Source: Spirochaetia bacterium (GTDB taxonomy: Bacteria; Spirochaetota; Spirochaetia; UBA9216). From it: a stretch of DNA of 64,000 nucleotides. The notes below the pieces were generated by a model. That model had not been told where the DNA came from and did no database searches. It saw only the letters and a program-made list of their open reading frames with translations. The DNA lies in assembly GCA_965140585.1 (NCBI GenBank), contig OZ223272.1, forward strand, positions 224,001 through 288,000, given 5' to 3'. This document shows positions 1 to 64,000 of this stretch, in pieces; position 1 is the first letter of the stretch, and each line of letters opens with the position of its first letter. A program made the translations under genes and the position numbers.

Positions 1-324
1 TCATCTGCAATCCTTTCCTTTTGGGCACAATAAACAGCGAACAAAATGACCGTCCGATATTTCTACAAGTTCCGGTTCTGTATGAGATTCTGAAATCTCC
101 TTCAGAAATTAATCCTTTCATATACTTTACGTACTGGTAGTAAATAGGCTTATCCAGATCATATTTAGCATTCCATTATGCTCTCTGTTCATCACTGGCT
201 GTTACATCAAGTACAACATCAGCAGGGTCACCGAGTGAAAAAACTACAGTGCAAAAACAATAGCGGAAACACCTAAAAGGACAGGGATCATCATTAAAAT
301 ACGTTTGATTATGTATTGAAGCAA
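1..324 (-). pseudogene. Remnant of DppB/OppB-type peptide ABC permease N-terminus
   Basis: Manual translation from TTG 324 (AAGGTG RBS upstream): MLQYIIKRILMMIPVLLGVSAIVFAL*FFSLGDPADVVL...EQRA*WNAKYDLDKPIYYQYVKYM...GDFRISYRTG. This is a typical DppB N-terminus with in-frame TAG and TAA. Confidence 0.8.
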
Positions 325-476
325 TTGGCATTCACCTTGCACAAACTATTATTCGAGCTGAAAAAAATTGATCTTTTTAGCAGTTATGAGATCCATATTA
401 TAGTCAAACTTTTCATTTTGATTATTTATGAGCATAATTTGCTATTCTGCCTTAAAAAGGCAAAAAAATCAGCAAA

Positions 477-1352
477 CTAATCTATATCCGAACTTTCACT
501 GATTAGTAGGGAGAATAATATCAGAATAAATCCGATAATTGCCTGAAATGAGAAACGTTCATGAAGAAAAATCGCCGACAGGACAAGAGCAAAAACTGAT
601 TCAAATGAATACAGGATTGATGCCCTGGAGGCTTCCAGATATTTCATTGCCACGTTTGAAAGCAGATGGCAGACAAGGGAACCAAGCACAATAATATAGA
701 GCATCTGGGAGATCTCATATGCTCCCCACTGAATCGAAGGTGCTGACTCAAAACCAAGAAATACTAATAGTGAGAATACTCCGGCTGCAAACATTTCATA
801 AAACGTCAGGTTAATAGGAACATAGATTTTTGAATAATGATCAAAGCCGATGATTCCGCCGGCATAGAAGACGGCAGCACCGAGAGTAAGGATATCGCCG
901 GGGTTAAATTTGAGACCGTTCTCGAGGGATATAAACGCAACCCCGACTATACAGACAAGAGCACTTATAAAAGCTCTGACGCCCGGACTCTTTCCTTTCA
1001 AAATCCAAACTGCAAAGGGGACGATCACAACATAAACCGATGTGAGAAAACCTGATTTACTTGCAGTTGTATATTGAATACCTATAGTCTGCAGGGCGAA
1101 ACCGCCGAAGAGGAAAACACCGAGAATAATTCCTGCCTTTATTTCCTGAATACTGGTCTTAATAATTGATTTTCTGAAAATTAAAAAAAGAATAACACTG
1201 GCCGACAGAAAACGGACAGCGTTAATCCAGTTCGGAGGCAGATATGCAACAGCATCCTTTACAACAACATACTCTCCGCCCCATAAAAAAGCAGAGATAA
1301 GAAGAAATATTTCAGCCTTGCGGCCGCTTTTATTAAGTTTGAGAACGCCCAT
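477..1352 (-). CDS. EamA/DMT family transporter
   Basis: 291 aa, ~10 hydrophobic segments, duplicated EamA pattern (FLWGG, GD.LTL.AA, FESVFA). Confidence 0.9.
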   Translation of the reverse strand: MGVLKLNKSGRKAEIFLLISAFLWGGEYVVVKDAVAYLPPNWINAVRFLSASVILFLIFRKSIIKTSIQEIKAGIILGVFLFGGFALQTIGIQYTTASKSGFLTSVYVVIVPFAVWILKGKSPGVRAFISALVCIVGVAFISLENGLKFNPGDILTLGAAVFYAGGIIGFDHYSKIYVPINLTFYEMFAAGVFSLLVFLGFESAPSIQWGAYEISQMLYIIVLGSLVCHLLSNVAMKYLEASRASILYSFESVFALVLSAIFLHERFSFQAIIGFILILFSLLISESSDID

Positions 1353-3021
1353 AATGAATTTTAAGCCTCCATTGAAGTATCAGATTAGTCAGAGTCATCA
1401 CAAGCCAGTACAGCTGAACTCCGGAGGGCATATTGTAAATAACAAGGAACATGAGAACCGGAATAACATAGGACATAATATGCATGCTTCCCACAGAATC
1501 CTGGGGAGCCTGAATATATCTTGACTGAATTATTGAAATACCAAGTATTATTAAGGGAAGAATTCTTAATTTTGTCCAGCCCGCTACAGGAATTGTAAAA
1601 GGTGAAAAATTCCAAATATATTCGGGAATGGAGATATCGGGAATCCAACCCGGAATGAAGACAGCAGATCTGAAATCGATGTCGGTCAGAAGAAGTATAT
1701 ACAGAAGAATAAAAACCGGAAGATGAATTATCATAGGCAGAAAACTGGAGCGCGGTTTTACATCGTTTTTTTCAAAAAGCGCCAGAACTTCCTGATTCAT
1801 CTTTTCGGTATTCCATTGAAACTGCTTCTTTAATTCCGATATTTTCGGACCAAGAAGCTGCATTCGTATCGCATTTCCATATGTACGTCGTGATAGTGGA
1901 AATATCGCAGCCTGTACCGCAAGGACAAGTATAATTATTCCAATGCCATAATTGGGAATGATTCTGTATAGGAGATTCAGAATCACATGGACAATACCCG
2001 AAAGTATATCGGTAAACGAATCACTGCCGGAAAGAAGCTTCAGATTTAGATCTGCGGTACTGATTCCTCCGCTTTCATAACTATCGTATCCCGAGAGCAC
2101 TGCTGAATCCTTCGGCCCATAATATACGAGATATGTATCATCGACAGAACCTCCGTCACCCCTTCTCTGAATATAAAAACTGTTCTGCTTAACAAGACCG
2201 TCAAGCGAACTGTCCACCCAGATCGCTGAATAACCAAGGCTGACAGGCGCTACAACACCTGCAAAATACCGGCCCTCTACGCCCATCCATTTAAAACTTC
2301 CTTCAAGTTCAAGATATTCCTTGGTTTCGGGAACAGCGAGATTCTTCTTTTCACCCTCGCTTTCCAGACAGAAATACCGGTAAACATAACTTCGTTCAGT
2401 TTCCTGAAACCCGGGCCCCAGCTGCGGACCGAATCCCAAACTGTAAATATTACCGGCTGAATCCTGCGGTAATGAATAGTCCTGTTCAGGATTAATTTTA
2501 AGATTGAATCGGAACATATAATCAGAATCATCAAAATAATAGTTCAGGACAACCCGGAATCGCTCAGAATCAGATATATAATCAGTGTAAAAGGAGACCC
2601 CGTCCTCAAGTTCCTTTACTCTATACGGGCCGTTTAATTCATACCCTTCAAAACCGCCGGCTGAAAGCCTGAAAGGATAGAGACCGCTTTCATCTGAATA
2701 AACCAGATCTGTCGGTTTTCCGTCCGGTTCTTCATAATCCTTTAAAAGCAGCGAATGAAGGGTTCCGTCATTGAGATTAAAGACAGCAGTCAGCAGGTCT
2801 GTTTCGTAACTGTAGTAGCCTGATTTTTTCGGGGAGACCGATTTATAAAAACTGTTTTTATCAGACGGATGCTCTTCAGCAGTTTCAACTAATGCAGCAG
2901 GAGACGGTTCAACATCAGATTGGGATTCCCTATCGGGAAGAAAGAAAGTGTTGTAGATGTATACCGTGATAAAAATGACGGCAATGCTTAGAATGCCGGT
3001 AAGCCATATTCTTCTGTTCAT
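1333..3021 (-). CDS. yidC: Membrane protein insertase YidC, divergent orphan paralog
   Basis: N-terminal TM anchor, large periplasmic domain (W.GVEGRYF, YYGPKD), then NYGIGIIIL..FPL, cytoplasmic helical hairpin, WIPDIS.P and MPSGVQLYW core motifs. Confidence 0.88.
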   Translation of the reverse strand: MNRRIWLTGILSIAVIFITVYIYNTFFLPDRESQSDVEPSPAALVETAEEHPSDKNSFYKSVSPKKSGYYSYETDLLTAVFNLNDGTLHSLLLKDYEEPDGKPTDLVYSDESGLYPFRLSAGGFEGYELNGPYRVKELEDGVSFYTDYISDSERFRVVLNYYFDDSDYMFRFNLKINPEQDYSLPQDSAGNIYSLGFGPQLGPGFQETERSYVYRYFCLESEGEKKNLAVPETKEYLELEGSFKWMGVEGRYFAGVVAPVSLGYSAIWVDSSLDGLVKQNSFYIQRRGDGGSVDDTYLVYYGPKDSAVLSGYDSYESGGISTADLNLKLLSGSDSFTDILSGIVHVILNLLYRIIPNYGIGIIILVLAVQAAIFPLSRRTYGNAIRMQLLGPKISELKKQFQWNTEKMNQEVLALFEKNDVKPRSSFLPMIIHLPVFILLYILLLTDIDFRSAVFIPGWIPDISIPEYIWNFSPFTIPVAGWTKLRILPLIILGISIIQSRYIQAPQDSVGSMHIMSYVIPVLMFLVIYNMPSGVQLYWLVMTLTNLILQWRLKIHYGRSQT

Positions 3022-3028
3022 TAATTGT

Positions 3029-3232
3029 TCAGCCTCCGCACAGAGTGTTTATAACCTCTATTTCAGCCTCGTCAGGGATACAAAAACCGTCCCGTTCCGC
3101 TTTAGCAACATTAACGCCGTTTACCCTGACAATTACCCGTGGATTGCTGATTGTATAACCAATAGCAGAATATATTTCTGAAAACAAAATATTTGCCTTC
3201 CATTCTACCGGTTTTCCATTGACAATAAGCAC
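3029..3232 (-). CDS. ThiS/MoaD-family sulfur carrier protein
   Basis: ~67 aa beta-grasp pattern (IVNG...VRVNG...EIEVI) ending in C-terminal Gly-Gly. Likely GTG start at 3232; the ORF track starts at 3247. Confidence 0.85.
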   Translation of the reverse strand: MLIVNGKPVEWKANILFSEIYSAIGYTISNPRVIVRVNGVNVAKAERDGFCIPDEAEIEVINTLCGG

Positions 3233-3365
3233 ACTAATCCCCCGCAAATAATGCTGTATCTATTTATACCATAGATTTATACATTTTCTCTGATTTCAAA
3301 CTGATATTGCTCTGAAATGACGAAAAACAGAATTGCAAAGATGATAAGTTGATTTATAATAAATC

Positions 3366-3470
3366 ATACTCCGAGCTGACCTTCCTGCAGGGCGAATCTC
3401 AGTCTATGGAAGCAGGCCGCCAGGGTTGAACCGGAAACAGTTCAGCCTTCCAATCTTGAGAAGGAGAATA
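3366..3470 (+). promoter_or_regulatory. Moco/Tuco RNA motif (riboswitch candidate), P3-less form
   Basis: ACTCCGAG...CTATGG...CCAGGG, P4 GGTTGAAC/GTTCAGCC with GGAAAC loop, CCTTCC...GAAGGAG closing P1. Lies directly 5' of an Fe-S/AOR operon. Confidence 0.82.
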
Positions 3471-3487
3471 TCATTTAAGGAGGGGTT

Positions 3488-3895
3488 ATGCCCTTAAAAT
3501 TCGATCTTTCAGGGTGTACCGGCTGTAAACTCTGTCAGCTCGCCTGCTCGGCCGGACATTACGGAGTATTCAATCCGGAAAAAGCAAGATTAAAGATGAT
3601 CCATGAATACAATGATGACGGTATTAAAATAGCATCCAAACATTGTATTATGTGCCGTAAATGCGAAAAAGTCTGTCCTGAAAATGCAATTACAAGCAAC
3701 GGTCAGTGGATCATAGTGGATGAAGCCAAATGTATCGGCTGCGGAACCTGTGTAAGAAACTGTCCTACAAAGATAATCTTTTTAGATGAAAAAAAATCAG
3801 TAATCTGTGATCTCTGCGGAGGAGAACCCGCCTGCATAGAGTGGTGTCCTAAAGGCGTAATATCACTCAAAGAAAAGAAGGGGGCTTCAGCATGA
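3488..3895 (+). CDS. 4Fe-4S polyferredoxin subunit of AOR (AorA-like)
   Basis: Four CxxCxxC/CP cluster motifs; ATGA overlap with the AOR gene. Confidence 0.92.
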   Translation: MPLKFDLSGCTGCKLCQLACSAGHYGVFNPEKARLKMIHEYNDDGIKIASKHCIMCRKCEKVCPENAITSNGQWIIVDEAKCIGCGTCVRNCPTKIIFLDEKKSVICDLCGGEPACIEWCPKGVISLKEKKGASA

Positions 3896-5691
3896 ACAGT
3901 CTGATGGGAAAAATGCTGAATGTAGACTTATCAGCAGGTAAGATTGTAGCAGCAGACACACCGAAAGAATGGGTAGAACTGTATACCGGACAGAAAGGAC
4001 TTGCATCAAGAATCCTAATGGAAGGTTTTGATCCTAAAATTGATGCTTTTTCAGAAGAAAACAAGGTCGTACTTGCCAGCTCAATAATGGGCGGAACCAT
4101 TGTCTCATGCTCTTCAAAGCTGGCAATGGCTACGAAATCTCCCCTTACCGGGACAATATCCGACGGATCTGTGGGCGGCCATACCGGTGCCGAGCTTAAA
4201 TATTCCGGTTATGACGCGGTAAGTATTACCGGCAAGGCAGAGAAGCTGTCCTATCTTTATATAACCGATAAAAAGACAGAGCTCAGAGATGCAGCAGCGC
4301 TCAAGGGGCTCGGCTGCTTTGAAACCGACAAGATTATAAAGGAAGAGATCGGCGATGATGAATTAAAGATTCTGGCAATCGGTCCTGCCGGTGAGAATCT
4401 AGTACTTTATTCCTGCGTTTCATCTGAAAAATACCGCCAGCTTGGACGCGGTGGAATGGCTGCTGTTATGGGAAGTAAAAATCTCAAAGCAATCGTAATT
4501 CGCGGTAAAAAGGGTGTCGGGGCAGCGGACATGAAAGGTCTTCTTGATTATACAAAGGAAGTAATTGTCAGAGATGAGGTTATTTCTGCTGATAATGAAA
4601 TATATGACCTTGGAACAACCTGTCTTGTAGACTACAGCCAGGAATCGGGACTTCTGCCGACCAGAAACTTCCAGGAAGGAAGATTCGAAGATTCAGATAA
4701 AATCAACGGACAGTCATTCAAGGATGTCCGTAAAAATAAAAAAGCATGCTTTTCATGCGGCATTGCCTGCGGAAACTATGTGGTTGACGGCCGGGCATCG
4801 GTTGAAGGTCCTGAATATGAAAGTATCGCAATCGGCGGTTCTTCACTCGGGATTGGAAAAAGGGAAAAGGTAATCGAGTTTAACTCTGTCTGTGATGATC
4901 TTGGTCTGGATACCATTTCTGCCGGAGGAACCATAGCCTACATGATGGAAGCCACTGAAAAAGGTATCCATGATTTCGGAATCCGTTTCGGAGAGGCAGA
5001 CAAGGCAATTGAAATGCTTGGCACAATAGCGCACAGAAAAGGCCTTGGTGATGAGGCAGCGTCAGGCTCAAAGGCTCTTGCAAAAAAATACGGCGGAGAA
5101 GAGTTCGCAATGCAGGTTAAAGGAATGGAGCTTCCCGGTTATGATCCGCGCGGCTCATGGGCCATGGGAATTGCATATGTAACCGCCCCCCGTGGCGGCT
5201 GCCACATGTCAGCCTACCCCATCGCGCTCGAAGCCTGGGGCGAGCTTGACCCATTTACCTTTGAGGGAAAGGGCAAACTTGTGGCCGACATGCAGAACTC
5301 ACAGTTCTGTAAATTCTCCATGGGAGTATGCGACTTCTGGCCCATTGAAGACGACACTCTGGGCAGACTTTTCGAGCTCAGCTACGGCGGTGAATGGCCG
5401 GCCGACAAGGTGTACAAAACCGGCGAACGTGTATTCAATCTGCAGAGAATGTTTAACATAATGGCCGGCTTCGACCGGACCGAGGACAGGCTTCCCGAAA
5501 GGTTCCATAAGGAACTGCTGAAGGCCGGCCCTCCCAAGGATATCGCCTACACATCCGAAGCATTCAACAAAGCGATGGACGAGTACTATGAATACCGGGG
5601 ATGGGATGAAAGAGGCCGACCGACAGTTGAAAAGCTTGAGGAACTCGGTATTGAAAATGAATTTATTGAAGCTTATAAAGCTGCTTTATGA
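3892..5691 (+). CDS. aor: Aldehyde:ferredoxin oxidoreductase family (tungstopterin) enzyme
   Basis: KSPLTG, GRGG.AAVMGSKNLKA, CFSCGIAC, GPEYE, DDLGLDTIS, RGGCH, YYEYRGWD..GRPT motifs. Confidence 0.95.
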   Translation: MNSLMGKMLNVDLSAGKIVAADTPKEWVELYTGQKGLASRILMEGFDPKIDAFSEENKVVLASSIMGGTIVSCSSKLAMATKSPLTGTISDGSVGGHTGAELKYSGYDAVSITGKAEKLSYLYITDKKTELRDAAALKGLGCFETDKIIKEEIGDDELKILAIGPAGENLVLYSCVSSEKYRQLGRGGMAAVMGSKNLKAIVIRGKKGVGAADMKGLLDYTKEVIVRDEVISADNEIYDLGTTCLVDYSQESGLLPTRNFQEGRFEDSDKINGQSFKDVRKNKKACFSCGIACGNYVVDGRASVEGPEYESIAIGGSSLGIGKREKVIEFNSVCDDLGLDTISAGGTIAYMMEATEKGIHDFGIRFGEADKAIEMLGTIAHRKGLGDEAASGSKALAKKYGGEEFAMQVKGMELPGYDPRGSWAMGIAYVTAPRGGCHMSAYPIALEAWGELDPFTFEGKGKLVADMQNSQFCKFSMGVCDFWPIEDDTLGRLFELSYGGEWPADKVYKTGERVFNLQRMFNIMAGFDRTEDRLPERFHKELLKAGPPKDIAYTSEAFNKAMDEYYEYRGWDERGRPTVEKLEELGIENEFIEAYKAAL

Positions 5692-5714
5692 TAGAAGAAA
5701 ACAAATATTATAAC

Positions 5715-5749
5715 CTCTGCTGTATCGTTTGATGCGGCAGAGTTTTTTT
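5715..5749 (+). terminator. Intrinsic terminator after aor
   Basis: CTCTGCTGTATC-gttt-GATGCGGCAGAG followed by T7. Confidence 0.85.
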
Positions 5750-5800
5750 GTTTCAAATCTTTTGTTTTTAATTCCGTTAATGAGATCCGTATAAATTCAC

Positions 5801-6883
5801 CTATAATACTCTGGGAGCTTCAATTCCCTTTTCCTTACCATAAGAACAGACAGATTCCCATACACCATTAGTCAGGGGAATCCCTTCATCTTCGGCTCTG
5901 ATTTCATTTAATTTTTCTTTGAGCCCGGCATAATAAACTCTTTCTGCACCCTCAGCAGGTTTTGCGGTACGAATGGAATGAAGCATGCTATCCATATCAA
6001 TTTTAAATTCCACCAAGTCTCTGAACATATCAATTCTTATCGCACCAAAAAAGTGTGTTACACGGGCAGAGGTTTCTTCAGTATCAGCTACATTTATTCC
6101 GAAGTCTCCGCCCGACAGAAGTGCTGTGAAAATATCAACCATTACAGCCAGCCCGAACCCCTTATGACCTCCGAAAGTCTCACCCTCCCCTCCAAGCGGA
6201 AGCAAACCACCTCCAGTTCTATCCAGCATCCCTGAAAGCAGACTTGCCGGATCTGTTGCTGTTAAACCAAGTTGATTTACAGCCCAACCGGCAGGGAGTT
6301 CTTTATTTTCCCGATCATAAACTTCAACCTTTCCACGCGGAATTGCAGTGGTTGACATATCAAGAACAAAGGCATGTTCATTCCCTGCCGGGACAGCTAT
6401 TGAAATAGGGTTAGTTCCAAACATAACGTCTCTTCCGAAGGTTGGAACTCCCAAGGCAGCAGTATTTGTCATGCAGATACCGATCATATCTTTCTCAAGA
6501 GCCATCATCGAATAATATCCTGCAATTCCAAAATGGTTGGAATCCCGCACTGATGCAAAGGCGGATCCCTGCTTTTCAGCTTTTTTAAGAACTTCCTTCA
6601 TAGCACTAAAACTTACCGGTGCGCCCATTGCACCTCCGGCATCGTAAACAATTGAAGATGGTGTTTCCCGCAATACTGAAGGTATCACTGATGGAAGCAT
6701 TATCCCGTGCTCTATACCGTTAAGATACCGCCAGAGACGGGCAACCCCATGGGAAGGAATCCCCCTTGCATCAGCCGTTGTTAGAACATCCGCTGTGATT
6801 TCAGCATGCTCTAAGGAAAGATCGTATGATTGAAAAATCTGAGCGACATAATGCCTTAATTCTGTTCTGTTTATTTTTACCAT
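5801..6883 (-). CDS. Ldh_2 family (malate/L-lactate/ureidoglycolate-type) dehydrogenase
   Basis: SHGV.RL, SNHFG.AG, GTNPI, LDMST, GGHKGFGLA motifs. Confidence 0.92.
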   Translation of the reverse strand: MVKINRTELRHYVAQIFQSYDLSLEHAEITADVLTTADARGIPSHGVARLWRYLNGIEHGIMLPSVIPSVLRETPSSIVYDAGGAMGAPVSFSAMKEVLKKAEKQGSAFASVRDSNHFGIAGYYSMMALEKDMIGICMTNTAALGVPTFGRDVMFGTNPISIAVPAGNEHAFVLDMSTTAIPRGKVEVYDRENKELPAGWAVNQLGLTATDPASLLSGMLDRTGGGLLPLGGEGETFGGHKGFGLAVMVDIFTALLSGGDFGINVADTEETSARVTHFFGAIRIDMFRDLVEFKIDMDSMLHSIRTAKPAEGAERVYYAGLKEKLNEIRAEDEGIPLTNGVWESVCSYGKEKGIEAPRVL

Positions 6884-6924
6884 ATTTCTGACTCTTCCCC
6901 ATAAATTTTAAAAAGTTTAAGATA

Positions 6925-7635
6925 CTAATTGAGTTTGATCGAGTTCATACTTTCCAGGAGATGCAGTCTCATAACCTTTGCAGCTTCAAGGCTGTTTCCT
7001 TCTTTTAAGTATTTTAAAATATCATGATGTTCATTTATTGTATTCTCGATCCTTAAAGCGGCAATTTCTGAATTTCCTTCATCATAGCTCCTCCACAATT
7101 CTATAAGTTGTCGAGTGATAAATGAGTAAAGAGAGATTAACACCGGACTTTTTGAATACCGAATTATTTCGAGATGAAAAAAAATATCATCTTCTACGGC
7201 TCTTATACTTTCTTTTGAATTTGCACAGAAGAGTTCATTAGCATGCAGTATTGAATTCAGTTCATCATCATTAATTCTTTCTGCTGCAAGCTCAACCGCT
7301 CTTGTTTCAAGCAGAATTCTTGTATCCATTAATGATACCGGATCGATAATTTCTCTGATATCAAGAATGTTTTCAATCAATCCGATAATGATCCTGGAAT
7401 CTATTTCTGCAATGAATGTCCCGTTTTGAGGTTTTGTTTCGAGAACCCCATACAATTCAAGTTTTTTAAAAGCAGCTTTTATTTGCTGTTTGGCCACACC
7501 AAGGCTCTTCTGAAGACTCAGCTCTGAAGGTAGCTGCTCTCCGGGTTCAAGCTGTCCAGTCTTAACTAGCTCAAGTATCTGCTTGATTATTAAATCAGGA
7601 ATTTGCGGAATTTCTATTTTATCAAATTTGGACAT
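6925..7635 (-). CDS. GntR/FadR family transcriptional regulator
   Basis: PGEQLPSE winged HTH plus FCD domain (R..LE, D..FH, EH..I, MRLHL). Confidence 0.92.
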   Translation of the reverse strand: MSKFDKIEIPQIPDLIIKQILELVKTGQLEPGEQLPSELSLQKSLGVAKQQIKAAFKKLELYGVLETKPQNGTFIAEIDSRIIIGLIENILDIREIIDPVSLMDTRILLETRAVELAAERINDDELNSILHANELFCANSKESIRAVEDDIFFHLEIIRYSKSPVLISLYSFITRQLIELWRSYDEGNSEIAALRIENTINEHHDILKYLKEGNSLEAAKVMRLHLLESMNSIKLN

Positions 7636-7735
7636 ACGACCTCTGCATAGTTACTAATCGACTAATCTATTAGCTACTATAATCTAACGATCATCCCATA
7701 ATTTGTCAAGTTCGGGAATTAATAGATAGAATTTT

Positions 7736-8707
7736 TCATTTTCCTTTCAGCCTGTATAATGAAACAATTATCAGAATCATTGCACCTTCTACAATCATTC
7801 TGCCGGCTTCTGGAACATTCATCATTACAAGAACATTAAAAAGAAAACGGACTATAAAGGTTCCTGCTATGGTTCCAGCAAGACTTCCTATGCCGGCAAA
7901 AAACTCAATGCCACCGATTACTGATGCTGCGATAGAACCCATTGTATAAATATCAGTAAACCGGAGCGTCGGTGTTCCAAGATAACCCAGAAGAAGAAGC
8001 CCGGCAAGTACAGCAAATATGTCGCAGATAATATACGAAGAAACCTGCACACGAACCGGTTTTATACCGGAAAACCAGGCAGCCTGAAAGTTATTTCCGG
8101 TTGCATAGATCTTTCTTCCAAATGTTGTTTTAGAGAGAATAAAAACCATACTCAATGCTACCAGGATCCATATTATTCCTGTAATAGGTACATTATTAAG
8201 TACCATCTTTTTGCCAAGGGTCTGAAGAATAGATGGGGCTGCGGCGCTCATCATTCCTCCCCCGAAAATATAAATAGCGCCATAAAGAATGGAACTGGTT
8301 CCCAGTGTCATTATAATTGGTGATATTTTAAACTTTGCAACACCAATACCGTTTACAAATCCAATAACAGCACCAGCAACTATGCAAAGCAGAGCAACAG
8401 GCAAAAATCTTGAATTTGAGGATTCCATAAACTTTCCGCCGTAGATTATCACCATGAACATAATGTTGCCCACAGAAATATCCATTCCTCCGCTCAGCAT
8501 GACAATACCTTGACCAAGAGCAACAATACCAAGAATAGAAGCTTCCCTGAGAACATTTTTAAGATTATTGGCACTTACTGATACCGGCATAAGAATTCCG
8601 GCAATAAAAAGCAGAATAATTAAAGTAAGAAAAACCATTGAAGTCCTTCTTGTTAGTATCTCTTTAACCTTATCGGCTTTACTGATGTAATTTACAGTTG
8701 AGTTCAT
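7736..8707 (-). CDS. Sugar ABC transporter permease (RbsC/CUT2)
   Basis: GGMDISVG, FGRKIYATGNN..AA..SGI motifs. Confidence 0.92.
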   Translation of the reverse strand: MNSTVNYISKADKVKEILTRRTSMVFLTLIILLFIAGILMPVSVSANNLKNVLREASILGIVALGQGIVMLSGGMDISVGNIMFMVIIYGGKFMESSNSRFLPVALLCIVAGAVIGFVNGIGVAKFKISPIIMTLGTSSILYGAIYIFGGGMMSAAAPSILQTLGKKMVLNNVPITGIIWILVALSMVFILSKTTFGRKIYATGNNFQAAWFSGIKPVRVQVSSYIICDIFAVLAGLLLLGYLGTPTLRFTDIYTMGSIAASVIGGIEFFAGIGSLAGTIAGTFIVRFLFNVLVMMNVPEAGRMIVEGAMILIIVSLYRLKGK

Positions 8708-8734
8708 ACAGATCCTTTAACAAAAAATAAAGAG

Positions 8735-8754
8735 GCCGGTGCTTAAGCACCGGC
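8735..8754 (-). terminator. Stem-loop after substrate-binding protein gene (partial terminator or stabiliser)
   Basis: Perfect palindrome GCCGGTGCTTAAGCACCGGC, followed on the minus strand by CTCTTTATTTTTT. Confidence 0.65.
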
Positions 8755-8767
8755 ACAACAACGCGAT

Positions 8768-9904
8768 TTATTTATACCATTCCTTAAGTATTTCATGAGG
8801 AACAGAAGTTGCCACCCAGATTGAATCCGGCAGATCCTGGATTACATAACTTTCTACTGTATCATCAGTTACTGTTGGCGGCGGATAAAGAATTGTCTTA
8901 ACAACCGATTCACCCATCAGGACAGAAATAACAGTATTCAAACCTTCTGTAGCAATCCAGGAAGGATAGGTCGGACTGATGCTGGAAAAGCCTTCTGCTT
9001 TATGTGCTGCCCAGTATTTATAGAACCCATTATAATCCTCACCGGTAACGAGGACATTCTTGATACCTTTTTCTTCACAGACCTCGGCTGCAGCAAGAGA
9101 CATCTGACCGCCGCAGCTCCAGATACCATCAACATCAGGATTGGCAGTTAAAAGACTTTCTGAAACTCGGCGTCCTTCATCATATGCCCATTTACCCTGT
9201 GCCTCTCCGACAATTTTGATATCTGGATATTTATCAAGAACCGGCTTTGCGCCTCTTTCCCATCTCCCAACATCAGCAGCGGCACCTGCAACTCCCCGAA
9301 GAGCAAGGACCTTCCCCTTTGGTTCGCCGTATCTTTCAGTCAGCTTTTCAACAAGCCACTCAGCGCCCAGTCGTCCAAATGCCTGAGCATCTGTTGCTCT
9401 GTATGCAGTATATTTGCTTCCGTCATATTCACCAAGAACTATGATTACTGGAATTCCCTGATCGTAGAGTTTATCGACTACTGGAATTATTGCAGAAGGA
9501 GAAGTCGGTGAAATTACTATTCCATCTATCCCCTTCGCCATCATATCTTCGATGTCGGAAATCTGTTTTGATACATCAAACTGAGCTTCTGTAACATATA
9601 ATTCATCTATAACAGTTCCGAACTTCTCTTCAGCAACCCATTTAAAAGCATTTATACTCTGAATATCAAAAGAAATTCCGCCGCCATGAAACGAATAACC
9701 GATTTTATACCCCGGCTGTTTTTTATATTTACCCATGTCGGTAAATTCAAGTGCAGCCCCTCCTCTGGCAGCTTCAACTGCTTTCTCCTGTACAGCCTCA
9801 CTTGCAGTATTGGATTCACCTCCGGCAGAACTGTTGCTGCAGCCGCTTAAGGCCAGCATCAGAACCAGTACCAGCAATACAATTACTGAACCAATCTTTT
9901 TCAT
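8768..9904 (-). CDS. Sugar ABC substrate-binding lipoprotein (RbsB-like)
   Basis: Start re-assigned to ATG 9904 (GAGGAG RBS). Lipobox LSGC; QISDIEDM..GIDGIVISP peripheral-binding-protein pattern. Confidence 0.9.
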   Translation of the reverse strand: MKKIGSVIVLLVLVLMLALSGCSNSSAGGESNTASEAVQEKAVEAARGGAALEFTDMGKYKKQPGYKIGYSFHGGGISFDIQSINAFKWVAEEKFGTVIDELYVTEAQFDVSKQISDIEDMMAKGIDGIVISPTSPSAIIPVVDKLYDQGIPVIIVLGEYDGSKYTAYRATDAQAFGRLGAEWLVEKLTERYGEPKGKVLALRGVAGAAADVGRWERGAKPVLDKYPDIKIVGEAQGKWAYDEGRRVSESLLTANPDVDGIWSCGGQMSLAAAEVCEEKGIKNVLVTGEDYNGFYKYWAAHKAEGFSSISPTYPSWIATEGLNTVISVLMGESVVKTILYPPPTVTDDTVESYVIQDLPDSIWVATSVPHEILKEWYK

Positions 9905-9957
9905 CAAAATCTCCTCGTAAATAGTATTTAATATAGATATCTCTATATATAACCCAA

Positions 9958-10941
9958 TCAATTGATCATTTTAGTCAGCTTCAACTCTTCATTCTTCTGC
10001 ATCTTTAATTCGGAATAGCCAACTACTAGAAGAAGGATAATCCCCCTGATAACTTGCTGCCAGAAAATATTAAAATTAAGAAGATTAAATATATTCCCAA
10101 GCATCACAACAAGAATCACGCCAAGAACAGTGCCGGCGGCTCCGCCTTTTCCTCCTGTTAACGCAGTTCCGCCAAGAACCGCTGCAGTTATCGATTCCAT
10201 CTGAAATGGATTTCCAACACTTGGATCACCACAGCTCATCCTTGCCGCCATATAAAGACCGCTAAGTGAGGCAAAAAAACCGCTGAGAATATAAGCTGAT
10301 ATCATTATCCTGTCTGCATTTATTCCGGCCAGTCTTGCAGCTTCAAAATTTCCGCCTATTGCATATAGATGCCTTCCGAAGACGGTCTTTCTCAGAATAA
10401 CTATACTCAAAATTGTTATTACTGCGAATAAAATTACCGCGGTTGAGGGGATCGGCCCAATCTTGTAAGTAATAAAGTTAACAAACTCAATAGGAATTAT
10501 CCCGCCGGGATAAGGCCTGATGTAGAGGCTTATACCGCCGATGATTATATTTGTACTCAGAGTTACTAGAAATGGATTTACTTTCAGCTTTGTAACAGCG
10601 AGACCATTCACAAGACCTGCAGAAAGACCTGCGGAAACAGAAATCAGTGCCCCCAGGCCAATGCTGTACTGCATGAATGTTGATGCTATTGCCGTAGACA
10701 AAGATAAAACTGAACTAACTGATAGATCAATTCCTGCCGTAAGAAGAACAAGCGTCTGCCCGATCGATACGGAAAGAAGAGGTACTGATCTGCATATCAG
10801 GTTGGAGATATTACCGGAAGTCCTGAAACCGGGTATTAAAATAAAAATAATAATTATCAATGCGGATATTCCGAGATATGTCCCGGCCTGTGATTTTCCA
10901 CCGAAAAGTTTTTTCACAATTGATTTATATCCGGTTCCCAT
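9958..10941 (-). CDS. Sugar ABC transporter permease (CUT2)
   Basis: GIDLSV, FGRHLYAIGGN.EAARLAGI, VLGGT.L.GG.G motifs. Confidence 0.93.
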   Translation of the reverse strand: MGTGYKSIVKKLFGGKSQAGTYLGISALIIIIFILIPGFRTSGNISNLICRSVPLLSVSIGQTLVLLTAGIDLSVSSVLSLSTAIASTFMQYSIGLGALISVSAGLSAGLVNGLAVTKLKVNPFLVTLSTNIIIGGISLYIRPYPGGIIPIEFVNFITYKIGPIPSTAVILFAVITILSIVILRKTVFGRHLYAIGGNFEAARLAGINADRIMISAYILSGFFASLSGLYMAARMSCGDPSVGNPFQMESITAAVLGGTALTGGKGGAAGTVLGVILVVMLGNIFNLLNFNIFWQQVIRGIILLLVVGYSELKMQKNEELKLTKMIN

Positions 10942-12444
10942 TCAGTTCACCCCTACCGCAGCTTTCAGAATTTTTTCTTCTGTTGCCTCTTCTCTTAATA
11001 AGTCACTTACTATCCGTCCCTTATGCATCACGATGATACGATCGCACAAGCCGAGTAGTTCCAGCATATCGCTAGTGACCATTACTATTCCCTTGCCTTC
11101 ATCGTCAGCAAGCCTTCGTGCAATCTGATATATTTCCGCCTTTGCGCCAACATCAACACCAAGAGTCGGTTCCATCATCAGAACAATATCAGGATTATTG
11201 TTAAGCCATTTGCCAATAACAATTTTCTGCTGGTTACCGCCGCTGAGAAAATTCACCTGGGTGGAAACTGAGGAAGTTTTGATTTTCAGTTCATTTATAT
11301 TTTTTTCTACAGTCCTCTTTTCCTTCCTGCTGTTAATGACTCCGAATCTCTGTCTTTTCTTAAGAGTGGTAAGGCTGAGGTTTTCATTTACACTAAGCTG
11401 AAGACACAATCCTTCATCGCCCCGCTTGTCCGTTATCAGTGCTATTCCGGCATCTATCGCATTGTTAGGATTATTTATTTTTTTTATTTTTGTATTGATA
11501 CAGACGGAACCTGAATCTTTTTTAAAACTGCCAAACACCGTTCGAAGAAGAGTATCCTGACCGTTTCCTTCCAGTCCAGCGACTCCGAGAATTTCACCCT
11601 TTCTGAGATTAAAGCAAATATCCGAGAGGACCCTTCCTCTGTTTAAATTTGAAACATTCAGTATATCTTCACCGAAAGAACTGCCATCTTTTTTTGATGG
11701 AAACAAAGCACCAAGCTCCCGGCCTATCATAAACCTTATTACTTCATCAAGATTTGTATTTTCAACATCAACAGTTGTTACGTTGCGACCGTCCTTTAAA
11801 ACTGAAAGTCTGTCTGCAATCTGAAAAATCTCCTCAAGATGGTGTGAAATATATATGATTGTAGTACCCTCTTTTTTCAAATTTCTGAGAGCCTCAAAAA
11901 AATCTTCTACTTCCTTCGCTCCAAGCGGAGCTGTCGGTTCGTCGACTATAAGTACTTTCGGTTTTTTAATAAGTGCCTTTGCAATCTGCACAAGCTTCTG
12001 ATTTGTAGAATCAAGCCCGGCTACAAGGTCTGAAGGATTTATATCAGCACCAATTTTAGCCAATACTGCTCCAGCTTCCTTTTTCATAGCCGAAGAGCTT
12101 ACAAAGCGGTACCTGTTTCTTTTTTCCTGTCCAAGGTAGATATTCTCAGCTACACTCATATACGGAACAAGGATGAGTTCCTGATGAATAATTTCTATTC
12201 CCTGCTGCTGAGCATGATGGGGTGATTTCAAAGTTAATGATTCTCCGTCAAGTAGGATCTCTCCGGTGTCAGGCGTATAGACCCCACCCAGGATTTTTAT
12301 AAGTGTAGATTTACCCGCACCATTCTCACCGAGCAGAGCATGAATTTCACCACGTCTGCAGCTGAAATCAACTGAATCAAGAGCCATGACTCCAGGAAAA
12401 TTTTTAGTGATTGCCTGCATTTGGACAATTAGTTCATTCATCAA
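10942..12444 (-). CDS. Sugar ABC transporter ATP-binding protein (RbsA-like)
   Basis: GENGAGKST, VDEPT, ISH, LSGGNQQK; two fused NBDs. Confidence 0.95.
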   Translation of the reverse strand: MMNELIVQMQAITKNFPGVMALDSVDFSCRRGEIHALLGENGAGKSTLIKILGGVYTPDTGEILLDGESLTLKSPHHAQQQGIEIIHQELILVPYMSVAENIYLGQEKRNRYRFVSSSAMKKEAGAVLAKIGADINPSDLVAGLDSTNQKLVQIAKALIKKPKVLIVDEPTAPLGAKEVEDFFEALRNLKKEGTTIIYISHHLEEIFQIADRLSVLKDGRNVTTVDVENTNLDEVIRFMIGRELGALFPSKKDGSSFGEDILNVSNLNRGRVLSDICFNLRKGEILGVAGLEGNGQDTLLRTVFGSFKKDSGSVCINTKIKKINNPNNAIDAGIALITDKRGDEGLCLQLSVNENLSLTTLKKRQRFGVINSRKEKRTVEKNINELKIKTSSVSTQVNFLSGGNQQKIVIGKWLNNNPDIVLMMEPTLGVDVGAKAEIYQIARRLADDEGKGIVMVTSDMLELLGLCDRIIVMHKGRIVSDLLREEATEEKILKAAVGVN

Positions 12445-12457
12445 ATTATAAATCTCC

Positions 12458-13225
12458 CTACATCCGATCTATTCTTCCGCCATCGACAGGAAGAACTGTA
12501 CCGGTTATAAAAGAGGATTCATCCGATGCAAAAAAACAGACAGCAGAAGCCACATCATCTGGACTTCCAAGTCTTTTCATCATTGTCATTTCAGTTGAAC
12601 GTTTTAGTTTCTTTTCAACTTCATCTTTAGTCTGGTCTTGATAGGTAAGGGCGGTAATGATTTCACCTGGAGCAACCGCATTTACATTGATATTCCATTC
12701 TCCAAGCTCTCTTGCAGCTGTCTTTGTAAAATTATTAACTGCAGCTTTTGCTGCTGAATAGCTTGCAAAACCCGGCATATAGACGCCATCAGCAGACATC
12801 GATGAAACATTTATAATCTTACCGTATTTACTTTTTTTCATAATTGCCGCTGCATGCTGTGTGCAAAACACAAGGCCTTTCAAATCTACACGCTGTATAA
12901 AGTCCCAATCCTCTTCATCCATTTCATGGAAAAGGGCAGGACGGATAGTTCCTGCATTATTTACAAGAATATCAAGCTTTCCGAACTTTTTTTCGAATAT
13001 GTTAAACAGGTTTTGGATATCAGTTATTTTTGTGATATCCGTTTTTACTGTCAGACATGTTCCTCCGAATTCCAGAATTTGATTCTTTACTGAATCCATA
13101 GCCTTTTCATTTCTGTTGGCAATAGCAACTAAGGCTCCCTGCCTTGCAAGACTTACAGCGATTGCTGCACCAATCCCCTGTCCGCCTCCGGTTACAAGGG
13201 CAACCTTTCCTGAAAACTTCTCCAA
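12458..13225 (-). CDS. SDR family oxidoreductase
   Basis: TGGGQGIG, NNAG, YSAAK, VDGG. Confidence 0.93.
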   Translation of the reverse strand: MEKFSGKVALVTGGGQGIGAAIAVSLARQGALVAIANRNEKAMDSVKNQILEFGGTCLTVKTDITKITDIQNLFNIFEKKFGKLDILVNNAGTIRPALFHEMDEEDWDFIQRVDLKGLVFCTQHAAAIMKKSKYGKIINVSSMSADGVYMPGFASYSAAKAAVNNFTKTAARELGEWNINVNAVAPGEIITALTYQDQTKDEVEKKLKRSTEMTMMKRLGSPDDVASAVCFFASDESSFITGTVLPVDGGRIDRM

Positions 13226-13295
13226 AGGACAACCTCTTCTGTACTGTTTTTATAACAAAAATATATCTTCTTTTACAACATTATTATTGTTATAT

Positions 13296-13368
13296 AAAAA
13301 GAATTTTTTTCTTTTTTACAAGATTAGCATAGTTATATAGATTGTCAAGGAAATATTTTCTTTTTTAG
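13296..13368 (-). promoter_or_regulatory. Sigma70-type promoter flanked by AT-rich operator boxes (copy 1)
   Basis: TTGACA (13348-13343)-N16-TAATCT with extended TG; flanked by GAAATATTTTCT and GAATTTTTTTCT boxes. Near-identical to 28453-28530. Confidence 0.7.
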
Positions 13369-13403
13369 GCGTGTACAAGAATTGTATTTGGAAATTTATT
13401 CTT

Positions 13404-14459
13404 TTAATGAACTTCGGGATTAAGGAATCCGCTTTTCTGCAATGCTTCGATCAGACCTGTGAGATAACTTACAGCAAGAGCTCTGTCATATAGGCCATAT
13501 CCAGATTTACGCTCCTCATCCCAGATATTTCTTCCATGATCTACTCTGATAAGTCCTGAGTAATCATTTTCATAAAGAATTTTTACAAGCCTGAACATAT
13601 CAAGATCTCCATAATCTGAATTGTGGGCAGTTTCATGAAATTCTTTTTCACCAGTTATGAGAATGTTTCTAAAATGGACATAATTTACTTTTTTTCGTTC
13701 AAGCAGCTTTTTGAGCATAGCATACACATCATTATCTGAACGGGCTGCTAAAGTTCCCGTACAAAAAGCGATTCCATTGCTTGGACTCTCAATTAAGCCT
13801 ACAGCCCTATCGAGACTATCCGCAGTTCCAAGCGGCCTTATAATTCCAAGAGCATCCCAGGGCGGATCATCTGGATGCAGAGCCAGTTTTATCCCCAGCT
13901 CTTCAGCTACAGGCACAACTGCGTTAAGGAAATATGAAAGATTATGCCAGAATTCCTCTGAGGTTATTCTGGAACTTTCTTTTAAAACATCTGGAAGCTG
14001 AGTCGGCGTGTATGTCTGACTCCAGTCGGGCAATCCAGTAAAAATATCAATTTTATCAACATCAGAATGATTATAAGCATTTGACACAGAATCATCTGCA
14101 AGCCTGATTGACAGATCTGTACGAAGCCAGTCAACTGCCAGCATAAAATTATAGCACACAAGACTGACACCGTTTTCGGCAAACTGTTTAAGATTTTCAC
14201 ACCACACATCAATATATTTGTCCCGGTCGGACTTGCCCAGTTTTATATCCTCGTGAACGGGGAGACTTTCTACACAGTCAAATGAAAAGCCATATTCCTC
14301 TATATGCATCTTCAGATTCTGAATATGGTTTTCCGGTATAACCTCTTCAGCCGGCGTATTAAAAAAAGATCCGACTATTGAAGAGATGCCAGGGATCTGG
14401 TTGATATATTTAATTGGAATAGAGTCACTGGGGCCGTACCATCTAAATCCTATTTCCAT
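13404..14459 (-). CDS. uxuA: Mannonate dehydratase
   Basis: FRWYGP.D, VESLPVHEDIK.G, CYNFM, DW.RTDL, HPDDPP, HFRN, R.DHGR, GYGLYDRAL. Confidence 0.95.
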   Translation of the reverse strand: MEIGFRWYGPSDSIPIKYINQIPGISSIVGSFFNTPAEEVIPENHIQNLKMHIEEYGFSFDCVESLPVHEDIKLGKSDRDKYIDVWCENLKQFAENGVSLVCYNFMLAVDWLRTDLSIRLADDSVSNAYNHSDVDKIDIFTGLPDWSQTYTPTQLPDVLKESSRITSEEFWHNLSYFLNAVVPVAEELGIKLALHPDDPPWDALGIIRPLGTADSLDRAVGLIESPSNGIAFCTGTLAARSDNDVYAMLKKLLERKKVNYVHFRNILITGEKEFHETAHNSDYGDLDMFRLVKILYENDYSGLIRVDHGRNIWDEERKSGYGLYDRALAVSYLTGLIEALQKSGFLNPEVH

Positions 14460-14535
14460 AATGCCTCTTTAATGTGGGTAATATTGTAATATTATATAGT
14501 AAAATTCAATTTTCAGGTACAAATATAAATCATCA

Positions 14536-14567
14536 GTGAACCTCTAAAAACATTATTAGAGGTTCAC
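14536..14567 (-). terminator. Hairpin at end of the 28433-14576 operon
   Basis: GTGAACCTCTAA...TTAGAGGTTCAC 12-bp inverted repeat just after the stop of 14576..15187; weak U-tract. Confidence 0.55.
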
Positions 14568-14575
14568 CGAAATGA

Positions 14576-15187
14576 TTAAGAAAGTATATCAAAGAAATCC
14601 ACGGAGGATTCAATTATTGCAAACTGCGGCAGAGTATTCTTTATCGCAAATTCATGCATTTCAGCAGTCCAGGAAGCACAGCAGTCTTCAAGGACACGTA
14701 TTTCATAGTTCAACTCAGAACCGTATCGTGCTGTACTTTCAACAACAAAGTTGGTAGCAACTCCGGCAAGATACAGCCTTTCAATACCTGCAGCACGCAG
14801 CATCTGATCCAGGTTTGTGTAAGAAAAGGAGCTGGTATTATAATTACGCAGAACAATATCCTTTCCTGTCGGTTTTATTACGTCAGGATTTTCAACACCC
14901 CATGTTCCTTCCAGAAATGAATTACTGCACCTGGCAGCATCACAAATAGGCAATGTATTGCCCTTAAGTTCCGGATACCCCTTGCTGAAAGCATTGTTTA
15001 CAAAAACTACCATCATATCTTCAACCCGGGCTTTCTCAAGAACAGCTGCAATTTTTTTTAAAACATTCTGTCGCTCTACTTCGGCAAAGGCTCCTGAGTC
15101 ATTATAAAGACCATCAGGATCAACAATATCATTCTGGCAGTGCATAACAAGAAGAGCACACTTTTTTGCGTACTTATTCATACACAC
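14576..15187 (-). CDS. Isochorismatase/cysteine-hydrolase fold protein with non-canonical active site
   Basis: ALLVMHCQND, GTWG, SSF..T.L...LR..GI..L.LAGVATNFVVEST.R, EDCCAS. Confidence 0.88.
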   Translation of the reverse strand: MCMNKYAKKCALLVMHCQNDIVDPDGLYNDSGAFAEVERQNVLKKIAAVLEKARVEDMMVVFVNNAFSKGYPELKGNTLPICDAARCSNSFLEGTWGVENPDVIKPTGKDIVLRNYNTSSFSYTNLDQMLRAAGIERLYLAGVATNFVVESTARYGSELNYEIRVLEDCCASWTAEMHEFAIKNTLPQFAIIESSVDFFDILS

Positions 15188-15193
15188 TACTCC

Positions 15194-15961
15194 CTATTCC
15201 GGATCGGCTACCGGATTTTTACATCTGAGCTCAATTCCTTCAATCTCAATCTCTACAACATCACCATCAAACATTGGTTTTACATTAAATGGGGTGCCGG
15301 TTGAAATAATATCTCCCGGAAACAGCGTTCGGCTCTGAGAAAAATATGAAACGATGTATGCAGCGTTAAAGAGCAGATCCGAAGTATTTCCCTCCTGGAC
15401 TTTTTCACCATTCAGATATGTTCTGACAACTGCGTTATCAGGATCTATATCGGTATCAATAATCGGGCCAAAGGAAGTGAATGTATCAAAACTCTTGCTG
15501 TATGTAACCTGTGTAGAATTGTAGCTCATCTCACGTTCAGTAACATCATTGAGCGGTGTTATACCCAGGATGTGCTGTTTAGCTTCTTCAACACTTACAT
15601 TTTTTATCTTATTTTTAATAACAAGAGCCATTTCTCCTTCATAGTCTACCCTCTTTGCAACCTGAGGTCGAACGATTGCCTCTCCCGGATTAATAACGCC
15701 TGTAACAGGTTTCATAAAATTCGCAGGAAGTTCAGGTGTAGGTAGATCAAGCTCTGCAATATGTTTCTTGAAATTAAGCCCAACACAGTAAAGATTAGTT
15801 GGTTCACAGGGATAGAGTAAAGCAACTTCACTTGCATTAACTTTTTCTTCTTTGACAGAAAAATCTGAATAGATTGATCCTTCAATCCTGCTGATCACTC
15901 CATTGTCATAGGACCCATAACAGACGGTTCCATCTTTTTTTTTGTAACGTACAATCTTCAT
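15194..15961 (-). CDS. Fumarylacetoacetate hydrolase family protein
   Basis: CVGLNF..H, FMKP, DYEGE, NDVT.R, KSFDTF, PGDII.TGTP. Confidence 0.93.
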   Translation of the reverse strand: MKIVRYKKKDGTVCYGSYDNGVISRIEGSIYSDFSVKEEKVNASEVALLYPCEPTNLYCVGLNFKKHIAELDLPTPELPANFMKPVTGVINPGEAIVRPQVAKRVDYEGEMALVIKNKIKNVSVEEAKQHILGITPLNDVTEREMSYNSTQVTYSKSFDTFTSFGPIIDTDIDPDNAVVRTYLNGEKVQEGNTSDLLFNAAYIVSYFSQSRTLFPGDIISTGTPFNVKPMFDGDVVEIEIEGIELRCKNPVADPE

Positions 15962-15975
15962 CTAACTCTCCTAAT

Positions 15976-16950
15976 TTATGGTCTAACTATATTTATTGGT
16001 TGCGTCCCTGTAATTAATGCTTTAGCATTGATTGCGGTCAAACGCCGGTTATCTATGAGCGACTGTTCAGAATAAAATGCTGAATGAGGTGATATGATAC
16101 AATTTGGTAGAGAAAACAGCGGATTATCTGATGGATTCCAGTCAGGGTGTTTTGAAGGTTCGTCCTCAGTATCATCCAGACCAGCACCGACTATCCAACC
16201 TTCTGATAAAGCTTTATACAGAGCCTTGTTTTCTACAAGCTTACCTCTTGAACAATTTACCAGAACTGCGTTCTTTTTCATCATACCAAGACGTTTTTCT
16301 TCTATTATATGATGTGTTGATTCATTATAGGGACACATCACATTCACGATATCAGCTTCCCGAACAAGATCATCCAGCTCTACTTTTTGTACGCCCATTG
16401 ATGCCATATAATTTTCAGAAATATATGGATCATAGCTGATCACCTGCATACCGCAGCCCATGATTTTTCTTGCAATGTTCTGAGCTATTTTCCCGAACCC
16501 TATTAATCCCCAAATGGTTTGTCGAAACCGCTTGATCGGCTGCACAGCATCCTGATATTTCCAGCTCCCGTTCTTTGTAGCATGGTCATAGAGAGGCAGC
16601 CGCCTTGCCAAAGACAGTCCCATTGCAATACTGTGTTCTGCGACCTCTTCAATACAAAAATCGGGAATGTTAGTCAGGATCATGCCGTTGTCATACACGG
16701 CCTGAACATCAACCGTATCCACACCAATCCCATATCTGCAAATACCAATACAGTGATCAAGAGTTTCCAAAGTCTCCCTCGTAACCTTTGCATACCTTGT
16801 CATCAGAACATCAGCATCTTTAGCCAACTCTCCTAGACCTTCGCCGGTATTGCACTGAAGTCCTATGACCTCCGCACCTGCTGGTTCAAGAATACTTTTT
16901 TCTATTTCAAGATCTTCATAGTCATAATCACTTATATAAACTTTGAACAC
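15976..16950 (-). CDS. D-2-hydroxyacid dehydrogenase, CtBP-like
   Basis: RYGIGVD.VD, N.PDFC.EEVAEH, GLIGFGKI, NCSRG, SPHSAFYS. Confidence 0.92.
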   Translation of the reverse strand: MFKVYISDYDYEDLEIEKSILEPAGAEVIGLQCNTGEGLGELAKDADVLMTRYAKVTRETLETLDHCIGICRYGIGVDTVDVQAVYDNGMILTNIPDFCIEEVAEHSIAMGLSLARRLPLYDHATKNGSWKYQDAVQPIKRFRQTIWGLIGFGKIAQNIARKIMGCGMQVISYDPYISENYMASMGVQKVELDDLVREADIVNVMCPYNESTHHIIEEKRLGMMKKNAVLVNCSRGKLVENKALYKALSEGWIVGAGLDDTEDEPSKHPDWNPSDNPLFSLPNCIISPHSAFYSEQSLIDNRRLTAINAKALITGTQPINIVRP

Positions 16951-16963
16951 ATTTCCCTCCCGT

Positions 16964-18241
16964 TCATCCTTTCAAAACCGGCATTACCTCACCTGCATGA
17001 TTTATAACAGTGATACTGGCTCCAGGCCCTTTTATACTCATAGCTTTTTCAATCGCATCCTGTACTGTCCCAAACTTTTCAAACCCCAGCCTATTGGCAG
17101 CTTCTTTTCCTATACCAGTTGAGACCATAAAAGCTGTTCTATTTCCGGAAATCACTCTGCCGACATGAAGAATATGCGCTGCTACAGTCAGATCAGAAAA
17201 AGAACCGTCCTCAACCATCCGCATTACCTTCTCTGGATTTGAATATCCAAGTTCACCTACTTCAGGATGTTCTTCAGCTATTCCTTCACGGCTAGGGGTA
17301 ACCAGGATTAAAATTCCATCTTCTTTCAAAGCTAAATCTGCGGAATAAACACCCTTAGATGATTGCCACATATTCATATGAGAGGGATAGGCATCAGAAA
17401 TTACAATATCAGCGAGTTCTTTTATTTCACATCCGTAGACATCTTCCGAAGCTCTGCAGCCGGCTTTATGTGCTTTCACCGGATCACCGCAGACACAGAG
17501 ATAAACGTTTCCGTTCCCTGCCTGTACAGTGTTGAAAATAAATTTCAGACCAGCTTCAACTCCAACACGATCAATTTCACGTCTGACAGGATTATCAATT
17601 TTGCCCATAATGTCGATACCGGAGAAATCTCTGGCACTCAGCCAATGAGTCTGCCCTGTTGTTACAGCCCCACAAACTCCAGGCTGTACTATTTTTGCAC
17701 CACCGGAGTATCCGGCAACTCTGTGCGGAACGATATGCCCTACACCGATTACAAAATCAGCTTCAACAAGCATTCTATTAATCACAATTTCAGTACCATT
17801 CTCTGTTTTTCCAATCTCGATAAGATGTTCATTGTCGTACCACAGATGATCATTAACTTTGAAATTAGAGGTAACCCATTCTCCGTACTTGGATATTTTT
17901 TCTCCATCAGTCATTGCCCTGTGAGTTCCTGAAGCAACCAGCAGTTCTATTTGTTCTTTCTTTACCCCAGCTGACTCAATTTCCTGTATTAAAATAGGAA
18001 GTATCTGCTCAGCAGGAGTCATCCTAGTATAATCATCTACAAGAATTAGAACTTTCTCTTCACCTCCAAGCATTTCTGAAAGACGGGGAGTACCTACCGG
18101 ATTCTTCAATGCTTCTTTTATCAGAATGTCTATTGAGCGAGAATCCATCCGGACATCATTAGGCTTTATAATAGTGAGGATTCGGTCTTCTGGAATCATC
18201 GCACCAGGAATATCTTCATGCGGAAACTTCAGATTGAACAT
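16964..18241 (-). CDS. larA: LarA-family nickel-pincer 2-hydroxyacid racemase/epimerase
   Basis: DDYTR.TP, ASGTHR, PH..AGYSGGAK...PG LarA motifs; 425 aa. Confidence 0.9.
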   Translation of the reverse strand: MFNLKFPHEDIPGAMIPEDRILTIIKPNDVRMDSRSIDILIKEALKNPVGTPRLSEMLGGEEKVLILVDDYTRMTPAEQILPILIQEIESAGVKKEQIELLVASGTHRAMTDGEKISKYGEWVTSNFKVNDHLWYDNEHLIEIGKTENGTEIVINRMLVEADFVIGVGHIVPHRVAGYSGGAKIVQPGVCGAVTTGQTHWLSARDFSGIDIMGKIDNPVRREIDRVGVEAGLKFIFNTVQAGNGNVYLCVCGDPVKAHKAGCRASEDVYGCEIKELADIVISDAYPSHMNMWQSSKGVYSADLALKEDGILILVTPSREGIAEEHPEVGELGYSNPEKVMRMVEDGSFSDLTVAAHILHVGRVISGNRTAFMVSTGIGKEAANRLGFEKFGTVQDAIEKAMSIKGPGASITVINHAGEVMPVLKG

Positions 18242-18290
18242 AAAATTAACCTCTTAAAGTAGGGGAAGAACTAAGCCTTCCCCGTTTTCT

Positions 18291-19172
18291 TTAAAGCATC
18301 TGGAGACGTACCAGTTCTTTTTTAATGGCATTAACTTCGTCTGCAGTTGCAGGGACAAAGGGCTTTCTCGGATAAGCTTTAATAATTCCCCGTATTTCCA
18401 GCATTGCATAAACGGCAAGCTGAGTGGATCTTGCAAGATACATAACATCTCGCAGTTCGTTGATCTTAAACTGGGTCTCACCACAGGCTTTCATATCCCA
18501 ACGCATACCCTCTTCAAACATCTGTTTATTAATTTCGGGGAAGGCATTGGCAAGTCCCGGAATAAAGGCTTCACATCCAAGAACCCTTGCTGAAGCAAAC
18601 ATCGCCTCGGTGCCCAGAGCGACATCAAATGATTCATCTTTTAGAACTCTGTGGTATGAGGCATGTGTGAGGATATTAAATGTAGCATCCTTTACTCCTG
18701 CGAGACCTCTTGCCTTTAACTTTTTAACAGTATCAAGTCCAATTTCGTATCCCTGAAATCCAGGATTGTTATACAGGTACACAGGGATTTTAACGGACTC
18801 TATCAGATCAGTATAGAAATCAATCAGATCATCTTCGTTATGGGAAAAGTAAAATGGTCCAACTGCTGCCACAGCATCAACTCCGGAAGCTTCAGCATGT
18901 TTTGCCAGTTCAACAGACTCAATATTATTTGTTGTACCAATCATAGGTATTACGGGAATATCACCTTTAGTAATAGCAATTGTCTCTTCAACAACTTTTT
19001 TTCTCTCATCAAGATTCATCATCGGACCGGCTCCGTAAGAACCGGTAATGAATAAACCATCAACTTCATCTTTTAGAAACTTAACGAGAGTTTTTAGACC
19101 TTCAACATCAAGTTCTCCGTCTTCCTTAAATGGTGTAAGCATAGGGGGAGTAACCCCTTTCATTTTAAACAT
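18291..19172 (-). CDS. DapA/NanA-family class I aldolase/dehydratase
   Basis: TPF..DG.LD, GSYGA in place of GTTGE, LYNNP, Schiff-base GVKD. Confidence 0.9.
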   Translation of the reverse strand: MFKMKGVTPPMLTPFKEDGELDVEGLKTLVKFLKDEVDGLFITGSYGAGPMMNLDERKKVVEETIAITKGDIPVIPMIGTTNNIESVELAKHAEASGVDAVAAVGPFYFSHNEDDLIDFYTDLIESVKIPVYLYNNPGFQGYEIGLDTVKKLKARGLAGVKDATFNILTHASYHRVLKDESFDVALGTEAMFASARVLGCEAFIPGLANAFPEINKQMFEEGMRWDMKACGETQFKINELRDVMYLARSTQLAVYAMLEIRGIIKAYPRKPFVPATADEVNAIKKELVRLQML

Positions 19173-19233
19173 ATACTGCTCCTTCTAAAAAGTTTTATTT
19201 TCGAGTAAGTAATAATTTTCCGGTAAATACGGG

Positions 19234-20211
19234 TTAATTTACCCTGTAAACCGGTCTTCCATTTGTAAGCATTTCATAGACGTTAGCAGCAACTTTCCGC
19301 TGAAGCTCTGCAATAGATGTCTCGGAGTACCACCCCAGATGAGGGGTTACAGTTACGCGTTCAGGATACTTCAGAAGTTTAGAGATGTTGTAATCAGCAT
19401 CCTGCCCTTCAAGAACATCTAGACTCGCATAACGAATTTTTCCGGATACAAGAGACTTAATCAGAGCGTCCTCATCAATCAATCCGCCTCTTGAAGTATT
19501 AACAATGCACGAACCATCTTTCATTTTTATAAAAGCATCATGGCTGAACATGTGTTCTGTTTTATTATTTAATGGAGCATGAATGGAGATAAGATCAGAT
19601 TGCTCCAGGACTTCATTGAGTGACACAAACTCTATCCAAGGCCAGGATTCCTTATCTGTAAAAGCCGGGTCAAAAGCAAGAATTCTGCAATCGTACGCTT
19701 TAAGTTTTTCAGCGGTACGTCGTCCAATATTTCCAAATGCAATCAGGCCAATAGTGCTTTCTGAAATTCTTTTTAAAGGCTTAATTGATTCATACTTCCA
19801 GCTGTTTTTGTGTATAAGATAGTTCGCATGAGATAACGCTCGAAAGCAATTAAGGATATGAGACATGGCCGTATCTGAAACTTCTTCGATGCAGTAATCA
19901 GGTACATTTGATACAGCTATACCTTTATCGTTAGCAGCTTCAATATCTACCACATCAACTCCAATGGCATAACGTGCAATAATCTTACACTTCTCCATTG
20001 CTTCTATCACTCTGCGGTTTATCTTTGCAAACTGAATAATAACGGCATCGGCATCCTGAACATAAGGTATTAGTTCTTCAGACTCAATAATTCCGCCTGA
20101 TTTGATTTTTGTAAGATCAACAATCTCAACACTATCAAGCTTATTCAGGATTTCAAGCTCGGCTGAATTATCAGGATAATAGTAATCGGTGAAAACAATT
20201 TTAAAACTCAT
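19234..20211 (-). CDS. D-2-hydroxyacid dehydrogenase, CtBP-like (second paralog)
   Basis: RYAIGVD, NVPDYC.EEVSD, IAFGNIG, NTSRG, TPHLGWYS. Confidence 0.92.
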   Translation of the reverse strand: MSFKIVFTDYYYPDNSAELEILNKLDSVEIVDLTKIKSGGIIESEELIPYVQDADAVIIQFAKINRRVIEAMEKCKIIARYAIGVDVVDIEAANDKGIAVSNVPDYCIEEVSDTAMSHILNCFRALSHANYLIHKNSWKYESIKPLKRISESTIGLIAFGNIGRRTAEKLKAYDCRILAFDPAFTDKESWPWIEFVSLNEVLEQSDLISIHAPLNNKTEHMFSHDAFIKMKDGSCIVNTSRGGLIDEDALIKSLVSGKIRYASLDVLEGQDADYNISKLLKYPERVTVTPHLGWYSETSIAELQRKVAANVYEMLTNGRPVYRVN

Positions 20212-21239
20212 CAGAGGACACCCGCCTTCTTAAGTATGTCTATAGCCCCCTTAATGTTAAGCATGTCAATATCTGCAACATCAGTTATTGCATCAACATT
20301 CCCCTTCCAGTTCATTTTATTTTTAAGGATATGTGAATAAATATCACAACGTCCTTTGTGTCCGACAAGGATAATATCTGAGTCCATGGGAAGCCCCATT
20401 TCATCAAACTGCTTGAGAGAATGCATATCTTCTGCAGCAATTAGAGATTCAACAAATAGTTTACGTTCATACCATTTTGTTTTAAGAAGAACATCAAGAA
20501 ATCTGGTCATAAGAAGAGACCTTAGAAACCCTCCGGTTTCTACCCATTTGAAACCATAATCAATTACTCCTGTATCAAAATAATTTTCCGGTTCAGCTTC
20601 CCCTTCAGGTCCTTCTATCGATTTACCGAGAAAAGTTTCCTTCTTGATGGCTTCGTATACCTGACCTGACAAAGTAGTCAAACTGCTTAAAACCTTACCC
20701 TCATGGCTCATTGATATGAACTTTGTATGAGACGACAGTATTACCATTATGAAAGGAAGTTTAAAATTATATGCTGCCAGCATTCCGGCTACCTGAACTT
20801 CCTCACCCCTCATAAAATCAAGCATTCCAACTTGCTCAGGTTTTGTATTACCGGGATCAAATTTGTTTTTAATTCCAGGAATAAAATAAATTGGAATATC
20901 GAGCGGGAACACTTCCATATCATGGACTTTTTTTAATCCTGCAGCCAACTCATCAGGCCCGGCAGGAACCCATAGATGAGGAATCTCAATTAGACCAATT
21001 TCAGATGTAATCATCCCTGCACTTACAGCGAATTCTATATCCTGTAATTTCAAACCGGCGTTTTCAACTGCCTCAAGAAAGGCTTCCTTCAGACCGTTTT
21101 TTAATGCATCCTTACTTCCGGTCATTGATGTATCACGAACACCGACCTTACGGACACCCTTGCCGATAATTTTTTCATTTTCATCTATAATATAAACTCT
21201 TGAGTTTGTTGTTCCGCAGTCTATTGATGCAAAATACAT
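20211..21239 (-). CDS. dgoK: 2-dehydro-3-deoxygalactonokinase family kinase
   Basis: IDCGTTNSR, GMITS..G..E.PH, DFMRGEE.Q, SHTKF. Confidence 0.88.
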   Translation of the reverse strand: MYFASIDCGTTNSRVYIIDENEKIIGKGVRKVGVRDTSMTGSKDALKNGLKEAFLEAVENAGLKLQDIEFAVSAGMITSEIGLIEIPHLWVPAGPDELAAGLKKVHDMEVFPLDIPIYFIPGIKNKFDPGNTKPEQVGMLDFMRGEEVQVAGMLAAYNFKLPFIMVILSSHTKFISMSHEGKVLSSLTTLSGQVYEAIKKETFLGKSIEGPEGEAEPENYFDTGVIDYGFKWVETGGFLRSLLMTRFLDVLLKTKWYERKLFVESLIAAEDMHSLKQFDEMGLPMDSDIILVGHKGRCDIYSHILKNKMNWKGNVDAITDVADIDMLNIKGAIDILKKAGVL

Positions 21240-21247
21240 AAAACCTC

Positions 21248-22225
21248 CTATTTCCCATTCTTTTTCTTTCTGTAATAGATCATAATCATTATAAGAACTA
21301 TAAATCCGTTAGCCATCTTCCTTCCTGCTTCAGGCATTTTTATTACTGTCAGAATACCTTCAAGCATAATTATTATAAGTGCTCCAGCAACGGTACCAAC
21401 ATAGCCGCCTTTACCTCCCGTCATTGCAGTTCCTCCAATAACGACAGCAGTAATAGACCACATTGTGTATTCCTTTCCAGAATCAAGAAAAGCCCGCGAA
21501 GTATTTCCTGAAAGTAAAAATCCAGTGAGCGCTGCGATCATTCCGCTTAAAGCATAAACAAGCGAACGCAGCTTCTTGACTTTTATACCTGTAAATCTGG
21601 CAGCAACCGGATTCATTCCAAGATGATATATCTTGCGGCCGGTGACCGTCCCCCTTAAAAACAATACGGTTATTATAGTGAGCAATAGCCATATCCATAC
21701 AATAGAGGGAAGCCCTCCGAAAGCACCTGCTCCTAGCCTTTCAAGTATTGGAGAAGCCAATCCCTTTGGAGCCCCCTTTATTGAGATAAGCATTACCCCG
21801 CTGACAAGTGAACTAGTTGCAAGCGTCATAACCAGTGGTGAGATATTCAAATATGAAACCCCCAGTCCGTTAACCAGACCGAAAAGAGCACCAATTAGCA
21901 TTACAAGTAATAGTGCCCATATTGTGTTTGAGTTCTGGGCATTAACAAAAAGACACCCGTAAATCTGCCCCATAGTAATAAGATTACCGATACTAAGATC
22001 TATTCCCCCAGTCAGAATTACCATAGTTTGACCTATTGAACAGATTCCGACAAAGGCAGCAGTTCTTAAAATATCCTTAATATGAGAAACTGAAGCGAAT
22101 CCGTCTGAAATAATCTCCCCGATGATGAACATAGCAATTATAACAAGGTATAGAAGAACAAGTATCTTATTCCGTATAACTGTATCTTTTATTGACTGCT
22201 GATTAATTCTCTGCTGTATAATCAT
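21248..22225 (-). CDS. Sugar ABC transporter permease (CUT2)
   Basis: GGIDLS.G, GRKIY..G.N..AA...GI, VIGGT.MTGG.G. Confidence 0.92.
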   Translation of the reverse strand: MIIQQRINQQSIKDTVIRNKILVLLYLVIIAMFIIGEIISDGFASVSHIKDILRTAAFVGICSIGQTMVILTGGIDLSIGNLITMGQIYGCLFVNAQNSNTIWALLLVMLIGALFGLVNGLGVSYLNISPLVMTLATSSLVSGVMLISIKGAPKGLASPILERLGAGAFGGLPSIVWIWLLLTIITVLFLRGTVTGRKIYHLGMNPVAARFTGIKVKKLRSLVYALSGMIAALTGFLLSGNTSRAFLDSGKEYTMWSITAVVIGGTAMTGGKGGYVGTVAGALIIIMLEGILTVIKMPEAGRKMANGFIVLIMIMIYYRKKKNGK

Positions 22226-23220
22226 TTTGAACCGACCTTAAGTAATCTGCGTATTCTGCTTTTATTAATTTTGGGACCTGAACCTTCGTTATTCATCGAA
22301 GTAAGTGTAAGAGCAATTATTATGACCAACCCCTTGGCAACAAACTGGTAGAATGTGGAAACTCCAACCAGATTTAAAATATTATCTATTAAATAGAAAA
22401 TGTAAGCCGCTCCCAGTATTCCAGTAACTCCCCCGCGTCCTCCCGATAGAGCAACTCCACCGATTACTGCGACGGCAATAGAATTCATAACATATGGATC
22501 CCCTACCAGAGGATCGGCTGATATCATCATTGCAGAGAGAAACATACCGGCAAGTGCCGCATATATACCACTGATTCCGTAAGTGAGAATTTCTATCTTC
22601 TTCACCGGAATACCTGATTCAAGAGCAACTTCTTTATTGCCGCCTACAGCATAAACAGAACGTCCGAAGACTGTATTTTTCAAAACGGCTCCGGTTAGAA
22701 AAATTACTGCGATTATTATTATCAGAGGTACTGGTATAAGTCCAAAAAGTTTTCCTGTTACTCCATGATAGACTGACATGGATATTTCGCCACCAGGCAC
22801 ATCCATTATAAGTAAAGTAACACCGTACCAGATAGTACTTGTCGCAAGCGTAACTATAAACGGTGGAAAACCCCAGTGTGAAATTATAAATCCATTGGAA
22901 AGACCTATAAGCAGGCCTACTATTACGGGAACAGTCAGCCACAGAAGAATATTCAATGGAGTATCAACAAATGGAAGATTTGCGGCAACAACATTACATA
23001 ACCCGATAATAGCACCGACCGATAAATCAATTCCTCCTGTCAAAAGGACAAACATCTGCGCTATACCTGCCATTAGAAGCGGTGTTATTCTGGTGAAAAG
23101 ATTTACATTGTTAGCCCAGGTAAAAAACCTCGGCTGCAGCAAACATGCCAATATATAAATCAAAACTGCTATAATATAAACTGGAATATAAATTAATCGA
23201 TCACGCTGCTTAACCTTCAT
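22222..23220 (-). CDS. Sugar ABC transporter permease (CUT2)
   Basis: GGIDLSVG, FGRSVYAVGGN..A..SGI. Confidence 0.92.
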   Translation of the reverse strand: MKVKQRDRLIYIPVYIIAVLIYILACLLQPRFFTWANNVNLFTRITPLLMAGIAQMFVLLTGGIDLSVGAIIGLCNVVAANLPFVDTPLNILLWLTVPVIVGLLIGLSNGFIISHWGFPPFIVTLATSTIWYGVTLLIMDVPGGEISMSVYHGVTGKLFGLIPVPLIIIIAVIFLTGAVLKNTVFGRSVYAVGGNKEVALESGIPVKKIEILTYGISGIYAALAGMFLSAMMISADPLVGDPYVMNSIAVAVIGGVALSGGRGGVTGILGAAYIFYLIDNILNLVGVSTFYQFVAKGLVIIIALTLTSMNNEGSGPKINKSRIRRLLKVGSK

Positions 23221-24746
23221 GCTCTTACCTCATCGCCATCTATATCAAGTACTGAAACAGCGGCTTTCATAATATTTTCCTCGGTGATTTCAGCTCCCGT
23301 CAGCTCTGCGGTAAACCTGCAGTTATTCATAACAAGGACTTTATCACTGACACCAATCAGCTCGAGCATATCGCTTGTATACATCAGCACTGCTGTATTT
23401 TTGCCGGCTATTTCTCTGATAATTCTGTATATTTGCTGTTTTGTTCCTACATCCACACCTTTTGTAGGTTCTATAAGAATAATTACTTCAGGATTTCCTA
23501 CAAGCCACTTACCAAGAACGAGCTTCTGCATATTTCCACCGGAGAGTGATTCGGCGTTTTGATATTCAGAGCTGATTTTAACAGACAGTTCTTTAACCAT
23601 TTTTGCTACCGCAGCCTGCTCTTCATTTCTTTTTATAAAACCCATTTTTTTACGCTTATCAAGCGTGGCAGCAGATATATTCTCATAAACTGAGGCACCA
23701 AGAAAAACGCCTTCTTCCCCGCGGTTTTCAGGTATTAAAGCCATTCCGGCTTTTACAGCATCTGACTGGTTATGAATAATTCTTTCAGTACCGTTAATTA
23801 AAATCCTAAGCTCTTCAACATGTTCAAGACCGAACATAGACTGAAGAAGTTTAATCTGCCCCTGCCCCTGCAATCCACCGATACCAAGGACTTCCCCTTC
23901 TTGTATATTGAGTGCAACCGGCTTTTCTTCCGGATTAAACTTAACCGACATCGAGAATATTTCATTTTCTGAAAGTTTTTCAGCCTTGGGCGGAAAGATA
24001 TCTTTCAAATCACGGCCGACCATTTTTGATATAAGTTTATTCTCATCAAACTCTGAAATCTGATCAGTAACAACTTTTTTACCATCTTTCATTATGGTAA
24101 CCCGATCCGCAAGCTCAAAGATCTCTTCAAGGCGATGTGATATATATATTATCGCCTTTCCCTCTTTCTTAAGTTTATTAACAATCTGAAAAAGAATCTT
24201 TACCTCATCTTTTGATAGAGATGCTGTAGGTTCATCAAAAATAATAATTTTAGGATTCTGTGACAGGACTTTTCCGATCTCAACCATTTGCCTGACAGCC
24301 ATAGGAAGACCCGATACAAGCTCTTCCGGATCAAGCTCAAGGTTAACATTCTTCAGAACATCCACGGCTCTGCCGTTCACTTTCTTCCAGTCAATACGCC
24401 CATTTTTCCTTGGCCACATACCCATGGAAATATTTTCAGCTACCGAAAAATCAGGAAGCAGTGAAAGTTCCTGATAAACAACGCCAATACCCTTCCTTCG
24501 GGATTCAGCATTTGTAGACAGGGAACATTTTTCTCCTTCAATGATTATCTGTCCTGTCTCAGGCTGGTGAACACCGGCAAGCATCTTCATCAAAGTGCTC
24601 TTACCTGCTCCATTTTCTCCAACAAGACAATGGACCTCACCTGATCTGCAGTCGAAACTCACCTTATCAACTGCCCTGTTCCCGGGAAAGTCTTTAACAA
24701 CTTCAATCATTTCCAGCATAATTCTATTACTTTCCATTAAGTTCAT
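23217..24746 (-). CDS. Sugar ABC transporter ATP-binding protein (RbsA-like)
   Basis: GENGAGKST, FDEPT, ISHRL, LSGGNMQK. Confidence 0.95.
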   Translation of the reverse strand: MNLMESNRIMLEMIEVVKDFPGNRAVDKVSFDCRSGEVHCLVGENGAGKSTLMKMLAGVHQPETGQIIIEGEKCSLSTNAESRRKGIGVVYQELSLLPDFSVAENISMGMWPRKNGRIDWKKVNGRAVDVLKNVNLELDPEELVSGLPMAVRQMVEIGKVLSQNPKIIIFDEPTASLSKDEVKILFQIVNKLKKEGKAIIYISHRLEEIFELADRVTIMKDGKKVVTDQISEFDENKLISKMVGRDLKDIFPPKAEKLSENEIFSMSVKFNPEEKPVALNIQEGEVLGIGGLQGQGQIKLLQSMFGLEHVEELRILINGTERIIHNQSDAVKAGMALIPENRGEEGVFLGASVYENISAATLDKRKKMGFIKRNEEQAAVAKMVKELSVKISSEYQNAESLSGGNMQKLVLGKWLVGNPEVIILIEPTKGVDVGTKQQIYRIIREIAGKNTAVLMYTSDMLELIGVSDKVLVMNNCRFTAELTGAEITEENIMKAAVSVLDIDGDEVRA

Positions 24747-24756
24747 CTTCCTAAAT

Positions 24757-24785
24757 TGTGTTCCCGGTTTTTAGCCGGGAACACA
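24757..24785 (-). terminator. Stem-loop after substrate-binding protein gene
   Basis: TGTGTTCCCGG...CCGGGAACACA inverted repeat 9 nt after the stop codon. Confidence 0.6.
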
Positions 24786-24793
24786 GGTTAATA

Positions 24794-25822
24794 TCAGTTC
24801 TCAAAAATTGCTTTGATTCGATCATCAGGGAGCTGAGAATTACACCAGAAACTGTCTGAAAGTTCAGGTTTAACATACTCATCAATTGTATCAGATGTAA
24901 TTGTGGGAATTGGAATTACCTGAGTTTTAGGAACGGTCTTTCCATCAAGAGCATCAACTGCAACCTGCATAGCTTTTGCACTGATCCATGTAGGCATACT
25001 TGTAGCAATTGAATCAAATCCTGTACCTTCATCTTTCAGTTTCTTCCACACCTTAAGAAAACCGTTTCCATCTTCACCTGTTACAGGAGGAATAGTAAGA
25101 CCACGTTCGTAGTACGATTTTACAACAGCTTCACTCATTGCACCGCCCTGAGACCATACCCCGTCAATCTTTACATTGGAAGCAAGTATATTTTCCATAG
25201 CTCTTTTTGCTTTAGCAAAATCCCAGTCCGCATATACTTCATTCACAATTTCAATTTCAGGGTACTTATTAAGTACTGATAATGCACCTTCATAACGTTC
25301 GGCTGAAATTGAAACACCTTTTGTTCCGTTAAAAGCAACGACTTTACCTTTGCCGCCCATAGCCTTGGCCAGCCATTCACCCTGAACCCGACCAAATTCA
25401 ACCTGGTCTACAGTAACTCGTGCAGTAATGTTGTCTGTATCAATCTTTCCATCAAACTCAATTACAATAATACCGGCTGCTACTGCTTTATCAACTACCG
25501 GAATGAGAGCCTTTGGATTCATAGGAGTTATACAGATTGCATCAACGCCTCTTGCAATAAGGTCTTCAATATCCGAAATCTGCTTTGAAACATCGTCATT
25601 TGCTTCTGTTGTCACAAGCTCTTTAATCTTCGGGTTTATTGAAGCTTCATATCTTGCTTCTTCCATCATCTGAACACGCCATGAGTTTCCAAGACTGTAA
25701 TTACTCAGACCAATCACATAACCGTCACTGCTTCCTGATGCAGCTTCCTGCTGACCTCCGGCAAATACAAAGCCGCCGGCCAAAACCAGTACACATAGTA
25801 CTAACGCTAAACGTTTAAACAT
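24794..25822 (-). CDS. Sugar ABC substrate-binding protein
   Basis: Signal peptide ...FVFAGGQQE (spirochaete-type); GNSWRVQM, QISDIEDL..GVDAI. Confidence 0.93.
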   Translation of the reverse strand: MFKRLALVLCVLVLAGGFVFAGGQQEAASGSSDGYVIGLSNYSLGNSWRVQMMEEARYEASINPKIKELVTTEANDDVSKQISDIEDLIARGVDAICITPMNPKALIPVVDKAVAAGIIVIEFDGKIDTDNITARVTVDQVEFGRVQGEWLAKAMGGKGKVVAFNGTKGVSISAERYEGALSVLNKYPEIEIVNEVYADWDFAKAKRAMENILASNVKIDGVWSQGGAMSEAVVKSYYERGLTIPPVTGEDGNGFLKVWKKLKDEGTGFDSIATSMPTWISAKAMQVAVDALDGKTVPKTQVIPIPTITSDTIDEYVKPELSDSFWCNSQLPDDRIKAIFEN

Positions 25823-25867
25823 TTAATCCCTCCTGAGAAAATAATATTCCGGTCTTTCCGGATATTT

Positions 25868-26512
25868 TTATATAATAGCTACAGCTCTACAGGGAGCTCC
25901 TTCTCTTCCCTCCAGTTTAAGCGGAAGAGCAATAATTAAAATCTTTTTTTTATCCGGCAGCTTCTCGAGGTTAGCCAGATTTTCAACTATTGGAATACCG
26001 GCTTCAAACAGAGTTTTATGTGCAGGACTGTCGGGGCTGCCAACAGGATCGACCGCCGTGGCATCTGTCATATAACAGGATATTTCTTTTTCCACCAGAA
26101 CACTTACCAGTTCAGATGAAGGCCATGAATACGATGAATTGTATAATGATGTCTCTGCATATTTACCAACACCGGTTTCGATTAGGAAAATGGATTTTTC
26201 ATCAAGGGAATCAAGCGAAGGTTCAATATCTTCAGGGCCGAAAGCCTTCCCTTCCTTTCCGCTTTTCAGTCTGAAAACTTGCGTCTCGCCATAAAAACGC
26301 TCGAGCCCAATCCTGTCTATAGGTTCTCCATTAGATGTAAAGTGCAATGGTGAATCAACATGTGTTCCGGTGTGGACAAGCATAGACATCTTTGTCAAAT
26401 TATAACCTTCTGAATTAAACCTGCCCCTCCATTCATAAACAGGACGATCGTTCCCCGGATACACAAGCATTTTTTCCGACAGTGAATAAGTCAAATCGAT
26501 GATGCGGCCCAT
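25868..26512 (-). CDS. Cyclase-family (kynurenine formamidase-like) metal hydrolase
   Basis: DLT..L, HTGTHVDSP.H, H..L...IVENL.NL, LPLKL.G..GAPCRA.A. Confidence 0.92.
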   Translation of the reverse strand: MGRIIDLTYSLSEKMLVYPGNDRPVYEWRGRFNSEGYNLTKMSMLVHTGTHVDSPLHFTSNGEPIDRIGLERFYGETQVFRLKSGKEGKAFGPEDIEPSLDSLDEKSIFLIETGVGKYAETSLYNSSYSWPSSELVSVLVEKEISCYMTDATAVDPVGSPDSPAHKTLFEAGIPIVENLANLEKLPDKKKILIIALPLKLEGREGAPCRAVAII

Positions 26513-27759
26513 TAATTATCTCCCCAGATTGCCAGCTTCTCACCGCATTTTTCCAGAACGGTATCGGGGATAGCAGGTCCCGGTGTACAACCTGGAATAT
26601 GAATTGTGTCCGGATGATTTCTATATTTTTCAGGAGCACAATCACCTATAACAAAATACGGCCCCTGCTTTAAATGCTCTTCAAAATGAACATCATCTGC
26701 ATTGAAACCGATCATAAATGTCGGTTTACCGTTTCGTTCGACAATCTTTTCCCACAAGCCATCCTTTTCCCAGAATAAAGCAGGACCAATAAACCAGACA
26801 AAACAGCCTGGACACATCCCGCCGATAATCATATTACATGGGAACCGGTTATATAAAACTTCAACAGGTTTCTCAATATGAATGGATAGATCCTTTATCT
26901 CCGGACCTATTAGAATAATGCGGTTCCTTTCTATTTCTCCGGTGCCATCAAGGTAGGCGGTCCAGGGGAATATCAATTCATTTCTATCGATTGATAAAAG
27001 CTCAGAACAAATACTGTCGCTGGCTACTGGATCATTTGATGCAACCAGAACTCCTAGAAATCTTGGAGTAGAAAGATCAGGACCATCACCCTCACCAACG
27101 ATTACAGCATCTGTAAAACACAGCTGTTCAGGTATTAGCTTATGCACCTCAGATACAAGTTTCGGAAGCTGCCCCTGATGGTATTTTAATCTTGTTCTCT
27201 GATCTATCAATCCAACCCAGTTTTTAACTGAACCGGTCATAGCTCCAAAACGATGTGTTTTAAGCTTTGCAAAATTAATTACAGTATCAGCATCGAGCAT
27301 CTTTGAAGGAAGTGTGATTGACGATAGAATATCACTAAAAGGCATTTTAACCTGACGCCGTTCTGCGGGGTCATCGATATTAACCAACTCCGCACCTGCA
27401 GCCTTCACTTCCTTCCCCATTCCTGTAGCATCAAGAGCTTCTGAGCTTTTTGCAAAACCTGCCGAGGAATCACCAATATAAACGGTTTTAACTCCACGCT
27501 CCTTAAGAATAGAAGTTAGAGCTGCAACAAAACGTGGTTCAGTTGTAATACTATCCCTTGCGGTAGAACTTAGCAGCAGATTTGGTTTTATGAAAACAGT
27601 TCCTGTAGAAGGAATTTCAACTCCTGCACTCTCTAGATTACCTAAGGCTTCCTTCACCATTAAATAAAAATCAGTATTACTGTAGGAAAGTGTATTAGAC
27701 TTTACTATTGTGACTATTGACTTCTTTTCAGCAGCTTTTCTTTGCAGCCCCTTGGTCAT
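26512..27759 (-). CDS. DUF362-domain protein with C-terminal putative Fe-S motif
   Basis: FIKPNL, T.PRFV.A, IGDS, KLKTH...T.SVKN..G, GDGP, DPVA.D; C-terminal CPGC...GDC...PGCTP. Confidence 0.85.
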   Translation of the reverse strand: MTKGLQRKAAEKKSIVTIVKSNTLSYSNTDFYLMVKEALGNLESAGVEIPSTGTVFIKPNLLLSSTARDSITTEPRFVAALTSILKERGVKTVYIGDSSAGFAKSSEALDATGMGKEVKAAGAELVNIDDPAERRQVKMPFSDILSSITLPSKMLDADTVINFAKLKTHRFGAMTGSVKNWVGLIDQRTRLKYHQGQLPKLVSEVHKLIPEQLCFTDAVIVGEGDGPDLSTPRFLGVLVASNDPVASDSICSELLSIDRNELIFPWTAYLDGTGEIERNRIILIGPEIKDLSIHIEKPVEVLYNRFPCNMIIGGMCPGCFVWFIGPALFWEKDGLWEKIVERNGKPTFMIGFNADDVHFEEHLKQGPYFVIGDCAPEKYRNHPDTIHIPGCTPGPAIPDTVLEKCGEKLAIWGDN

Positions 27760-28433
27760 TCCGCAACCTCCACAGCAATTGTTACTGGAGAACCATCCAG
27801 ACCTGACAGCCTCAGTGGAAATCCATACACCTTTGCAGGAACACAGCCTAAAAGAAGTCCTGTGTTTACATCCTCGTAGATAAGAAGTGTTCTTTCCCTG
27901 GATACTTTTTTATCCAGCAATGCCCGATGCACCGGAAAATCCTGCTTAGGACCAAGAACTGAACTTTCTATGCTAAGTGTATCAATAGCTACTGCCTTTA
28001 ATTCAGGGAGTTCATTACGTAAAAAAAGTGCAGCTTCTTCAGATAGAGCAGGAAAATCATCTGCATAAACCTTCCCGTCTTCCCTGTGGCTGCAGTAGCC
28101 TGTATGAAAAAAAATAATATCTGAACTGTAAACCTGTTCATATTCTTTAATCTGCTCAACTGAAATCAGGCCTGATTTATTCAATGGACATTCAATCAGA
28201 AGAGGTTTTGAGAATATAAAATCAGATATGGGGATCATATCAATGGTGAGTCCTTCATTGTCAAAATGGAATGGAGCATCAACATGAGTGCCTGCATGGA
28301 TATAATGGTGTATAACTGATGTGTTGCAGGGATCTCCGTTGTTCATCACATTTATTTTTTTGAAACTATCAAGCGGGCTTCCCGGGTAGACGGGAATGCT
28401 TTCTGAAAGGCTGTATGATAATTCTAAAAGCAT
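27756..28433 (-). CDS. Cyclase-family metal hydrolase
   Basis: HAGTHVDAPFH, IDT.S, VHR.LL, FPLR..GLDGSPV. Confidence 0.9.
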   Translation of the reverse strand: MLLELSYSLSESIPVYPGSPLDSFKKINVMNNGDPCNTSVIHHYIHAGTHVDAPFHFDNEGLTIDMIPISDFIFSKPLLIECPLNKSGLISVEQIKEYEQVYSSDIIFFHTGYCSHREDGKVYADDFPALSEEAALFLRNELPELKAVAIDTLSIESSVLGPKQDFPVHRALLDKKVSRERTLLIYEDVNTGLLLGCVPAKVYGFPLRLSGLDGSPVTIAVEVAE

Positions 28434-28452
28434 TACTCCTCCAAATCTGTTA

Positions 28453-28530
28453 AAAAAAAGAATTTTTTTCTTTTTTTTAACAGATTATCATATTTTTACC
28501 CTATGTCAAGAGAAATATTTTCTTTTTTAG
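28453..28530 (-). promoter_or_regulatory. Sigma70-type promoter flanked by AT-rich operator boxes (copy 2)
   Basis: TTGACA (28509-28504)-N16-TAATCT with extended TG; same flanking boxes as 13296-13368. Confidence 0.7.
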
Positions 28531-28553
28531 AAATATTTTTATTTACTTGAAGT

Positions 28554-29084
28554 TCAGAACACACTACAAAAAATTTGTTCTATCGAAGTATCGTTAGATT
28601 TAAGAATGAAATCACATACTTCACGAACAGCTCCAGCTCCCCCTCTACGCGAAGTGATAAAATCTGCTTCAGCCTTAACTATATCTAACGCATTCTTTAC
28701 TGCTACACCTATTTCGGAAACTCTTATCAGCGGAAGATCTATTTCATCATCGCCGATGTAGCAAATCTTTTCTGTATCGATATTTAGCGTGGACATTAGT
28801 TCTTTGTAAGTATTAATTTTATCTTTTTTCCCCATATAAATGTAATCAATACCAAGCTCATTTGCCCTGATTTCAGTAACTTTAGACTTCCTGGCTGAAA
28901 TAACTGCTACATCTATTCCAATCCTTCTTACAGCATGAATACCGATTCCGTCCAGGGCAGAAAAATTTCTGCCCTCAGTTCCGTCTGAATTTATTTTAAT
29001 AATTCCATCTGTGAGAACTCCATCAACATCGAGAATTAATAGTCGAATTTTTTTCCATTTTTCAGAATTAACTAGTTTTTTCAC
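28554..29084 (-). CDS. kdsC: KdsC-family HAD phosphatase (KDO-8-P/KDN-9-P phosphatase type)
   Basis: LDVDGVLTDG, DG.GI, IGDD..D, GG.GAVREV. Confidence 0.88.
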   Translation of the reverse strand: MKKLVNSEKWKKIRLLILDVDGVLTDGIIKINSDGTEGRNFSALDGIGIHAVRRIGIDVAVISARKSKVTEIRANELGIDYIYMGKKDKINTYKELMSTLNIDTEKICYIGDDEIDLPLIRVSEIGVAVKNALDIVKAEADFITSRRGGAGAVREVCDFILKSNDTSIEQIFCSVF

Positions 29085-29181
29085 AATAATACGTCCTTTT
29101 ATATGGCTGAAATTTACCGGATCATAAACTGAAAAGAAAAAAATTTCTATAATTTAGTTTACATATTAATTTTTATACAAT

Positions 29182-30054
29182 ATGATGGAATACGGATTTA
29201 ATATGGGAAGCGTTCCAGTACTAGCAATTATTAATGAGAAATATGACGAACTCACAAGGATGCAGCAGAAAATAGCTGATTATATCCGTAAAAATTCATC
29301 CGAAGTTATTCGTATGTCTATTTCGGATCTTGCCGAAGCAACCGGAAATAAAAGTGAATCATCAATAGTCCGTTTCTATAGAATACTAGGCTTCTCAGGT
29401 TATCACGACTTTAAAGTTGCGTTGGCAACTGAAATAGCCGGTAAATCTTTTTACCACACTTATTCAGAGCTTACTGAAAATGACAATGTCTCTACTGTAA
29501 AAGAAAAACTGTATAACGGAATAATTAAAACACTGCACGACAATTTCAACATGCTTAACGATGAACTGCTTGAAAAAGCGGTAAATATTATACTAAAAGC
29601 TAAAAGGTTATTCTTTCTCGGCTACGGACAGTCTGGATATCTTTGTGAAAATGCCCAGTTCAAGTTTACCCGTCTTGGATATAACTGTTTCTACAGTCCC
29701 GACAGCCACTATAATTCAATGCTTCTTTCAGAGGCTCAGGAAGGAGATGTCATATTCTCCATATCCTTCTCAGGGCTAACCAAGGATGTAATAGTTCCTA
29801 TACAGCAGTCTAAACCTGCAGCCAAAATAATAGCTCTTACCGGTTCAGCAAAATCACCGCTTGGTCAGCTGGCAGATGTGTGTCTAGTGTCCCACACTGA
29901 AGAACTTAATTACAGGACAGATGCAATGATAGCCAGGCATGTTCAAAACATGATACTAGATATTATCTATATTTCTGTAACAATCCAGCTTGGTGATTCA
30001 GTGGTAAACAGACTTAACACGATTAAACAGGCTTTTTCGTATCTGAAATACTAG
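29182..30054 (+). CDS. RpiR/MurR family transcriptional regulator
   Basis: KIADYI, SI..LA...SE.SIVRF...LGFSGY..FK HTH plus SIS domain (G.GQS, SFSG.T). True start may be ATG 29203. Confidence 0.94.
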   Translation: MMEYGFNMGSVPVLAIINEKYDELTRMQQKIADYIRKNSSEVIRMSISDLAEATGNKSESSIVRFYRILGFSGYHDFKVALATEIAGKSFYHTYSELTENDNVSTVKEKLYNGIIKTLHDNFNMLNDELLEKAVNIILKAKRLFFLGYGQSGYLCENAQFKFTRLGYNCFYSPDSHYNSMLLSEAQEGDVIFSISFSGLTKDVIVPIQQSKPAAKIIALTGSAKSPLGQLADVCLVSHTEELNYRTDAMIARHVQNMILDIIYISVTIQLGDSVVNRLNTIKQAFSYLKY

Positions 30055-30064
30055 GCACCTCCGG

Positions 30065-30979
30065 ATGAGGCATTTCAAACCCGGTTTATTAGTCCCGATT
30101 TTTTTTATGATTTGCTTCTGGGCGCTTACACCCGTTGCTATTGCTTACGTAAAAATCAATTTCTCGCTACCTTTTCAGATATGGATTCGTTATTGTGCAT
30201 CCTGCATTGTTCTTTGGTCAGTGATTCTTTTTAATAAAAATCTAAGAGAATCTCTTTCAAAAAATAAAACGGCCCTGAAGAATTACCTGAGAAAAGCTTT
30301 TATTACAGCCTTATGTACTTTATCATTTCAACTCCTTTACACATACTGCTTTTTTTTAATCCAGCCGACTTTCGGGATACTTCTGTATCAGTCACAAGCG
30401 CTTTTCTCTCTGCTGCTTGGAGCTCTTATAATAAAAGAAGAACGGAGATACCTGCAGTCAGGAAAAACAATCATCGGACTGCTCCTCACTGTTGCAGGAG
30501 CCACTACAGTTATACTTTTTTCATCATCGGGTATTAAAGTGTCTTTAAATTTAGGAATTTTAATGGCAGTACTTGCAGCCTTTTCCTGGGCACTTGTAGG
30601 GCTTACGAACCGTTTATGGCTTACACATTATTTCCATCCTGTGATTAATGTAACAATAGTCTTCAGTATTGTAAGCCTGATGCTTACACCTGCAGCATTC
30701 GTGGCTGCTCCCCCAGTATCCGGAAACCCGAATATTCTTAAGTGGATAATTCTTATCGGTTCCGGGTTACTGGGGGTGGCAGGAGGACAGGGACTATTTT
30801 ATTACATACTTCCCAGGATAGGATTGATTCCGGCAGCACTGGTGCAGCTCCTTGTCCCGTTTATAACTGGAATTTTCTCATATCTTATCTTAGGTGAGCT
30901 TATGAATATAATACAAATTTTCGGGGGAATATGTCTCCTTTCAGGCTGTGCGGTTATCATTGCACAAAAAGCAAAATAA
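30065..30979 (+). CDS. EamA/DMT family transporter
   Basis: 304 aa, ~10 TM segments, duplicated EamA architecture. Confidence 0.85.
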   Translation: MRHFKPGLLVPIFFMICFWALTPVAIAYVKINFSLPFQIWIRYCASCIVLWSVILFNKNLRESLSKNKTALKNYLRKAFITALCTLSFQLLYTYCFFLIQPTFGILLYQSQALFSLLLGALIIKEERRYLQSGKTIIGLLLTVAGATTVILFSSSGIKVSLNLGILMAVLAAFSWALVGLTNRLWLTHYFHPVINVTIVFSIVSLMLTPAAFVAAPPVSGNPNILKWIILIGSGLLGVAGGQGLFYYILPRIGLIPAALVQLLVPFITGIFSYLILGELMNIIQIFGGICLLSGCAVIIAQKAK

Positions 30980-30980
30980 C

Positions 30981-31775
30981 TTAATATGTCCCCATATATG
31001 GCTGACCAGTATGAGCAGTCAGTCCTCCATCAATCGGCAGGTTTACGCCATTGATAAAATCAGATTTTCTTGATGCCAGAAAGACAACTGCATTTGCAAC
31101 ATCAACCGGTTCAGCAATGTAATGTACCGGATAGGCTGCTTTGAATTTATCTTCTGCGCCCACAACAGAGCTGAATGTATTTTCAACAATTTCAGTTCTT
31201 ATTATTCCCGGACATACAGCATTAACCCTGATTCCCTTATCAGCATAATCAAGTGCCATACATCTGGTCATGTTGGTGATTGCACCCTTTGCTGTATTAT
31301 ACGCAACCATATCTGTATCCCCTAAAAGGCCTGAAACTGATGACATATTGATTATCGAACCCCATTGATTTTCGAGCATCTGAGGAAGAAAATAATATGA
31401 ACAGAGATAAACACCCCGCACATCTATATTCATGATACGATCCCAATCTTCAGGCTTTGTTTCATGCAGTTTTCCAGCCTGATGAATTCCGGCATTATTA
31501 AAAAGGATCTCACAGTTCCCAAATTCAGTTTTTACAAAGTCTGCCAGCTTACGCACATCATCTTCATTACTTACATCACCGCTAAAAAAGCGGACTTCTC
31601 CCGGAAAATTTCTGCTTTTTATTTCCTGAATCAGTTCATGCCCTCTCTGATCACGCCGTCCATTAAAAACGACCCTTGCGCCTTCCTCCACAAACCTTAG
31701 CACGGTTGCTTTTCCAATACCAGAAGTTCCGCCTGTTATCACACTAATTTTCTCTTTCAATTCCATCTTTATCAA
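30981..31775 (-). CDS. SDR family oxidoreductase
   Basis: TGGTSGIG, NNAG, YNTAK, IDGG. Confidence 0.93.
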   Translation of the reverse strand: MIKMELKEKISVITGGTSGIGKATVLRFVEEGARVVFNGRRDQRGHELIQEIKSRNFPGEVRFFSGDVSNEDDVRKLADFVKTEFGNCEILFNNAGIHQAGKLHETKPEDWDRIMNIDVRGVYLCSYYFLPQMLENQWGSIINMSSVSGLLGDTDMVAYNTAKGAITNMTRCMALDYADKGIRVNAVCPGIIRTEIVENTFSSVVGAEDKFKAAYPVHYIAEPVDVANAVVFLASRKSDFINGVNLPIDGGLTAHTGQPYMGTY

Positions 31776-31890
31776 AGACCTCCTTTTTTGATATTGAATT
31801 AGAAATATTTTTCATGTTAACATAATATATATACTATTTTTGGAAATTTTTTCTTTTTTTTTATAAATTTTATACACATGCGGGGAACCA

Positions 31891-32856
31891 ATGTTAATCA
31901 AAGCAATTAGAGTTAATGAATACGGAAGTCCGGAAGTTCTTAAACAGGAAGAAATAGTTCTTCCTGAACCGGGCCCTGATGAAGTAATTGTACAGATTCA
32001 TGCAGCCGGCGTTAATCCTGTAGATACCTATCAACGTTCTGCCAGCCGTGGATATAAGCCGAAACTGCCCTACACCCCGGGGCTTGATGGTGCCGGTATG
32101 ATTATTAATACAGGTGCAAATGTATCAGCCTTTAAAAACGGAGATAAGGTATATATAGCAGGTCACAGCAGTGGAACCTATGCAGAGGCTGCTGTTGTTA
32201 AAGAAAATAAAATCTACCATATCCCTGAGACTCTGAATTGTATGGAAGGAGCCGCCCTTTTCGTTAATTATTTTACAGCCTGCAGAGCCCTGTTTCAAAG
32301 AGGCTCATTGATTGAGGATGAAAGAGTACTTGTACACGGAGCAAGCGGAGGAGTAGGTCTTGCAGCACTCCAGATGCTTAAGTGGAAAAACATAGATATA
32401 ACAGCAACTGCAGGGACAAAAGACGGCGTTGAACTTATCAAAAGTCTTGGTATAAAAAACATTCTGAACCACAGGGCCCCTGAACATTCCACTGAAATGG
32501 AAGCTTGCTGCAGAAACGGTTTTGATGTCATTCTTGAGATGAGCTCTGATAAGAACCTGCAGACAGATCTTGAATTGATTACTGAAGGGGGAAGAGTTCT
32601 TATAGTGGGAAGCGGCGGAACAGTGACTATTGACCCCAGAAAATTGATGAGATCGGATGGAGATATCAGAGGAGTTATGCTGTTCAGTACTCCTAAAAAA
32701 GATATGGATAAAATTGCTCAAATGATTGCATCAGCAGCATCCGAAGGAGCAGTAAAACCCGTGATCCGCAAAGTATTCAGTCTTTCTGAAGCAGATAAAG
32801 CCCACACAATGGTAAGTTCAAAAGGGGCAGCAGGAAAAATTATTCTTAGAATTTAA
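31891..32856 (+). CDS. NADPH:quinone reductase (zeta-crystallin/MDR family)
   Basis: GVNPVD, PYTPG.DGAG, G.YAE, HGASGGVG, GKI.L. Confidence 0.92.
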   Translation: MLIKAIRVNEYGSPEVLKQEEIVLPEPGPDEVIVQIHAAGVNPVDTYQRSASRGYKPKLPYTPGLDGAGMIINTGANVSAFKNGDKVYIAGHSSGTYAEAAVVKENKIYHIPETLNCMEGAALFVNYFTACRALFQRGSLIEDERVLVHGASGGVGLAALQMLKWKNIDITATAGTKDGVELIKSLGIKNILNHRAPEHSTEMEACCRNGFDVILEMSSDKNLQTDLELITEGGRVLIVGSGGTVTIDPRKLMRSDGDIRGVMLFSTPKKDMDKIAQMIASAASEGAVKPVIRKVFSLSEADKAHTMVSSKGAAGKIILRI

Positions 32857-32943
32857 TGATATAGGTTTTTTATATACCATTACACAAAAGACATCATTAC
32901 AACCCAAAGCTATTGTATTATGTTATACTGATAGCCGGAGGAG

Positions 32944-33869
32944 ATGATGGAATTAACGCAGTTAAAATATTTTAAAGCAGTAGCGGAACTCCAGCATTTC
33001 ATCAATGCAGCCGAACAGCTTCATATTTCCCAACCGTCACTAAGCAAGGCCATTGCCAATCTTGAAGAAGAGCTTGGAACCAATCTATTTGAACGGGACA
33101 AGAAATCTGTATATCTTAATGAATTCGGCAAATGCCTCTATAAACATGTTAAAAAGGTTTTTGATCAGCTTGCAGAAGCAGAGATGGAAATCAAGGATAT
33201 GAATATCGGAGCACACGGAGATGTAAGGGTCGCTTCATCTTTTGAGCTTACCGAACCAAATCCGATTCTTGAAAATTCATGGAAATTCTATATGGATCAC
33301 CCTCAGATTCATTTTCATTTTTATCAGCAGAGCACTGAGCAGATCCTCAACCTGCTGGAAACAAGGTTTATTGATTTTTCATTATGCACAAAAGATGAGC
33401 TTAATCTGCCGCAGATCAAATGGAATCATCTGTATTCCGAAGAACTTTTTCTGCAGACAGCTGAGGGTTCCAGATTCAGTGAACGGGAATCTGTAAGGCT
33501 GGAAGAGCTCAGTAATGAAAATTTCATAATTGATAAAATTGCCCCGAAAAGGAAGATTCACTTCACCACCTCTGCAGGCAGGCCGGGTTCTCTCCAAAAA
33601 TAGCGTTTGAAGGGAACTCTGTTAAAATGACAGGGCAGGCTGTTGTCAGAGGATAAGGAGTTTCGTTTGTATCAAGAACAAGAAAGGAAAGAGTCCTTGC
33701 ATCCCCCAGAACCGAAGACTGGGAAAAAAAGCTTTTGTTTATACCGATAGAAAATGATTACAGCATCAAGGAGATAGGCATAGCGCATCTAATAGATAAA
33801 CGCCTCTCAGCCGCTGCAAAGCTGTATCTGGAAAACCTTCTTGAATCATTCAGCAGTTACACGTCTTAA
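32944..33869 (+). pseudogene. LysR-family regulator, disrupted
   Basis: Intact HTH (AAEQLHISQPSLSKAI..LEEELG). Frameshift near 33550, after which the LysR C-terminus continues in another frame (CRQAGFSPKIAFE...RG*GVSF) with an in-frame TAA. Confidence 0.85.
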
Positions 33870-33877
33870 GTTATAAA

Positions 33878-33918
33878 AAAAGCCTCAGATAAACCGGCTG
33901 TGTTTTGTCTGAGGCTTT
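33878..33918. terminator. Bidirectional terminator between convergent genes
   Basis: AAAGCCTCAGAT...GTCTGAGGCTTT inverted repeat. Confidence 0.7.
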
Positions 33919-33939
33919 CCCACAATAAATATCAGCTAT

Positions 33940-35629
33940 TTAATAATCAATATGACCTCTGGAATAATCACTGTATTCCTTAACCAGGGCATCCCAGTTT
34001 TTAGGAAGATCAATCTTTGTACAGGAGGGACCGCCATGATCTCCGCCGCCTGCAAGAACTGCCATCATTGGACCTGCCATTCCGCCTCCGACAACTGCAA
34101 ACATATGCCGACTGCTCCAGAATATTCTTGTAGGAGCCTTCATATCCTCAGGCAGCGGAACATGCTCAGGCTCATGCATGTTACCAACAAGCCACTGAAT
34201 ATCAACATCCTCACCCGGAACTCTTGCGTATTCAACGATGTAATCCATAACCTTCTTTTTAGTCCAGCCGGCATCGGCAAACATCTTCGCTGCTATAGGA
34301 GAGAAGATCAGAATAAGTCCCGGATCCCATCCAAGCGGGTTGATCTTACAAATCCCCTTAAGAAATGCAGCGGGACTTCCCTTCTGAAAAACCCTGTGCT
34401 CCTGCGGCCATGACATTGTAACAGCAGAGTCGGTTTCAGCAAATCCGAAATCCATATGAAGAGGCTGCCATGGATTCATCTCGGTGTTGTCACCCATGCA
34501 GTATCCGATCCTGAACTCATGCCCCATTTCCGCAAGATCCTCTATGCCTGGTCTTACACCGCCGATGTTCATGAGGATATTTCCATAGGCACGTGCAATT
34601 GCAGTATTTGCTTTATAATATGGCGACAGGAAGTTTCCGTCCACATTCAGGTTAATATCACGGACAATTGGACCGCTGAGGGTAAGCATGGGCCCCCAGG
34701 TTGACTGGATGCATGTCCAGCCTTCAAAGAATATCTTCTCATCAAGCGAACCCTTAACAGCAGATATTAGTACCGGTAGATATGTAGGAAGACAGGCGGC
34801 CATAACTGCATTTACTGCAATCTTTTCAACAGTTGCTTTGCCCATCATCGGTGGGATTTCTGCAACTACATAGTCGGCTGGAAGATCAGTTCCCCGAAGC
34901 ATTTCATCAACGGCTTCTCTTGTGGGCATCAGTATCGGAGATCCCGTTGCTCCATCCGTTTTTATAAAATATTCTATTAATTTCTTCGGAAGTTCCCGTA
35001 TAAGTTCCGGTTGCAAGACTCTGTTCAAGTACTGCAGGATCTGCTTCCTGTTTATTGAGCGGCTTGGTAAGGCCTTCAACCATCCAGTCTGTAATCATGG
35101 ACAGGTCGTCTTTCAATGCCTCTGAAACCAGCTCCTGAGTAACATGACCGCGGACACGGTCTACCTGAATATCATATTTGTATATCCTCATATCAGGAAC
35201 TTTCTTTGTAGTAACTCCGCGGACACCATTTCCAAAGGTCCGCTCTGTCGTAAGCATTACACAGGGTTTTCCAAGTTTTTCAATATATGCTGTATTATAA
35301 CCTTGGAACAGGGCGCTTGACGGAACGCTGCCGTAAAAACTTATTACTGTGTCCACCCCTTCAAGCCATGTATGAAACTCAGGAAGAAACTCTTTATTCT
35401 GACTGAGTTCAGGAAGTTCTACCAGGTATCTTATATGGGAAAATTTTAAATTTTTATATCTGCGGCTTAATTCTTTCTCAACCTCTTTGAGCATATATTC
35501 GGAATTAATCATAAAATCACCGAACATTCCGATTGTTTTTCCTTCAAGATCTTCAAGCCTTGGACTCAGCCCTCTAATTTCAGACCAGTCTACTTCCGCC
35601 CAGGGGCTGAGCACTTCAAATGTGCTCAT
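33940..35629 (-). pseudogene. UGSC-domain family fusion protein, split by a single frameshift
   Basis: ORFs 34907..35629 (L.PRL..LEGKTIG) and 33940..35079 (ATVEKIAVNAVMA.C.P) join as GWSNG-SPILMPT if one base of AACGGGATCT near 34943 is removed. Confidence 0.7.
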
Positions 35630-35719
35630 TTATTACTCCAATATCAATATTGAAGAAATTATAATGGTGGAGAAATATAGTGTCCAATTCTAAAAAATCA
35701 TTGAATTGATAGCTTGAAT

Positions 35720-37141
35720 CTATTGAATAGGCAGTTCAAACCAGACTGAAAGCCCCTTAGGGCTGTTGTTGAAGGCCCCGACACAGCCTCCGAATGCCTC
35801 GATAATTCTTTTACTGATAGAAAGGCCCAGACCTCTTCCGCCGGACTCTCTGTTTTCTGGAAAAGTCAACTCTGTAAAAACGCTCGAAGATTTTTTCAGT
35901 ATCACCTTCGGGAACGCCCTCCCCTTCGTCTGTTATGATAACCCTGACATATGAATGACCGGCTCGCTCAGTCCTGCCTTCTGAAAGGGAAACAGATACT
36001 GTGGTATCAGACGGGGCATACTTGTGAGCATTGCCAATTATGTTTCTGAGAACCTGTCTCAGCTTCTCCTCTTCTGCTGTAACAAAAACTTATTCGTACA
36101 AGCTGTCCAGATTAAGAGGAATCCCCTTGTCTTCAAACAGGGGACGAAGCTTAACACAGGTTTCATCAAGAAGTCCTGATAAAGATATCCGGTCCATATT
36201 CATTCCGGCAGCACCTGATTCCAGATCACTTAATAAACGAAGGTCTGAGATAAGTCCTGTCAGAATTCTGGTTTCTTCATAAAGGCTTTTCATCCGCTCT
36301 TCATCTGCTGTATATACTCCGTCAATTATCATCTCAAGATTAGCCTGTATAACACTCACAGGAGGCCGCAGTTCATGAGCAATATCAGAGAGCAGCGTCT
36401 GCCTTGAGTTCTCGGTTTTCTGGAGCCTGTCCGCCATGTGATTATAATTCTCAGCCAGGCTGCCTATTTCGTTTCTGCCTACGACATCAACCCTGGCTGA
36501 AAGATCTCCTGATGTTATTTTCTTAACTGCAGAATCAAGTTCAGTAATGGGCTTAGCAAATCTGGAAGCCAGAAGCGTTCCTGAAACAACAGCAAGAATG
36601 ATACCCAGAAGCACTGATATACCTGTAGATGCAGTTACAGCCTTAATAAAGGTCAGCTCCTGAGGATTATAATCCTGTGTGATCATCGATTTGAAAAATA
36701 TATATCCGATTGTATCGTCATCTATCAGAATTTCTTCGCCCTGATCTGTTTTCATTTTCTGCGGAAGCTTGTCATCGGGGGTTCCGTCCCGCTGTTCAAG
36801 TCCTGAGAAAACTACAGCTCCCTGTTTGTCGGTTATAACTATCGGAATCTCAGAATCTTTGGGGTGCCTCCGGTCAAAGGTTCTGTCTGCGGTTCCGTTA
36901 TATGTATCAGGATCACTTTTTATCCTTTCAAGATATTGCTCAATACCATCGAGTGTACCGTTTTCACTGCAGTAGGCTGAAATTGATTCCGCATAGTTTT
37001 TTTTGCTATCGCAATATCATTCTTTTCAACTAGATCATCAAAATTTTTATTTAAGGAGATTCTTACTATAAGATATGTCGCAAGGCTGCTGAGTATCAGA
37101 ATTACAGCAAGCCCTGCAAACAGTTCATTTCTAATTTTCAT
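35720..37141 (-). pseudogene. BaeS-like sensor histidine kinase, fragmented
   Basis: Fragments in several frames: N-terminal TM (36920..37141), HAMP plus H-box DIAHELR.P (36090..36755), N-box, GRGLGLSI G2 box (35720..35905). Confidence 0.85.
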
Positions 37142-37822
37142 TCTTTTACCTTGTATCCTACACCCCAGACAGTCAGGATGATATTCGGGTCAGAAGGATT
37201 ATCCTCAATAAGTTTCCGCAGATTTTTAATATGTACATCAATCGTTCTCTCATATCCTTCATATTCATATCCGCTCAAAACCTGAATCAGTTCGCCGCGA
37301 GTGAAAACCTGCCGGGAGACTGGAACAGAAGGTGTAGCAGCTCAAACTGAGCTGAGGTCAGGGTGACTTCCTTTCCGCCTTTTGTAACTCTACGCTTTGA
37401 GCTGTCTATCTCAATTTCATTCAGTTTAATCAATGATGATGCTTCAGCAGCATCTGATACAGCGACAGCTCTTCTGAGTACCGCCCTTATTCTTGCACAT
37501 AATTCTCTCACACTGAAAGGCTTTGTCATATAATCATCCGCACCAATCTCAAGCCCCAGAAGCTTATCTGCCTCCGAGTCTCTGGAGGTAAGCATTATAA
37601 TGGGGGTTCCGGAGGAAGTTCTGATTCGTCTGGCAACTTCCAGACCGTCCAGGCCCGGAAGCATAAGATCAAGAACTATTAAATCAGGTTTCCCGGATTC
37701 ATGCAGTTTGAGGGCATCGATTCCGTTAAAGCACTGCACCGCCTCCTACCCCAGCGACAGCAGATAATCTTTTATCAGATCATTCAGTTTTTTTCATCCT
37801 CAACTACAAGAATCTTTTCCAT
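37138..37822 (-). pseudogene. OmpR-family response regulator, disrupted
   Basis: MEKILVVEDE start, frameshift in an A-run, in-frame TAG, then LDLMLPG.DG, GADDY.TKPF; second frameshift near 37310 before RTIDVHI..LR. Confidence 0.88.
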
Positions 37823-37926
37823 ATCAGAATCCCCTTAATATTTTTCAGCCTGCACAGATACCGCAGCCGATACAGCTGGAACACCCGGCATAACCGGTAC
37901 CGGCTGTGGACGCAGAAACATCTGCT

Positions 37927-38885
37927 TCACTTACTTCCCGCGTTTCCCCATGGTAGTCTCGGCCGCCCCCGGAACCATGAGGGGTGTCCTCCGCCCTGGC
38001 TTGAAATCGATGATGCAAGAACCAGGCCTCCGCTGAACACTGCCGCGGCAGCTATCGGGGCAAGGACTTTTGGAATATCAGCCTTCCCCATCTTTGACGA
38101 AAGCGCGCCGTCAACAGGACAGGCATTCACACATTCCTGGCAGCCTAAGCATTCCGCCGTAGTGACTTTTTCAAGATTGGCGACATCAATATTCATAGGA
38201 CATGCCCTTGAACAGAGCGTACAGCCTGAACATTTATCCTGATTACGGACAATCCTGTTAGGACTTAACTTTGATAATATAGCATACCATGCACCTGCGG
38301 GACAGATATATTTACAGAAGCCCGTCCCATAAAGAATGCAAATATCAGAATTGCAAAAAAGAAGATATAAGAGCCCGGATTTCTAAGAAAAGCGGCAGAA
38401 AATCCCTGCCCCTTGAATATCCCCATCGTTGCAATAAACGGATCAGCTTTTATCATCCAGTGTCCGCCAATCAAACCAGCAAAGACTACGAATGCCGCCA
38501 GCACCGGATATTTAAACCATCGTAAGACCTTATCCGCTTTTTCGGGGATTCTCAGTTTCTTCCTTGACTTCTTAGGAAGAACCAGCCTGCCGATCTTTTC
38601 AAATAACTCCTGCAGCGCTCCCATTGGACAGACGTAACCGCAATATGCCCGTATGAATATAATGGAAAAAACCGACATTATCAAAAACAGTATCACCATA
38701 CCTGAAAACAAGCCTGCAATAGTGAACCCCGTATTGAAAACACCAGTAAAAAACATTTCAAAGCCGCCGATTGGACAAATAGCATGCTCCGAAACTACTC
38801 CTGAAATAAACAGGAAGAATACTGTACTTGTAGCAAGAACAGCCCATCTGATAAGCCTTGCCGGCTTTATCTTCTTTAATTTCAT
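37927..38885 (-). pseudogene. Membrane polyferredoxin (YccM/NosR-like 4Fe-4S binding protein), frameshifted
   Basis: CPIGG, YCGYVCPMG.LQE, then a frameshift at the second CxxxCP (~38320); ferredoxin CxxCxxC..CP motifs downstream in another frame. Confidence 0.82.
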
Positions 38886-39065
38886 ATGTACCCTCTCTCT
38901 CGTTATTTACAGGAGAGAGGATGACTGGAATTTGTAAACGAAATGTGAACGGGTGATGTAGAAAATATTTTTTTAATTAAACTTTTTTAAATACAATAAT
39001 AAAACTGGCGGTTTTCCCAAAAATCAAACCAGTCAGATAAATTTAGTGGAATTCATCTCCAATCC

Positions 39066-40760
39066 TTAACCGAACATCGGCGGTTTAACCGGATAATCCT
39101 GAATAGGCACATCTTCTGTAGAGAAAACCATTTCTCCGTTTTCATTTTTTACTATTATATATTTAAGCCATTCCTTATTATCCATCTGAGGATAATCTTC
39201 ACGCAAGAACCATCCACGTGATTCTTTTCTCATCGAGGCGGCCCTGAACTGCATCTCTGCGGAAAGAACCATTGCCTCAGCCTCATGACAGTTGCAAAGT
39301 CCATGAGGATCATCGGCTTTAAGCTTTGGAATCATGGCCTTTGCCTTTTCAATTTTACGAAGACCGATATCAAGCCTGTGCTGACTCATGTAGACGCTGT
39401 ATTCGACAGGACCTATGGCCTCCCTGACAGCAGTCATAAGTTCTTCAGCTTCAACACCTTCATTCCTTAATAAAGGCGCTACAGCCCTGTCTATGCATTC
39501 CTGAACCTGGGTCTGACTGACAGCGCAGAGTTCATTACGGGAGTTATAATCAGAAACTGATTCTGCAACCAGCAGTCCGTTAAAAACAGCGTTCAGGATT
39601 CCTGAACCACGGTTTCTTCCGGGAGGCGCAGGGACAGCCCCCGGAGAAGCTGATCCGCAGTAGCTTATATCACCTATTGCATAAAGGCCTGGAATAGTTG
39701 TCTGCATATCATGTCCGACTTTGACCGGAGACTGTTCACCAACAAGGCACATCACAACTTCCTTGTTATCGCCATCTTCTGCAGCAGCTTTTCCGTATAT
39801 CTTTTTCCATACTTTTATACCGTAGGGTCTATCCCATACATGGGAAGTTGTAAACAGTGCATCACCATGGGCGGTCACTTCATATTCATCAATATGAATC
39901 GAAACAGGGCCTTTGCCGGCAGCCATCTGATTATACCACTCCCGTACCGCGGTAGAAGAGATATCCGCTTCAGGGAAGCGTCTGAAGTTTTTTGTTATAT
40001 TCTCTCCAAGAGCGTTGTACATCACATTTTCTGAAAATACTGCGTCATGGTGATTCTTTGACTTATACTGCTGTGCAAAGTTCCCAAACTCAACATTGCG
40101 CATTTCAGCACCGGCTCTGTAAGCTGCAGCTATTCCGTCACCACGGCTATTCCACATCGGCATAATTTTATAGTTCTGACTGCCTGTTGCAAGAATTACA
40201 GTCTTTGCATTAATAGTATAAAAGGTTCCCTCAAGCAGACTATATCCGACAGCACCGACGGCCTTTCCTTCGTTGAGAAGAATATCTGATAAAACAACTT
40301 TATCCAGCAGCTCAACACCAAGCTTTTTAGCAGTCTTTCTGACATTAACAGTTATATCAAGATCAACACCTATCATTCCTGTCAGCGGACCTGTAGGCAT
40401 AACCTTCAAACTTCCATCCTCGTTATAGGGGACATTTACACCCCAGTCCGAAAGTTTTTCGATCATCTCGTTATTCATGCTGACATATTTGTGAAGCAGT
40501 TTCTGATCACCAAGATATGCTCCGACATTGTGCGCATGATATTCCACAAACTGATCCGGAGTGCAGCGGTTAAAATCAAAATACTGAAGTACTCCTCCAC
40601 CGCGATTAGCCTTTCCACTCCATCCGGTTGTATTTTTTTCCATTATCAGAACGCTTAATTTATCATCAAGCTCTTTAGTACGCACCGCTGCAGACAGACC
40701 AGCTATTCCGCCTCCTACAACCAGCACATCAACTGTCATATTCTTATTTTCAGGTTTCAT
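39066..40760 (-). CDS. SdhA/FrdA/AprA-superfamily flavoprotein of unknown substrate
   Basis: VLVVGGG.AGL, ILATG, GDG.A.AYRAGA, PGLYAIGD, RKESRG...REDYP. Confidence 0.9.
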   Translation of the reverse strand: MKPENKNMTVDVLVVGGGIAGLSAAVRTKELDDKLSVLIMEKNTTGWSGKANRGGGVLQYFDFNRCTPDQFVEYHAHNVGAYLGDQKLLHKYVSMNNEMIEKLSDWGVNVPYNEDGSLKVMPTGPLTGMIGVDLDITVNVRKTAKKLGVELLDKVVLSDILLNEGKAVGAVGYSLLEGTFYTINAKTVILATGSQNYKIMPMWNSRGDGIAAAYRAGAEMRNVEFGNFAQQYKSKNHHDAVFSENVMYNALGENITKNFRRFPEADISSTAVREWYNQMAAGKGPVSIHIDEYEVTAHGDALFTTSHVWDRPYGIKVWKKIYGKAAAEDGDNKEVVMCLVGEQSPVKVGHDMQTTIPGLYAIGDISYCGSASPGAVPAPPGRNRGSGILNAVFNGLLVAESVSDYNSRNELCAVSQTQVQECIDRAVAPLLRNEGVEAEELMTAVREAIGPVEYSVYMSQHRLDIGLRKIEKAKAMIPKLKADDPHGLCNCHEAEAMVLSAEMQFRAASMRKESRGWFLREDYPQMDNKEWLKYIIVKNENGEMVFSTEDVPIQDYPVKPPMFG

Positions 40761-40792
40761 ATTATTTACTCTCCAATTTCCTATTGGCTATC

Positions 40793-41032
40793 CTATCGGT
40801 ATGCATCAAAATTCTGATAGACTCTTTCGCCCTCAAAATCTATAACTACTTCAATACAGTCTTTAGGGCATAAAGCTTCGCAATAGGTGCAATGAACGCA
40901 GTCTTCAACATACTTGAATACTGGTAATTTTTTATTCTCATCCCAGCGTATGACGTCAACAAAGCATGATTTGTAGCAGACCTTGCAGCCTATGCAGGTT
41001 GAAGGATTAAAATTTATTTTATGGTTTGCCAT
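40793..41032 (-). CDS. 2x[4Fe-4S] ferredoxin (AprB-like partner)
   Basis: CIGCKVC...C and CVHCTYC...CP; directly upstream of the flavoprotein. Confidence 0.9.
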   Translation of the reverse strand: MANHKINFNPSTCIGCKVCYKSCFVDVIRWDENKKLPVFKYVEDCVHCTYCEALCPKDCIEVVIDFEGERVYQNFDAYR

Positions 41033-41053
41033 GCAGCAGTTCTCCTTGTCTTT

Positions 41054-41875
41054 CTAAAAGTAATTTTTTTCCTCAGCGTAAACTCTGGGAAGCAGTGATG
41101 CCAGATTGGTAAACTCTTTTATATTATGAAGAAGAAGAGCCATAGGACCCATCGGAGGCATTCTGAATCCGTCCGGAAGAGCTTTTACATCTCTGCCGTT
41201 TTCGAATGTCCACCCCATCCAGAATCTGGTTCTAAGCTCAACGCCACCATCTATTTCTCTGATAAAATGACACATGATGGTTTCGGGACTTGCGAATGGA
41301 GGATGACCAATACCGTTACCCTTTGCGCACACTATTGTACCGCAGGCTTCTGTACCGTATTTGGTCATATCAAATCCAAGGTCCCCCGGATATTTAAAAT
41401 TGATACTCAGGTGTTCAGGCCCCATACCCACATCTTCTATTACGTGATGAGTAGTATCCCAGTATTTTTCTTTAATGCTTAAATCAGGATCATGTGCCCT
41501 GACTTTCTGCATCGATTCTGCCTGATAATGATCTTCATGATTCCAGATGGAGTATCGAAGATTATCAAGTCCATGCCAGGCGAACCACCAGTCAAACATT
41601 TCTACCGTTACACCAGGCATCATTGTATGATTTGCAACAAAACCGGTACCGTCTTCCATCACACAGTATCCGACTTCAATATCCAGATATCCCGGATTAA
41701 ACAAGTCATTTCTATCCTTGAATTTTAATGCTCTCCGGGGGTCAACAGGCCCCATTAATACTTCCTGGTATTTTTCCTTAGGAGCCTCAGCCATTTCCTC
41801 GTTAAAATATTTAAAATATGTTTTTTCTTTATCCTGTTCAGTAACAGGGACCAAACCCTGATTAACCATTGCCAT
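41054..41875 (-). CDS. Phloretin hydrolase/PhlG (DAPG hydrolase) family C-C hydrolase
   Basis: E.GYC...DG, MPGVT.EM.DWWFAWH, RY.IW..EDH, HHV.ED.G, ELRTRFW.G, H...EF..LA..LP..Y. Confidence 0.9.
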   Translation of the reverse strand: MAMVNQGLVPVTEQDKEKTYFKYFNEEMAEAPKEKYQEVLMGPVDPRRALKFKDRNDLFNPGYLDIEVGYCVMEDGTGFVANHTMMPGVTVEMFDWWFAWHGLDNLRYSIWNHEDHYQAESMQKVRAHDPDLSIKEKYWDTTHHVIEDVGMGPEHLSINFKYPGDLGFDMTKYGTEACGTIVCAKGNGIGHPPFASPETIMCHFIREIDGGVELRTRFWMGWTFENGRDVKALPDGFRMPPMGPMALLLHNIKEFTNLASLLPRVYAEEKNYF

Positions 41876-41979
41876 AATTACTCCTTTGATAAGAACAGCA
41901 GTTCCCCGAAGACATTGACTCTCCGGGCAAGCTGCTCAGATTCGGTATTAAAATTCCATTACTTTCGTTATATTCAATG

Positions 41980-42822
41980 TCATTCAGCTTTATTCAGCCC
42001 GAGAATCTGCCGTGCCTCATCAGGAGTTGCAACTTCTTTTCCAAATTCGGTTATAAGTCTTTTTGCTCTTTCGACAAACTGTACATTCGATTCAGCCGGA
42101 ACTCCCTTCTGGTATAGAACATTATCTTCAAATCCTACCCGGACATGACCGCCGAGAGCGATTGTTGTATACAGCAGAGGCATATGTCCCTTGCCGATTC
42201 CAAAGCCACCCCAGGTACATCCTTCGGGGAGTAATCCATGAAGATAAACCAGATTCTCAACTGTTGCCGGCATTCCTCCGGCCGCACCCATACAAAGCTG
42301 AAAATGCAGTGGAGCTTTTAATATCCCCTTCTTCAGATAATAAAGAGCATTTGACAGCATTCCGACATCAAATATTTCAATTTCAGGCTTAATGTTAAAT
42401 TCCTGCATGGTAGCACCGAGCTTTTCAAGAAACCTAGGACTGTTTTCAAAAACTGAGGTATTCAGCCAGTTCATTGAGCCGCAGTCATACGAAGCCATCT
42501 CCGGCTTCAGTTCTTTTATATGAACCATCCTCTCTTCATCAGTCAAACCAAGCTGTCCGGAAGTTGTGAGGTTGATAACAATGTCACAATCAGTGGCTCT
42601 TATAAGCTCAACGGTTTCCTTAAACTTTTCAAAACTCATTGATGATTTATCATTATCATCCCTCACGTGGATATGTGAAACCGATGCTCCGGCTTTCCAG
42701 CATGCATAGACATCATCTGCAATTTCCTGCGGCTGAAGAGGCACATTAGGGTTTTCATTTTTTGTAGGCCACGCACCAGTATGCGCAACTGTAAGTATTA
42801 CTTTATTATCCAAATCACTCAT
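41980..42822 (-). CDS. BKACE/Kce (DUF849) beta-keto acid cleavage enzyme, candidate triacetate acetoacetate-lyase
   Basis: T.A.TG, NP.VP..P.EI, HIHVRD, KPEIEIFD.G, GGHVRVG.EDN. Confidence 0.9.
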   Translation of the reverse strand: MSDLDNKVILTVAHTGAWPTKNENPNVPLQPQEIADDVYACWKAGASVSHIHVRDDNDKSSMSFEKFKETVELIRATDCDIVINLTTSGQLGLTDEERMVHIKELKPEMASYDCGSMNWLNTSVFENSPRFLEKLGATMQEFNIKPEIEIFDVGMLSNALYYLKKGILKAPLHFQLCMGAAGGMPATVENLVYLHGLLPEGCTWGGFGIGKGHMPLLYTTIALGGHVRVGFEDNVLYQKGVPAESNVQFVERAKRLITEFGKEVATPDEARQILGLNKAE

Positions 42823-42833
42823 AATTATCCCCG

Positions 42834-43772
42834 TTAAATATTTCCGCCGTAGGTATATACCCTGTCAGGAACATCATTTAGATCAGCCTCGTCGATTTCT
42901 GCGACACATCTAACCATTGAGCCGTCACCAAGATACCATCGAAGAGGAAAGCAGTAGAAACGGAATCTTTTTCCGCTAACTTTATCTAGATCACCGCCGA
43001 GATTTTCAACACCGACAATTCCGTGTCCCAGCATCTGCTTGTGACAGGGCTCCCATGTTCCCCAGCATCCAATGGCTTCAAGGTCGCCGTACTTTGCATC
43101 ATAAGCTTCCTGCCCGTGAACTTTTATATATGTGAATTTGTCAAACTCAGCATAAGCTTCTTCTCCGAACTGTTCGATATATTCTTCAGTAATCGGTTTT
43201 CCAGATGCTCCTATAAGGTTCATCTTTGTCATTCCATTATTACCCATTGCAGTATGCAGAGGATGATCAAGGGCCTGAGTATCATTGGCTACGCATTTAA
43301 CCTTATGCTTAACAAACCACTTGCCGGCTTCTACGCCAGTGCCGCATGCGTAGTGATAATATTCTTTTGAATCATCAAACTTTCGATGCATCCCTGTATT
43401 CAGGCAGACAACCATGCCTTCCAGTTCAGCAGGCTTAATTCCGACTTTCTCACATGCCGCTTCAAGGTGCTTAGGTCCTATAAGGCCCCATCTCTCAATT
43501 TCGATCGGAAGACATACAGCATCGCCTGTATAAGCATCAACAGGCATCTCATGTGTGTAGCGGGCTCTTCTGCCGTCGAACTCTTTTTCCATTACATGCC
43601 GCGGTGCGTCTGCGTGAGTTCCGGTATGCATGGTACATGTTATTTTCTGAGTAAGAACTCCGCCCTTTGCCATTGTATGATTATTATCAATTACAGGCTT
43701 ATCAAAATAAGGCCACCTTGGTATTTCCGCACTGAACGGATGTGTTAAATCTACAAATATTTTTTTTCCCAT
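42834..43772 (-). CDS. Cyclase-family hydrolase, candidate dihydrophloroglucinol cyclohydrolase
   Basis: MHTGTHADAP.H, DTQALDHP, WEPCH, GVENLGGD, FPLRW..GDGSM.R; assignment supported by gene context. Confidence 0.82.
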   Translation of the reverse strand: MGKKIFVDLTHPFSAEIPRWPYFDKPVIDNNHTMAKGGVLTQKITCTMHTGTHADAPRHVMEKEFDGRRARYTHEMPVDAYTGDAVCLPIEIERWGLIGPKHLEAACEKVGIKPAELEGMVVCLNTGMHRKFDDSKEYYHYACGTGVEAGKWFVKHKVKCVANDTQALDHPLHTAMGNNGMTKMNLIGASGKPITEEYIEQFGEEAYAEFDKFTYIKVHGQEAYDAKYGDLEAIGCWGTWEPCHKQMLGHGIVGVENLGGDLDKVSGKRFRFYCFPLRWYLGDGSMVRCVAEIDEADLNDVPDRVYTYGGNI

Positions 43773-43841
43773 AATATTACTCCAAATAATTTAAAATAAT
43801 TAGTCATTAAAATGAGGATAAAACTTACCCTCCGCCTTTAA

Positions 43842-44795
43842 TTAAAAATAATCCTTTTCATTGGTTCCCTGCTGCTTAATCAGATACTCCTGGAGAGCTC
43901 TTTTAGATGCAGCAATTTTCTTGTCATCCCAATCGTAAAATCCTTTCCCTGATTTAAAACCGATTGTGCCTTTGTCTATCATCTCCCTCAGCAGTGGAGA
44001 CGGTTCTGTAGCGTTTTCAATATGCTTTAATATGTAGCTGTGAATATTCCAGGTTAATTCTGTTCCAACCATGTCGGAGTTTTCAATCGGAGCCAGGATT
44101 GGAAGCCTGAAACCGAAACTGTACCGAATTGCATCATCTACTGTTTTAGGATCAGCTATTCCCCTCTCTACGATTGATATAGCCTCGCGCCATAGCGCAT
44201 GCTGCAGTCTATTTGCGACAAACCCCGGAACATCTTTTTTAACATGAATTGGTTTTCTTCCACATTCAGAAAGAAGCTCCATTGTAATCTGCACAGTCTC
44301 ATCTGAAGTGTCAGATGCAGGAACAACTTCTACCAGCGGAATAAGGTAAGGGGGATTCCAGAAGTGAGTTCCTATAATCCTATCCCTTTTTTCTGATGTC
44401 GAAGCAATTTCCGTAATACTAATTACAGAGGTATTAGTGGCAAGAACAGTTTCAGGTTTGCAGAGTTTATCAAGCTTTTGAAAAAATTCCTGTTTAAGTT
44501 CCAGCTTCTCTCCAATAGCTTCTATAACGAAATCTGCATCAACCACTGCTTTCTCAAAATCATCAGTTGTTGTTACTTTTGAAATAATAGACGCTATGCT
44601 CTCATGACTGCCTATTCCATTGTCCGCCATGAGAGAAAGATTGCCTTTTATTTGTTCAACAACTCCCGGAAGGACTTCAGCACGACGGGCCCAGACTGTA
44701 ACCGAATAACCCTTTGATGCAAAAATCTGTGCGACCCCGGGACCCATCATGCCAGCCCCGAGGATTGTAATTTTCTTTATATCTGAAATCATCAT
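43842..44795 (-). CDS. 3-hydroxyacyl-CoA dehydrogenase family, candidate 3-hydroxy-5-oxohexanoate dehydrogenase
   Basis: LGAG.MG, IEA..E...K, TNTS, GTHFWNPP, PGFVANRLQ. Confidence 0.88.
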   Translation of the reverse strand: MMISDIKKITILGAGMMGPGVAQIFASKGYSVTVWARRAEVLPGVVEQIKGNLSLMADNGIGSHESIASIISKVTTTDDFEKAVVDADFVIEAIGEKLELKQEFFQKLDKLCKPETVLATNTSVISITEIASTSEKRDRIIGTHFWNPPYLIPLVEVVPASDTSDETVQITMELLSECGRKPIHVKKDVPGFVANRLQHALWREAISIVERGIADPKTVDDAIRYSFGFRLPILAPIENSDMVGTELTWNIHSYILKHIENATEPSPLLREMIDKGTIGFKSGKGFYDWDDKKIAASKRALQEYLIKQQGTNEKDYF

Positions 44796-44797
44796 AC

Positions 44798-45586
44798 CTA
44801 GTTAGCCCAGTATCCGCCGTCAGTAGCTATATTAGCCCCGGTCATAAAATCACTTGATTTTGATGCAAGAAAAATACACGGGCCGACAAAATCTTCAGGT
44901 TCGCCCAGTCTTCCAACAGGAAGTCTTTTTAGAAAGTTTTTGTAGACCTCACTTTCAGGATCAAACATCCATTCTGTAAGTTCTGATCTGAATACTGTCG
45001 GATTGATGGTGTTTACGTTAATTTTATATTTGGCAGTCCATTCACAGGCAAGAGACTGTGCCATCAAATCGATTCCGGCTTTTGCTGTACAATAGCCGGT
45101 ATAATTAGCCATTCCCATTTTCGACCTTGCAGAAGACACAAGAATAACCTTTCCGCCCTTTCCCTGCTCAATCATCTGCTTCCCTGCATATTTACAGAAT
45201 AGCCAAGTACCCTGAACATCGGAGTCCATAATTTTTTTCCACTCCGATAAATCCTGCTCAACTATCGGCTGGGGATGATTATATCCTGCAGCCGTTACAA
45301 GTACATTTATCTCTCCGAATGTCTTAACTGCTGAGTTAATAATCTTTATTACATCTTCTTCTTTAGCAGGATCTCCAGCCTCAGAAGCGCATTCTATACC
45401 GGCACTTTTTAATTCATCACAAAGAGCTTTATTTTTAGACTCATTTCGACCGGTTACAAAAACTTTCATACCGGCATGGCCGTAGCCGAAAGCAATTTCA
45501 CGGCCCAGAGCTCCGGTAGCTCCGGTAATTACAGCGACTTTATTTTTTACATCAAATAAATTAGTTACAAAATCTGTTTTCATCAA
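44798..45586 (-). CDS. SDR, candidate phloroglucinol reductase
   Basis: TGATGALG, SSAR, YCTAK, PTVFRS.LT, DGG; heads the cyclase/3-HAD/BKACE/Phy cluster. Confidence 0.82.
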   Translation of the reverse strand: MMKTDFVTNLFDVKNKVAVITGATGALGREIAFGYGHAGMKVFVTGRNESKNKALCDELKSAGIECASEAGDPAKEEDVIKIINSAVKTFGEINVLVTAAGYNHPQPIVEQDLSEWKKIMDSDVQGTWLFCKYAGKQMIEQGKGGKVILVSSARSKMGMANYTGYCTAKAGIDLMAQSLACEWTAKYKINVNTINPTVFRSELTEWMFDPESEVYKNFLKRLPVGRLGEPEDFVGPCIFLASKSSDFMTGANIATDGGYWAN

Positions 45587-45600
45587 ACTACTCCTGAAAT

Positions 45601-45945
45601 CTAGTAATTAACGATAACCAGCATTGAAGCCGGGAAATTTGTTTCGTTAATCAGTGAACGTCCTTCATTAGGACCGATGAAGATTGAATCATTTTTTTTC
45701 AGTACAATCTTTTCTTTCTTGTCTTTTGTGTATACTGTCAGCTCACCCTCAAGTACATAATAGATTTTTTCAGTTAGTGAATCTTCATATGCATAATCGG
45801 CTCCACCTCCAGGAAGAAAATGACTCAGTCCCATCCAGAACTTTTGAGCATTTGATTCATCTTTTCCGTGAAGCCTCATTGCTGTCATTTTAAAATGTCC
45901 CGGAGCATCATAAGTACTGCACTCTTCAACTTGTCTTTTTTTCAT
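45601..45945 (-). CDS. Cupin domain protein
   Basis: 114 aa; SHFLPGGG, EKIYYVLEGE, DS.FI.P.E.R...N cupin pattern. Confidence 0.88.
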   Translation of the reverse strand: MKKRQVEECSTYDAPGHFKMTAMRLHGKDESNAQKFWMGLSHFLPGGGADYAYEDSLTEKIYYVLEGELTVYTKDKKEKIVLKKNDSIFIGPNEGRSLINETNFPASMLVIVNY

Positions 45946-46035
45946 ATTTTATCCTCCAAGGTTCAAAAATTAATTTTTAACACTCTGTATGTTTAACTGT
46001 TAGTTTTTTACTTTTATTAAAAATAAGTTTTTAAG

Positions 46036-46075
46036 ATTATGTTCCGGCTTTTTCCAGCCGTCAACACAACTTATT
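46036..46075 (-). promoter_or_regulatory. Promoter of cupin-SDR operon with upstream box
   Basis: AGTTGTG-TTGACG-N17-CATAAT; matches 47617-47656. Confidence 0.68.
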
Positions 46076-46164
46076 ACACTAAAAACTGTATCTTTTTATT
46101 TTTTTGTCATAATTTCCAACAGTTTATATTTTTTTAACTGTAATTTTTTATCCTTTAAAAAACA

Positions 46165-46190
46165 GCCCGCCTGAATTATCTAAGCGGGCG
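46165..46190 (-). terminator. Terminator after permease gene
   Basis: GCCCGC...GCGGGC stem followed on the minus strand by TGTTTTTT. Confidence 0.6.
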
Positions 46191-46214
46191 CTTCTGCTTT
46201 TAACTCTTTTTGCT

Positions 46215-47591
46215 TCAGCCCAGTCCGGGAAACAGCATGAACATCACAGCTGCAATAACAGTACCGACAAGGGTATAGGCAACTGTCATAAGAAAAACCG
46301 GCAGATATCCTTCCTTATGCTTAATCTTTGACAGACCAAGTATCAGAAGGACAAATCCATTAGCAGGCAGTGTTTCAAATGTAGTGGAAGCAAGGGCGAC
46401 TACTCGTGCAATTCCGGGAATATTTGGAATCATTCCGCTTTGCCCTACAATTCCCATAATAATCGGAATTGATATAAAAATAGCTGCGGGCGGAGAAGAA
46501 GTTAAAGCAACAACTATGCTGATTACGATAATTGCTGCGATCATATAATGTACCTGCATACCGTAGAAGATTCCAATTACCATTCCAAAGGCTGCGGTAG
46601 AAGCAATTACAGCAGCAAGTCCTGATGGTGTTACTATAGAGATAAGCGCATTAGGATATTCCCCTGCACCGGTATTAATTGAATTTATAATAGCTTTTCC
46701 AAGAGTTATTTCACTGCAGCCGTCACCTCGTGAAACCATATATTTAAACATCAGAATTATTGCAAGTATTATTCCTGCACCCAGAGCAATTAAAACTTCA
46801 TGAAATACAAGAAATAAAATAAAGACTACAAGCAGAGGTATCAAAGCGACCCAGAAATTGGGAAGTTCTCTATTTTCAACAGGAGGGCAGTAGGCTTCTC
46901 CCATCTCGAACTTATCTCCTTTCGCTTTTGATTTTATAATTAACCGTACCACAGTAAAATAGCTCAATACAGCAATAATTATTACTGAAACAAACCCGGG
47001 AACAAGACCGGCTGTAGGCGATATTTCAATACCCTGAGCCTTTAAGGCCTGCATAACCATAATATTAATATGCTGAGGCGCTCCCGGAGCAGCAATAAAA
47101 GGCGCCCCCAGGCACAGCAGTGCCGGCACGAACTTTCTCGGTATATCAGTCTTTTCAGCTACAACCATTATTATCGGGAATAGTGTAAACACAACAACAA
47201 AAGCATCCACTCCGCCGAAAGTAAAGATCGCACTTACTATAAGAATAACAAAAACTGCAGCCTTTACCTGACCTTCACCCTTTCTGGGCAGTACAAATTT
47301 ATTTACAAGAGTAACCGCAATTGATGATGCCGCACCGGTTTCTGCATATACTTTACCGAATACCGCCCCCATAAAAATCAGAGAGAATAGACTTATAATT
47401 ACATCTGTCATTCCACTCACGTAATTATTTGCTATTGCTGTAACCGGATTCAGCTGATTAAATATAGCAACAATGACAGCACAGACCGGCGCTACCCACA
47501 GAGTGGACCATCCTTTATACGCCAGGACAAGAAAAAGTACGATACCGATAATTATACCGGCAAGACCCAATAGTTCCATCGAACCCTCCAA
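46215..47591 (-). CDS. GntP/citrate-family secondary permease
   Basis: 458 aa, highly hydrophobic; GA.FGK...GAA.SIA, GGV..FVV.F...P, PG.PQ..N. Confidence 0.85.
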   Translation of the reverse strand: MEGSMELLGLAGIIIGIVLFLVLAYKGWSTLWVAPVCAVIVAIFNQLNPVTAIANNYVSGMTDVIISLFSLIFMGAVFGKVYAETGAASSIAVTLVNKFVLPRKGEGQVKAAVFVILIVSAIFTFGGVDAFVVVFTLFPIIMVVAEKTDIPRKFVPALLCLGAPFIAAPGAPQHINIMVMQALKAQGIEISPTAGLVPGFVSVIIIAVLSYFTVVRLIIKSKAKGDKFEMGEAYCPPVENRELPNFWVALIPLLVVFILFLVFHEVLIALGAGIILAIILMFKYMVSRGDGCSEITLGKAIINSINTGAGEYPNALISIVTPSGLAAVIASTAAFGMVIGIFYGMQVHYMIAAIIVISIVVALTSSPPAAIFISIPIIMGIVGQSGMIPNIPGIARVVALASTTFETLPANGFVLLILGLSKIKHKEGYLPVFLMTVAYTLVGTVIAAVMFMLFPGLG

Positions 47592-47616
47592 ATAATACTT
47601 CTAAAAGTTTTCAGAA

Positions 47617-47656
47617 ATTATCCGCTGACTATTTTCCGCCGTCAACGCAACTAATT
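47617..47656 (-). promoter_or_regulatory. Promoter of permease with upstream box
   Basis: AGTTGCG-TTGACG-N17-GATAAT; matches 46036-46075. Confidence 0.68.
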
Positions 47657-47750
47657 ATTGTGCTATATGTAATTTTTTGATATTTTAAAAAACCTTAATA
47701 TGCAATCCTGAGGTATACTGTAATTAATTAACTTACAAACGGAGATAAGA

Positions 47751-50210
47751 ATGAGAGTGCAGCATGACATAACAAATTATGACAACAGTGGAAGCTTTAT
47801 GAAAATCTCGCTGCACAAGCTAAAAAATGTTTTCAGGCATTGCCATGACAGCATTGAACTTCTGTTTATCCTATCTGGAAAAATTTCAATATACAGCAAC
47901 AATAAAACCCACATGCTTAATGAAGATGATGTCTACCTAATAAACAGGAATGAGCTTCACGAACTTCAATCCAGCGGCTGTGTTCTTATAAAATTAGAAA
48001 TTAATTCTGCATTTTTCAATGCACCTGATTCTCCATTTCCAGCAGATGCCAGATTCAACTGTAACTCTTCGGCACATCACGATAAAATGATTTTCTATAA
48101 TCTGAAAGTTCTGATAGCAAAACTCGTTAAAAAAAATACGGAGAATGGTAAATTTCTTGAAATTATAAATAAGGCTTATCTATATGAACTGTTTTACGAA
48201 CTTATGAATAATTTTCGAATAACCAGCAGAGAAGAACCATCTGCAGACTTAAAATTATACGACAGAACCAACCGTATAATTAATTATATCAATACAAATT
48301 ATTCATCCTACATATCGCTTGAATCACTTGCAGAGAAGGAAAATTTATCAGTGCCTTATCTTTCCCGTTTTTTTAAAGAACAGACAGGACAGACATTTAA
48401 AAATTACCTTAACAAAATTCGTCTGCTTCACGGAGTTAATGAACTTATTTCAACCGACAAGAATATATCAGAAATTGCTGAAGAAGCTGGTTTTTCAAAT
48501 GCGAGATCCTTTGTTGCTGTATTCAAGGAAGAATATGACGACAATCCAAACGCATACAGAAAAAACAATTACCTTCATTTTGCACACAAGCCGGAGAACC
48601 TCGACTATACTCAGATTGAAAAAAGTGATTATCTTAAAAACCTCACTAGATACCTTAACACCGATATCACATCCATGCTTCCGATAAAAACCGAATGGGA
48701 CACAATAACAAGCGGAATAATAAATGTAAAAAAAAGCTGCAGGGAACTTACACATAATTTTAAAAAGATTTTCTCATTCGGGGACGGCAGGGCAATTCTT
48801 TATGCTGAAATCCAGGAGATGCTGATAGAGATGCAGCGGGACATTGGTTTTGAATACATTCTTTTTCATGGTCTTTTTGACAAGTCAGTGGCTCAATACC
48901 TGCTTTCAGATGACAAAGAATATTTGTTCAATTTCAACAGAATTGACAAGATTCTTGAATTTATACTTTCAATTAATCTGAAACCTTTTTTAAAACTGGG
49001 GATAGAATTCAAAGAGACTTCTTACATATCAGAGCTACTCAGAAACCCTTCAGTAATAAACTCGTCACTTGATAAGTGGTATCAGTTTATTACTGAATTC
49101 TTAATGCATATAGAATGGAGATTCGGAAAAGAGGAAGTTTCCTCCTGGAAGTTCTGCCTGCAGGAAGAATATGACAGAAATAAACTTCTCATTAATCACA
49201 AAACTGAAGACCGTTATAAGCAGCTGTATCTTACAACCTTCAAAGCTATTAAATCTCATAATACTGCTATTAAATTCGGACCGTCTCCGCTAATGCCCTA
49301 TATGATGATTGATACACCAATATTATCCGAGTTCCTCGAATTCTTTAACCGCTATAAATGCATGCCTGATTTTTTTACTTTTAAATATTTCCCGGTAATT
49401 GCTGAAGCCTCGGAAAAGAGAACCAGATTTTTGCTTGATAAAAACCCAGATTCTCTGCAGACTTTTATAAATAAAATCATGGAACAGCTGAACATAAAAA
49501 AAACCTTTGCAATTCCAATCTACCTTTCTGACTGGAATTCATCAACCTCAAATGTGGATCTACTTAACGACACTTGTTTCAAAGCTGCTTATATAGTTAG
49601 AAATATTGCAAAAAACTATGACAGGCTTGACAGTTTTGGATACTGGATACTCTCAGATTTTAATCTGGATCTTGAGACAGGTGATAAATTATTTCACGGT
49701 GGACTTGGTCTTTTTACAAAGAACGGTATAAAAAAACCATCATACTACGCTCTTTCATTTCTAAGCAGATTGGGAAACAAACTTATAGATTCAGGTGAGT
49801 GCTATATGGTAACCGGAAGCGAAACCGGTTATCAGATTATTGCATATAATTATTCACATTATTCACAGCTATATGCAGAAGGCGAAAGATTCGACATGAC
49901 ATTTTCTGAAAGATACACACCATTCCATCAAACCCGAAATATTGAACTACGGCTGAATCTTTCAAAAATAACAAATGGAGAATATACGCAAAAAAGGTAC
50001 AGGGTGAACAGAAAGAGCGGAAGCTGCTTTGATATGTGGACAAGAATGTTCTCACAGGAAATTTACAGCAGGGATGATATTAACATACTGAAACAGCATT
50101 CCAGCCCTTTCTACCAGATGCAGACAATTAACATCACTAATACAAGTCTGACTGTGAATATGGAACTTGAACCTCATGAAATACAGCTGATTCTTATTGA
50201 AAAAATTTAA
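47751..50210 (+). CDS. AraC-family regulator with C-terminal GH39-like domain
   Basis: N-terminal cupin (H.H..IE), double HTH (LS..YLSRFFK, IAEEAGF.N...F...FK), then GH39-like domain (IGFEY..FHG.F, YW..SD, FHGG.GL....I.KP.Y). Confidence 0.9.
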   Translation: MRVQHDITNYDNSGSFMKISLHKLKNVFRHCHDSIELLFILSGKISIYSNNKTHMLNEDDVYLINRNELHELQSSGCVLIKLEINSAFFNAPDSPFPADARFNCNSSAHHDKMIFYNLKVLIAKLVKKNTENGKFLEIINKAYLYELFYELMNNFRITSREEPSADLKLYDRTNRIINYINTNYSSYISLESLAEKENLSVPYLSRFFKEQTGQTFKNYLNKIRLLHGVNELISTDKNISEIAEEAGFSNARSFVAVFKEEYDDNPNAYRKNNYLHFAHKPENLDYTQIEKSDYLKNLTRYLNTDITSMLPIKTEWDTITSGIINVKKSCRELTHNFKKIFSFGDGRAILYAEIQEMLIEMQRDIGFEYILFHGLFDKSVAQYLLSDDKEYLFNFNRIDKILEFILSINLKPFLKLGIEFKETSYISELLRNPSVINSSLDKWYQFITEFLMHIEWRFGKEEVSSWKFCLQEEYDRNKLLINHKTEDRYKQLYLTTFKAIKSHNTAIKFGPSPLMPYMMIDTPILSEFLEFFNRYKCMPDFFTFKYFPVIAEASEKRTRFLLDKNPDSLQTFINKIMEQLNIKKTFAIPIYLSDWNSSTSNVDLLNDTCFKAAYIVRNIAKNYDRLDSFGYWILSDFNLDLETGDKLFHGGLGLFTKNGIKKPSYYALSFLSRLGNKLIDSGECYMVTGSETGYQIIAYNYSHYSQLYAEGERFDMTFSERYTPFHQTRNIELRLNLSKITNGEYTQKRYRVNRKSGSCFDMWTRMFSQEIYSRDDINILKQHSSPFYQMQTINITNTSLTVNMELEPHEIQLILIEKI

Positions 50211-50890
50211 TTTTGTATCCAGTATGCCGTTAAAATATTCAGGAGAAATAGAAAAATATTTCCCCATTTGAAGGGAAGCAATCAGCGCATTAAAATCAGA
50301 TACCTGTAGTTTATTTTTTGTTCTAATTCGTCTGTACAGACTTTCCGGATAAAGATATTTATGATCATCAAGTAGAGCTATTGAATCCTCTGCAATATCA
50401 AACTCACAAACCCTGCTCTCACTGCTCCAGCTATGTTTTGATGACACCATAATTTTTGCCGGATAGGTCCTGTACTTCACAACCTTACAACCTGACCAGT
50501 TTTCAAAATCATTTGTTGCTGTTATACATAAATCTATTTCTCTGTTCAGAAGCATAGAGTGCAGCTTCGACATCTCACCTGAAGTGATATTGAAATCAAA
50601 ATTTTGATTGTAACATCTAAAGGCATTGATGACAGGGTTAACAAAACTGGAAGTTGGAAGCAGTGTAAAAAAACCGACTCTTATAACATCTGAATTGATA
50701 CAGAATCCGCTTCTAATTTCGGTAATCGCATTATCCCAAAGAAGCTTAACTGCATTAAACTTTTCATATGCTGACTCCCCTTCAGATGTAAGCCTGACAG
50801 ACTTTGTAGTACGTTCAAAAAGTCTGCTGCCTCATGAAAATTGAGTGTTTCTGCAAGTATCAGAAAATATTCGACACGCCTGAATTCCAT
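50210..50890 (-). pseudogene. LysR-family regulator remnant
   Basis: MEFRRVEYFLILAETLNFHEAA start with truncated HTH; substrate-binding fragments (L.NREIDLCIT) in other frames. Confidence 0.72.
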
Positions 50891-51033
50891 ACACAATCGA
50901 GTATATCATGATATTTTTTATATGCGAGAATTTCTTTGTGTTAACTTAAGGTTAACAATCAGTAACTTAATGTAAATTCACAAATCATTCATCCGGGAAT
51001 ACAATTTATTGAAAAATAACTAGGAGAAGAAGA

Positions 51034-52068
51034 ATGAATAAATTCGAAAAAATAGAAAACGCAATAAATTTAAAACCTTTAAAAAATATTTCCGATATTC
51101 CAGGCTACCCGATGATCATTACTTATGCAGCAGTACCCGCCGGAAAAACTCAGGCAGAGATTTTTAAAGATAACAGTTCATGGATGGATGCCCTGGTTAA
51201 GTGCTATGAGGAAATAGGATCAATACCTGATGTAGTATTCCCTATGAACCCTCTTGATACTTCTTTTATAGAACAGCTGAAAGTTCGAATCCCCGGAAAA
51301 GAACTTGAAGATGATGAACTGTTTCAGTTCCTTGAGGAAGAGCTTATGTGCATGGATGATTATAAAAAAATAATTAAAAAAGGAATGTCAGCATGGCAGC
51401 TTCCATTTGTTGCGTCCATCCAGAACCCGCCCTTCACCGGAATGATGAAAAACATGAAGGTTATTTCAAGATTTATTAAAATTGGTAAAAACCTCAAGGC
51501 AAACAGAATCTTCTGGGAAAAACAGGGGGGTTCCTGTAATGTTTCATAACGGTACGGCTCCTGCATTTGATACTTTTTCTATGAGCCGAAGTATGGAGAA
51601 ATTTTTCTACGATCTTTATGATGAACCGGAGCTTATAAAGAAAGCCTGCGCAGCTGCTACGCCTGAAATAATAAAAACAGCCCTTAAATGCGCAAAAAAA
51701 GGCGACAGGATCGCAGTATATGCAATGAGATCTTCTGCCACCTCCGTCTCTCCGCAGATGGGAACTGGCTTCCGATGCAGCCCTACTTTCAGCAGGTTAC
51801 CAAAGAAAGCTGTATTATTGAGCTGGACAGGAATACAGACATCAGTGAAGCAAAGAAAATTCTTAGCGGTTATCAGTGCATCCGCGGAGATTTACCAGGA
51901 TCTATTCTTGCCTTCGTGACTGAAAAAGAAACTGAGGATTACTGCAGCATGCTTATAGAATTAGCGATAGAAGTCGGGATGATTATAGGCTCTGGATGCG
52001 AAGTCCCTATAAACACCAGGATTGAAAATATTAGAGCCTTAGTTAACTGTAAAAAGGTTTCGGTTTAA
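51034..52068 (+). pseudogene. Uroporphyrinogen decarboxylase/MT2 corrinoid methyltransferase family remnant
   Basis: Three overlapping frames: E.ELM..DDY; PAFD..S..RS...F..DL...PE; DGNW...D....K.......GD.P...GC.VP...EN. One frameshift near 51520 and an apparent internal deletion near 51760. Confidence 0.8.
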
Positions 52069-53558
52069 TTCAAAGAAAGCTCCAAACAAACCTCAGTCCC
52101 CTCTCCTGGGGCTGTTTTGATAGAAAGAGTTCCGCCAAGTTTTTCTGTATGCCTTTTAATCAATGTAAGCCCGAGGCCGGCACCCTTTTCATTACCTGTA
52201 CCGCGTGTGGACTTATGAACAATCCTGCTTGATTTAAGCGGATCAAAATCCATACCTGTCCCGTGATCACGAAAGGTTAAAAAAACAGAACCTTCATGCT
52301 GACGTGCATCTACTTCAATACTTCCTCCCTGATAGGAGAACTTGACAGCATTGGAAAGAATATTCCTGGCTAATATCATAAATGATTCACGCTCTATCAG
52401 CAGCTCAATATCCGGCTCTGCAGTAATCTTCAAATCAAGTTTCTTTGCATTTATATACGGAGCGAGGAGCTCTCCGGACTCAGCAAGCATTTGTTTTAGA
52501 CTGCAGTTCTCCTTTTTGATTTCGGTACCGCCCATTTCAAGCCTGGACCACTCAAGCAGATTAGACACAAGGATGGCACCGGTGTCAACAGCCATCCTCA
52601 ACTCACCGACGTATTCCTTTCGTTCAGGTTCTGACATTTGCTCATAATCATCATCAAGCCCCTGAATTACTCCTGTAATACCTCCGAACATTCCTGACAG
52701 ATCATGTGAGATTACTGAAAATAATCCGGATTTCAGTTCATCAGCCCTTTCCAGTTCATTTTTTCGGGTATTCAATTCATTAAAAATAGTCAGATAAGGT
52801 TCAGATATGCTTTTCTGTATTACAGCCCGGTATAGAAAATAAAAAGAAATTATCTTTGCAAAATGTCCTAGCATATTTGAAAAGCCGTAGTTGCTTGCAT
52901 AGAAGGTGAAGGATAATTCTGAAACAACAGTGAATGCAATTGAGAGATTGAGCATCCTGTATATTCCCGCTATAAATTTTCTACGTTTTCTGAATGCCGT
53001 AAAAAGTGAAAAAAGCAGGAGAATAATTATCACATACTCGCTGTATAATTTAAATGAGGTCTGTCCATGTCCTTCTACAAAACATACAGGGAAAATACCG
53101 GAAAAAAATATCGAATGAATCAGTATAATGGTTATCACCAGATATATAAAAAAGACAACGGATGTTCTGATTTTATTTCTGCGCCCTACAAAACTGAGCG
53201 AAACAATAAAAGTTAATGCTTCCAGCATCCTTGCCGCTACCCAAAGCTGGTTTGCATAGTACTCATAATCGGGAAATATATTCATCCCCTTATATCCAAG
53301 AGTATGCAGAAGATCCAGAAAGGCTATAAACAAATAGGCTATACCAAGGATAACCATATATCTCGCACTTAGATAATTCCTGCTGTTCCAAACCAGAATA
53401 AATATAGAGAAGGCTATAACTATACCAAATATTTCAGTCAGGGCGTGAAACAGCAGATAATTTCTACTCTGTATGATAAATAAACTCATTATTGAGAAGA
53501 ACAGTATAATCAGGGATGAAATTTTTATCTTTCTATCTGACTCGGCAGGTGAATCCAT
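52065..53558 (-). CDS. Sensor histidine kinase with MASE3-type membrane domain
   Basis: FH...E.F...., D..HTL.Y.GM, WV.AR, FK..SE MASE3-like pattern; ISHDL H-box, N.LSNA.KF, D.G.G, G.GLGL. Confidence 0.88.
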   Translation of the reverse strand: MDSPAESDRKIKISSLIILFFSIMSLFIIQSRNYLLFHALTEIFGIVIAFSIFILVWNSRNYLSARYMVILGIAYLFIAFLDLLHTLGYKGMNIFPDYEYYANQLWVAARMLEALTFIVSLSFVGRRNKIRTSVVFFIYLVITIILIHSIFFSGIFPVCFVEGHGQTSFKLYSEYVIIILLLFSLFTAFRKRRKFIAGIYRMLNLSIAFTVVSELSFTFYASNYGFSNMLGHFAKIISFYFLYRAVIQKSISEPYLTIFNELNTRKNELERADELKSGLFSVISHDLSGMFGGITGVIQGLDDDYEQMSEPERKEYVGELRMAVDTGAILVSNLLEWSRLEMGGTEIKKENCSLKQMLAESGELLAPYINAKKLDLKITAEPDIELLIERESFMILARNILSNAVKFSYQGGSIEVDARQHEGSVFLTFRDHGTGMDFDPLKSSRIVHKSTRGTGNEKGAGLGLTLIKRHTEKLGGTLSIKTAPGEGTEVCLELSLN

Positions 53559-53645
53559 AAAAGGAATTTTAGTTTATTCCCGGGGTTGATTCAACTTCTT
53601 TCAGTGAATAAGATTAGAAATCATTATATTTTGGAGATTGTACTT

Positions 53646-53864
53646 ATGGATAACAAGGTCATTCTGATAAACGGCTACACTAACGAGGAGACTCTTAAAA
53701 TAATGCGGGCTATAAAGGCGGTTCTTGAAGATCCCACAGAGGTAGCCTTTGCCATGGGAACAGAAACCAACCGGACCTGGGTGGTGAATGACCTGCTTAA
53801 AGAAGTCTCAGAAGAACATGAATATATGAAAAACAACCCTCCGGGACAGCATCAGAAAGGCTGA
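53646..53864 (+). CDS. DUF3783-like small protein
   Basis: Start re-assigned to ATG 53646 (GGAG RBS); FA..T.TN..W....L..E...EH pattern. Confidence 0.78.
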   Translation: MDNKVILINGYTNEETLKIMRAIKAVLEDPTEVAFAMGTETNRTWVVNDLLKEVSEEHEYMKNNPPGQHQKG

Positions 53865-54027
53865 TTTACATTAAAAATATATGCGTTCCCACAGGGACGT
53901 ATAACATCAACACTAAAGAATAATATTTGCTATATACTATAAAAAATAAATATTCATATATATATCTTATGTTTACATATATTATCAGCTGTATTTTTGA
54001 TGATTTAATTAATTTTCAAGTTTTAGG

Positions 54028-54056
54028 TTGACAAATATTCTGAATACTGTTTAAAT
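54028..54056 (+). promoter_or_regulatory. Sigma70-type promoter of leader/attenuator
   Basis: TTGACA-N17-TTAAAT in an AT-rich region. Confidence 0.6.
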
Positions 54057-54087
54057 ATAAACATCTTAACACAAGGAGACAGATTTG

Positions 54088-54159
54088 ATGATTAGAGTAA
54101 TTACATGCGTCACAGCGCTTTCTTATTTTAATTTTGTTTCATCGGAGAATCTGTCGTAA
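54088..54159 (+). CDS. Putative 23-aa leader peptide MIRVITCVTALSYFNFVSSENLS
   Basis: Strong AAGGAG RBS at ~54073-54078; ORF end overlaps a predicted antiterminator. Confidence 0.6.
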   Translation: MIRVITCVTALSYFNFVSSENLS

Positions 54160-54183
54160 CCTTGATTTATATAGCAGTTGGTT

Positions 54184-54215
54184 GCCGTGATTCTCTGAAT
54201 CACGGCTTTTTTTTT
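54184..54215 (+). terminator. Attenuator terminator 1
   Basis: GCCGTGATTC-tct-GAATCACGGC, perfect 10 bp, plus T9. Confidence 0.88.
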
Positions 54216-54231
54216 GCTGTATTACAGCCGG

Positions 54232-54266
54232 AAGCCGTAGACTTTACCAGTTTGCGGCTTTTTTTT
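54232..54266 (+). terminator. Attenuator terminator 2
   Basis: AAGCCGTAGACT-ttacc-AGTTTGCGGCTT (12 bp with G-U pairs) plus T-run. Confidence 0.8.
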
Positions 54267-54310
54267 CATCCGGAACATATCCCCGGATGATGTCAAAAAG
54301 GAGAGATAAA

Positions 54311-54556
54311 ATGTGTGCAGACGGTTATGACTACAGAACGGCTGCAGGGCTTCACAAGGACCGGCTTCGTGAAGCAGAATCAATCAGACTGGCTAAGAGA
54401 GCCAAATTGGCCTCTAAGGCTGCAATTGCAGATTCCCCTGCGATAGCAGTCAGCCGGATGGCGGAACCAACAGTGTTAAAGACCGCCGCAGAGAGCATCA
54501 GAATTTCGCTTGGCAGAAAACTAATTTCGCTTGGTGAGAAACTGATTGAAGCCTGA
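54311..54556 (+). CDS. Small basic helical hypothetical protein (81 aa)
   Basis: AAGGAG RBS before ATG 54311; L.EAE..RL and LG.KLI.LGEKL amphipathic segments. Confidence 0.72.
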   Translation: MCADGYDYRTAAGLHKDRLREAESIRLAKRAKLASKAAIADSPAIAVSRMAEPTVLKTAAESIRISLGRKLISLGEKLIEA

Positions 54557-54637
54557 TTCGTCCACGACGAGGACTCATTAAAAGTGAGGGGGAATAATGA
54601 AATGAATAGAGGAATTTTTTAATTAAGACTTAAACTT

Positions 54638-54670
54638 GAGCTGACCGGAGAACTCTCGGTCAGCTCTTTA
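54638..54670 (+). terminator. Terminator after small protein gene
   Basis: GAGCTGACCG...CGGTCAGCTC followed by TTTATATTT. Confidence 0.72.
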
Positions 54671-54767
54671 TATTTAGAGATAATTTCAAAACTAATCGAG
54701 TTTAAACGAAATTCTATACCTTACAATTTTTGTTGACATATATATTGTTATATATTAGCATCCTGAG

Positions 54768-55937
54768 ATGAAGAAATCGACCAATGTAATCCGCATCTCA
54801 ATACTTGCAGCAGTACTATTGCTTACTACAATTCAGGGACGGCTTCATGCTATTCTGAAGCTGTTTCCTCCTGTTGATGCATTCTGCCCCTTCGGAGGAC
54901 TTGAAGCAGTTTACGGACTTATCAAATACGATGCCATGATTAGGAAAATTGCCTTAAGCAGTTTTATCCTGTTAGGAGCTGTTTTAATTACGGCGTTATT
55001 TTTCAGACGAAGTTTCTGCGGCAATATTTGTCCGCTCGGATTTCTTCAAGAAATATCTGCAAAGATAGGAAGAAAGTTCTTTGTAAAAAGAAAGCCGATT
55101 CCCTCTGTTATTGACCGTAAACTGAGATACCTAAAATACGTTATTCTTGCTGTTGTAATAGCAGGAACCTGGTACACGATGAATTTGATTTTCAGACCCT
55201 GGGACCCATGGGCTGCCTACCATCATATAGGCTCGGATGAACTGTTTGCTGAATATCTTTTCGGTGTGATTATACTGGCTCTTTCGGTAGTAGTATCATT
55301 TTTTGACGATCGTTTCTTCTGTAAATATTTGTGCCCCATGGGCGCATTCCTGGCTCCCGTATCCAGAATTGGTATCTTTAAAATCCGCAATGACAGAGAG
55401 AAATGCATTTCATGCGGATGCTGCGATCATATCTGTCAGATGAACATTCCAATCGCGGATAAAACCGTAATTACATCAGCGGAATGTATTTCCTGTATGG
55501 AATGTGTAGAAATATGTCCTGTAGATTCGCTCTCTGTTGAAGCCCCGTCTGCCGGTGAGAAAAAAAGAAACCTTAAACCGTCCCTGCTTATAATTCTCAC
55601 AGCTTCTGTATTTGTAATTGTTATTGCAGTAACTACATTAACTGGAAGCTATGTATGGAAGGCTCCGACCGGACTCCCTCACAAAACAGAAAGACTGCTG
55701 CTTGGACCTGCACAGATAAAAGACAACAATAATTTTATTGATATCATTCAGATATACCGGATAAGCCCCGACTATATAATTTCCGAATGGAACATAGGAG
55801 AAGAGGAATTATCAGAACCATTTGAGGATCTGGGAATTGATCCGAAATTTGTCAGAGATTTTGTTGAAAAAATATACAGTGAAGCGGGACTTGATCCTAA
55901 AAATCTACTCGGAGGCGGAGGCCGCGGACAGCATTAA
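54768..55937 (+). CDS. Membrane polyferredoxin (YccM/NosR-like 4Fe-4S binding protein)
   Basis: DAFCPFGG, FCG.ICP.G..QE, FCKYLCP.GA, two CxxCxxC..C ferredoxin motifs. Confidence 0.9.
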   Translation: MKKSTNVIRISILAAVLLLTTIQGRLHAILKLFPPVDAFCPFGGLEAVYGLIKYDAMIRKIALSSFILLGAVLITALFFRRSFCGNICPLGFLQEISAKIGRKFFVKRKPIPSVIDRKLRYLKYVILAVVIAGTWYTMNLIFRPWDPWAAYHHIGSDELFAEYLFGVIILALSVVVSFFDDRFFCKYLCPMGAFLAPVSRIGIFKIRNDREKCISCGCCDHICQMNIPIADKTVITSAECISCMECVEICPVDSLSVEAPSAGEKKRNLKPSLLIILTASVFVIVIAVTTLTGSYVWKAPTGLPHKTERLLLGPAQIKDNNNFIDIIQIYRISPDYIISEWNIGEEELSEPFEDLGIDPKFVRDFVEKIYSEAGLDPKNLLGGGGRGQH

Positions 55938-55956
55938 ATAATAAACCTGATTATTA

Positions 55957-55992
55957 AAAAGCCGCTGCAAACTATAGTTTTAAGCGGCTTTT
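55957..55992. terminator. Bidirectional terminator
   Basis: AAAAGCCGCT...AGCGGCTTTT between convergent genes. Confidence 0.72.
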
Positions 55993-55999
55993 ATTATTA

Positions 56000-56533
56000 T
56001 CAGAGTTCGGGAATTTCAGGTTTGAAGTTTCTCCAGTCAGGAACCTTGAACCCTGCAGGGAATTCCGATTCATTGAATGGCAGCCAGGTCTGGTTACGGC
56101 CTATAAAAAGAATCTTTCCCCGGACTATAAGGTTGCCGTCTTCCTTCCAGAGCTCACAGTCATATATACCCGGCTTTTTTTCTTCATCACCAGGATCCAT
56201 AATCTTTCCGCCGCCCCATTTTTTCTTTTTATCTTTCATCTCCCAGATGATAGTAAGACCGTTAAAAGCCGGCTCACCTTTAAGAAAAGGAGATTTCTTT
56301 TCCTGCCGGTAGAGATCATCCTCTATAACTCCGAAATCATCGAATGAACAGAGAACCCGTCCGTAAATCATTCCATTATACTTATAGATGGCAACAACAC
56401 CCTTTGGATTACCGGTTTCATCATCAATAGTCTTCCATAATCCCGTAATATCTTCCGCCTGGGCAAATACCATCGCTGGAAGAAGCAGTCCGGTCAGAAG
56501 TATCAGAAACAGAAATAGCGTTCTTGTTTTCAT
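56000..56533 (-). CDS. DUF2147 family exported protein
   Basis: Signal peptide; G.WKTIDD.TG, G.IMDP, L.VRG...IGR.QTW. Confidence 0.88.
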   Translation of the reverse strand: MKTRTLFLFLILLTGLLLPAMVFAQAEDITGLWKTIDDETGNPKGVVAIYKYNGMIYGRVLCSFDDFGVIEDDLYRQEKKSPFLKGEPAFNGLTIIWEMKDKKKKWGGGKIMDPGDEEKKPGIYDCELWKEDGNLIVRGKILFIGRNQTWLPFNESEFPAGFKVPDWRNFKPEIPEL

Positions 56534-56632
56534 AATGTTCTCCTTTTAGATTATCCTCAATTTTATGACAGCTTGTAGAATTTTACAATTAAATTATCCG
56601 GAGCGGGTAAAAAGCGAAAAATAATTATCAAA

Positions 56633-56752
56633 CAAAAATTTGGGCTGCCCTACAACGTAAGACAGCCCGGGTATTTTTTAAGGGGGTAGAAAACTACTTC
56701 CTTAAAGGAGACTGATCTTAACTCAAAGCTCGGTAAGCTTTGAGTTAAGATA
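56633..56752 (-). ncRNA. Candidate small RNA (~120 nt)
   Basis: 5' perfect 16-bp hairpin, central UCUCCUUU and ACCCCCUU segments, 3' terminator whose G-U pairs form only on the minus strand; CATAAT just upstream. Confidence 0.45.
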
Positions 56753-56802
56753 GAATTATGTTTAACAAATAAATTGTTAAACATAATTCATTTACATTCA
56801 AT

Positions 56803-56840
56803 GAAACGATTTCAAAAGTTTCTAACTTTTGAAATCGCTT
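56803..56840 (-). terminator. Hairpin after saccharopine dehydrogenase-like gene
   Basis: CGATTTCAAAAGTT...AACTTTTGAAATCG inverted repeat starting ~9 nt after the stop. Confidence 0.65.
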
Positions 56841-56848
56841 TATATTTT

Positions 56849-58069
56849 TTAGTACAGTCTGGTCTCAACAATCTCATCTACGAGGATGTCAAGTTTGGCT
56901 GCTTCGGAAAGGTAATATTCCCTTTCTTTTGTTTCAAGAACCTCAGGCGGGAAACATCCCTTTGTTGTAATTACATCGTTCACAAACATCTTTGTGAAAA
57001 GGAATGCTGCCTGACCTGTAAGGTAGGATTCATGTGTGATGCCTGCTTTTTCAAAAGCTTCTGTAAGGCCCGGAGCTAAGCAGTAGAGGTCGATTCGAAC
57101 CTTTCTTCCGTCTTTAACACCCTCAACCCTGACAAGAAAAACTCCGTCTTCTGAAACCATACCTTCATCAAGAACAGCCTTGATTTCATCGGCATACTTG
57201 GGAGCCGGAGGTGTTAGCTTTGAAACTATATCCATAGGTACGATTTCTGTACCCTTAACTTCAATTTTTTCATCTGAGAGCAGACCCATTTTGTAAAGTG
57301 ATTCTGCAAGCTCAAGTCCCGGACCTCCGTAACGGAAGTTAACTTCCTTAACGCCCTTGAGAACCTTGCCGGAGAGAAGTCCCATTGTTACAGGTTCTTC
57401 GTGCTCGTGGTCAACCATTCTCTTCTCGCCTACACCTTTGAACTCAGTCATCTGAGGATTGTTGAATGGAGGAACTTTTACAAACTCACCGTCTTTATAA
57501 AGAATCGGTTCTGCAGCCATATCGCCGAAAGCAGTCTGCGGAGACCACCAGAACGGAATAAATTTCTTTGACCATATTTCATCGTAAACAAAGATATCAA
57601 TTTTGTCACAGCTGTCGAGTTTTTCAACTCCGTGCCGTGTAAGCACATTCGCCATTCCGGGCGCCGAACCGGTATTAATGAGAGCAGTAAGCCCCTTTGC
57701 AGCAAACTCATCATTTCTGTTGAGACAGCGCTTTACAGCTGAAACGAAATCCAGATCGCTTACCGGACCTGAAGCGAGATCCTGGTAGCATGCACCGACT
57801 GCAAGTGCGGCATCCATCACATTCATGTTAAAGTTAGGATCGAGTCCGTTTACAATTAAATCACAACCCTCTGCTGCTTTTATAATTTCATCAGTATTCT
57901 TTGCATTAAGCTGCACAGCCTTTGCCTTTGTCAGCTGGGCGGCAATACTTTCGGCGGCTTTCTGGTCATAATCAGCACAGATTACCTCAGCTACATTTTT
58001 CTCTTCATCAAGTCTTCTTGCAATAGTACTTCCCTGTGCACCTACACCGACAACTATTACCTTTTTCAT
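56849..58069 (-). CDS. Saccharopine dehydrogenase/carboxy(nor)spermidine dehydrogenase-like oxidoreductase
   Basis: VGVGAQG, A.L.VGA.Y.DLA, G.APG..N, WSP, HEE, G...PE.L. Confidence 0.85.
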   Translation of the reverse strand: MKKVIVVGVGAQGSTIARRLDEEKNVAEVICADYDQKAAESIAAQLTKAKAVQLNAKNTDEIIKAAEGCDLIVNGLDPNFNMNVMDAALAVGACYQDLASGPVSDLDFVSAVKRCLNRNDEFAAKGLTALINTGSAPGMANVLTRHGVEKLDSCDKIDIFVYDEIWSKKFIPFWWSPQTAFGDMAAEPILYKDGEFVKVPPFNNPQMTEFKGVGEKRMVDHEHEEPVTMGLLSGKVLKGVKEVNFRYGGPGLELAESLYKMGLLSDEKIEVKGTEIVPMDIVSKLTPPAPKYADEIKAVLDEGMVSEDGVFLVRVEGVKDGRKVRIDLYCLAPGLTEAFEKAGITHESYLTGQAAFLFTKMFVNDVITTKGCFPPEVLETKEREYYLSEAAKLDILVDEIVETRLY

Positions 58070-58219
58070 GTTCTTTTACCTCAAAATAAACCTTTACGGC
58101 CGTTTGTTCAGACAGAAACCTGCCTATTTATTATAATTTAGCAGATCCGGTGCTATCACCGGATCCGCAATTAATACTGATGGAAATGTCTGATACTTCC
58201 ATATTGGACTTATCAGATT

Positions 58220-58342
58220 TTACTCTTTATCATGCAGCCTTTTCAGCTGAGCCTTTGCACCCTGAACATACCAGAATATAAGACATATAGGACCTATGAT
58301 AGAAACGGCTCCCATAATATAACAAGTTACATTCCAACCCAT
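58220..58342 (-). CDS. 40-aa single-TM accessory protein of the SSS transporter
   Basis: MGWNVTCYIMGAVSIIGPICLIFWYVQGAKAQLKRLHDKE; ATG overlaps the symporter TAA (TAATG) with GGAGG RBS upstream. Missing from the ORF track. Confidence 0.75.
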   Translation of the reverse strand: MGWNVTCYIMGAVSIIGPICLIFWYVQGAKAQLKRLHDKE

Positions 58343-59850
58343 TAAACTGCCTCCTCTACGGTCTTTTTGCCAAGAGCATTTGCAACCAGGTAAATGATTA
58401 TTACCGTAGGAACAATTATAAGAATACCCTGCTCCTGCCAGATCTCAAACTTACCGACTTTAACAAGATATACTTCCCAGTCATCACTCCATGTTCCGAA
58501 GAAGTTAGACCAGATGTACCAGACAACTGAAAGTATCAGACCTACAGCTGTTGACAAAGTACCGGCAATCTTTTTAACCGGTTTCTTACTGAATGCTCCA
58601 AAGTATACCGGAACCAGAGCAACTGAAAGAATAATGGTTGCCTGGAAGACCCATACTTCCATTATAGCATCAAAGGTGAATGAAAGACCTATGGACAGAG
58701 CCGCAGAAAGCAGCATTCCAAGCTTGGTCATCTTTTCAACCTTGTCAGAGTCAGCCTTCGGATTGATGGTATTCTTGTAAATATCATATCCGATAACACC
58801 GCCTGCAACCAAGAAGTATGAATCTGCAGTTGACATTGCCGCAGCAAAAACACCAGCAACAAAAACACCCAGAATACCGACGGGAAGATACTGTCCGCAA
58901 ACTGCAAACAGTGCCTGATTGGCTTCAACTTCGGGAATAATCCCAAGCCCTATTGCGGCTGCTCCAAGTATACCCAGGAATGTGACGCACCAGTCAAACG
59001 ACAGCCACATCGGAACCCCTGCAGCAAAAGCCTTTTTAATTTCCTTAGGTCCTGCTGACGCAAAAACCCTCTGGAAGAATGCAGGCTCTGCAAGCACTGC
59101 AAAAGCAGTGATTGAATACGAAACCAGAGTCCATGGACTCAGGTAGCCTGCCCCCGCACTGAAGAAATAGCTGGCATCTTCGGCGCTTCCGGTCCACTCG
59201 ATCAGACCGTTAAAGACATTTTCATACCCGCCTATTGCCTTCCAGCCGATTATAAGTGCGATACCGACTGTGATCATCATTGAGATGAACTGTATAAAGT
59301 CGGTCATTGTTACCGCCCACAGACCTCCGGTGATCGTATAGATCAGTACCAGGGCGGCACCTATAAGAATTCCTGCCCAGATAGGCATTCCGGTTATCAG
59401 ATTCAGGATAAATCCGATTCCCATCATTTCCATTGTGTTGGTCGAATACAGGAAAGCAGCAATGGAAGTGAAAATACCTGCTGGTTTTCCGTACTTCTTA
59501 AACGCAATATCCTGCATTGTCGTTCCGTCCGGAAACAGCTCCTTGAATTTCGGCGCCAGGAACGCCATTACTACATACAGTGCCGTATAAGGCAGCGAGT
59601 ATGCAAAGAAAGCGGATATTCCTTCATAGAACCCAACCTCTGATGTTCCAAAAAGGGTATCCAGCCCGTAGAATGTTGATACCAGGGTTCCTACAAGCAA
59701 TGGTGCTGTAAGAGTCCTGCCGGCCATGAAATAGTCATCGAATCCCTGCTTCTTTTTCGAGAAATAAAACCCGACAAAGAGCATGAACGCAATGTACAGT
59801 CCCAGAATCAACCAATCCAGGACATGCAGTTGTACTACTGAACCGTTCAA
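58342..59850 (-). CDS. Sodium:solute symporter family protein
   Basis: DYF.AGR.L, YT..GGL.AV..TD..Q, QR..A, AA.MSTADS. Confidence 0.94.
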   Translation of the reverse strand: MNGSVVQLHVLDWLILGLYIAFMLFVGFYFSKKKQGFDDYFMAGRTLTAPLLVGTLVSTFYGLDTLFGTSEVGFYEGISAFFAYSLPYTALYVVMAFLAPKFKELFPDGTTMQDIAFKKYGKPAGIFTSIAAFLYSTNTMEMMGIGFILNLITGMPIWAGILIGAALVLIYTITGGLWAVTMTDFIQFISMMITVGIALIIGWKAIGGYENVFNGLIEWTGSAEDASYFFSAGAGYLSPWTLVSYSITAFAVLAEPAFFQRVFASAGPKEIKKAFAAGVPMWLSFDWCVTFLGILGAAAIGLGIIPEVEANQALFAVCGQYLPVGILGVFVAGVFAAAMSTADSYFLVAGGVIGYDIYKNTINPKADSDKVEKMTKLGMLLSAALSIGLSFTFDAIMEVWVFQATIILSVALVPVYFGAFSKKPVKKIAGTLSTAVGLILSVVWYIWSNFFGTWSDDWEVYLVKVGKFEIWQEQGILIIVPTVIIIYLVANALGKKTVEEAV

Positions 59851-59979
59851 TAATCTCCTCCTGTCTTAATATAGATTGACTAATCATTCTATAAATAATG
59901 GCTGTCTCATCTCTGACACAGCCATGTTAAAGGAGTGATAATTGAGTACACCCCCTATTCAGGGGTTGTCATTTATATT

Positions 59980-61287
59980 CTACCAGTCTGCAAGAACTTC
60001 TTTTACTGCTTCTTCAAAAGCATTAAGTGAGAATTCTGCATCCTCATCAGTATGGCAGGAAGAAATGAACCAGGGTTCTCTTGAATCATGGTCGGGCATA
60101 AGTCCCTTTTCCATACATTTATCGATTATAGCACTGTAAAGTTCATGATCTCCGTCTGCCCAGTCCTGGTACTCAATACATTCATCCTTATCGGTGAAAA
60201 TAATACCCGGCATTGCATCAGGGCCCTGGACTACATAGTTAACACCTGCTTTATCAAGTATCTTCTTGAAGCCTTCCTTTAGGAGTTTTCCATGATGGTT
60301 CACTTTATCAAGCTCTCCGGCAGCCATAAGATCAAGAACCTTATCTGCAGCAGCCATTGAAACAACGTTTGAACCGTAGGTTCCGCCGTGAGGAATCTTT
60401 CCGGGCCCTACTTCACCCATGATCTCTTCTTTACCGGCGATTGCTGCAACAGGAAAACCGTTACCAAGACACTTTGCATAAGTTACAAGGTCGGCTTTAA
60501 CATTGAAGTATTCCTGTGCCCCGCCCGGAGCTATACGGAATCCGGTTTTAACCTCGTCCATGATCATTACGATACCGTATTCGTCACATTTCTTTCTGAT
60601 AAAATCAAGGAAGCCCGGCTGCGGCATAATTGAAGCCTGGTTACCGAGAAGCGGTTCTACAATAATACACGCTATATCATGCCATTTTTCATGAAGCTTT
60701 CTTTCGAGAAGCTCAAAATCGTTAAAAGGCAGTGACCACACAAGGTCGCTAATAAGTGCAGGAATACCGGAGCCCTGTGGTACAAGAAACGGAGAGTTTC
60801 TGTAACCTACTCCTGATACAGGCGGATAAGTATTCCAAAGTGTATAATCATGGAAGCCGTGGTAGGCTCCGTCAAATTTCAGAACATCATTTCTGTCGGT
60901 AAATGCCCTTGCAATTCTGATTGCACCCATAGTTGCTTCTGTACCGGTATTTGTAAATCTAACAAGATCAACACCAGTCATAGCTCTAATCTTCTCAGCA
61001 ACACTGATTTCATAGGGGTTGGTCATTGCAAAGCAGTTACCCATACTCATAGCTTCCGTTACGTATTCAGTGATTTCTTCTCTAGCATGTCCGAGAATAA
61101 CAGGACCGAAGCCCAGCCTGTAATCGACATACTTGTTGTCATCCTGGTCCCAGAGATAGGCGCCTTTCGCATTCTTTACGACGAGTGTTTTGTCATCACC
61201 CCAGTACCTGAAGTTCGATGATACACCGCCAGGAATTGATTTTTTTGCCCGTTCAAACATTGCTCTGCTTTTAGGACCGCTATTCAT
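59980..61287 (-). CDS. Class III PLP aminotransferase (GSA-aminomutase-like)
   Basis: PGGV.S..R, G....D.D.N.Y.D, F.N.GTEA, FDG.YHG, DEVKTGFR, T.AK..GNG.P, HGGTY. Confidence 0.92.
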   Translation of the reverse strand: MNSGPKSRAMFERAKKSIPGGVSSNFRYWGDDKTLVVKNAKGAYLWDQDDNKYVDYRLGFGPVILGHAREEITEYVTEAMSMGNCFAMTNPYEISVAEKIRAMTGVDLVRFTNTGTEATMGAIRIARAFTDRNDVLKFDGAYHGFHDYTLWNTYPPVSGVGYRNSPFLVPQGSGIPALISDLVWSLPFNDFELLERKLHEKWHDIACIIVEPLLGNQASIMPQPGFLDFIRKKCDEYGIVMIMDEVKTGFRIAPGGAQEYFNVKADLVTYAKCLGNGFPVAAIAGKEEIMGEVGPGKIPHGGTYGSNVVSMAAADKVLDLMAAGELDKVNHHGKLLKEGFKKILDKAGVNYVVQGPDAMPGIIFTDKDECIEYQDWADGDHELYSAIIDKCMEKGLMPDHDSREPWFISSCHTDEDAEFSLNAFEEAVKEVLADW

Positions 61288-61416
61288 TTATTCGTACCTC
61301 ATTATAAAAAGATTGTCATTTGTTTAATTTTATACAATAATATCCTATCACAGCTCTGAACAGATTATGACACAGCCCTGTCATTTACGGAATTTGCTGT
61401 AAAATGAGGTGAAATT

Positions 61417-64000
61417 ATGCCGGGATCAAGGGAATACCTACCACCGGAAATCAAGAAAGTGCACTCACGCACTAGACTTTTTAGGTTTTTCGAAGAAAAA
61501 CGAGTTATTTTTATCGAAGGCGCACCTGGTCAGGGAAAGACCACTGCCGCTATCGACTACATCAATTCCGAAGATAAAGAATGTATATGGAATACTCTCG
61601 ATGACTGGGACCTTGACTACAAGGTTTTCCTCGATTATCTGGAAAGCTATATCAGAGCGTTTACCGGCAATCCGGCGGATGACAAAGCGCCCTATCTGGT
61701 AAAAGAAGAGCGTGACATTCTTGAAGACGTAGAGGATTTCTGCGAGAGGGTCATAGATCTGATACCGGATGATCTCTTCATTGTCTTTGATAAATACGAG
61801 GTTGTAAACAGCAATCAGGAAGTATCGACCGCTTTTGAGCACCTGCTTGATATGCTGATAGAGAAAGCCAGAATAATAATACTTACCAGGGAAGCTCCCG
61901 AACTTTCTCTGGCTCACATCCGCTCACGTAAAGAACTGACCGAACTGAAAAACCGGGATCTGGCATTCAGCCGTGAAGAAATTCGCGATCTGCTGTACAG
62001 CGTTTACGACATGAGTTTTGATTCAATAGTTCTAGACCGGCTTCTTGAAGTAACCGACGGATGGATCACAGGAATCATCTTTCTGATGGAAAAACTCTGT
62101 ACCCTTAACAGAAAAGAAGGGGAAGCTCTGCTTGAGAATTTCCTGCATGATAAGGGAACTCCGGAACTTGATGACTTTTTTGAATCACAGGTTCTTGCAA
62201 GACTTGATGATGATCTTATTCCGCAGCTGTATAAGCTCAGCTGCGTTCATGAGTTTACGCCTGAACTGGTTGAAGCTCTTACCGGCGTCAGCGGGCTCGA
62301 TTTCATAGAGATGCTGCAGAATAAAAACCTGTTCGTCTGGAGTGATGAACCCATAAAATACATGTATGGATTCAATCCGCTGTTTCAAACCTATCTGAAA
62401 TATGAATTCGATGAAATGCCTGAGGATGACAGACGGCAGACGCTTATCGATGCCGCGGCTTACTATAAAGAAGAGGAAGACGATCCTTATACACCGATTA
62501 TGTATCTGGCGGAAGCAGGCGAACTTGAACGCGCAAAAACCGAACTTATTGAACTGTCCGAAGAACTTATAAAAAACAACGAGCATGAAGCCATACACGA
62601 GGTACTTAATTACTTTCCCGAAGAAATGAGAGAGGAAGACCCCTATCTGGCCTATTATGAAGCAGTTGTTAAAAACCTGATGCAGCCGGAAACCTCAAGA
62701 AAAAAACTGCTGAAGCTGCTATACGTATTCAGAAGCATGGGCGAGCACAACAAGGAAGCGTCCATATACGCAGTACTTCTGACCAACTATTTCTTCTTCC
62801 AGACAAACGCCGAGACAGTCGGGAATATAATCAATATGGCGGAAGACTTCCTTATAACCAGCGGAAGTCAGATAAACCAGGACCAGAAGGAACTGCTTGA
62901 AGCTCTTATCCCTCTCGGACAATGGTGGAGTGGAGCTTCACGGGAAAAAGCATTTGAAATTGCACTCCGGGCAGAGGAAATGTCCAATAAGATCAACAAT
63001 GAAGAGGCTTTTCTCTGTTCACGGCTTGTTCTGTCAAAGATATACATATCCAGAGGTGAATTTGACCAGGCCATGGGACTGCTTGAAAACACCGAAAAGA
63101 TGTTTTCAGAGGGAACACTTCACCTGTATAAATACTACAACAGCCTGCTGAGCTTTTATATGGGAGACATTTTCTTCTATAAAGGGGAAATTCCCGCAGC
63201 TATCAACAGAATACACAAAGCCATATCAAGCTCCGGCAAAGATTTTGCATTCAGGCCCTATCTGTATCTGAATCTGGTTTTCTATAATCTTTATACACAT
63301 AACACCGAGAAAGCTGACAGCCATTATGCACACCTCAAAGACAGTGATACAGGTGAAAACCTTTATCTTCTCTATAATATCAACTTCCTGTTTGAGATGC
63401 TCCTGGCCTACAGAAACAATAATGTCCACCGAACTGAATACTACTGCAACCGGCTTATGGAAAAAGAGAATGAAAAGCTTCTGAATGCAGATTTCCCATT
63501 CAGTCATATAGCCCTGGCAGAGGTGAGCATTTTCGCCGGAAACGGACAGAAAAGCAGAAAAATCCTCAGCAAACTCCTGCAGAAAATCAACAGCAGTAAT
63601 GCCCCCTATTCATTTGCAACGGCAAAAGCCCTGCTGGGTTATATCTGCAGTAAGGAAGGCGATCCTTCCGGGGCTGATGAGCATTTCAGAGAAATGGAAG
63701 ATGTCATCTTAAAACGGAAATACACAAACCTTGACGTCTGCTCTCCGGAGCTGCTCAAGGAAATCTCCGAACTCAGCGGACACAGGGCCTTCGAAAATTT
63801 TCCGAGACTGAAGGATGAAAAGCAGTTTGAGGAGCTTTCAAATACCCAGTATGACCTTGAGATTGAAACGCTTGGAAGCTTCAAGGTTTTTGTTTTCGGG
63901 AAAGAAATATCGGCCGATTTGCTCGGCGGACAGAAAAGGGTAATGGATCTGCTGAAACTTCTGGTGGTTTACCGTAAAAACGGAGTTATGAAGGAACGTC
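61417..64000 (+). CDS. Large MalT-like STAND regulator with TPR region and SARP/BTAD-type DNA-binding domain (3' truncated by window)
   Basis: Open frame from ATG 61417 (GAGGTG RBS) to the window end: Walker A EGAPGQGKTT, LAFS.EE, T.GW..G, and final I.TLG.F.V...LLKLLV. Missing from the ORF track because there is no stop codon. Confidence 0.88.
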   Translation, partial: MPGSREYLPPEIKKVHSRTRLFRFFEEKRVIFIEGAPGQGKTTAAIDYINSEDKECIWNTLDDWDLDYKVFLDYLESYIRAFTGNPADDKAPYLVKEERDILEDVEDFCERVIDLIPDDLFIVFDKYEVVNSNQEVSTAFEHLLDMLIEKARIIILTREAPELSLAHIRSRKELTELKNRDLAFSREEIRDLLYSVYDMSFDSIVLDRLLEVTDGWITGIIFLMEKLCTLNRKEGEALLENFLHDKGTPELDDFFESQVLARLDDDLIPQLYKLSCVHEFTPELVEALTGVSGLDFIEMLQNKNLFVWSDEPIKYMYGFNPLFQTYLKYEFDEMPEDDRRQTLIDAAAYYKEEEDDPYTPIMYLAEAGELERAKTELIELSEELIKNNEHEAIHEVLNYFPEEMREEDPYLAYYEAVVKNLMQPETSRKKLLKLLYVFRSMGEHNKEASIYAVLLTNYFFFQTNAETVGNIINMAEDFLITSGSQINQDQKELLEALIPLGQWWSGASREKAFEIALRAEEMSNKINNEEAFLCSRLVLSKIYISRGEFDQAMGLLENTEKMFSEGTLHLYKYYNSLLSFYMGDIFFYKGEIPAAINRIHKAISSSGKDFAFRPYLYLNLVFYNLYTHNTEKADSHYAHLKDSDTGENLYLLYNINFLFEMLLAYRNNNVHRTEYYCNRLMEKENEKLLNADFPFSHIALAEVSIFAGNGQKSRKILSKLLQKINSSNAPYSFATAKALLGYICSKEGDPSGADEHFREMEDVILKRKYTNLDVCSPELLKEISELSGHRAFENFPRLKDEKQFEELSNTQYDLEIETLGSFKVFVFGKEISADLLGGQKRVMDLLKLLVVYRKNGVMKER

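Follow-up and report, generated by a model that had tools for sequence, protein, structure and literature searches.

Introduction

Classical attenuators of the trp, his, phe and thr type have a short translated frame before an intrinsic terminator, and three helices (1:2, 2:3 and 3:4) that compete with one another. A second group, the drug-inducible leaders of erm, cat and ABC-F genes, precedes methyltransferase, acetyltransferase, ABC-F or efflux resistance genes. Most known attenuators that sense the ribosome precede amino-acid or resistance genes, and most come from Proteobacteria or Firmicutes.

The nearest published analogues found for the locus described here are two upstream open reading frames (uORFs), neither of which is reported to have a second terminator. 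In Sinorhizobium meliloti, a uORF-dependent attenuator controls duf1127, a gene for a small protein of unknown function, and its authors propose that it monitors ribosome availability and translation efficiency (PMC12218461). In Escherichia coli, the toiL uORF that precedes topAI-yjhQ is reported to act as a general sensor of ribosome stalling that responds to several antibiotic classes (PMC12121999).

The present locus comes from a little-studied marine spirochaete lineage. It lies in a 64,000-nucleotide stretch of DNA, hereafter the window, which is part of contig 9 of a 4.85 Mb genome. The layout recurs in nine loci of the class Spirochaetia, before homologous or analogous small helical proteins. 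We consider it likely that the locus is a ribosome-mediated attenuator in which three competing helices and a downstream terminator, T2, control an orphan small helical protein, and the switch probably turns on this protein when ribosomes run slowly.

Results

Architecture of the locus

The elements of the locus in the window are as follows (RBS, ribosome-binding site; T1, first terminator; P1, P2, Hx and H3, further helices and hairpins).

54029..54057, + strand: putative leader promoter, with a perfect -35 hexamer (54029-54034) and a weak -10 element (about 54052-54057)
54073..54078, + strand: leader RBS, 9 nt 5' of the start codon
54078..54084, + strand: 5' strand of P1 (segment 1, the anti-antiterminator), in the RBS-to-start spacer; in the window's genome the helix extends to about 54091
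54088..54159, + strand: leader frame, 23 codons and stop
54144..54161, + strand: segment 2, the last codons of the leader and its stop, comprising the P1 3' strand (54149-54155) and the antiterminator 5' strand (54144-54151 and 54156-54161)
54180..54197, + strand: antiterminator 3' strand, of which 54180-54185 doubles as the P2 hairpin's 3' arm and 54189-54196 as the 5' arm and loop of T1
54184..54215, + strand: terminator T1, from the terminator scan; stem 54184-54206 with 10 bp and a 3-nt loop, then nine U
54200..54241, + strand: proposed relay helix, pairing the T1 3' arm and U-tract (54200-54210) with the T2 5' arm (54230-54241) and enclosing Hx
54216..54228, + strand: small hairpin Hx, between T1 and T2
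54230..54266, + strand: terminator T2, from the terminator scan; stem 54230-54262 (core 54234-54258), then eight U
54267..54289, + strand: hairpin H3, from folding, between T2 and the RBS of the gene
54298..54556, + strand: RBS of the gene (about 54298-54305) and its 81-residue frame (54311-54556), encoding a two-helix protein
54586..54622, + strand: strong RBS and 6-codon mini-frame (54602-54622), 3' of the gene
54638..54666, + strand: final terminator of the unit, from the terminator scan

The original prediction, made from the letters of this stretch, had proposed an RBS, a leader, T1, T2, a third hairpin, a gene for an 81-residue protein and a closing terminator, and each of these was recovered at, or within a few bases of, the place where it had been put. 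In the list of open reading frames the leader frame begins at an in-frame alternative start, 54085. The promoter that had been proposed for the unit fared less evenly: its -35 hexamer is perfect, is kept in relatives and lies at the same distance from the leader in them, but its -10 element is poor and the consensus scan did not list the site. Transcription from this site would start about 10 nt 5' of the strong leader RBS. An independent promoter 3' of T2 had been named as an observation that would speak against control by the leader; the consensus scan listed no promoter-like site between T2 and the start of the gene.

The region is rich in predicted structure. Four terminator-like sites were found in 53400-55200, compared with 1.1 ± 1.3 in shuffled sequences, and the RNA from 54060 to 54310 folded at -85.8 kcal/mol, compared with -53.2 ± 4.4 kcal/mol for 200 shuffles (z = -7.35), none of which folded as well. 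In a strict scan of the whole genome, T1 and T2 were the sole same-strand pair lying no more than 150 nt apart among 399 predicted terminators.

Hairpin H3 is present in the window's family and in locus L025 and is absent from L026. A mini-frame comparable to that 3' of the gene is found in six of the seven gene-bearing loci of the family (L005 has no mini-frame, and a further family locus, L023, has no gene). Stop-codon read-through from the gene into the mini-frame was considered and rejected; the two frames agree, as judged by eye, in just three of five loci, which is no better than chance.

Distribution of the leader and its small protein

Homologues of the 81-residue protein were found in five of the ten other genomes of the family and in none of 30 genomes drawn from 30 other families of the class. 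Every homologue is preceded by the -35 hexamer, a strong RBS, a frame of 18-23 codons, T1, Hx, T2 and a hairpin, and the leader frames of these homologues end in Gly/Glu, Asp/Asn, Leu and Ser. The leader pattern in its exact form was found in six of the 11 family genomes, one copy in each, whereas a reversed-pattern control gave zero matches.

A covariance model, R1, which spans the leader through T1, was searched over 151 genomes of the class. Three loci in other lineages scored 34.6-38.6 bits and proved on inspection to have the same architecture, built from different sequence:

L026 (genome G005): two terminators, 105-residue protein
L025 (genome G046): two terminators, 60-residue protein
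L024 (genome G145): one terminator, 64-residue protein

The weaker R1 matches, L027 to L037, were mostly plain terminators or other attenuators. A scan of metagenomes gave one locus, with a leader identical to that of L007.

Two loci bear on the possibility that the leader unit is an independent gene, which would encode a micro-protein or yield a small RNA with its end at T1 or T2; the terminators would then serve as a fail-safe, and the 81-residue gene would be reached through leakage or an unseen promoter. Genome G008 keeps the leader frame, T1, Hx and T2 (84.8 bits), and the gene is missing; no homologue was found in this genome, which is 81% complete. A repeat lies 3' of T2 in G008 and is also present on another contig, which suggests that the gene was lost secondarily. 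The other locus, L044, was the one further weak look-alike when 151 genomes of the phylum were sampled. It belongs to another class, and its 14-codon frame and single terminator are followed by no gene on that strand. The N-terminal residues of the leaders are also somewhat similar, as would suit a micro-protein. Against an independent gene, the gap between T2 and the 81-residue frame is just 40-45 nt and is free of promoter-like sites, the peptide differs between two members of one genus whose paired RNA segments are alike, and the conserved complementarity between the end of the leader and the 5' arm of T1, described below, would be useless in a plain terminator. We regard an independent leader gene as improbable and take the leader as a probable regulator of the gene that follows it.

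The 81-residue protein

An AlphaFold prediction of the 81-residue protein gave two long helices, with a mean pLDDT of 76. A profile search against 1.84 billion representatives returned six proteins at E ≤ 0.001, and five reached E ≤ 1e-10; one of the six is a repetitive protein of 480 residues. The protein had no match in Pfam, NCBIfam, PADLOC or PHROGs. Against the PDB, the best sequence-profile match had an E value of 0.74 and Foldseek gave no matches, and an Atlas feature search returned unnamed clusters only (0.84-0.85). With no Pfam and no NCBIfam family assigned, the gene is, as originally claimed, neither biosynthetic nor a known resistance gene.

The products of the more distant loci are related to this protein to differing degrees. 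Both conserved ends of the window's family can be aligned with the L024 protein (hhalign E = 2e-4), and the L025 and L026 proteins have only the C-terminal glycine-spaced helix in common with this family. Relatives of the L024 and L025 proteins were not found within their own orders. None of L024, L025 and L026 has a conserved neighbour gene, and the scanned neighbour genes included no resistance family.

The leader frame and its probable translation

The leader frame is open in all nine loci despite its variable sequence, with a length of 18-30 codons. In shuffled sequences the probability of each frame being open was 0.13-0.26. The remaining two frames of the nine loci were interrupted by stops in 16 of 18 cases, and the spacing between RBS and start codon was 7-11 nt throughout. 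The 23-codon leader had been put forward as a genuine frame, and its openness across the loci behind a well-spaced RBS agrees with that view; judged by this comparison, the leader frame is real and is probably translated.

The central part of the peptide is free to change, and does so even between the pair of genomes from the window's genus, in which the paired RNA segments are unchanged. The stop codon lies 21-25 nt 5' of T1 in all nine loci, so that a terminating ribosome would not block T1. A ribosome at the stop codon would cover segment 2 and the P2 hairpin, not T1.

What the leader might sense was considered next to its codon content. Sensing of Ile, Val, Thr or Cys, suggested earlier from the first codons of the window's leader, was not borne out, as early codons for these residues are not conserved among the leaders. 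A classical attenuator that senses aromatic residues, with ribosomes stalling at Tyr or Phe codons when charged tRNA is scarce, has some points in its favour: all nine leaders contain at least one Tyr, two of them (L024 and L025) contain four Tyr each, adjacent pairs included, and together the leaders hold 17 Tyr and 13 Phe in 207 residues, which are raw counts made by eye with no background frequency. A+T-rich sequence would favour Tyr and Phe codons in any case, however, and the window's leader has one Tyr and two Phe that form no run. Furthermore, the gene after the leader encodes no biosynthetic enzyme, transporter or synthetase, and no gene for any of these is a conserved neighbour. We judge aromatic sensing to be quite improbable. 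The leaders, the window's included, have no run of codons for any one amino acid, and this lack, together with the variable peptide and the narrow range of leader lengths, leads us to favour a putative sensor of translation speed relative to transcription over a sensor of a single amino acid.

Competing helices in the leader RNA

Comparison of the loci together with RNA modelling showed a conserved leader frame and three conserved helices that exclude one another: P1, the antiterminator and T1, all of which are kept in nine of nine loci. P1, which was absent from the original prediction, pairs the RBS-to-start spacer with the 3' part of the leader frame. It was present in the minimum-energy fold of every lineage, and in all nine loci it was already part of the fold predicted for the nascent RNA at a stage when T1 has yet to emerge. 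In a ten-sequence alignment fitted to the structure of the model, P1 was 100% paired, with changes on both sides in four of its seven pairs. Within the window's family P1 is invariant, third codon positions included; one base differs in L023, and L024, L025 and L026 form the helix in the same place from wholly different sequences.

P1 is predicted to make untranslated RNA terminate as well. The barrier for passage from P1 to the antiterminator was calculated as 10.8-13.7 kcal/mol in four loci and 5.1-7.4 kcal/mol in four. It was about zero in L026, in which the antiterminator is not the minimum-energy fold. Because of the low barriers, P1 may not hold everywhere.

In the antiterminator, the T1 5' arm and loop are taken up by the 3' part of the leader frame together with hairpin P2 at the stop codon, and this helix overlaps the 3' strand of P1 in all nine loci. 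Its energy ranged from -13.4 to -25.5 kcal/mol across these loci and was -16 to -20 kcal/mol in the window. Folding reproduced all three pairings that had been named beforehand, those of 54143-54151 with 54189-54197, 54156-54161 with 54180-54185, and 54202-54209 with 54231-54238. The central one, between the last codons of the leader and the 5' arm of T1, had been offered as a test of the switch through its conservation. It is kept in the nine loci and is far stronger than the pairing of the same segment with other terminators of the genome. In a narrow test of five lineages, the share of 399 other terminators that equalled T1 as a partner of its leader segment was 0-1.25%, and in a wider test 0.25-4% of null terminators were as good, with the exception of L026, whose antiterminator did not exceed chance (27% of null terminators equalled it). 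The T1 stem of the window's lineage departs from that of the other family members at three pairs, and an extra base in segment 2 restores eight contiguous antiterminator pairs.

The predicted barrier from the antiterminator to T1 was 8.4-13.8 kcal/mol in all nine loci and 13.7 kcal/mol in the window. With a barrier of this height, an antiterminator, once formed, should outlast the passage of the polymerase. At equilibrium the effect of the ribosome was more varied among the lineages of the family: masking codons 1-6 with a ribosome lowered the probability of T1 in three of five lineages, and in two of five T1 won whatever ribosome position was masked. Covariation in the T1 stem was seen in three of ten pairs in one alignment and in five of ten in the ten-sequence, model-fitted alignment. 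With about four independent lineages in all of these comparisons, few events underlie the covariation counts.

The second terminator

Within each lineage T1 and T2 have basal stem pairs in common, and these pairs differ between lineages. L024 has a single terminator. The original prediction also held that the switch at T1 is relayed to T2, with the freed 3' arm of T1 pairing with the 5' arm of T2. In none of the eight two-terminator loci does any upstream stretch pair better with the 5' arm of T2 than the 3' arm and U-tract of T1. For RNA that does not yet include the T2 3' arm, the minimum-energy fold in all eight is the relay helix around Hx. The energies of the relay duplex were -11.8 to -17.2 kcal/mol, which, taken singly, fall only in the 0.8-8.6 percentile of random terminator pairs of the window's genome.

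The relay was thus supported in its conserved pairing, and less so in its effect on T2. The T2 state was more stable than the relay in six of the eight loci, and the predicted relay barrier was low (2.4-7.0 kcal/mol), which makes the helix labile. T2 was at least 91% formed at equilibrium in every simulation, and equilibrium folding alone did not reveal the relay. On this modelling the relay is plausible, if tentatively so, and would at best weaken T2 in part. As T2 would be fully active whenever T1 is folded, even a partial weakening would still sharpen the switch.

The hairpin between the terminators raises a further explanation, in which an RNA-binding protein or a small ligand sets the switch (for example the product itself acting on Hx or H3) and translation of the leader is incidental. 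A hairpin is kept at the Hx position in all eight two-terminator loci, a similar Hx loop is found in L004, L005, L007 and L023 of the family, and T2 has no convincing antiterminator of its own, all of which a binding site would accommodate. The sequence of Hx differs between loci, however, and its loop is not conserved across lineages. No Rfam family reached threshold. The maintenance of an open frame and a well-spaced RBS in nine of nine loci and the fixed distance from stop codon to T1 also argue for a switch that is read by a ribosome, and we consider control by a bound protein or ligand to be very improbable.

Discussion

Proposed mechanism

From the features described above we infer where the ribosome would stand, which signal would be sensed, what the relay would do and what function the protein might have. 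If no ribosome is loaded, segment 1 would pair with segment 2 to form P1, which would leave the 5' arm of T1 free and allow T1 to stop transcription. A fast ribosome that has reached the stop codon would cover segment 2 and the stop-codon hairpin, and T1 would again form and terminate transcription. A loaded ribosome that falls behind or stalls before it reaches the last third of the frame would hold segment 1 or keep it away. The free segment 2 would then pair with the 5' arm of T1, and the antiterminator, kinetically trapped, would permit read-through. The logic put forward earlier, that full translation terminates and stalling reads through, agrees with this geometry.

T2 would provide a further checkpoint. 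Upon read-through the 3' arm of T1 would be left unpaired and may pair with the 5' arm of T2 around Hx, and this pairing should weaken T2. Where T1 has folded and yet failed to terminate, T2 would act at full strength. The signal may be a general slowing of translation relative to transcription, such as that brought about by antibiotics or starvation.

A more ambitious reading, which we hold to be possible but doubtful, is that of a leak-proof attenuator in two stages. The leader would be a timer that sets the speed of the ribosome against that of the polymerase, the change would be passed from T1 to T2 through the arm that they share, and the output would be a translation-stress protein. If so, an orphan, fast-evolving two-helix protein would be made only under translation stress, and it may be a potent or toxic effector that needs tight silencing in spirochaetes. 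The lack of a codon signature, together with a protein that has no known relatives, may point to an undescribed translation-stress response. One leader with two terminators linked by a common arm would multiply the on/off ratio without a second sensor, a principle that could be reused in synthetic biology, and the nine loci provide a ready set of natural variants for mutational tests.

Comparison with known systems

A scan of Rfam returned nine weak matches, including the trpB motif (RF04312) and Termite-leu (RF01730), all of which were below the gathering threshold; the best scores were 25.9 against a threshold of 59 and 22.6 against 51. A full-text literature search, whose scope left out most subscription journals, yielded no published description of a design with one leader and two terminators. 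The locus has the parts by which an attenuator is recognized, namely a leader frame with an RBS, an intrinsic terminator, an antiterminator that excludes it and a competing upstream helix. P1 takes the place of the upstream 1:2 helix, with a kinetic strength that varies.

As in the classical attenuators, the position of the ribosome would choose among three overlapping helices. The window's locus differs from these in that segment 1 precedes the start codon, being part of the spacer, where theirs is within the frame, in that two terminators follow one leader frame, and in that the target is an orphan small protein. The leader also has no codon run, and thus no cluster of codons for a product amino acid of the kind found in amino-acid operon attenuators. 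The logic is similar to that of the antibiotic-inducible resistance leaders, but the gene that follows is not a resistance determinant.

The duf1127 leader resembles the window's leader in that its RBS region pairs with codons of the uORF when it is free of ribosomes (PMC12218461). Termination there is reported to be Rho-dependent, with a split rut-like element (PMC12218461), in contrast to the two intrinsic terminators of the present locus. In duf1127 the RBS is described as pairing with the start of the uORF, and the untranslated RNA as reading through (PMC12218461); in the present locus the partner is the end of the frame, and RNA that is not translated should terminate. The duf1127 protein is unrelated to the 81-residue protein.

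The toiL leader is likewise a short uORF with a target gene that is not a resistance gene (PMC12121999). It is reported to act through occlusion of the downstream RBS and through Rho-dependent termination inside the gene (PMC12121999). Unlike the present locus, it is not reported to have intrinsic terminators or a second checkpoint (PMC12121999). Set beside these systems, and as judged from genome comparison and modelling, the attenuator described here is real and conserved, and is probably a novel version of ribosome-mediated attenuation.

Features 3' of the small-protein gene

Inspection of the region between the small-protein gene and its terminator revealed a further short open reading frame, referred to here as the mini-frame, which was preceded by a ribosome-binding site (RBS). 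It was located in the window and in the divergent locus L026 of genome G005:

Window 54586-54622, + strand: very strong RBS and mini-frame, between the small-protein gene and its terminator
L026, about 1030-1075, - strand: very strong RBS and mini-frame, 3' of the small-protein gene

A mini-frame with a very strong RBS also was found 3' of the gene in L003, L004, L006 and L007. The RBS and mini-frame were present in six of the seven family loci that carry the gene, the exception being L005; locus L023 of genome G008 was left out of this count, since the small-protein gene is absent there. Across loci the mini-frame was 6 to 13 codons long and the terminator of the unit lay shortly 3' of it. 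The encoded peptides showed no conservation. The mini-frame may serve in mRNA protection, as a second attenuator or in translational coupling.

The next gene in the window was preceded by its own promoter-like site:

Window 54733-54761: good promoter-like site (10/12), just 5' of the polyferredoxin gene
Window 54768-55937: membrane polyferredoxin gene, the next gene after the small-protein unit

Because this site lies directly before it, the polyferredoxin gene probably forms a transcription unit apart from the small-protein gene.

Variation in the gene following the attenuator

In L023 (contig 300) the leader, both terminators (T1 and T2) and the intervening hairpin Hx were intact and the small-protein gene was missing. 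A stretch of approximately 100 nt that follows T2 recurred on a second G008 contig (L038, contig 281); it resembles a mobile element or a repeat, which may have replaced the gene. In genome G145 the gene was followed by an overlapping frame:

L024, about 1060-1287, - strand: small-protein gene overlapping the start of a 76-residue gene

The 76-residue product matched DUF2007 below threshold (20.2 bits; cutoff 25.7). Judging by their overlap, the two genes may be translationally coupled in this locus.

Other matches to the covariance model

One match came from another class of the phylum:

L044 (genome G232), about 1500-1650, - strand: hydrophobic 14-codon frame (covariance-model match, 34 bits)

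The spacer 5' of its start pairs with codons 4-6 of the same frame, which is followed by one terminator; no gene was found 3' of that terminator on that strand. L044 may distantly echo the P1 design, in which the RBS-to-start spacer pairs with the 3' part of the leader frame; alternatively, a match with this score could have arisen by chance. Two weak matches, L031 (G117) and L037 (G049), were Ile- and Leu-rich leader peptides, each followed by a terminator, and were classical-looking. Judging from the translated starts, we take the gene after one of them to resemble isopropylmalate or citramalate synthase and that after the other to resemble acetolactate synthase.

Follow-up and report, generated by a model that had tools for sequence, protein, structure and literature searches.

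The window analyzed here, a 64,000-nt stretch of DNA from a marine spirochaete, contains a putative attenuator unit followed by the gene for a small basic protein, a combination that we find in one Spirochaetia family. An earlier note, made from the sequence by itself, had listed a promoter, a ribosome-binding site with a 23-codon ORF, two terminators, a third hairpin, and an 81-aa gene with a ribosome-binding site and a terminator of its own. We find all of these elements where that note had placed them, all on the forward (+) strand, and the leader architecture it described is kept in all five further loci in which the protein is encoded, with the parts in the same order (6/6 loci). The six loci represent five distinct lineages from two genera, four of the loci belonging to a sister genus; the locus counts are of these six, beside which about 15 other protein clusters exist.

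The promoter (54029..54057) consists of a -35 element TTGACA (54029-54034), a 17-nt spacer, and a -10-like TTAAAT (54052-54057), and would place the transcription start near 54064. The -35 hexamer is invariant and in the same place in 6/6 loci, and the four sister-genus promoters (TTGACA-18-TATTAT or TAGTAT) score 10-11/12 against the consensus, whereas the window -10 is poor and the -10 of genomes G000 and G001 fails the rule of the consensus scan, which is why the window promoter is missing from the scan's list; the promoter proposed earlier is thus borne out in part. The leader Shine-Dalgarno (SD) sequence, AAGGAG (54073-54078), lies 9 nt upstream of the ATG, and AAGGAGACAGAT is invariant here in 6/6 loci. 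It precedes a leader ORF of 23 codons (54088..54159), MIRVITCVTALSYFNFVSSENLS, with the stop TAA at 54157-54159; the ORF listing starts this frame at an in-frame TTG (54085), giving 24 aa. The predicted ORF has 18, 20, 21, 22, or 23 codons in the five lineages and is open in 6/6 loci, with middles so divergent that they cannot be aligned, yet the frame is kept; taking the lineages as independent, all five would have an open in-frame ORF by chance with a joint probability of ~8e-6. The two closest genomes differ in the leader ORF only by non-synonymous changes, in codons 5-6. The end of the leader, ATCTGTCGTAA, is by comparison invariant, synonymous sites included, and its last codon, TCG, has a usage of 0.09.

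Terminator scan and folding both recover the two terminators described previously. Terminator 1 (T1; 54184..54215) has a stem of 10 pairs (54184-54206) followed by 9 T, with a folding energy of -16.0 kcal/mol (z -8.0), and its covariation is clear: 100% of cells are paired, and 3/10 pairs have changed on both sides. Terminator 2 (T2; 54230..54266) has its stem at 54230-54262 and 8 T in the run 54259-54266 (-18.1 kcal/mol, z -5.8). Between them lies a helper hairpin, GCTGT-ATT-ACAGC (54216..54228), a place occupied in 6/6 loci by a hairpin of differing sequence. Folding also returns the third hairpin (54266..54290; -12.4 kcal/mol, z -3.3, 2/200 shuffles as good), and a hairpin of differing sequence stands here in 6/6 full-length folds; perhaps it is an insulator or stabilizer upstream of the gene's ribosome-binding site. 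The terminator downstream of the 81-aa gene, which ends the unit, is also confirmed by the scan (54638..54674, with the scan's own limits at 54638-54666; 11 pairs, 7 GC). Terminator-like sites are enriched around the unit (4 in 53500-55200 vs. 1.0 +/- 1.2 in shuffles), and same-strand tandem pairs are rare, with only 2 among the 589 terminator-like hairpins of the 4.85-Mb genome, one of which is the present locus. The other pair, on contig C6, sits at the 3' end of a gene and is not an attenuator.

The regulated gene (54311..54556), preceded by an SD (54298..54305) that is GGAG-rich in 6/6 loci, encodes a basic (pI 9.7) protein of 81 aa that is predicted to be all-helical. The ORF listing gives 89 aa from an upstream ATG, and we set the start at 54311 because alignments of homologues fix it there. 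The protein has 68-81 aa in the six genomes that carry the unit, and 62-81 aa over the handful of marine spirochaete lineages in which it occurs. The predicted structure (pLDDT 82) has helices at residues 8-41, 43-51, and 54-80. The protein matches 0 Pfam families at E <= 1, no NCBIfam or PADLOC model, PHROGs only at E >= 0.009, and PDB sequences only at E >= 6; Foldseek returns 0 matches in the PDB, the best ESM Atlas score (0.85) is to unnamed clusters, and a search for longer or fused forms found none. By the Pfam and NCBIfam results the gene is not biosynthetic, as the earlier note had it. A promoter scan between T2 and the gene gives 0/6 loci with a promoter-like site. In the 3' UTR we observe an SD (GAGGGGG) with a 6-codon mini-ORF, MNRGIF (54586..54622; mini-ORF 54602-54622), and similar pairs of SD and mini-ORF occur there in 5/6 loci.

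The protein is present in 6/61 relatives searched and in 6/11 genomes of the family, and the whole unit is found as a single copy in each of the six protein-carrying genomes, all in this one Spirochaetia family. An exact leader pattern, for which the control matches 0, occurs in 6/401 class genomes, once in each, and these are the identical six that carry the protein, so that the scan of 401 class genomes gives 0 cases of the leader without the gene. A scan for further leaders in a phylum sample of 401 genomes gives 1 match, the window's own genome; a wider scan of genome contigs gives 5 true loci, all already found by the genome search, and a metagenome scan gives one locus that is almost the same as that of G009. 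A further candidate of the genome-contig scan, L013, is a false match, GC-rich and without a reading frame. Among the sequencing runs listed for this stretch none is an RNA run. One contig (run X4), at ~86% identity, has at least 12 differences in the leader among those listed, with 58 more outside the list; the 12 are confined to the vicinity of the transcription start, variable codons of the leader, the loop of the antiterminator, and hairpin 3, and the contig is left out of the evidence. The window and the five other loci match no Rfam family at the gathering threshold; Termite-leu (RF01730; 22.6 bits vs. 51 for gathering) and the trpB motif (RF04312; 25.9 bits vs. 59) were rejected as generic hairpin-plus-U likenesses.

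The leader contains four segments that can pair in mutually competing ways. Segment 1 (54078..54085), an anti-antiterminator situated between SD and start codon, is a conserved element absent from the earlier note; it reads GACAGAT, with an additional T in the window genome, and its partner is 54148-54155 in 6/6 full-length minimum-energy folds as well as in the RNAalifold consensus. This 1:2 helix (GACAGAT/ATCTGTC at the leader stop) is invariant at all 7 pairs and thus offers no covariation. Segment 2 (54143..54161) comprises the last leader codons and the stop, and its partner is either segment 1 or segment 3 (54180..54197), the 3' strand of the antiterminator, made of GGTTGC with the T1 5' arm and loop. 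The pairing of CGGAGAATC with GATTCTCTG and of GTAACC with GGTTGC, pointed out earlier as a way of sequestering the T1 5' arm, is indeed the hairpin that 54141-54198 adopts at minimum energy (-19.8 kcal/mol, z -4.3, 0/200 shuffles). In the full-length RNA, the minimum-energy fold is 1:2 with T1 and T2 in 6/6 loci, in agreement with the RNAalifold consensus, and the whole leader (54064-54313; -84.5 kcal/mol, z -7.0) makes the terminated RNA a closed, stable fold.

When the nascent RNA is modelled by cutting it before the T1 3' arm, the antiterminator (2:3) is its minimum-energy fold in 6/6 loci, and it forms in all six whether the leader is free of ribosomes or has one placed at the start or at codon 5. 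A modelled ribosome in mid-frame leaves it in 4/6 loci, a case that presumes the 1:2 helix to be unable to close around the ribosome and would otherwise favor termination, and a ribosome at the stop codon leaves it in 0/6. Without a ribosome the terminated fold is better by 4.0-12.5 kcal/mol, and with a ribosome on the start this difference shrinks to between -1.4 and +3.3 kcal/mol in 5/6 loci; the antiterminator of G009 is weak (-14.6 kcal/mol) and, with the ribosome at the start, 9.5 kcal/mol worse than T1. Antiterminator pairing is retained in 85% of cells vs. 23-64% in slid controls. The covariation score, however, is matched by 63/500 shuffles, and the sole antiterminator change on both sides (columns 104-126) lies in an inner AAYC:GRTT helix that is able to coexist with T1. 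The outer helix of the antiterminator pairs in a shifted register in the genus of the window genome, which would fit maintenance of the helix but is a single evolutionary event. Covariation among the homologue leaders, then, bears out T1 clearly and is weak for the antiterminator and the relay described below, because only five distinct lineages are available.

The two terminators are connected by a second alternative pairing, in which the T1 3' arm and its first U's (54200-54210) form a relay helix (54200..54241) with the T2 5' arm (54230-54241), enclosing the helper hairpin. The ACGGCTTT/GAAGCCGT pairing noticed earlier is part of the fold that 54198-54250 takes at minimum energy (-15.7 kcal/mol, z -3.9, 0/200 shuffles), and the relay, with 8-11 pairs and a hairpin within it at the helper place, is the minimum-energy fold in 6/6 loci before the T2 3' arm exists. 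Pairs of T2 and the relay were taken from anchor-based pair tables, since MAFFT misplaces the T2 5' arm of the window; one relay position is A-U, G-U, or G-C across lineages. Of the 587 other terminator 5' arms, only 2 pair as well with the T1 3' arm of the window locus, and the numbers pairing at least as well are 2, 2, 8, 19, 1, and 37 for the six loci. The relay fold in all six loci, and a complementarity beyond that of other terminators in the genome, support, in the models, the proposal that one switch would disable both terminators. With the antiterminator enforced, the relay outlasts completion of T2 in only 1/6 loci, and in the complete RNA most loci favor T1 and T2 thermodynamically, so the model depends on kinetics.

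We consider the unit to be probably a ribosome-dependent (leader-peptide) transcription attenuator with four competing RNA segments and a second, relay-coupled terminator. The features of the attenuator class are present in silico: a conserved predicted ORF with an SD, intervening intrinsic terminators, and an exclusive antiterminator that overlaps the ORF. From this anatomy, its conservation, and its energetics, we infer that the position of the ribosome would choose the fold in vivo, as follows. Of the four segments, the first belongs to the region in which the ribosome binds the leader, the second is formed by the last codons and stop, and T1 supplies its two arms as the third and fourth. 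On a leader without a ribosome, 1:2 and T1 would form and transcription would stop; with a ribosome that has reached the stop in step with RNA polymerase, segment 2 would be covered, T1 would form, and transcription would stop again. A ribosome that waits on the start codon or further along the frame of 18-23 codons would make segment 1 unavailable and leave segment 2 free, so that the 2:3 antiterminator would form first and T1 would be unable to fold. The orphaned 3' arm of T1 could then pair with the 5' arm of T2 across the helper hairpin, T2 would fail too, and, with both terminators off, the 81-aa basic protein would be made only when ribosomes lag RNA polymerase. The core of the original proposal, a translated leader whose end competes with T1 and a freed T1 3' arm that disables T2, stands up in each of the in-silico tests made.

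As to the signal, the leaders share no codon run, and apart from what the RNA pairing dictates little of the peptide is conserved; the unit is therefore most likely a sensor of a general lag of translation behind transcription (by inhibitors, ribosome shortage, or starvation), not of one amino acid, and antibiotic or translation stress may be its signal. We think it unlikely that the same hardware serves a specific sensor, in which a nascent peptide (with a hydrophobic-Arg-hydrophobic-hydrophobic N-terminus such as MIRV, MVRF, MIRI, or MIRL) arrests the ribosome only when a certain drug or metabolite is present, in the manner of the erm, TnaC, and SpeFL leaders. Four of the five distinct leaders do open with M-[IV]-R-hydrophobic, the fifth having L-R-Y-F two residues later, and AGA is retained at the Arg codon; the motif is, however, loose and shifted in position in one lineage, the non-synonymous differences of the closest genome pair fall at codons 5-6, A/U-rich early codons would equally fit selection for an open initiation region, and AGA is the commonest Arg codon (0.34). 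Sensing of a charged-tRNA shortage through early Ile, Val, Thr, or Cys codons, raised in the earlier note as an alternative, is suggested by codons 2-9 of the window leader, which include I, V, I, T, C, V, and T. We regard it as hardly credible: no run of a codon or residue is conserved in the five distinct leaders, codon usage is ordinary, the regulated gene is not biosynthetic, and its neighbors are not genes of amino-acid biosynthesis. Without regulatory codon runs, amino-acid sensing is not supported.

Two readings do away with attenuation by the ribosome altogether. The leader ORF and T1, with T2 as a fail-safe, might be a stand-alone gene for a small protein or small RNA, with constitutive leak accounting for expression of the 81-aa gene as an independent second one, the pairings then serving RNA stability or being incidental. 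The strong SD and own terminator of the leader and the closed, stable terminated RNA would suit such an arrangement, as would the trans-acting leader peptides and attenuator RNAs reported for Sinorhizobium trpL. It would nevertheless leave unexplained the invariant synonymous sites, which are complementary to segment 1 and to the T1 5' arm, and the excess T1-T2 complementarity; in addition, a promoter between T2 and the gene is found in 0/6 loci and the leader is never seen without the gene, and we judge two independent genes to be quite improbable. Antitermination by a factor, be it a protein, small RNA, or metabolite binding a leader whose ORF is incidental, has nothing specific in its favor. 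The conserved bases are all explained by the SD, start, stop, and competing helices, the unalignable interior is nonetheless in frame, and no Rfam family reaches threshold in the window or the five other loci, which makes such a factor very improbable.

A ribosome-dependent attenuator of this kind can be compared with several known systems. Transcription of the E. coli trp leader terminates both when a ribosome stands on the stop codon and when translation is lacking; the spirochaete unit has the four-segment logic of trp-type attenuators (1:2, 2:3, 3:4), but it lacks regulatory codon runs and a biosynthetic gene, has a second terminator, and places segment 1 upstream of the start codon instead of inside the frame. 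Translation-stress leader attenuators are known chiefly in Firmicutes, Proteobacteria, and Actinobacteria, and mostly stand before resistance genes. One such case is vmlR of Bacillus subtilis, in which stalling on the uORF is reported to block an anti-antiterminator and to give read-through (PMC9226507). The likeness lies in the short uORF and in the competition of anti-antiterminator, antiterminator, and intrinsic terminator; vmlR has an ABCF resistance ATPase, one terminator, and demonstrated NusG-dependent pausing, whereas the spirochaete unit, known from sequence, has an orphan 81-aa protein and two terminators. No sequence relationship to the vmlR leader was found by Rfam matching.

Two adjacent Rho-independent terminators are described for the erm(K) attenuator of Bacillus licheniformis (PMC4335068, citing Kwak et al. 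1991), and the order of leader peptide and two adjacent terminators is shared with this erm(K)/erm(D) class. The erm(K) leader controls an rRNA methylase and responds to macrolides via a defined leader peptide, whereas the spirochaete protein has no methylase or other domain. For a small DUF1127 gene of Sinorhizobium meliloti, a published study describes uORF-dependent attenuation and proposes that it gauges how available ribosomes are and how efficient translation is (PMC12218461). That leader resembles ours in serving a small gene of unknown function and in a pairing that involves the ribosome-binding site of the uORF, and differs in its attenuation element, C-rich codons at the uORF start instead of the stop-codon region; the spirochaete protein has no DUF1127 match (0 Pfam families at E <= 1), and the phylum is different. 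A literature search with terms that named neither spirochaetes nor the protein found no description of the element. The unit involves no new principle, since each step has a precedent; what is new is an example in Spirochaetota, with no curated RNA family and with an orphan protein.

Because the protein is an orphan, the regulatory logic is the only clue to its role, and it points to translation. We tentatively suggest, as a possibility that we still think doubtful, that the unit works on its own as a gauge of the pace of translation against transcription, that the basic two-helix protein is a new translation-stress effector, for example one that binds ribosomes or RNA, and that one decision is passed through serial terminators by a strand-exchange relay with a helper hairpin. 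A natural case of a single switch silencing two serial terminators would inform work on very low basal expression and on the design of RNA switches. For the spirochaetes that carry the unit, the serial-terminator relay would, if this is true, make the off state tighter than in leaders with one terminator.

We find a compact transcription unit within 54020-54700 of the window, on the forward strand: a leader Shine-Dalgarno (SD) sequence AAGGAG (54073-54078), a 23-codon leader ORF (54088-54159), terminator 1 (T1; stem at 54184-54206, then nine T), a 13-nt middle hairpin (54216-54228), terminator 2 (T2; stem at 54230-54262, then eight T), a third hairpin (54266-54290), a second SD (54298-54305), the 81-codon small-protein gene it serves (54311-54556), a further SD with a 6-codon mini-ORF (54586-54622), and a final terminator (54638-54666). 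Promoter aside, all elements listed in an earlier note on this DNA are present, and automated ORF and terminator scans give the same layout. Four terminator-like sites fall in 53500-55200 (1.0 +/- 1.2 in shuffles), and our own scan of the 4.85-Mb genome yields 589 terminator-like hairpins with only two same-strand tandem pairs, one being the attenuator locus; the other (contig C6, about 224400-225170 in forward-strand coordinates) lies at the 3' end of a gene's coding region and precedes a TetR-like gene. The promoter proposed earlier stands in its -35 box, read from the sequence as TTGACA (54029-54034) and invariant across related loci, but its -10-like TTAAAT (54052-54057) fails the scan rule, which is why the scan does not list it. 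Four sister-genus promoters read TTGACA-18-TATTAT or TAGTAT (10-11 of 12), and the promoter is the weakest element of the unit. The third hairpin keeps its position between T2 and the gene's SD in all six loci compared (the window and L003-L007), while its sequence is not kept; it is the most variable part among close relatives.

The host is a metagenome-assembled Spirochaetia genome, with relatives labeled Spirochaetia, Spirochaetales, and 'Candidatus Thalassospirochaeta'. The small protein occurs in 6 of 61 related genomes, in 6 of the 11 genomes of its own family (spanning 2 of its 5 genera), and in 1 of 401 genomes sampled across the phylum, the window's own; database searches retrieve 21 clusters among 5.8 billion proteins and 5 representatives among 1.84 billion, with no named protein among the homologues from these genome and protein searches and no longer or fused forms where these were looked for. 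Among 401 genomes of the class, the exact leader pattern (SD block, then the leader's end 45-85 nt downstream) turns up in 6, which are the small-protein carriers themselves, at one copy each and with 0 control matches; the leader is thus inherited together with its gene as a single unit. Contigs of other organisms from the same samples (sequencing runs X1 and X2) encode further homologues, one starting MFADNFNYQV, so several small-protein lineages co-occur in these habitats.

A strong SD followed 8-11 nt later by ATG is kept in all six loci, which represent five distinct lineages. The frame stays open for 18, 20, 21, 22, or 23 codons, depending on lineage, through an unalignable interior, and always ends at the same invariant TAA. 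When the variable parts are shuffled, an open frame survives in 18-27% of shuffles per lineage; taking the four in-frame changes of length into account as well, the joint probability comes to about 8e-6 for independent lineages, an assumption that makes the case look somewhat stronger than it is. From this sequence pattern, the leader is probably translated. Gene-caller N-terminal extensions on some small-protein homologues (database entries P0003 and P0005; loci L004 and L007) run straight through T2, and that of P0005 also crosses T1; the CGFF and YGFLF runs in the extended homologues are translated terminator arms and U tracts, and these extensions are annotation artefacts.

The leader has an invariant block at its SD (AAGGAGACAGAT) and another at its end (ATCTGTCGTAA), and within these blocks GACAGAT and ATCTGTC can pair in a perfect 7-bp helix. 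This helix forms in the full-length minimum-energy fold of all six loci, alongside T1, T2, and the third hairpin, and also in the RNAalifold consensus; being invariant, it is backed by conservation rather than covariation, and even synonymous sites do not vary (the last codon, TCG, is the least used for Ser, at 0.09). An alternative partner for the leader's end is the stretch directly upstream of T1 together with the T1 5' arm and loop; this pairing gives an imperfect antiterminator hairpin of 14-19 pairs (-14.6 to -20.0 kcal/mol; in the window 54141-54198, -19.8 kcal/mol, z -4.3, equalled by 0/200 shuffles). With the RNA cut just ahead of the T1 3' arm and ribosome footprints modelled, the antiterminator is the minimum-energy fold in 6/6 loci without a ribosome or with one on the start codon or codon 5, in 4/6 with one in mid-frame, and in 0/6 with one covering the stop codon, which bears out in silico the earlier proposal that the leader's end competes with T1. 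Comparing the best terminated and antiterminated folds of RNA including the whole of T1, the terminated fold leads by 4.0-12.5 kcal/mol when the GACAGAT segment is free, and with a ribosome on the start the gap falls to between -1.4 and +3.3 kcal/mol in five of six loci (it is 9.5 in genome G009). By these energies GACAGAT acts as an anti-antiterminator, with a contribution of some 3-7 kcal/mol; this element is absent from the earlier note.

The two terminators would further be connected by a relay. With the RNA cut ahead of the T2 3' arm, the minimum-energy fold of every locus combines the antiterminator with an 8-11-pair helix in which the T1 3' arm and the first U's after it pair with the T2 5' arm, enclosing the small middle hairpin; in the window, 54200-54210 pairs with 54230-54241 (-15.7 kcal/mol, z -3.9, 0/200 shuffles), and this helix contains exactly the pairing proposed from the sequence alone. 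At one relay position the pair is A-U in loci of the window's genus and, in the others, G-U (three loci) or G-C (one locus). Tested against 587 5' arms taken from other terminator-like hairpins in the window's genome, the T1 3' arms of the six loci pair as well as with the true T2 arm in only 2, 2, 8, 19, 1, and 37 cases. The middle hairpin varies in sequence by lineage and keeps its place, which fits a role in helping to join the two arms. Once T2 is complete, however, its hairpin is the minimum-energy fold in five of six loci even with the antiterminator enforced, so the relay would have to act kinetically.

Covariation evidence is limited to five lineages. T1 is 100% paired, with both sides changed in 3 of 10 pairs. 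In a fixed register, the antiterminator is 85% paired vs 23-64% in slid controls, and it has one both-sided change, in an inner AAYC:GRTT helix compatible with T1; 63 of 500 shuffles match or exceed its covariation score. In the window's genus the T1 5' arm differs at three positions, for which the 3' arm compensates, and one extra A in the leader creates an 8-pair outer antiterminator helix in a shifted register, a single event that is suggestive.

As to the signal, the alternative that the leader senses amino-acid limitation is rejected: the leaders compared share no conserved residue or codon run, and codon usage is ordinary (AGA is the commonest Arg codon). RNA pairing imposes their C-terminal (E/G)(N/D)LS; at the N-terminus, M-[IV]-R-hydrophobic is a loose pattern, displaced in one lineage; and between the two closest genomes the leader ORF has only non-synonymous changes, at codons 5-6. 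In every locus 56-60 nt separate the stop codon from the end of the T1 U tract, and from this constancy we infer a device that would time ribosome progress relative to RNA polymerase, rather than an amino-acid- or peptide-specific sensor.

The surroundings are syntenic and the unit itself stands alone, with aldehyde:ferredoxin oxidoreductase and MBL-fold genes, or a MASE3 histidine kinase and DUF3783, upstream, and NapH-like Fe-S protein, DUF2147, and saccharopine dehydrogenase genes downstream. The NapH-like Fe-S membrane protein gene (54768-55937), which also follows the unit in genome G007, has its own promoter-like site (54733-54761, TTGACA-17-TAGCAT, 10 of 12) and probably lies outside the attenuated unit. 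The window also carries a molybdenum/tungsten cofactor riboswitch (RF01055; 3357-3482, forward strand; 56.5 bits vs a gathering score of 36), and related loci have aldehyde:ferredoxin oxidoreductase genes close to the unit. Between the gene's stop and the final terminator, a strong SD precedes a 6-13-codon mini-ORF (MNRGIF, MNRGKI, MIMMKRGTFNKVR, MIRVYNK, MMRDINS) in five of six loci (the window and L004-L007), G004 alone of the six having none. The mini-ORF's stop abuts the terminator stem in two loci, and the mini-ORF may act on mRNA stability or on how the 3' end forms.

Members of the small-protein family (21 in all) are Ala-rich, 62-81 aa long, with pI 9.3-11.3 and conserved N- and C-terminal helices joined by a variable linker; the AlphaFold model (pLDDT 82, pTM 0.38) places helices at 8-41, 43-51, and 54-80, and no family or structure library searched gave a match. 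Charge and regulation together suggest nucleic-acid or ribosome binding.

The vmlR leader (PMC9226507) follows the same anti-antiterminator/antiterminator/terminator logic, erm(K) likewise has two adjacent terminators (PMC4335068), and a Sinorhizobium DUF1127 gene (PMC12218461) is likewise a small gene without assigned function behind a translation-monitoring uORF. By sequence the spirochaete element belongs to none of these systems nor to any Rfam family, and candidate membership among amino-acid attenuators and erm-type systems failed. As a whole, the attenuator interpretation finds support in silico, with the anti-antiterminator as an addition to it; as modelled, the spirochaete unit is a known mechanism in a new example at the family level.
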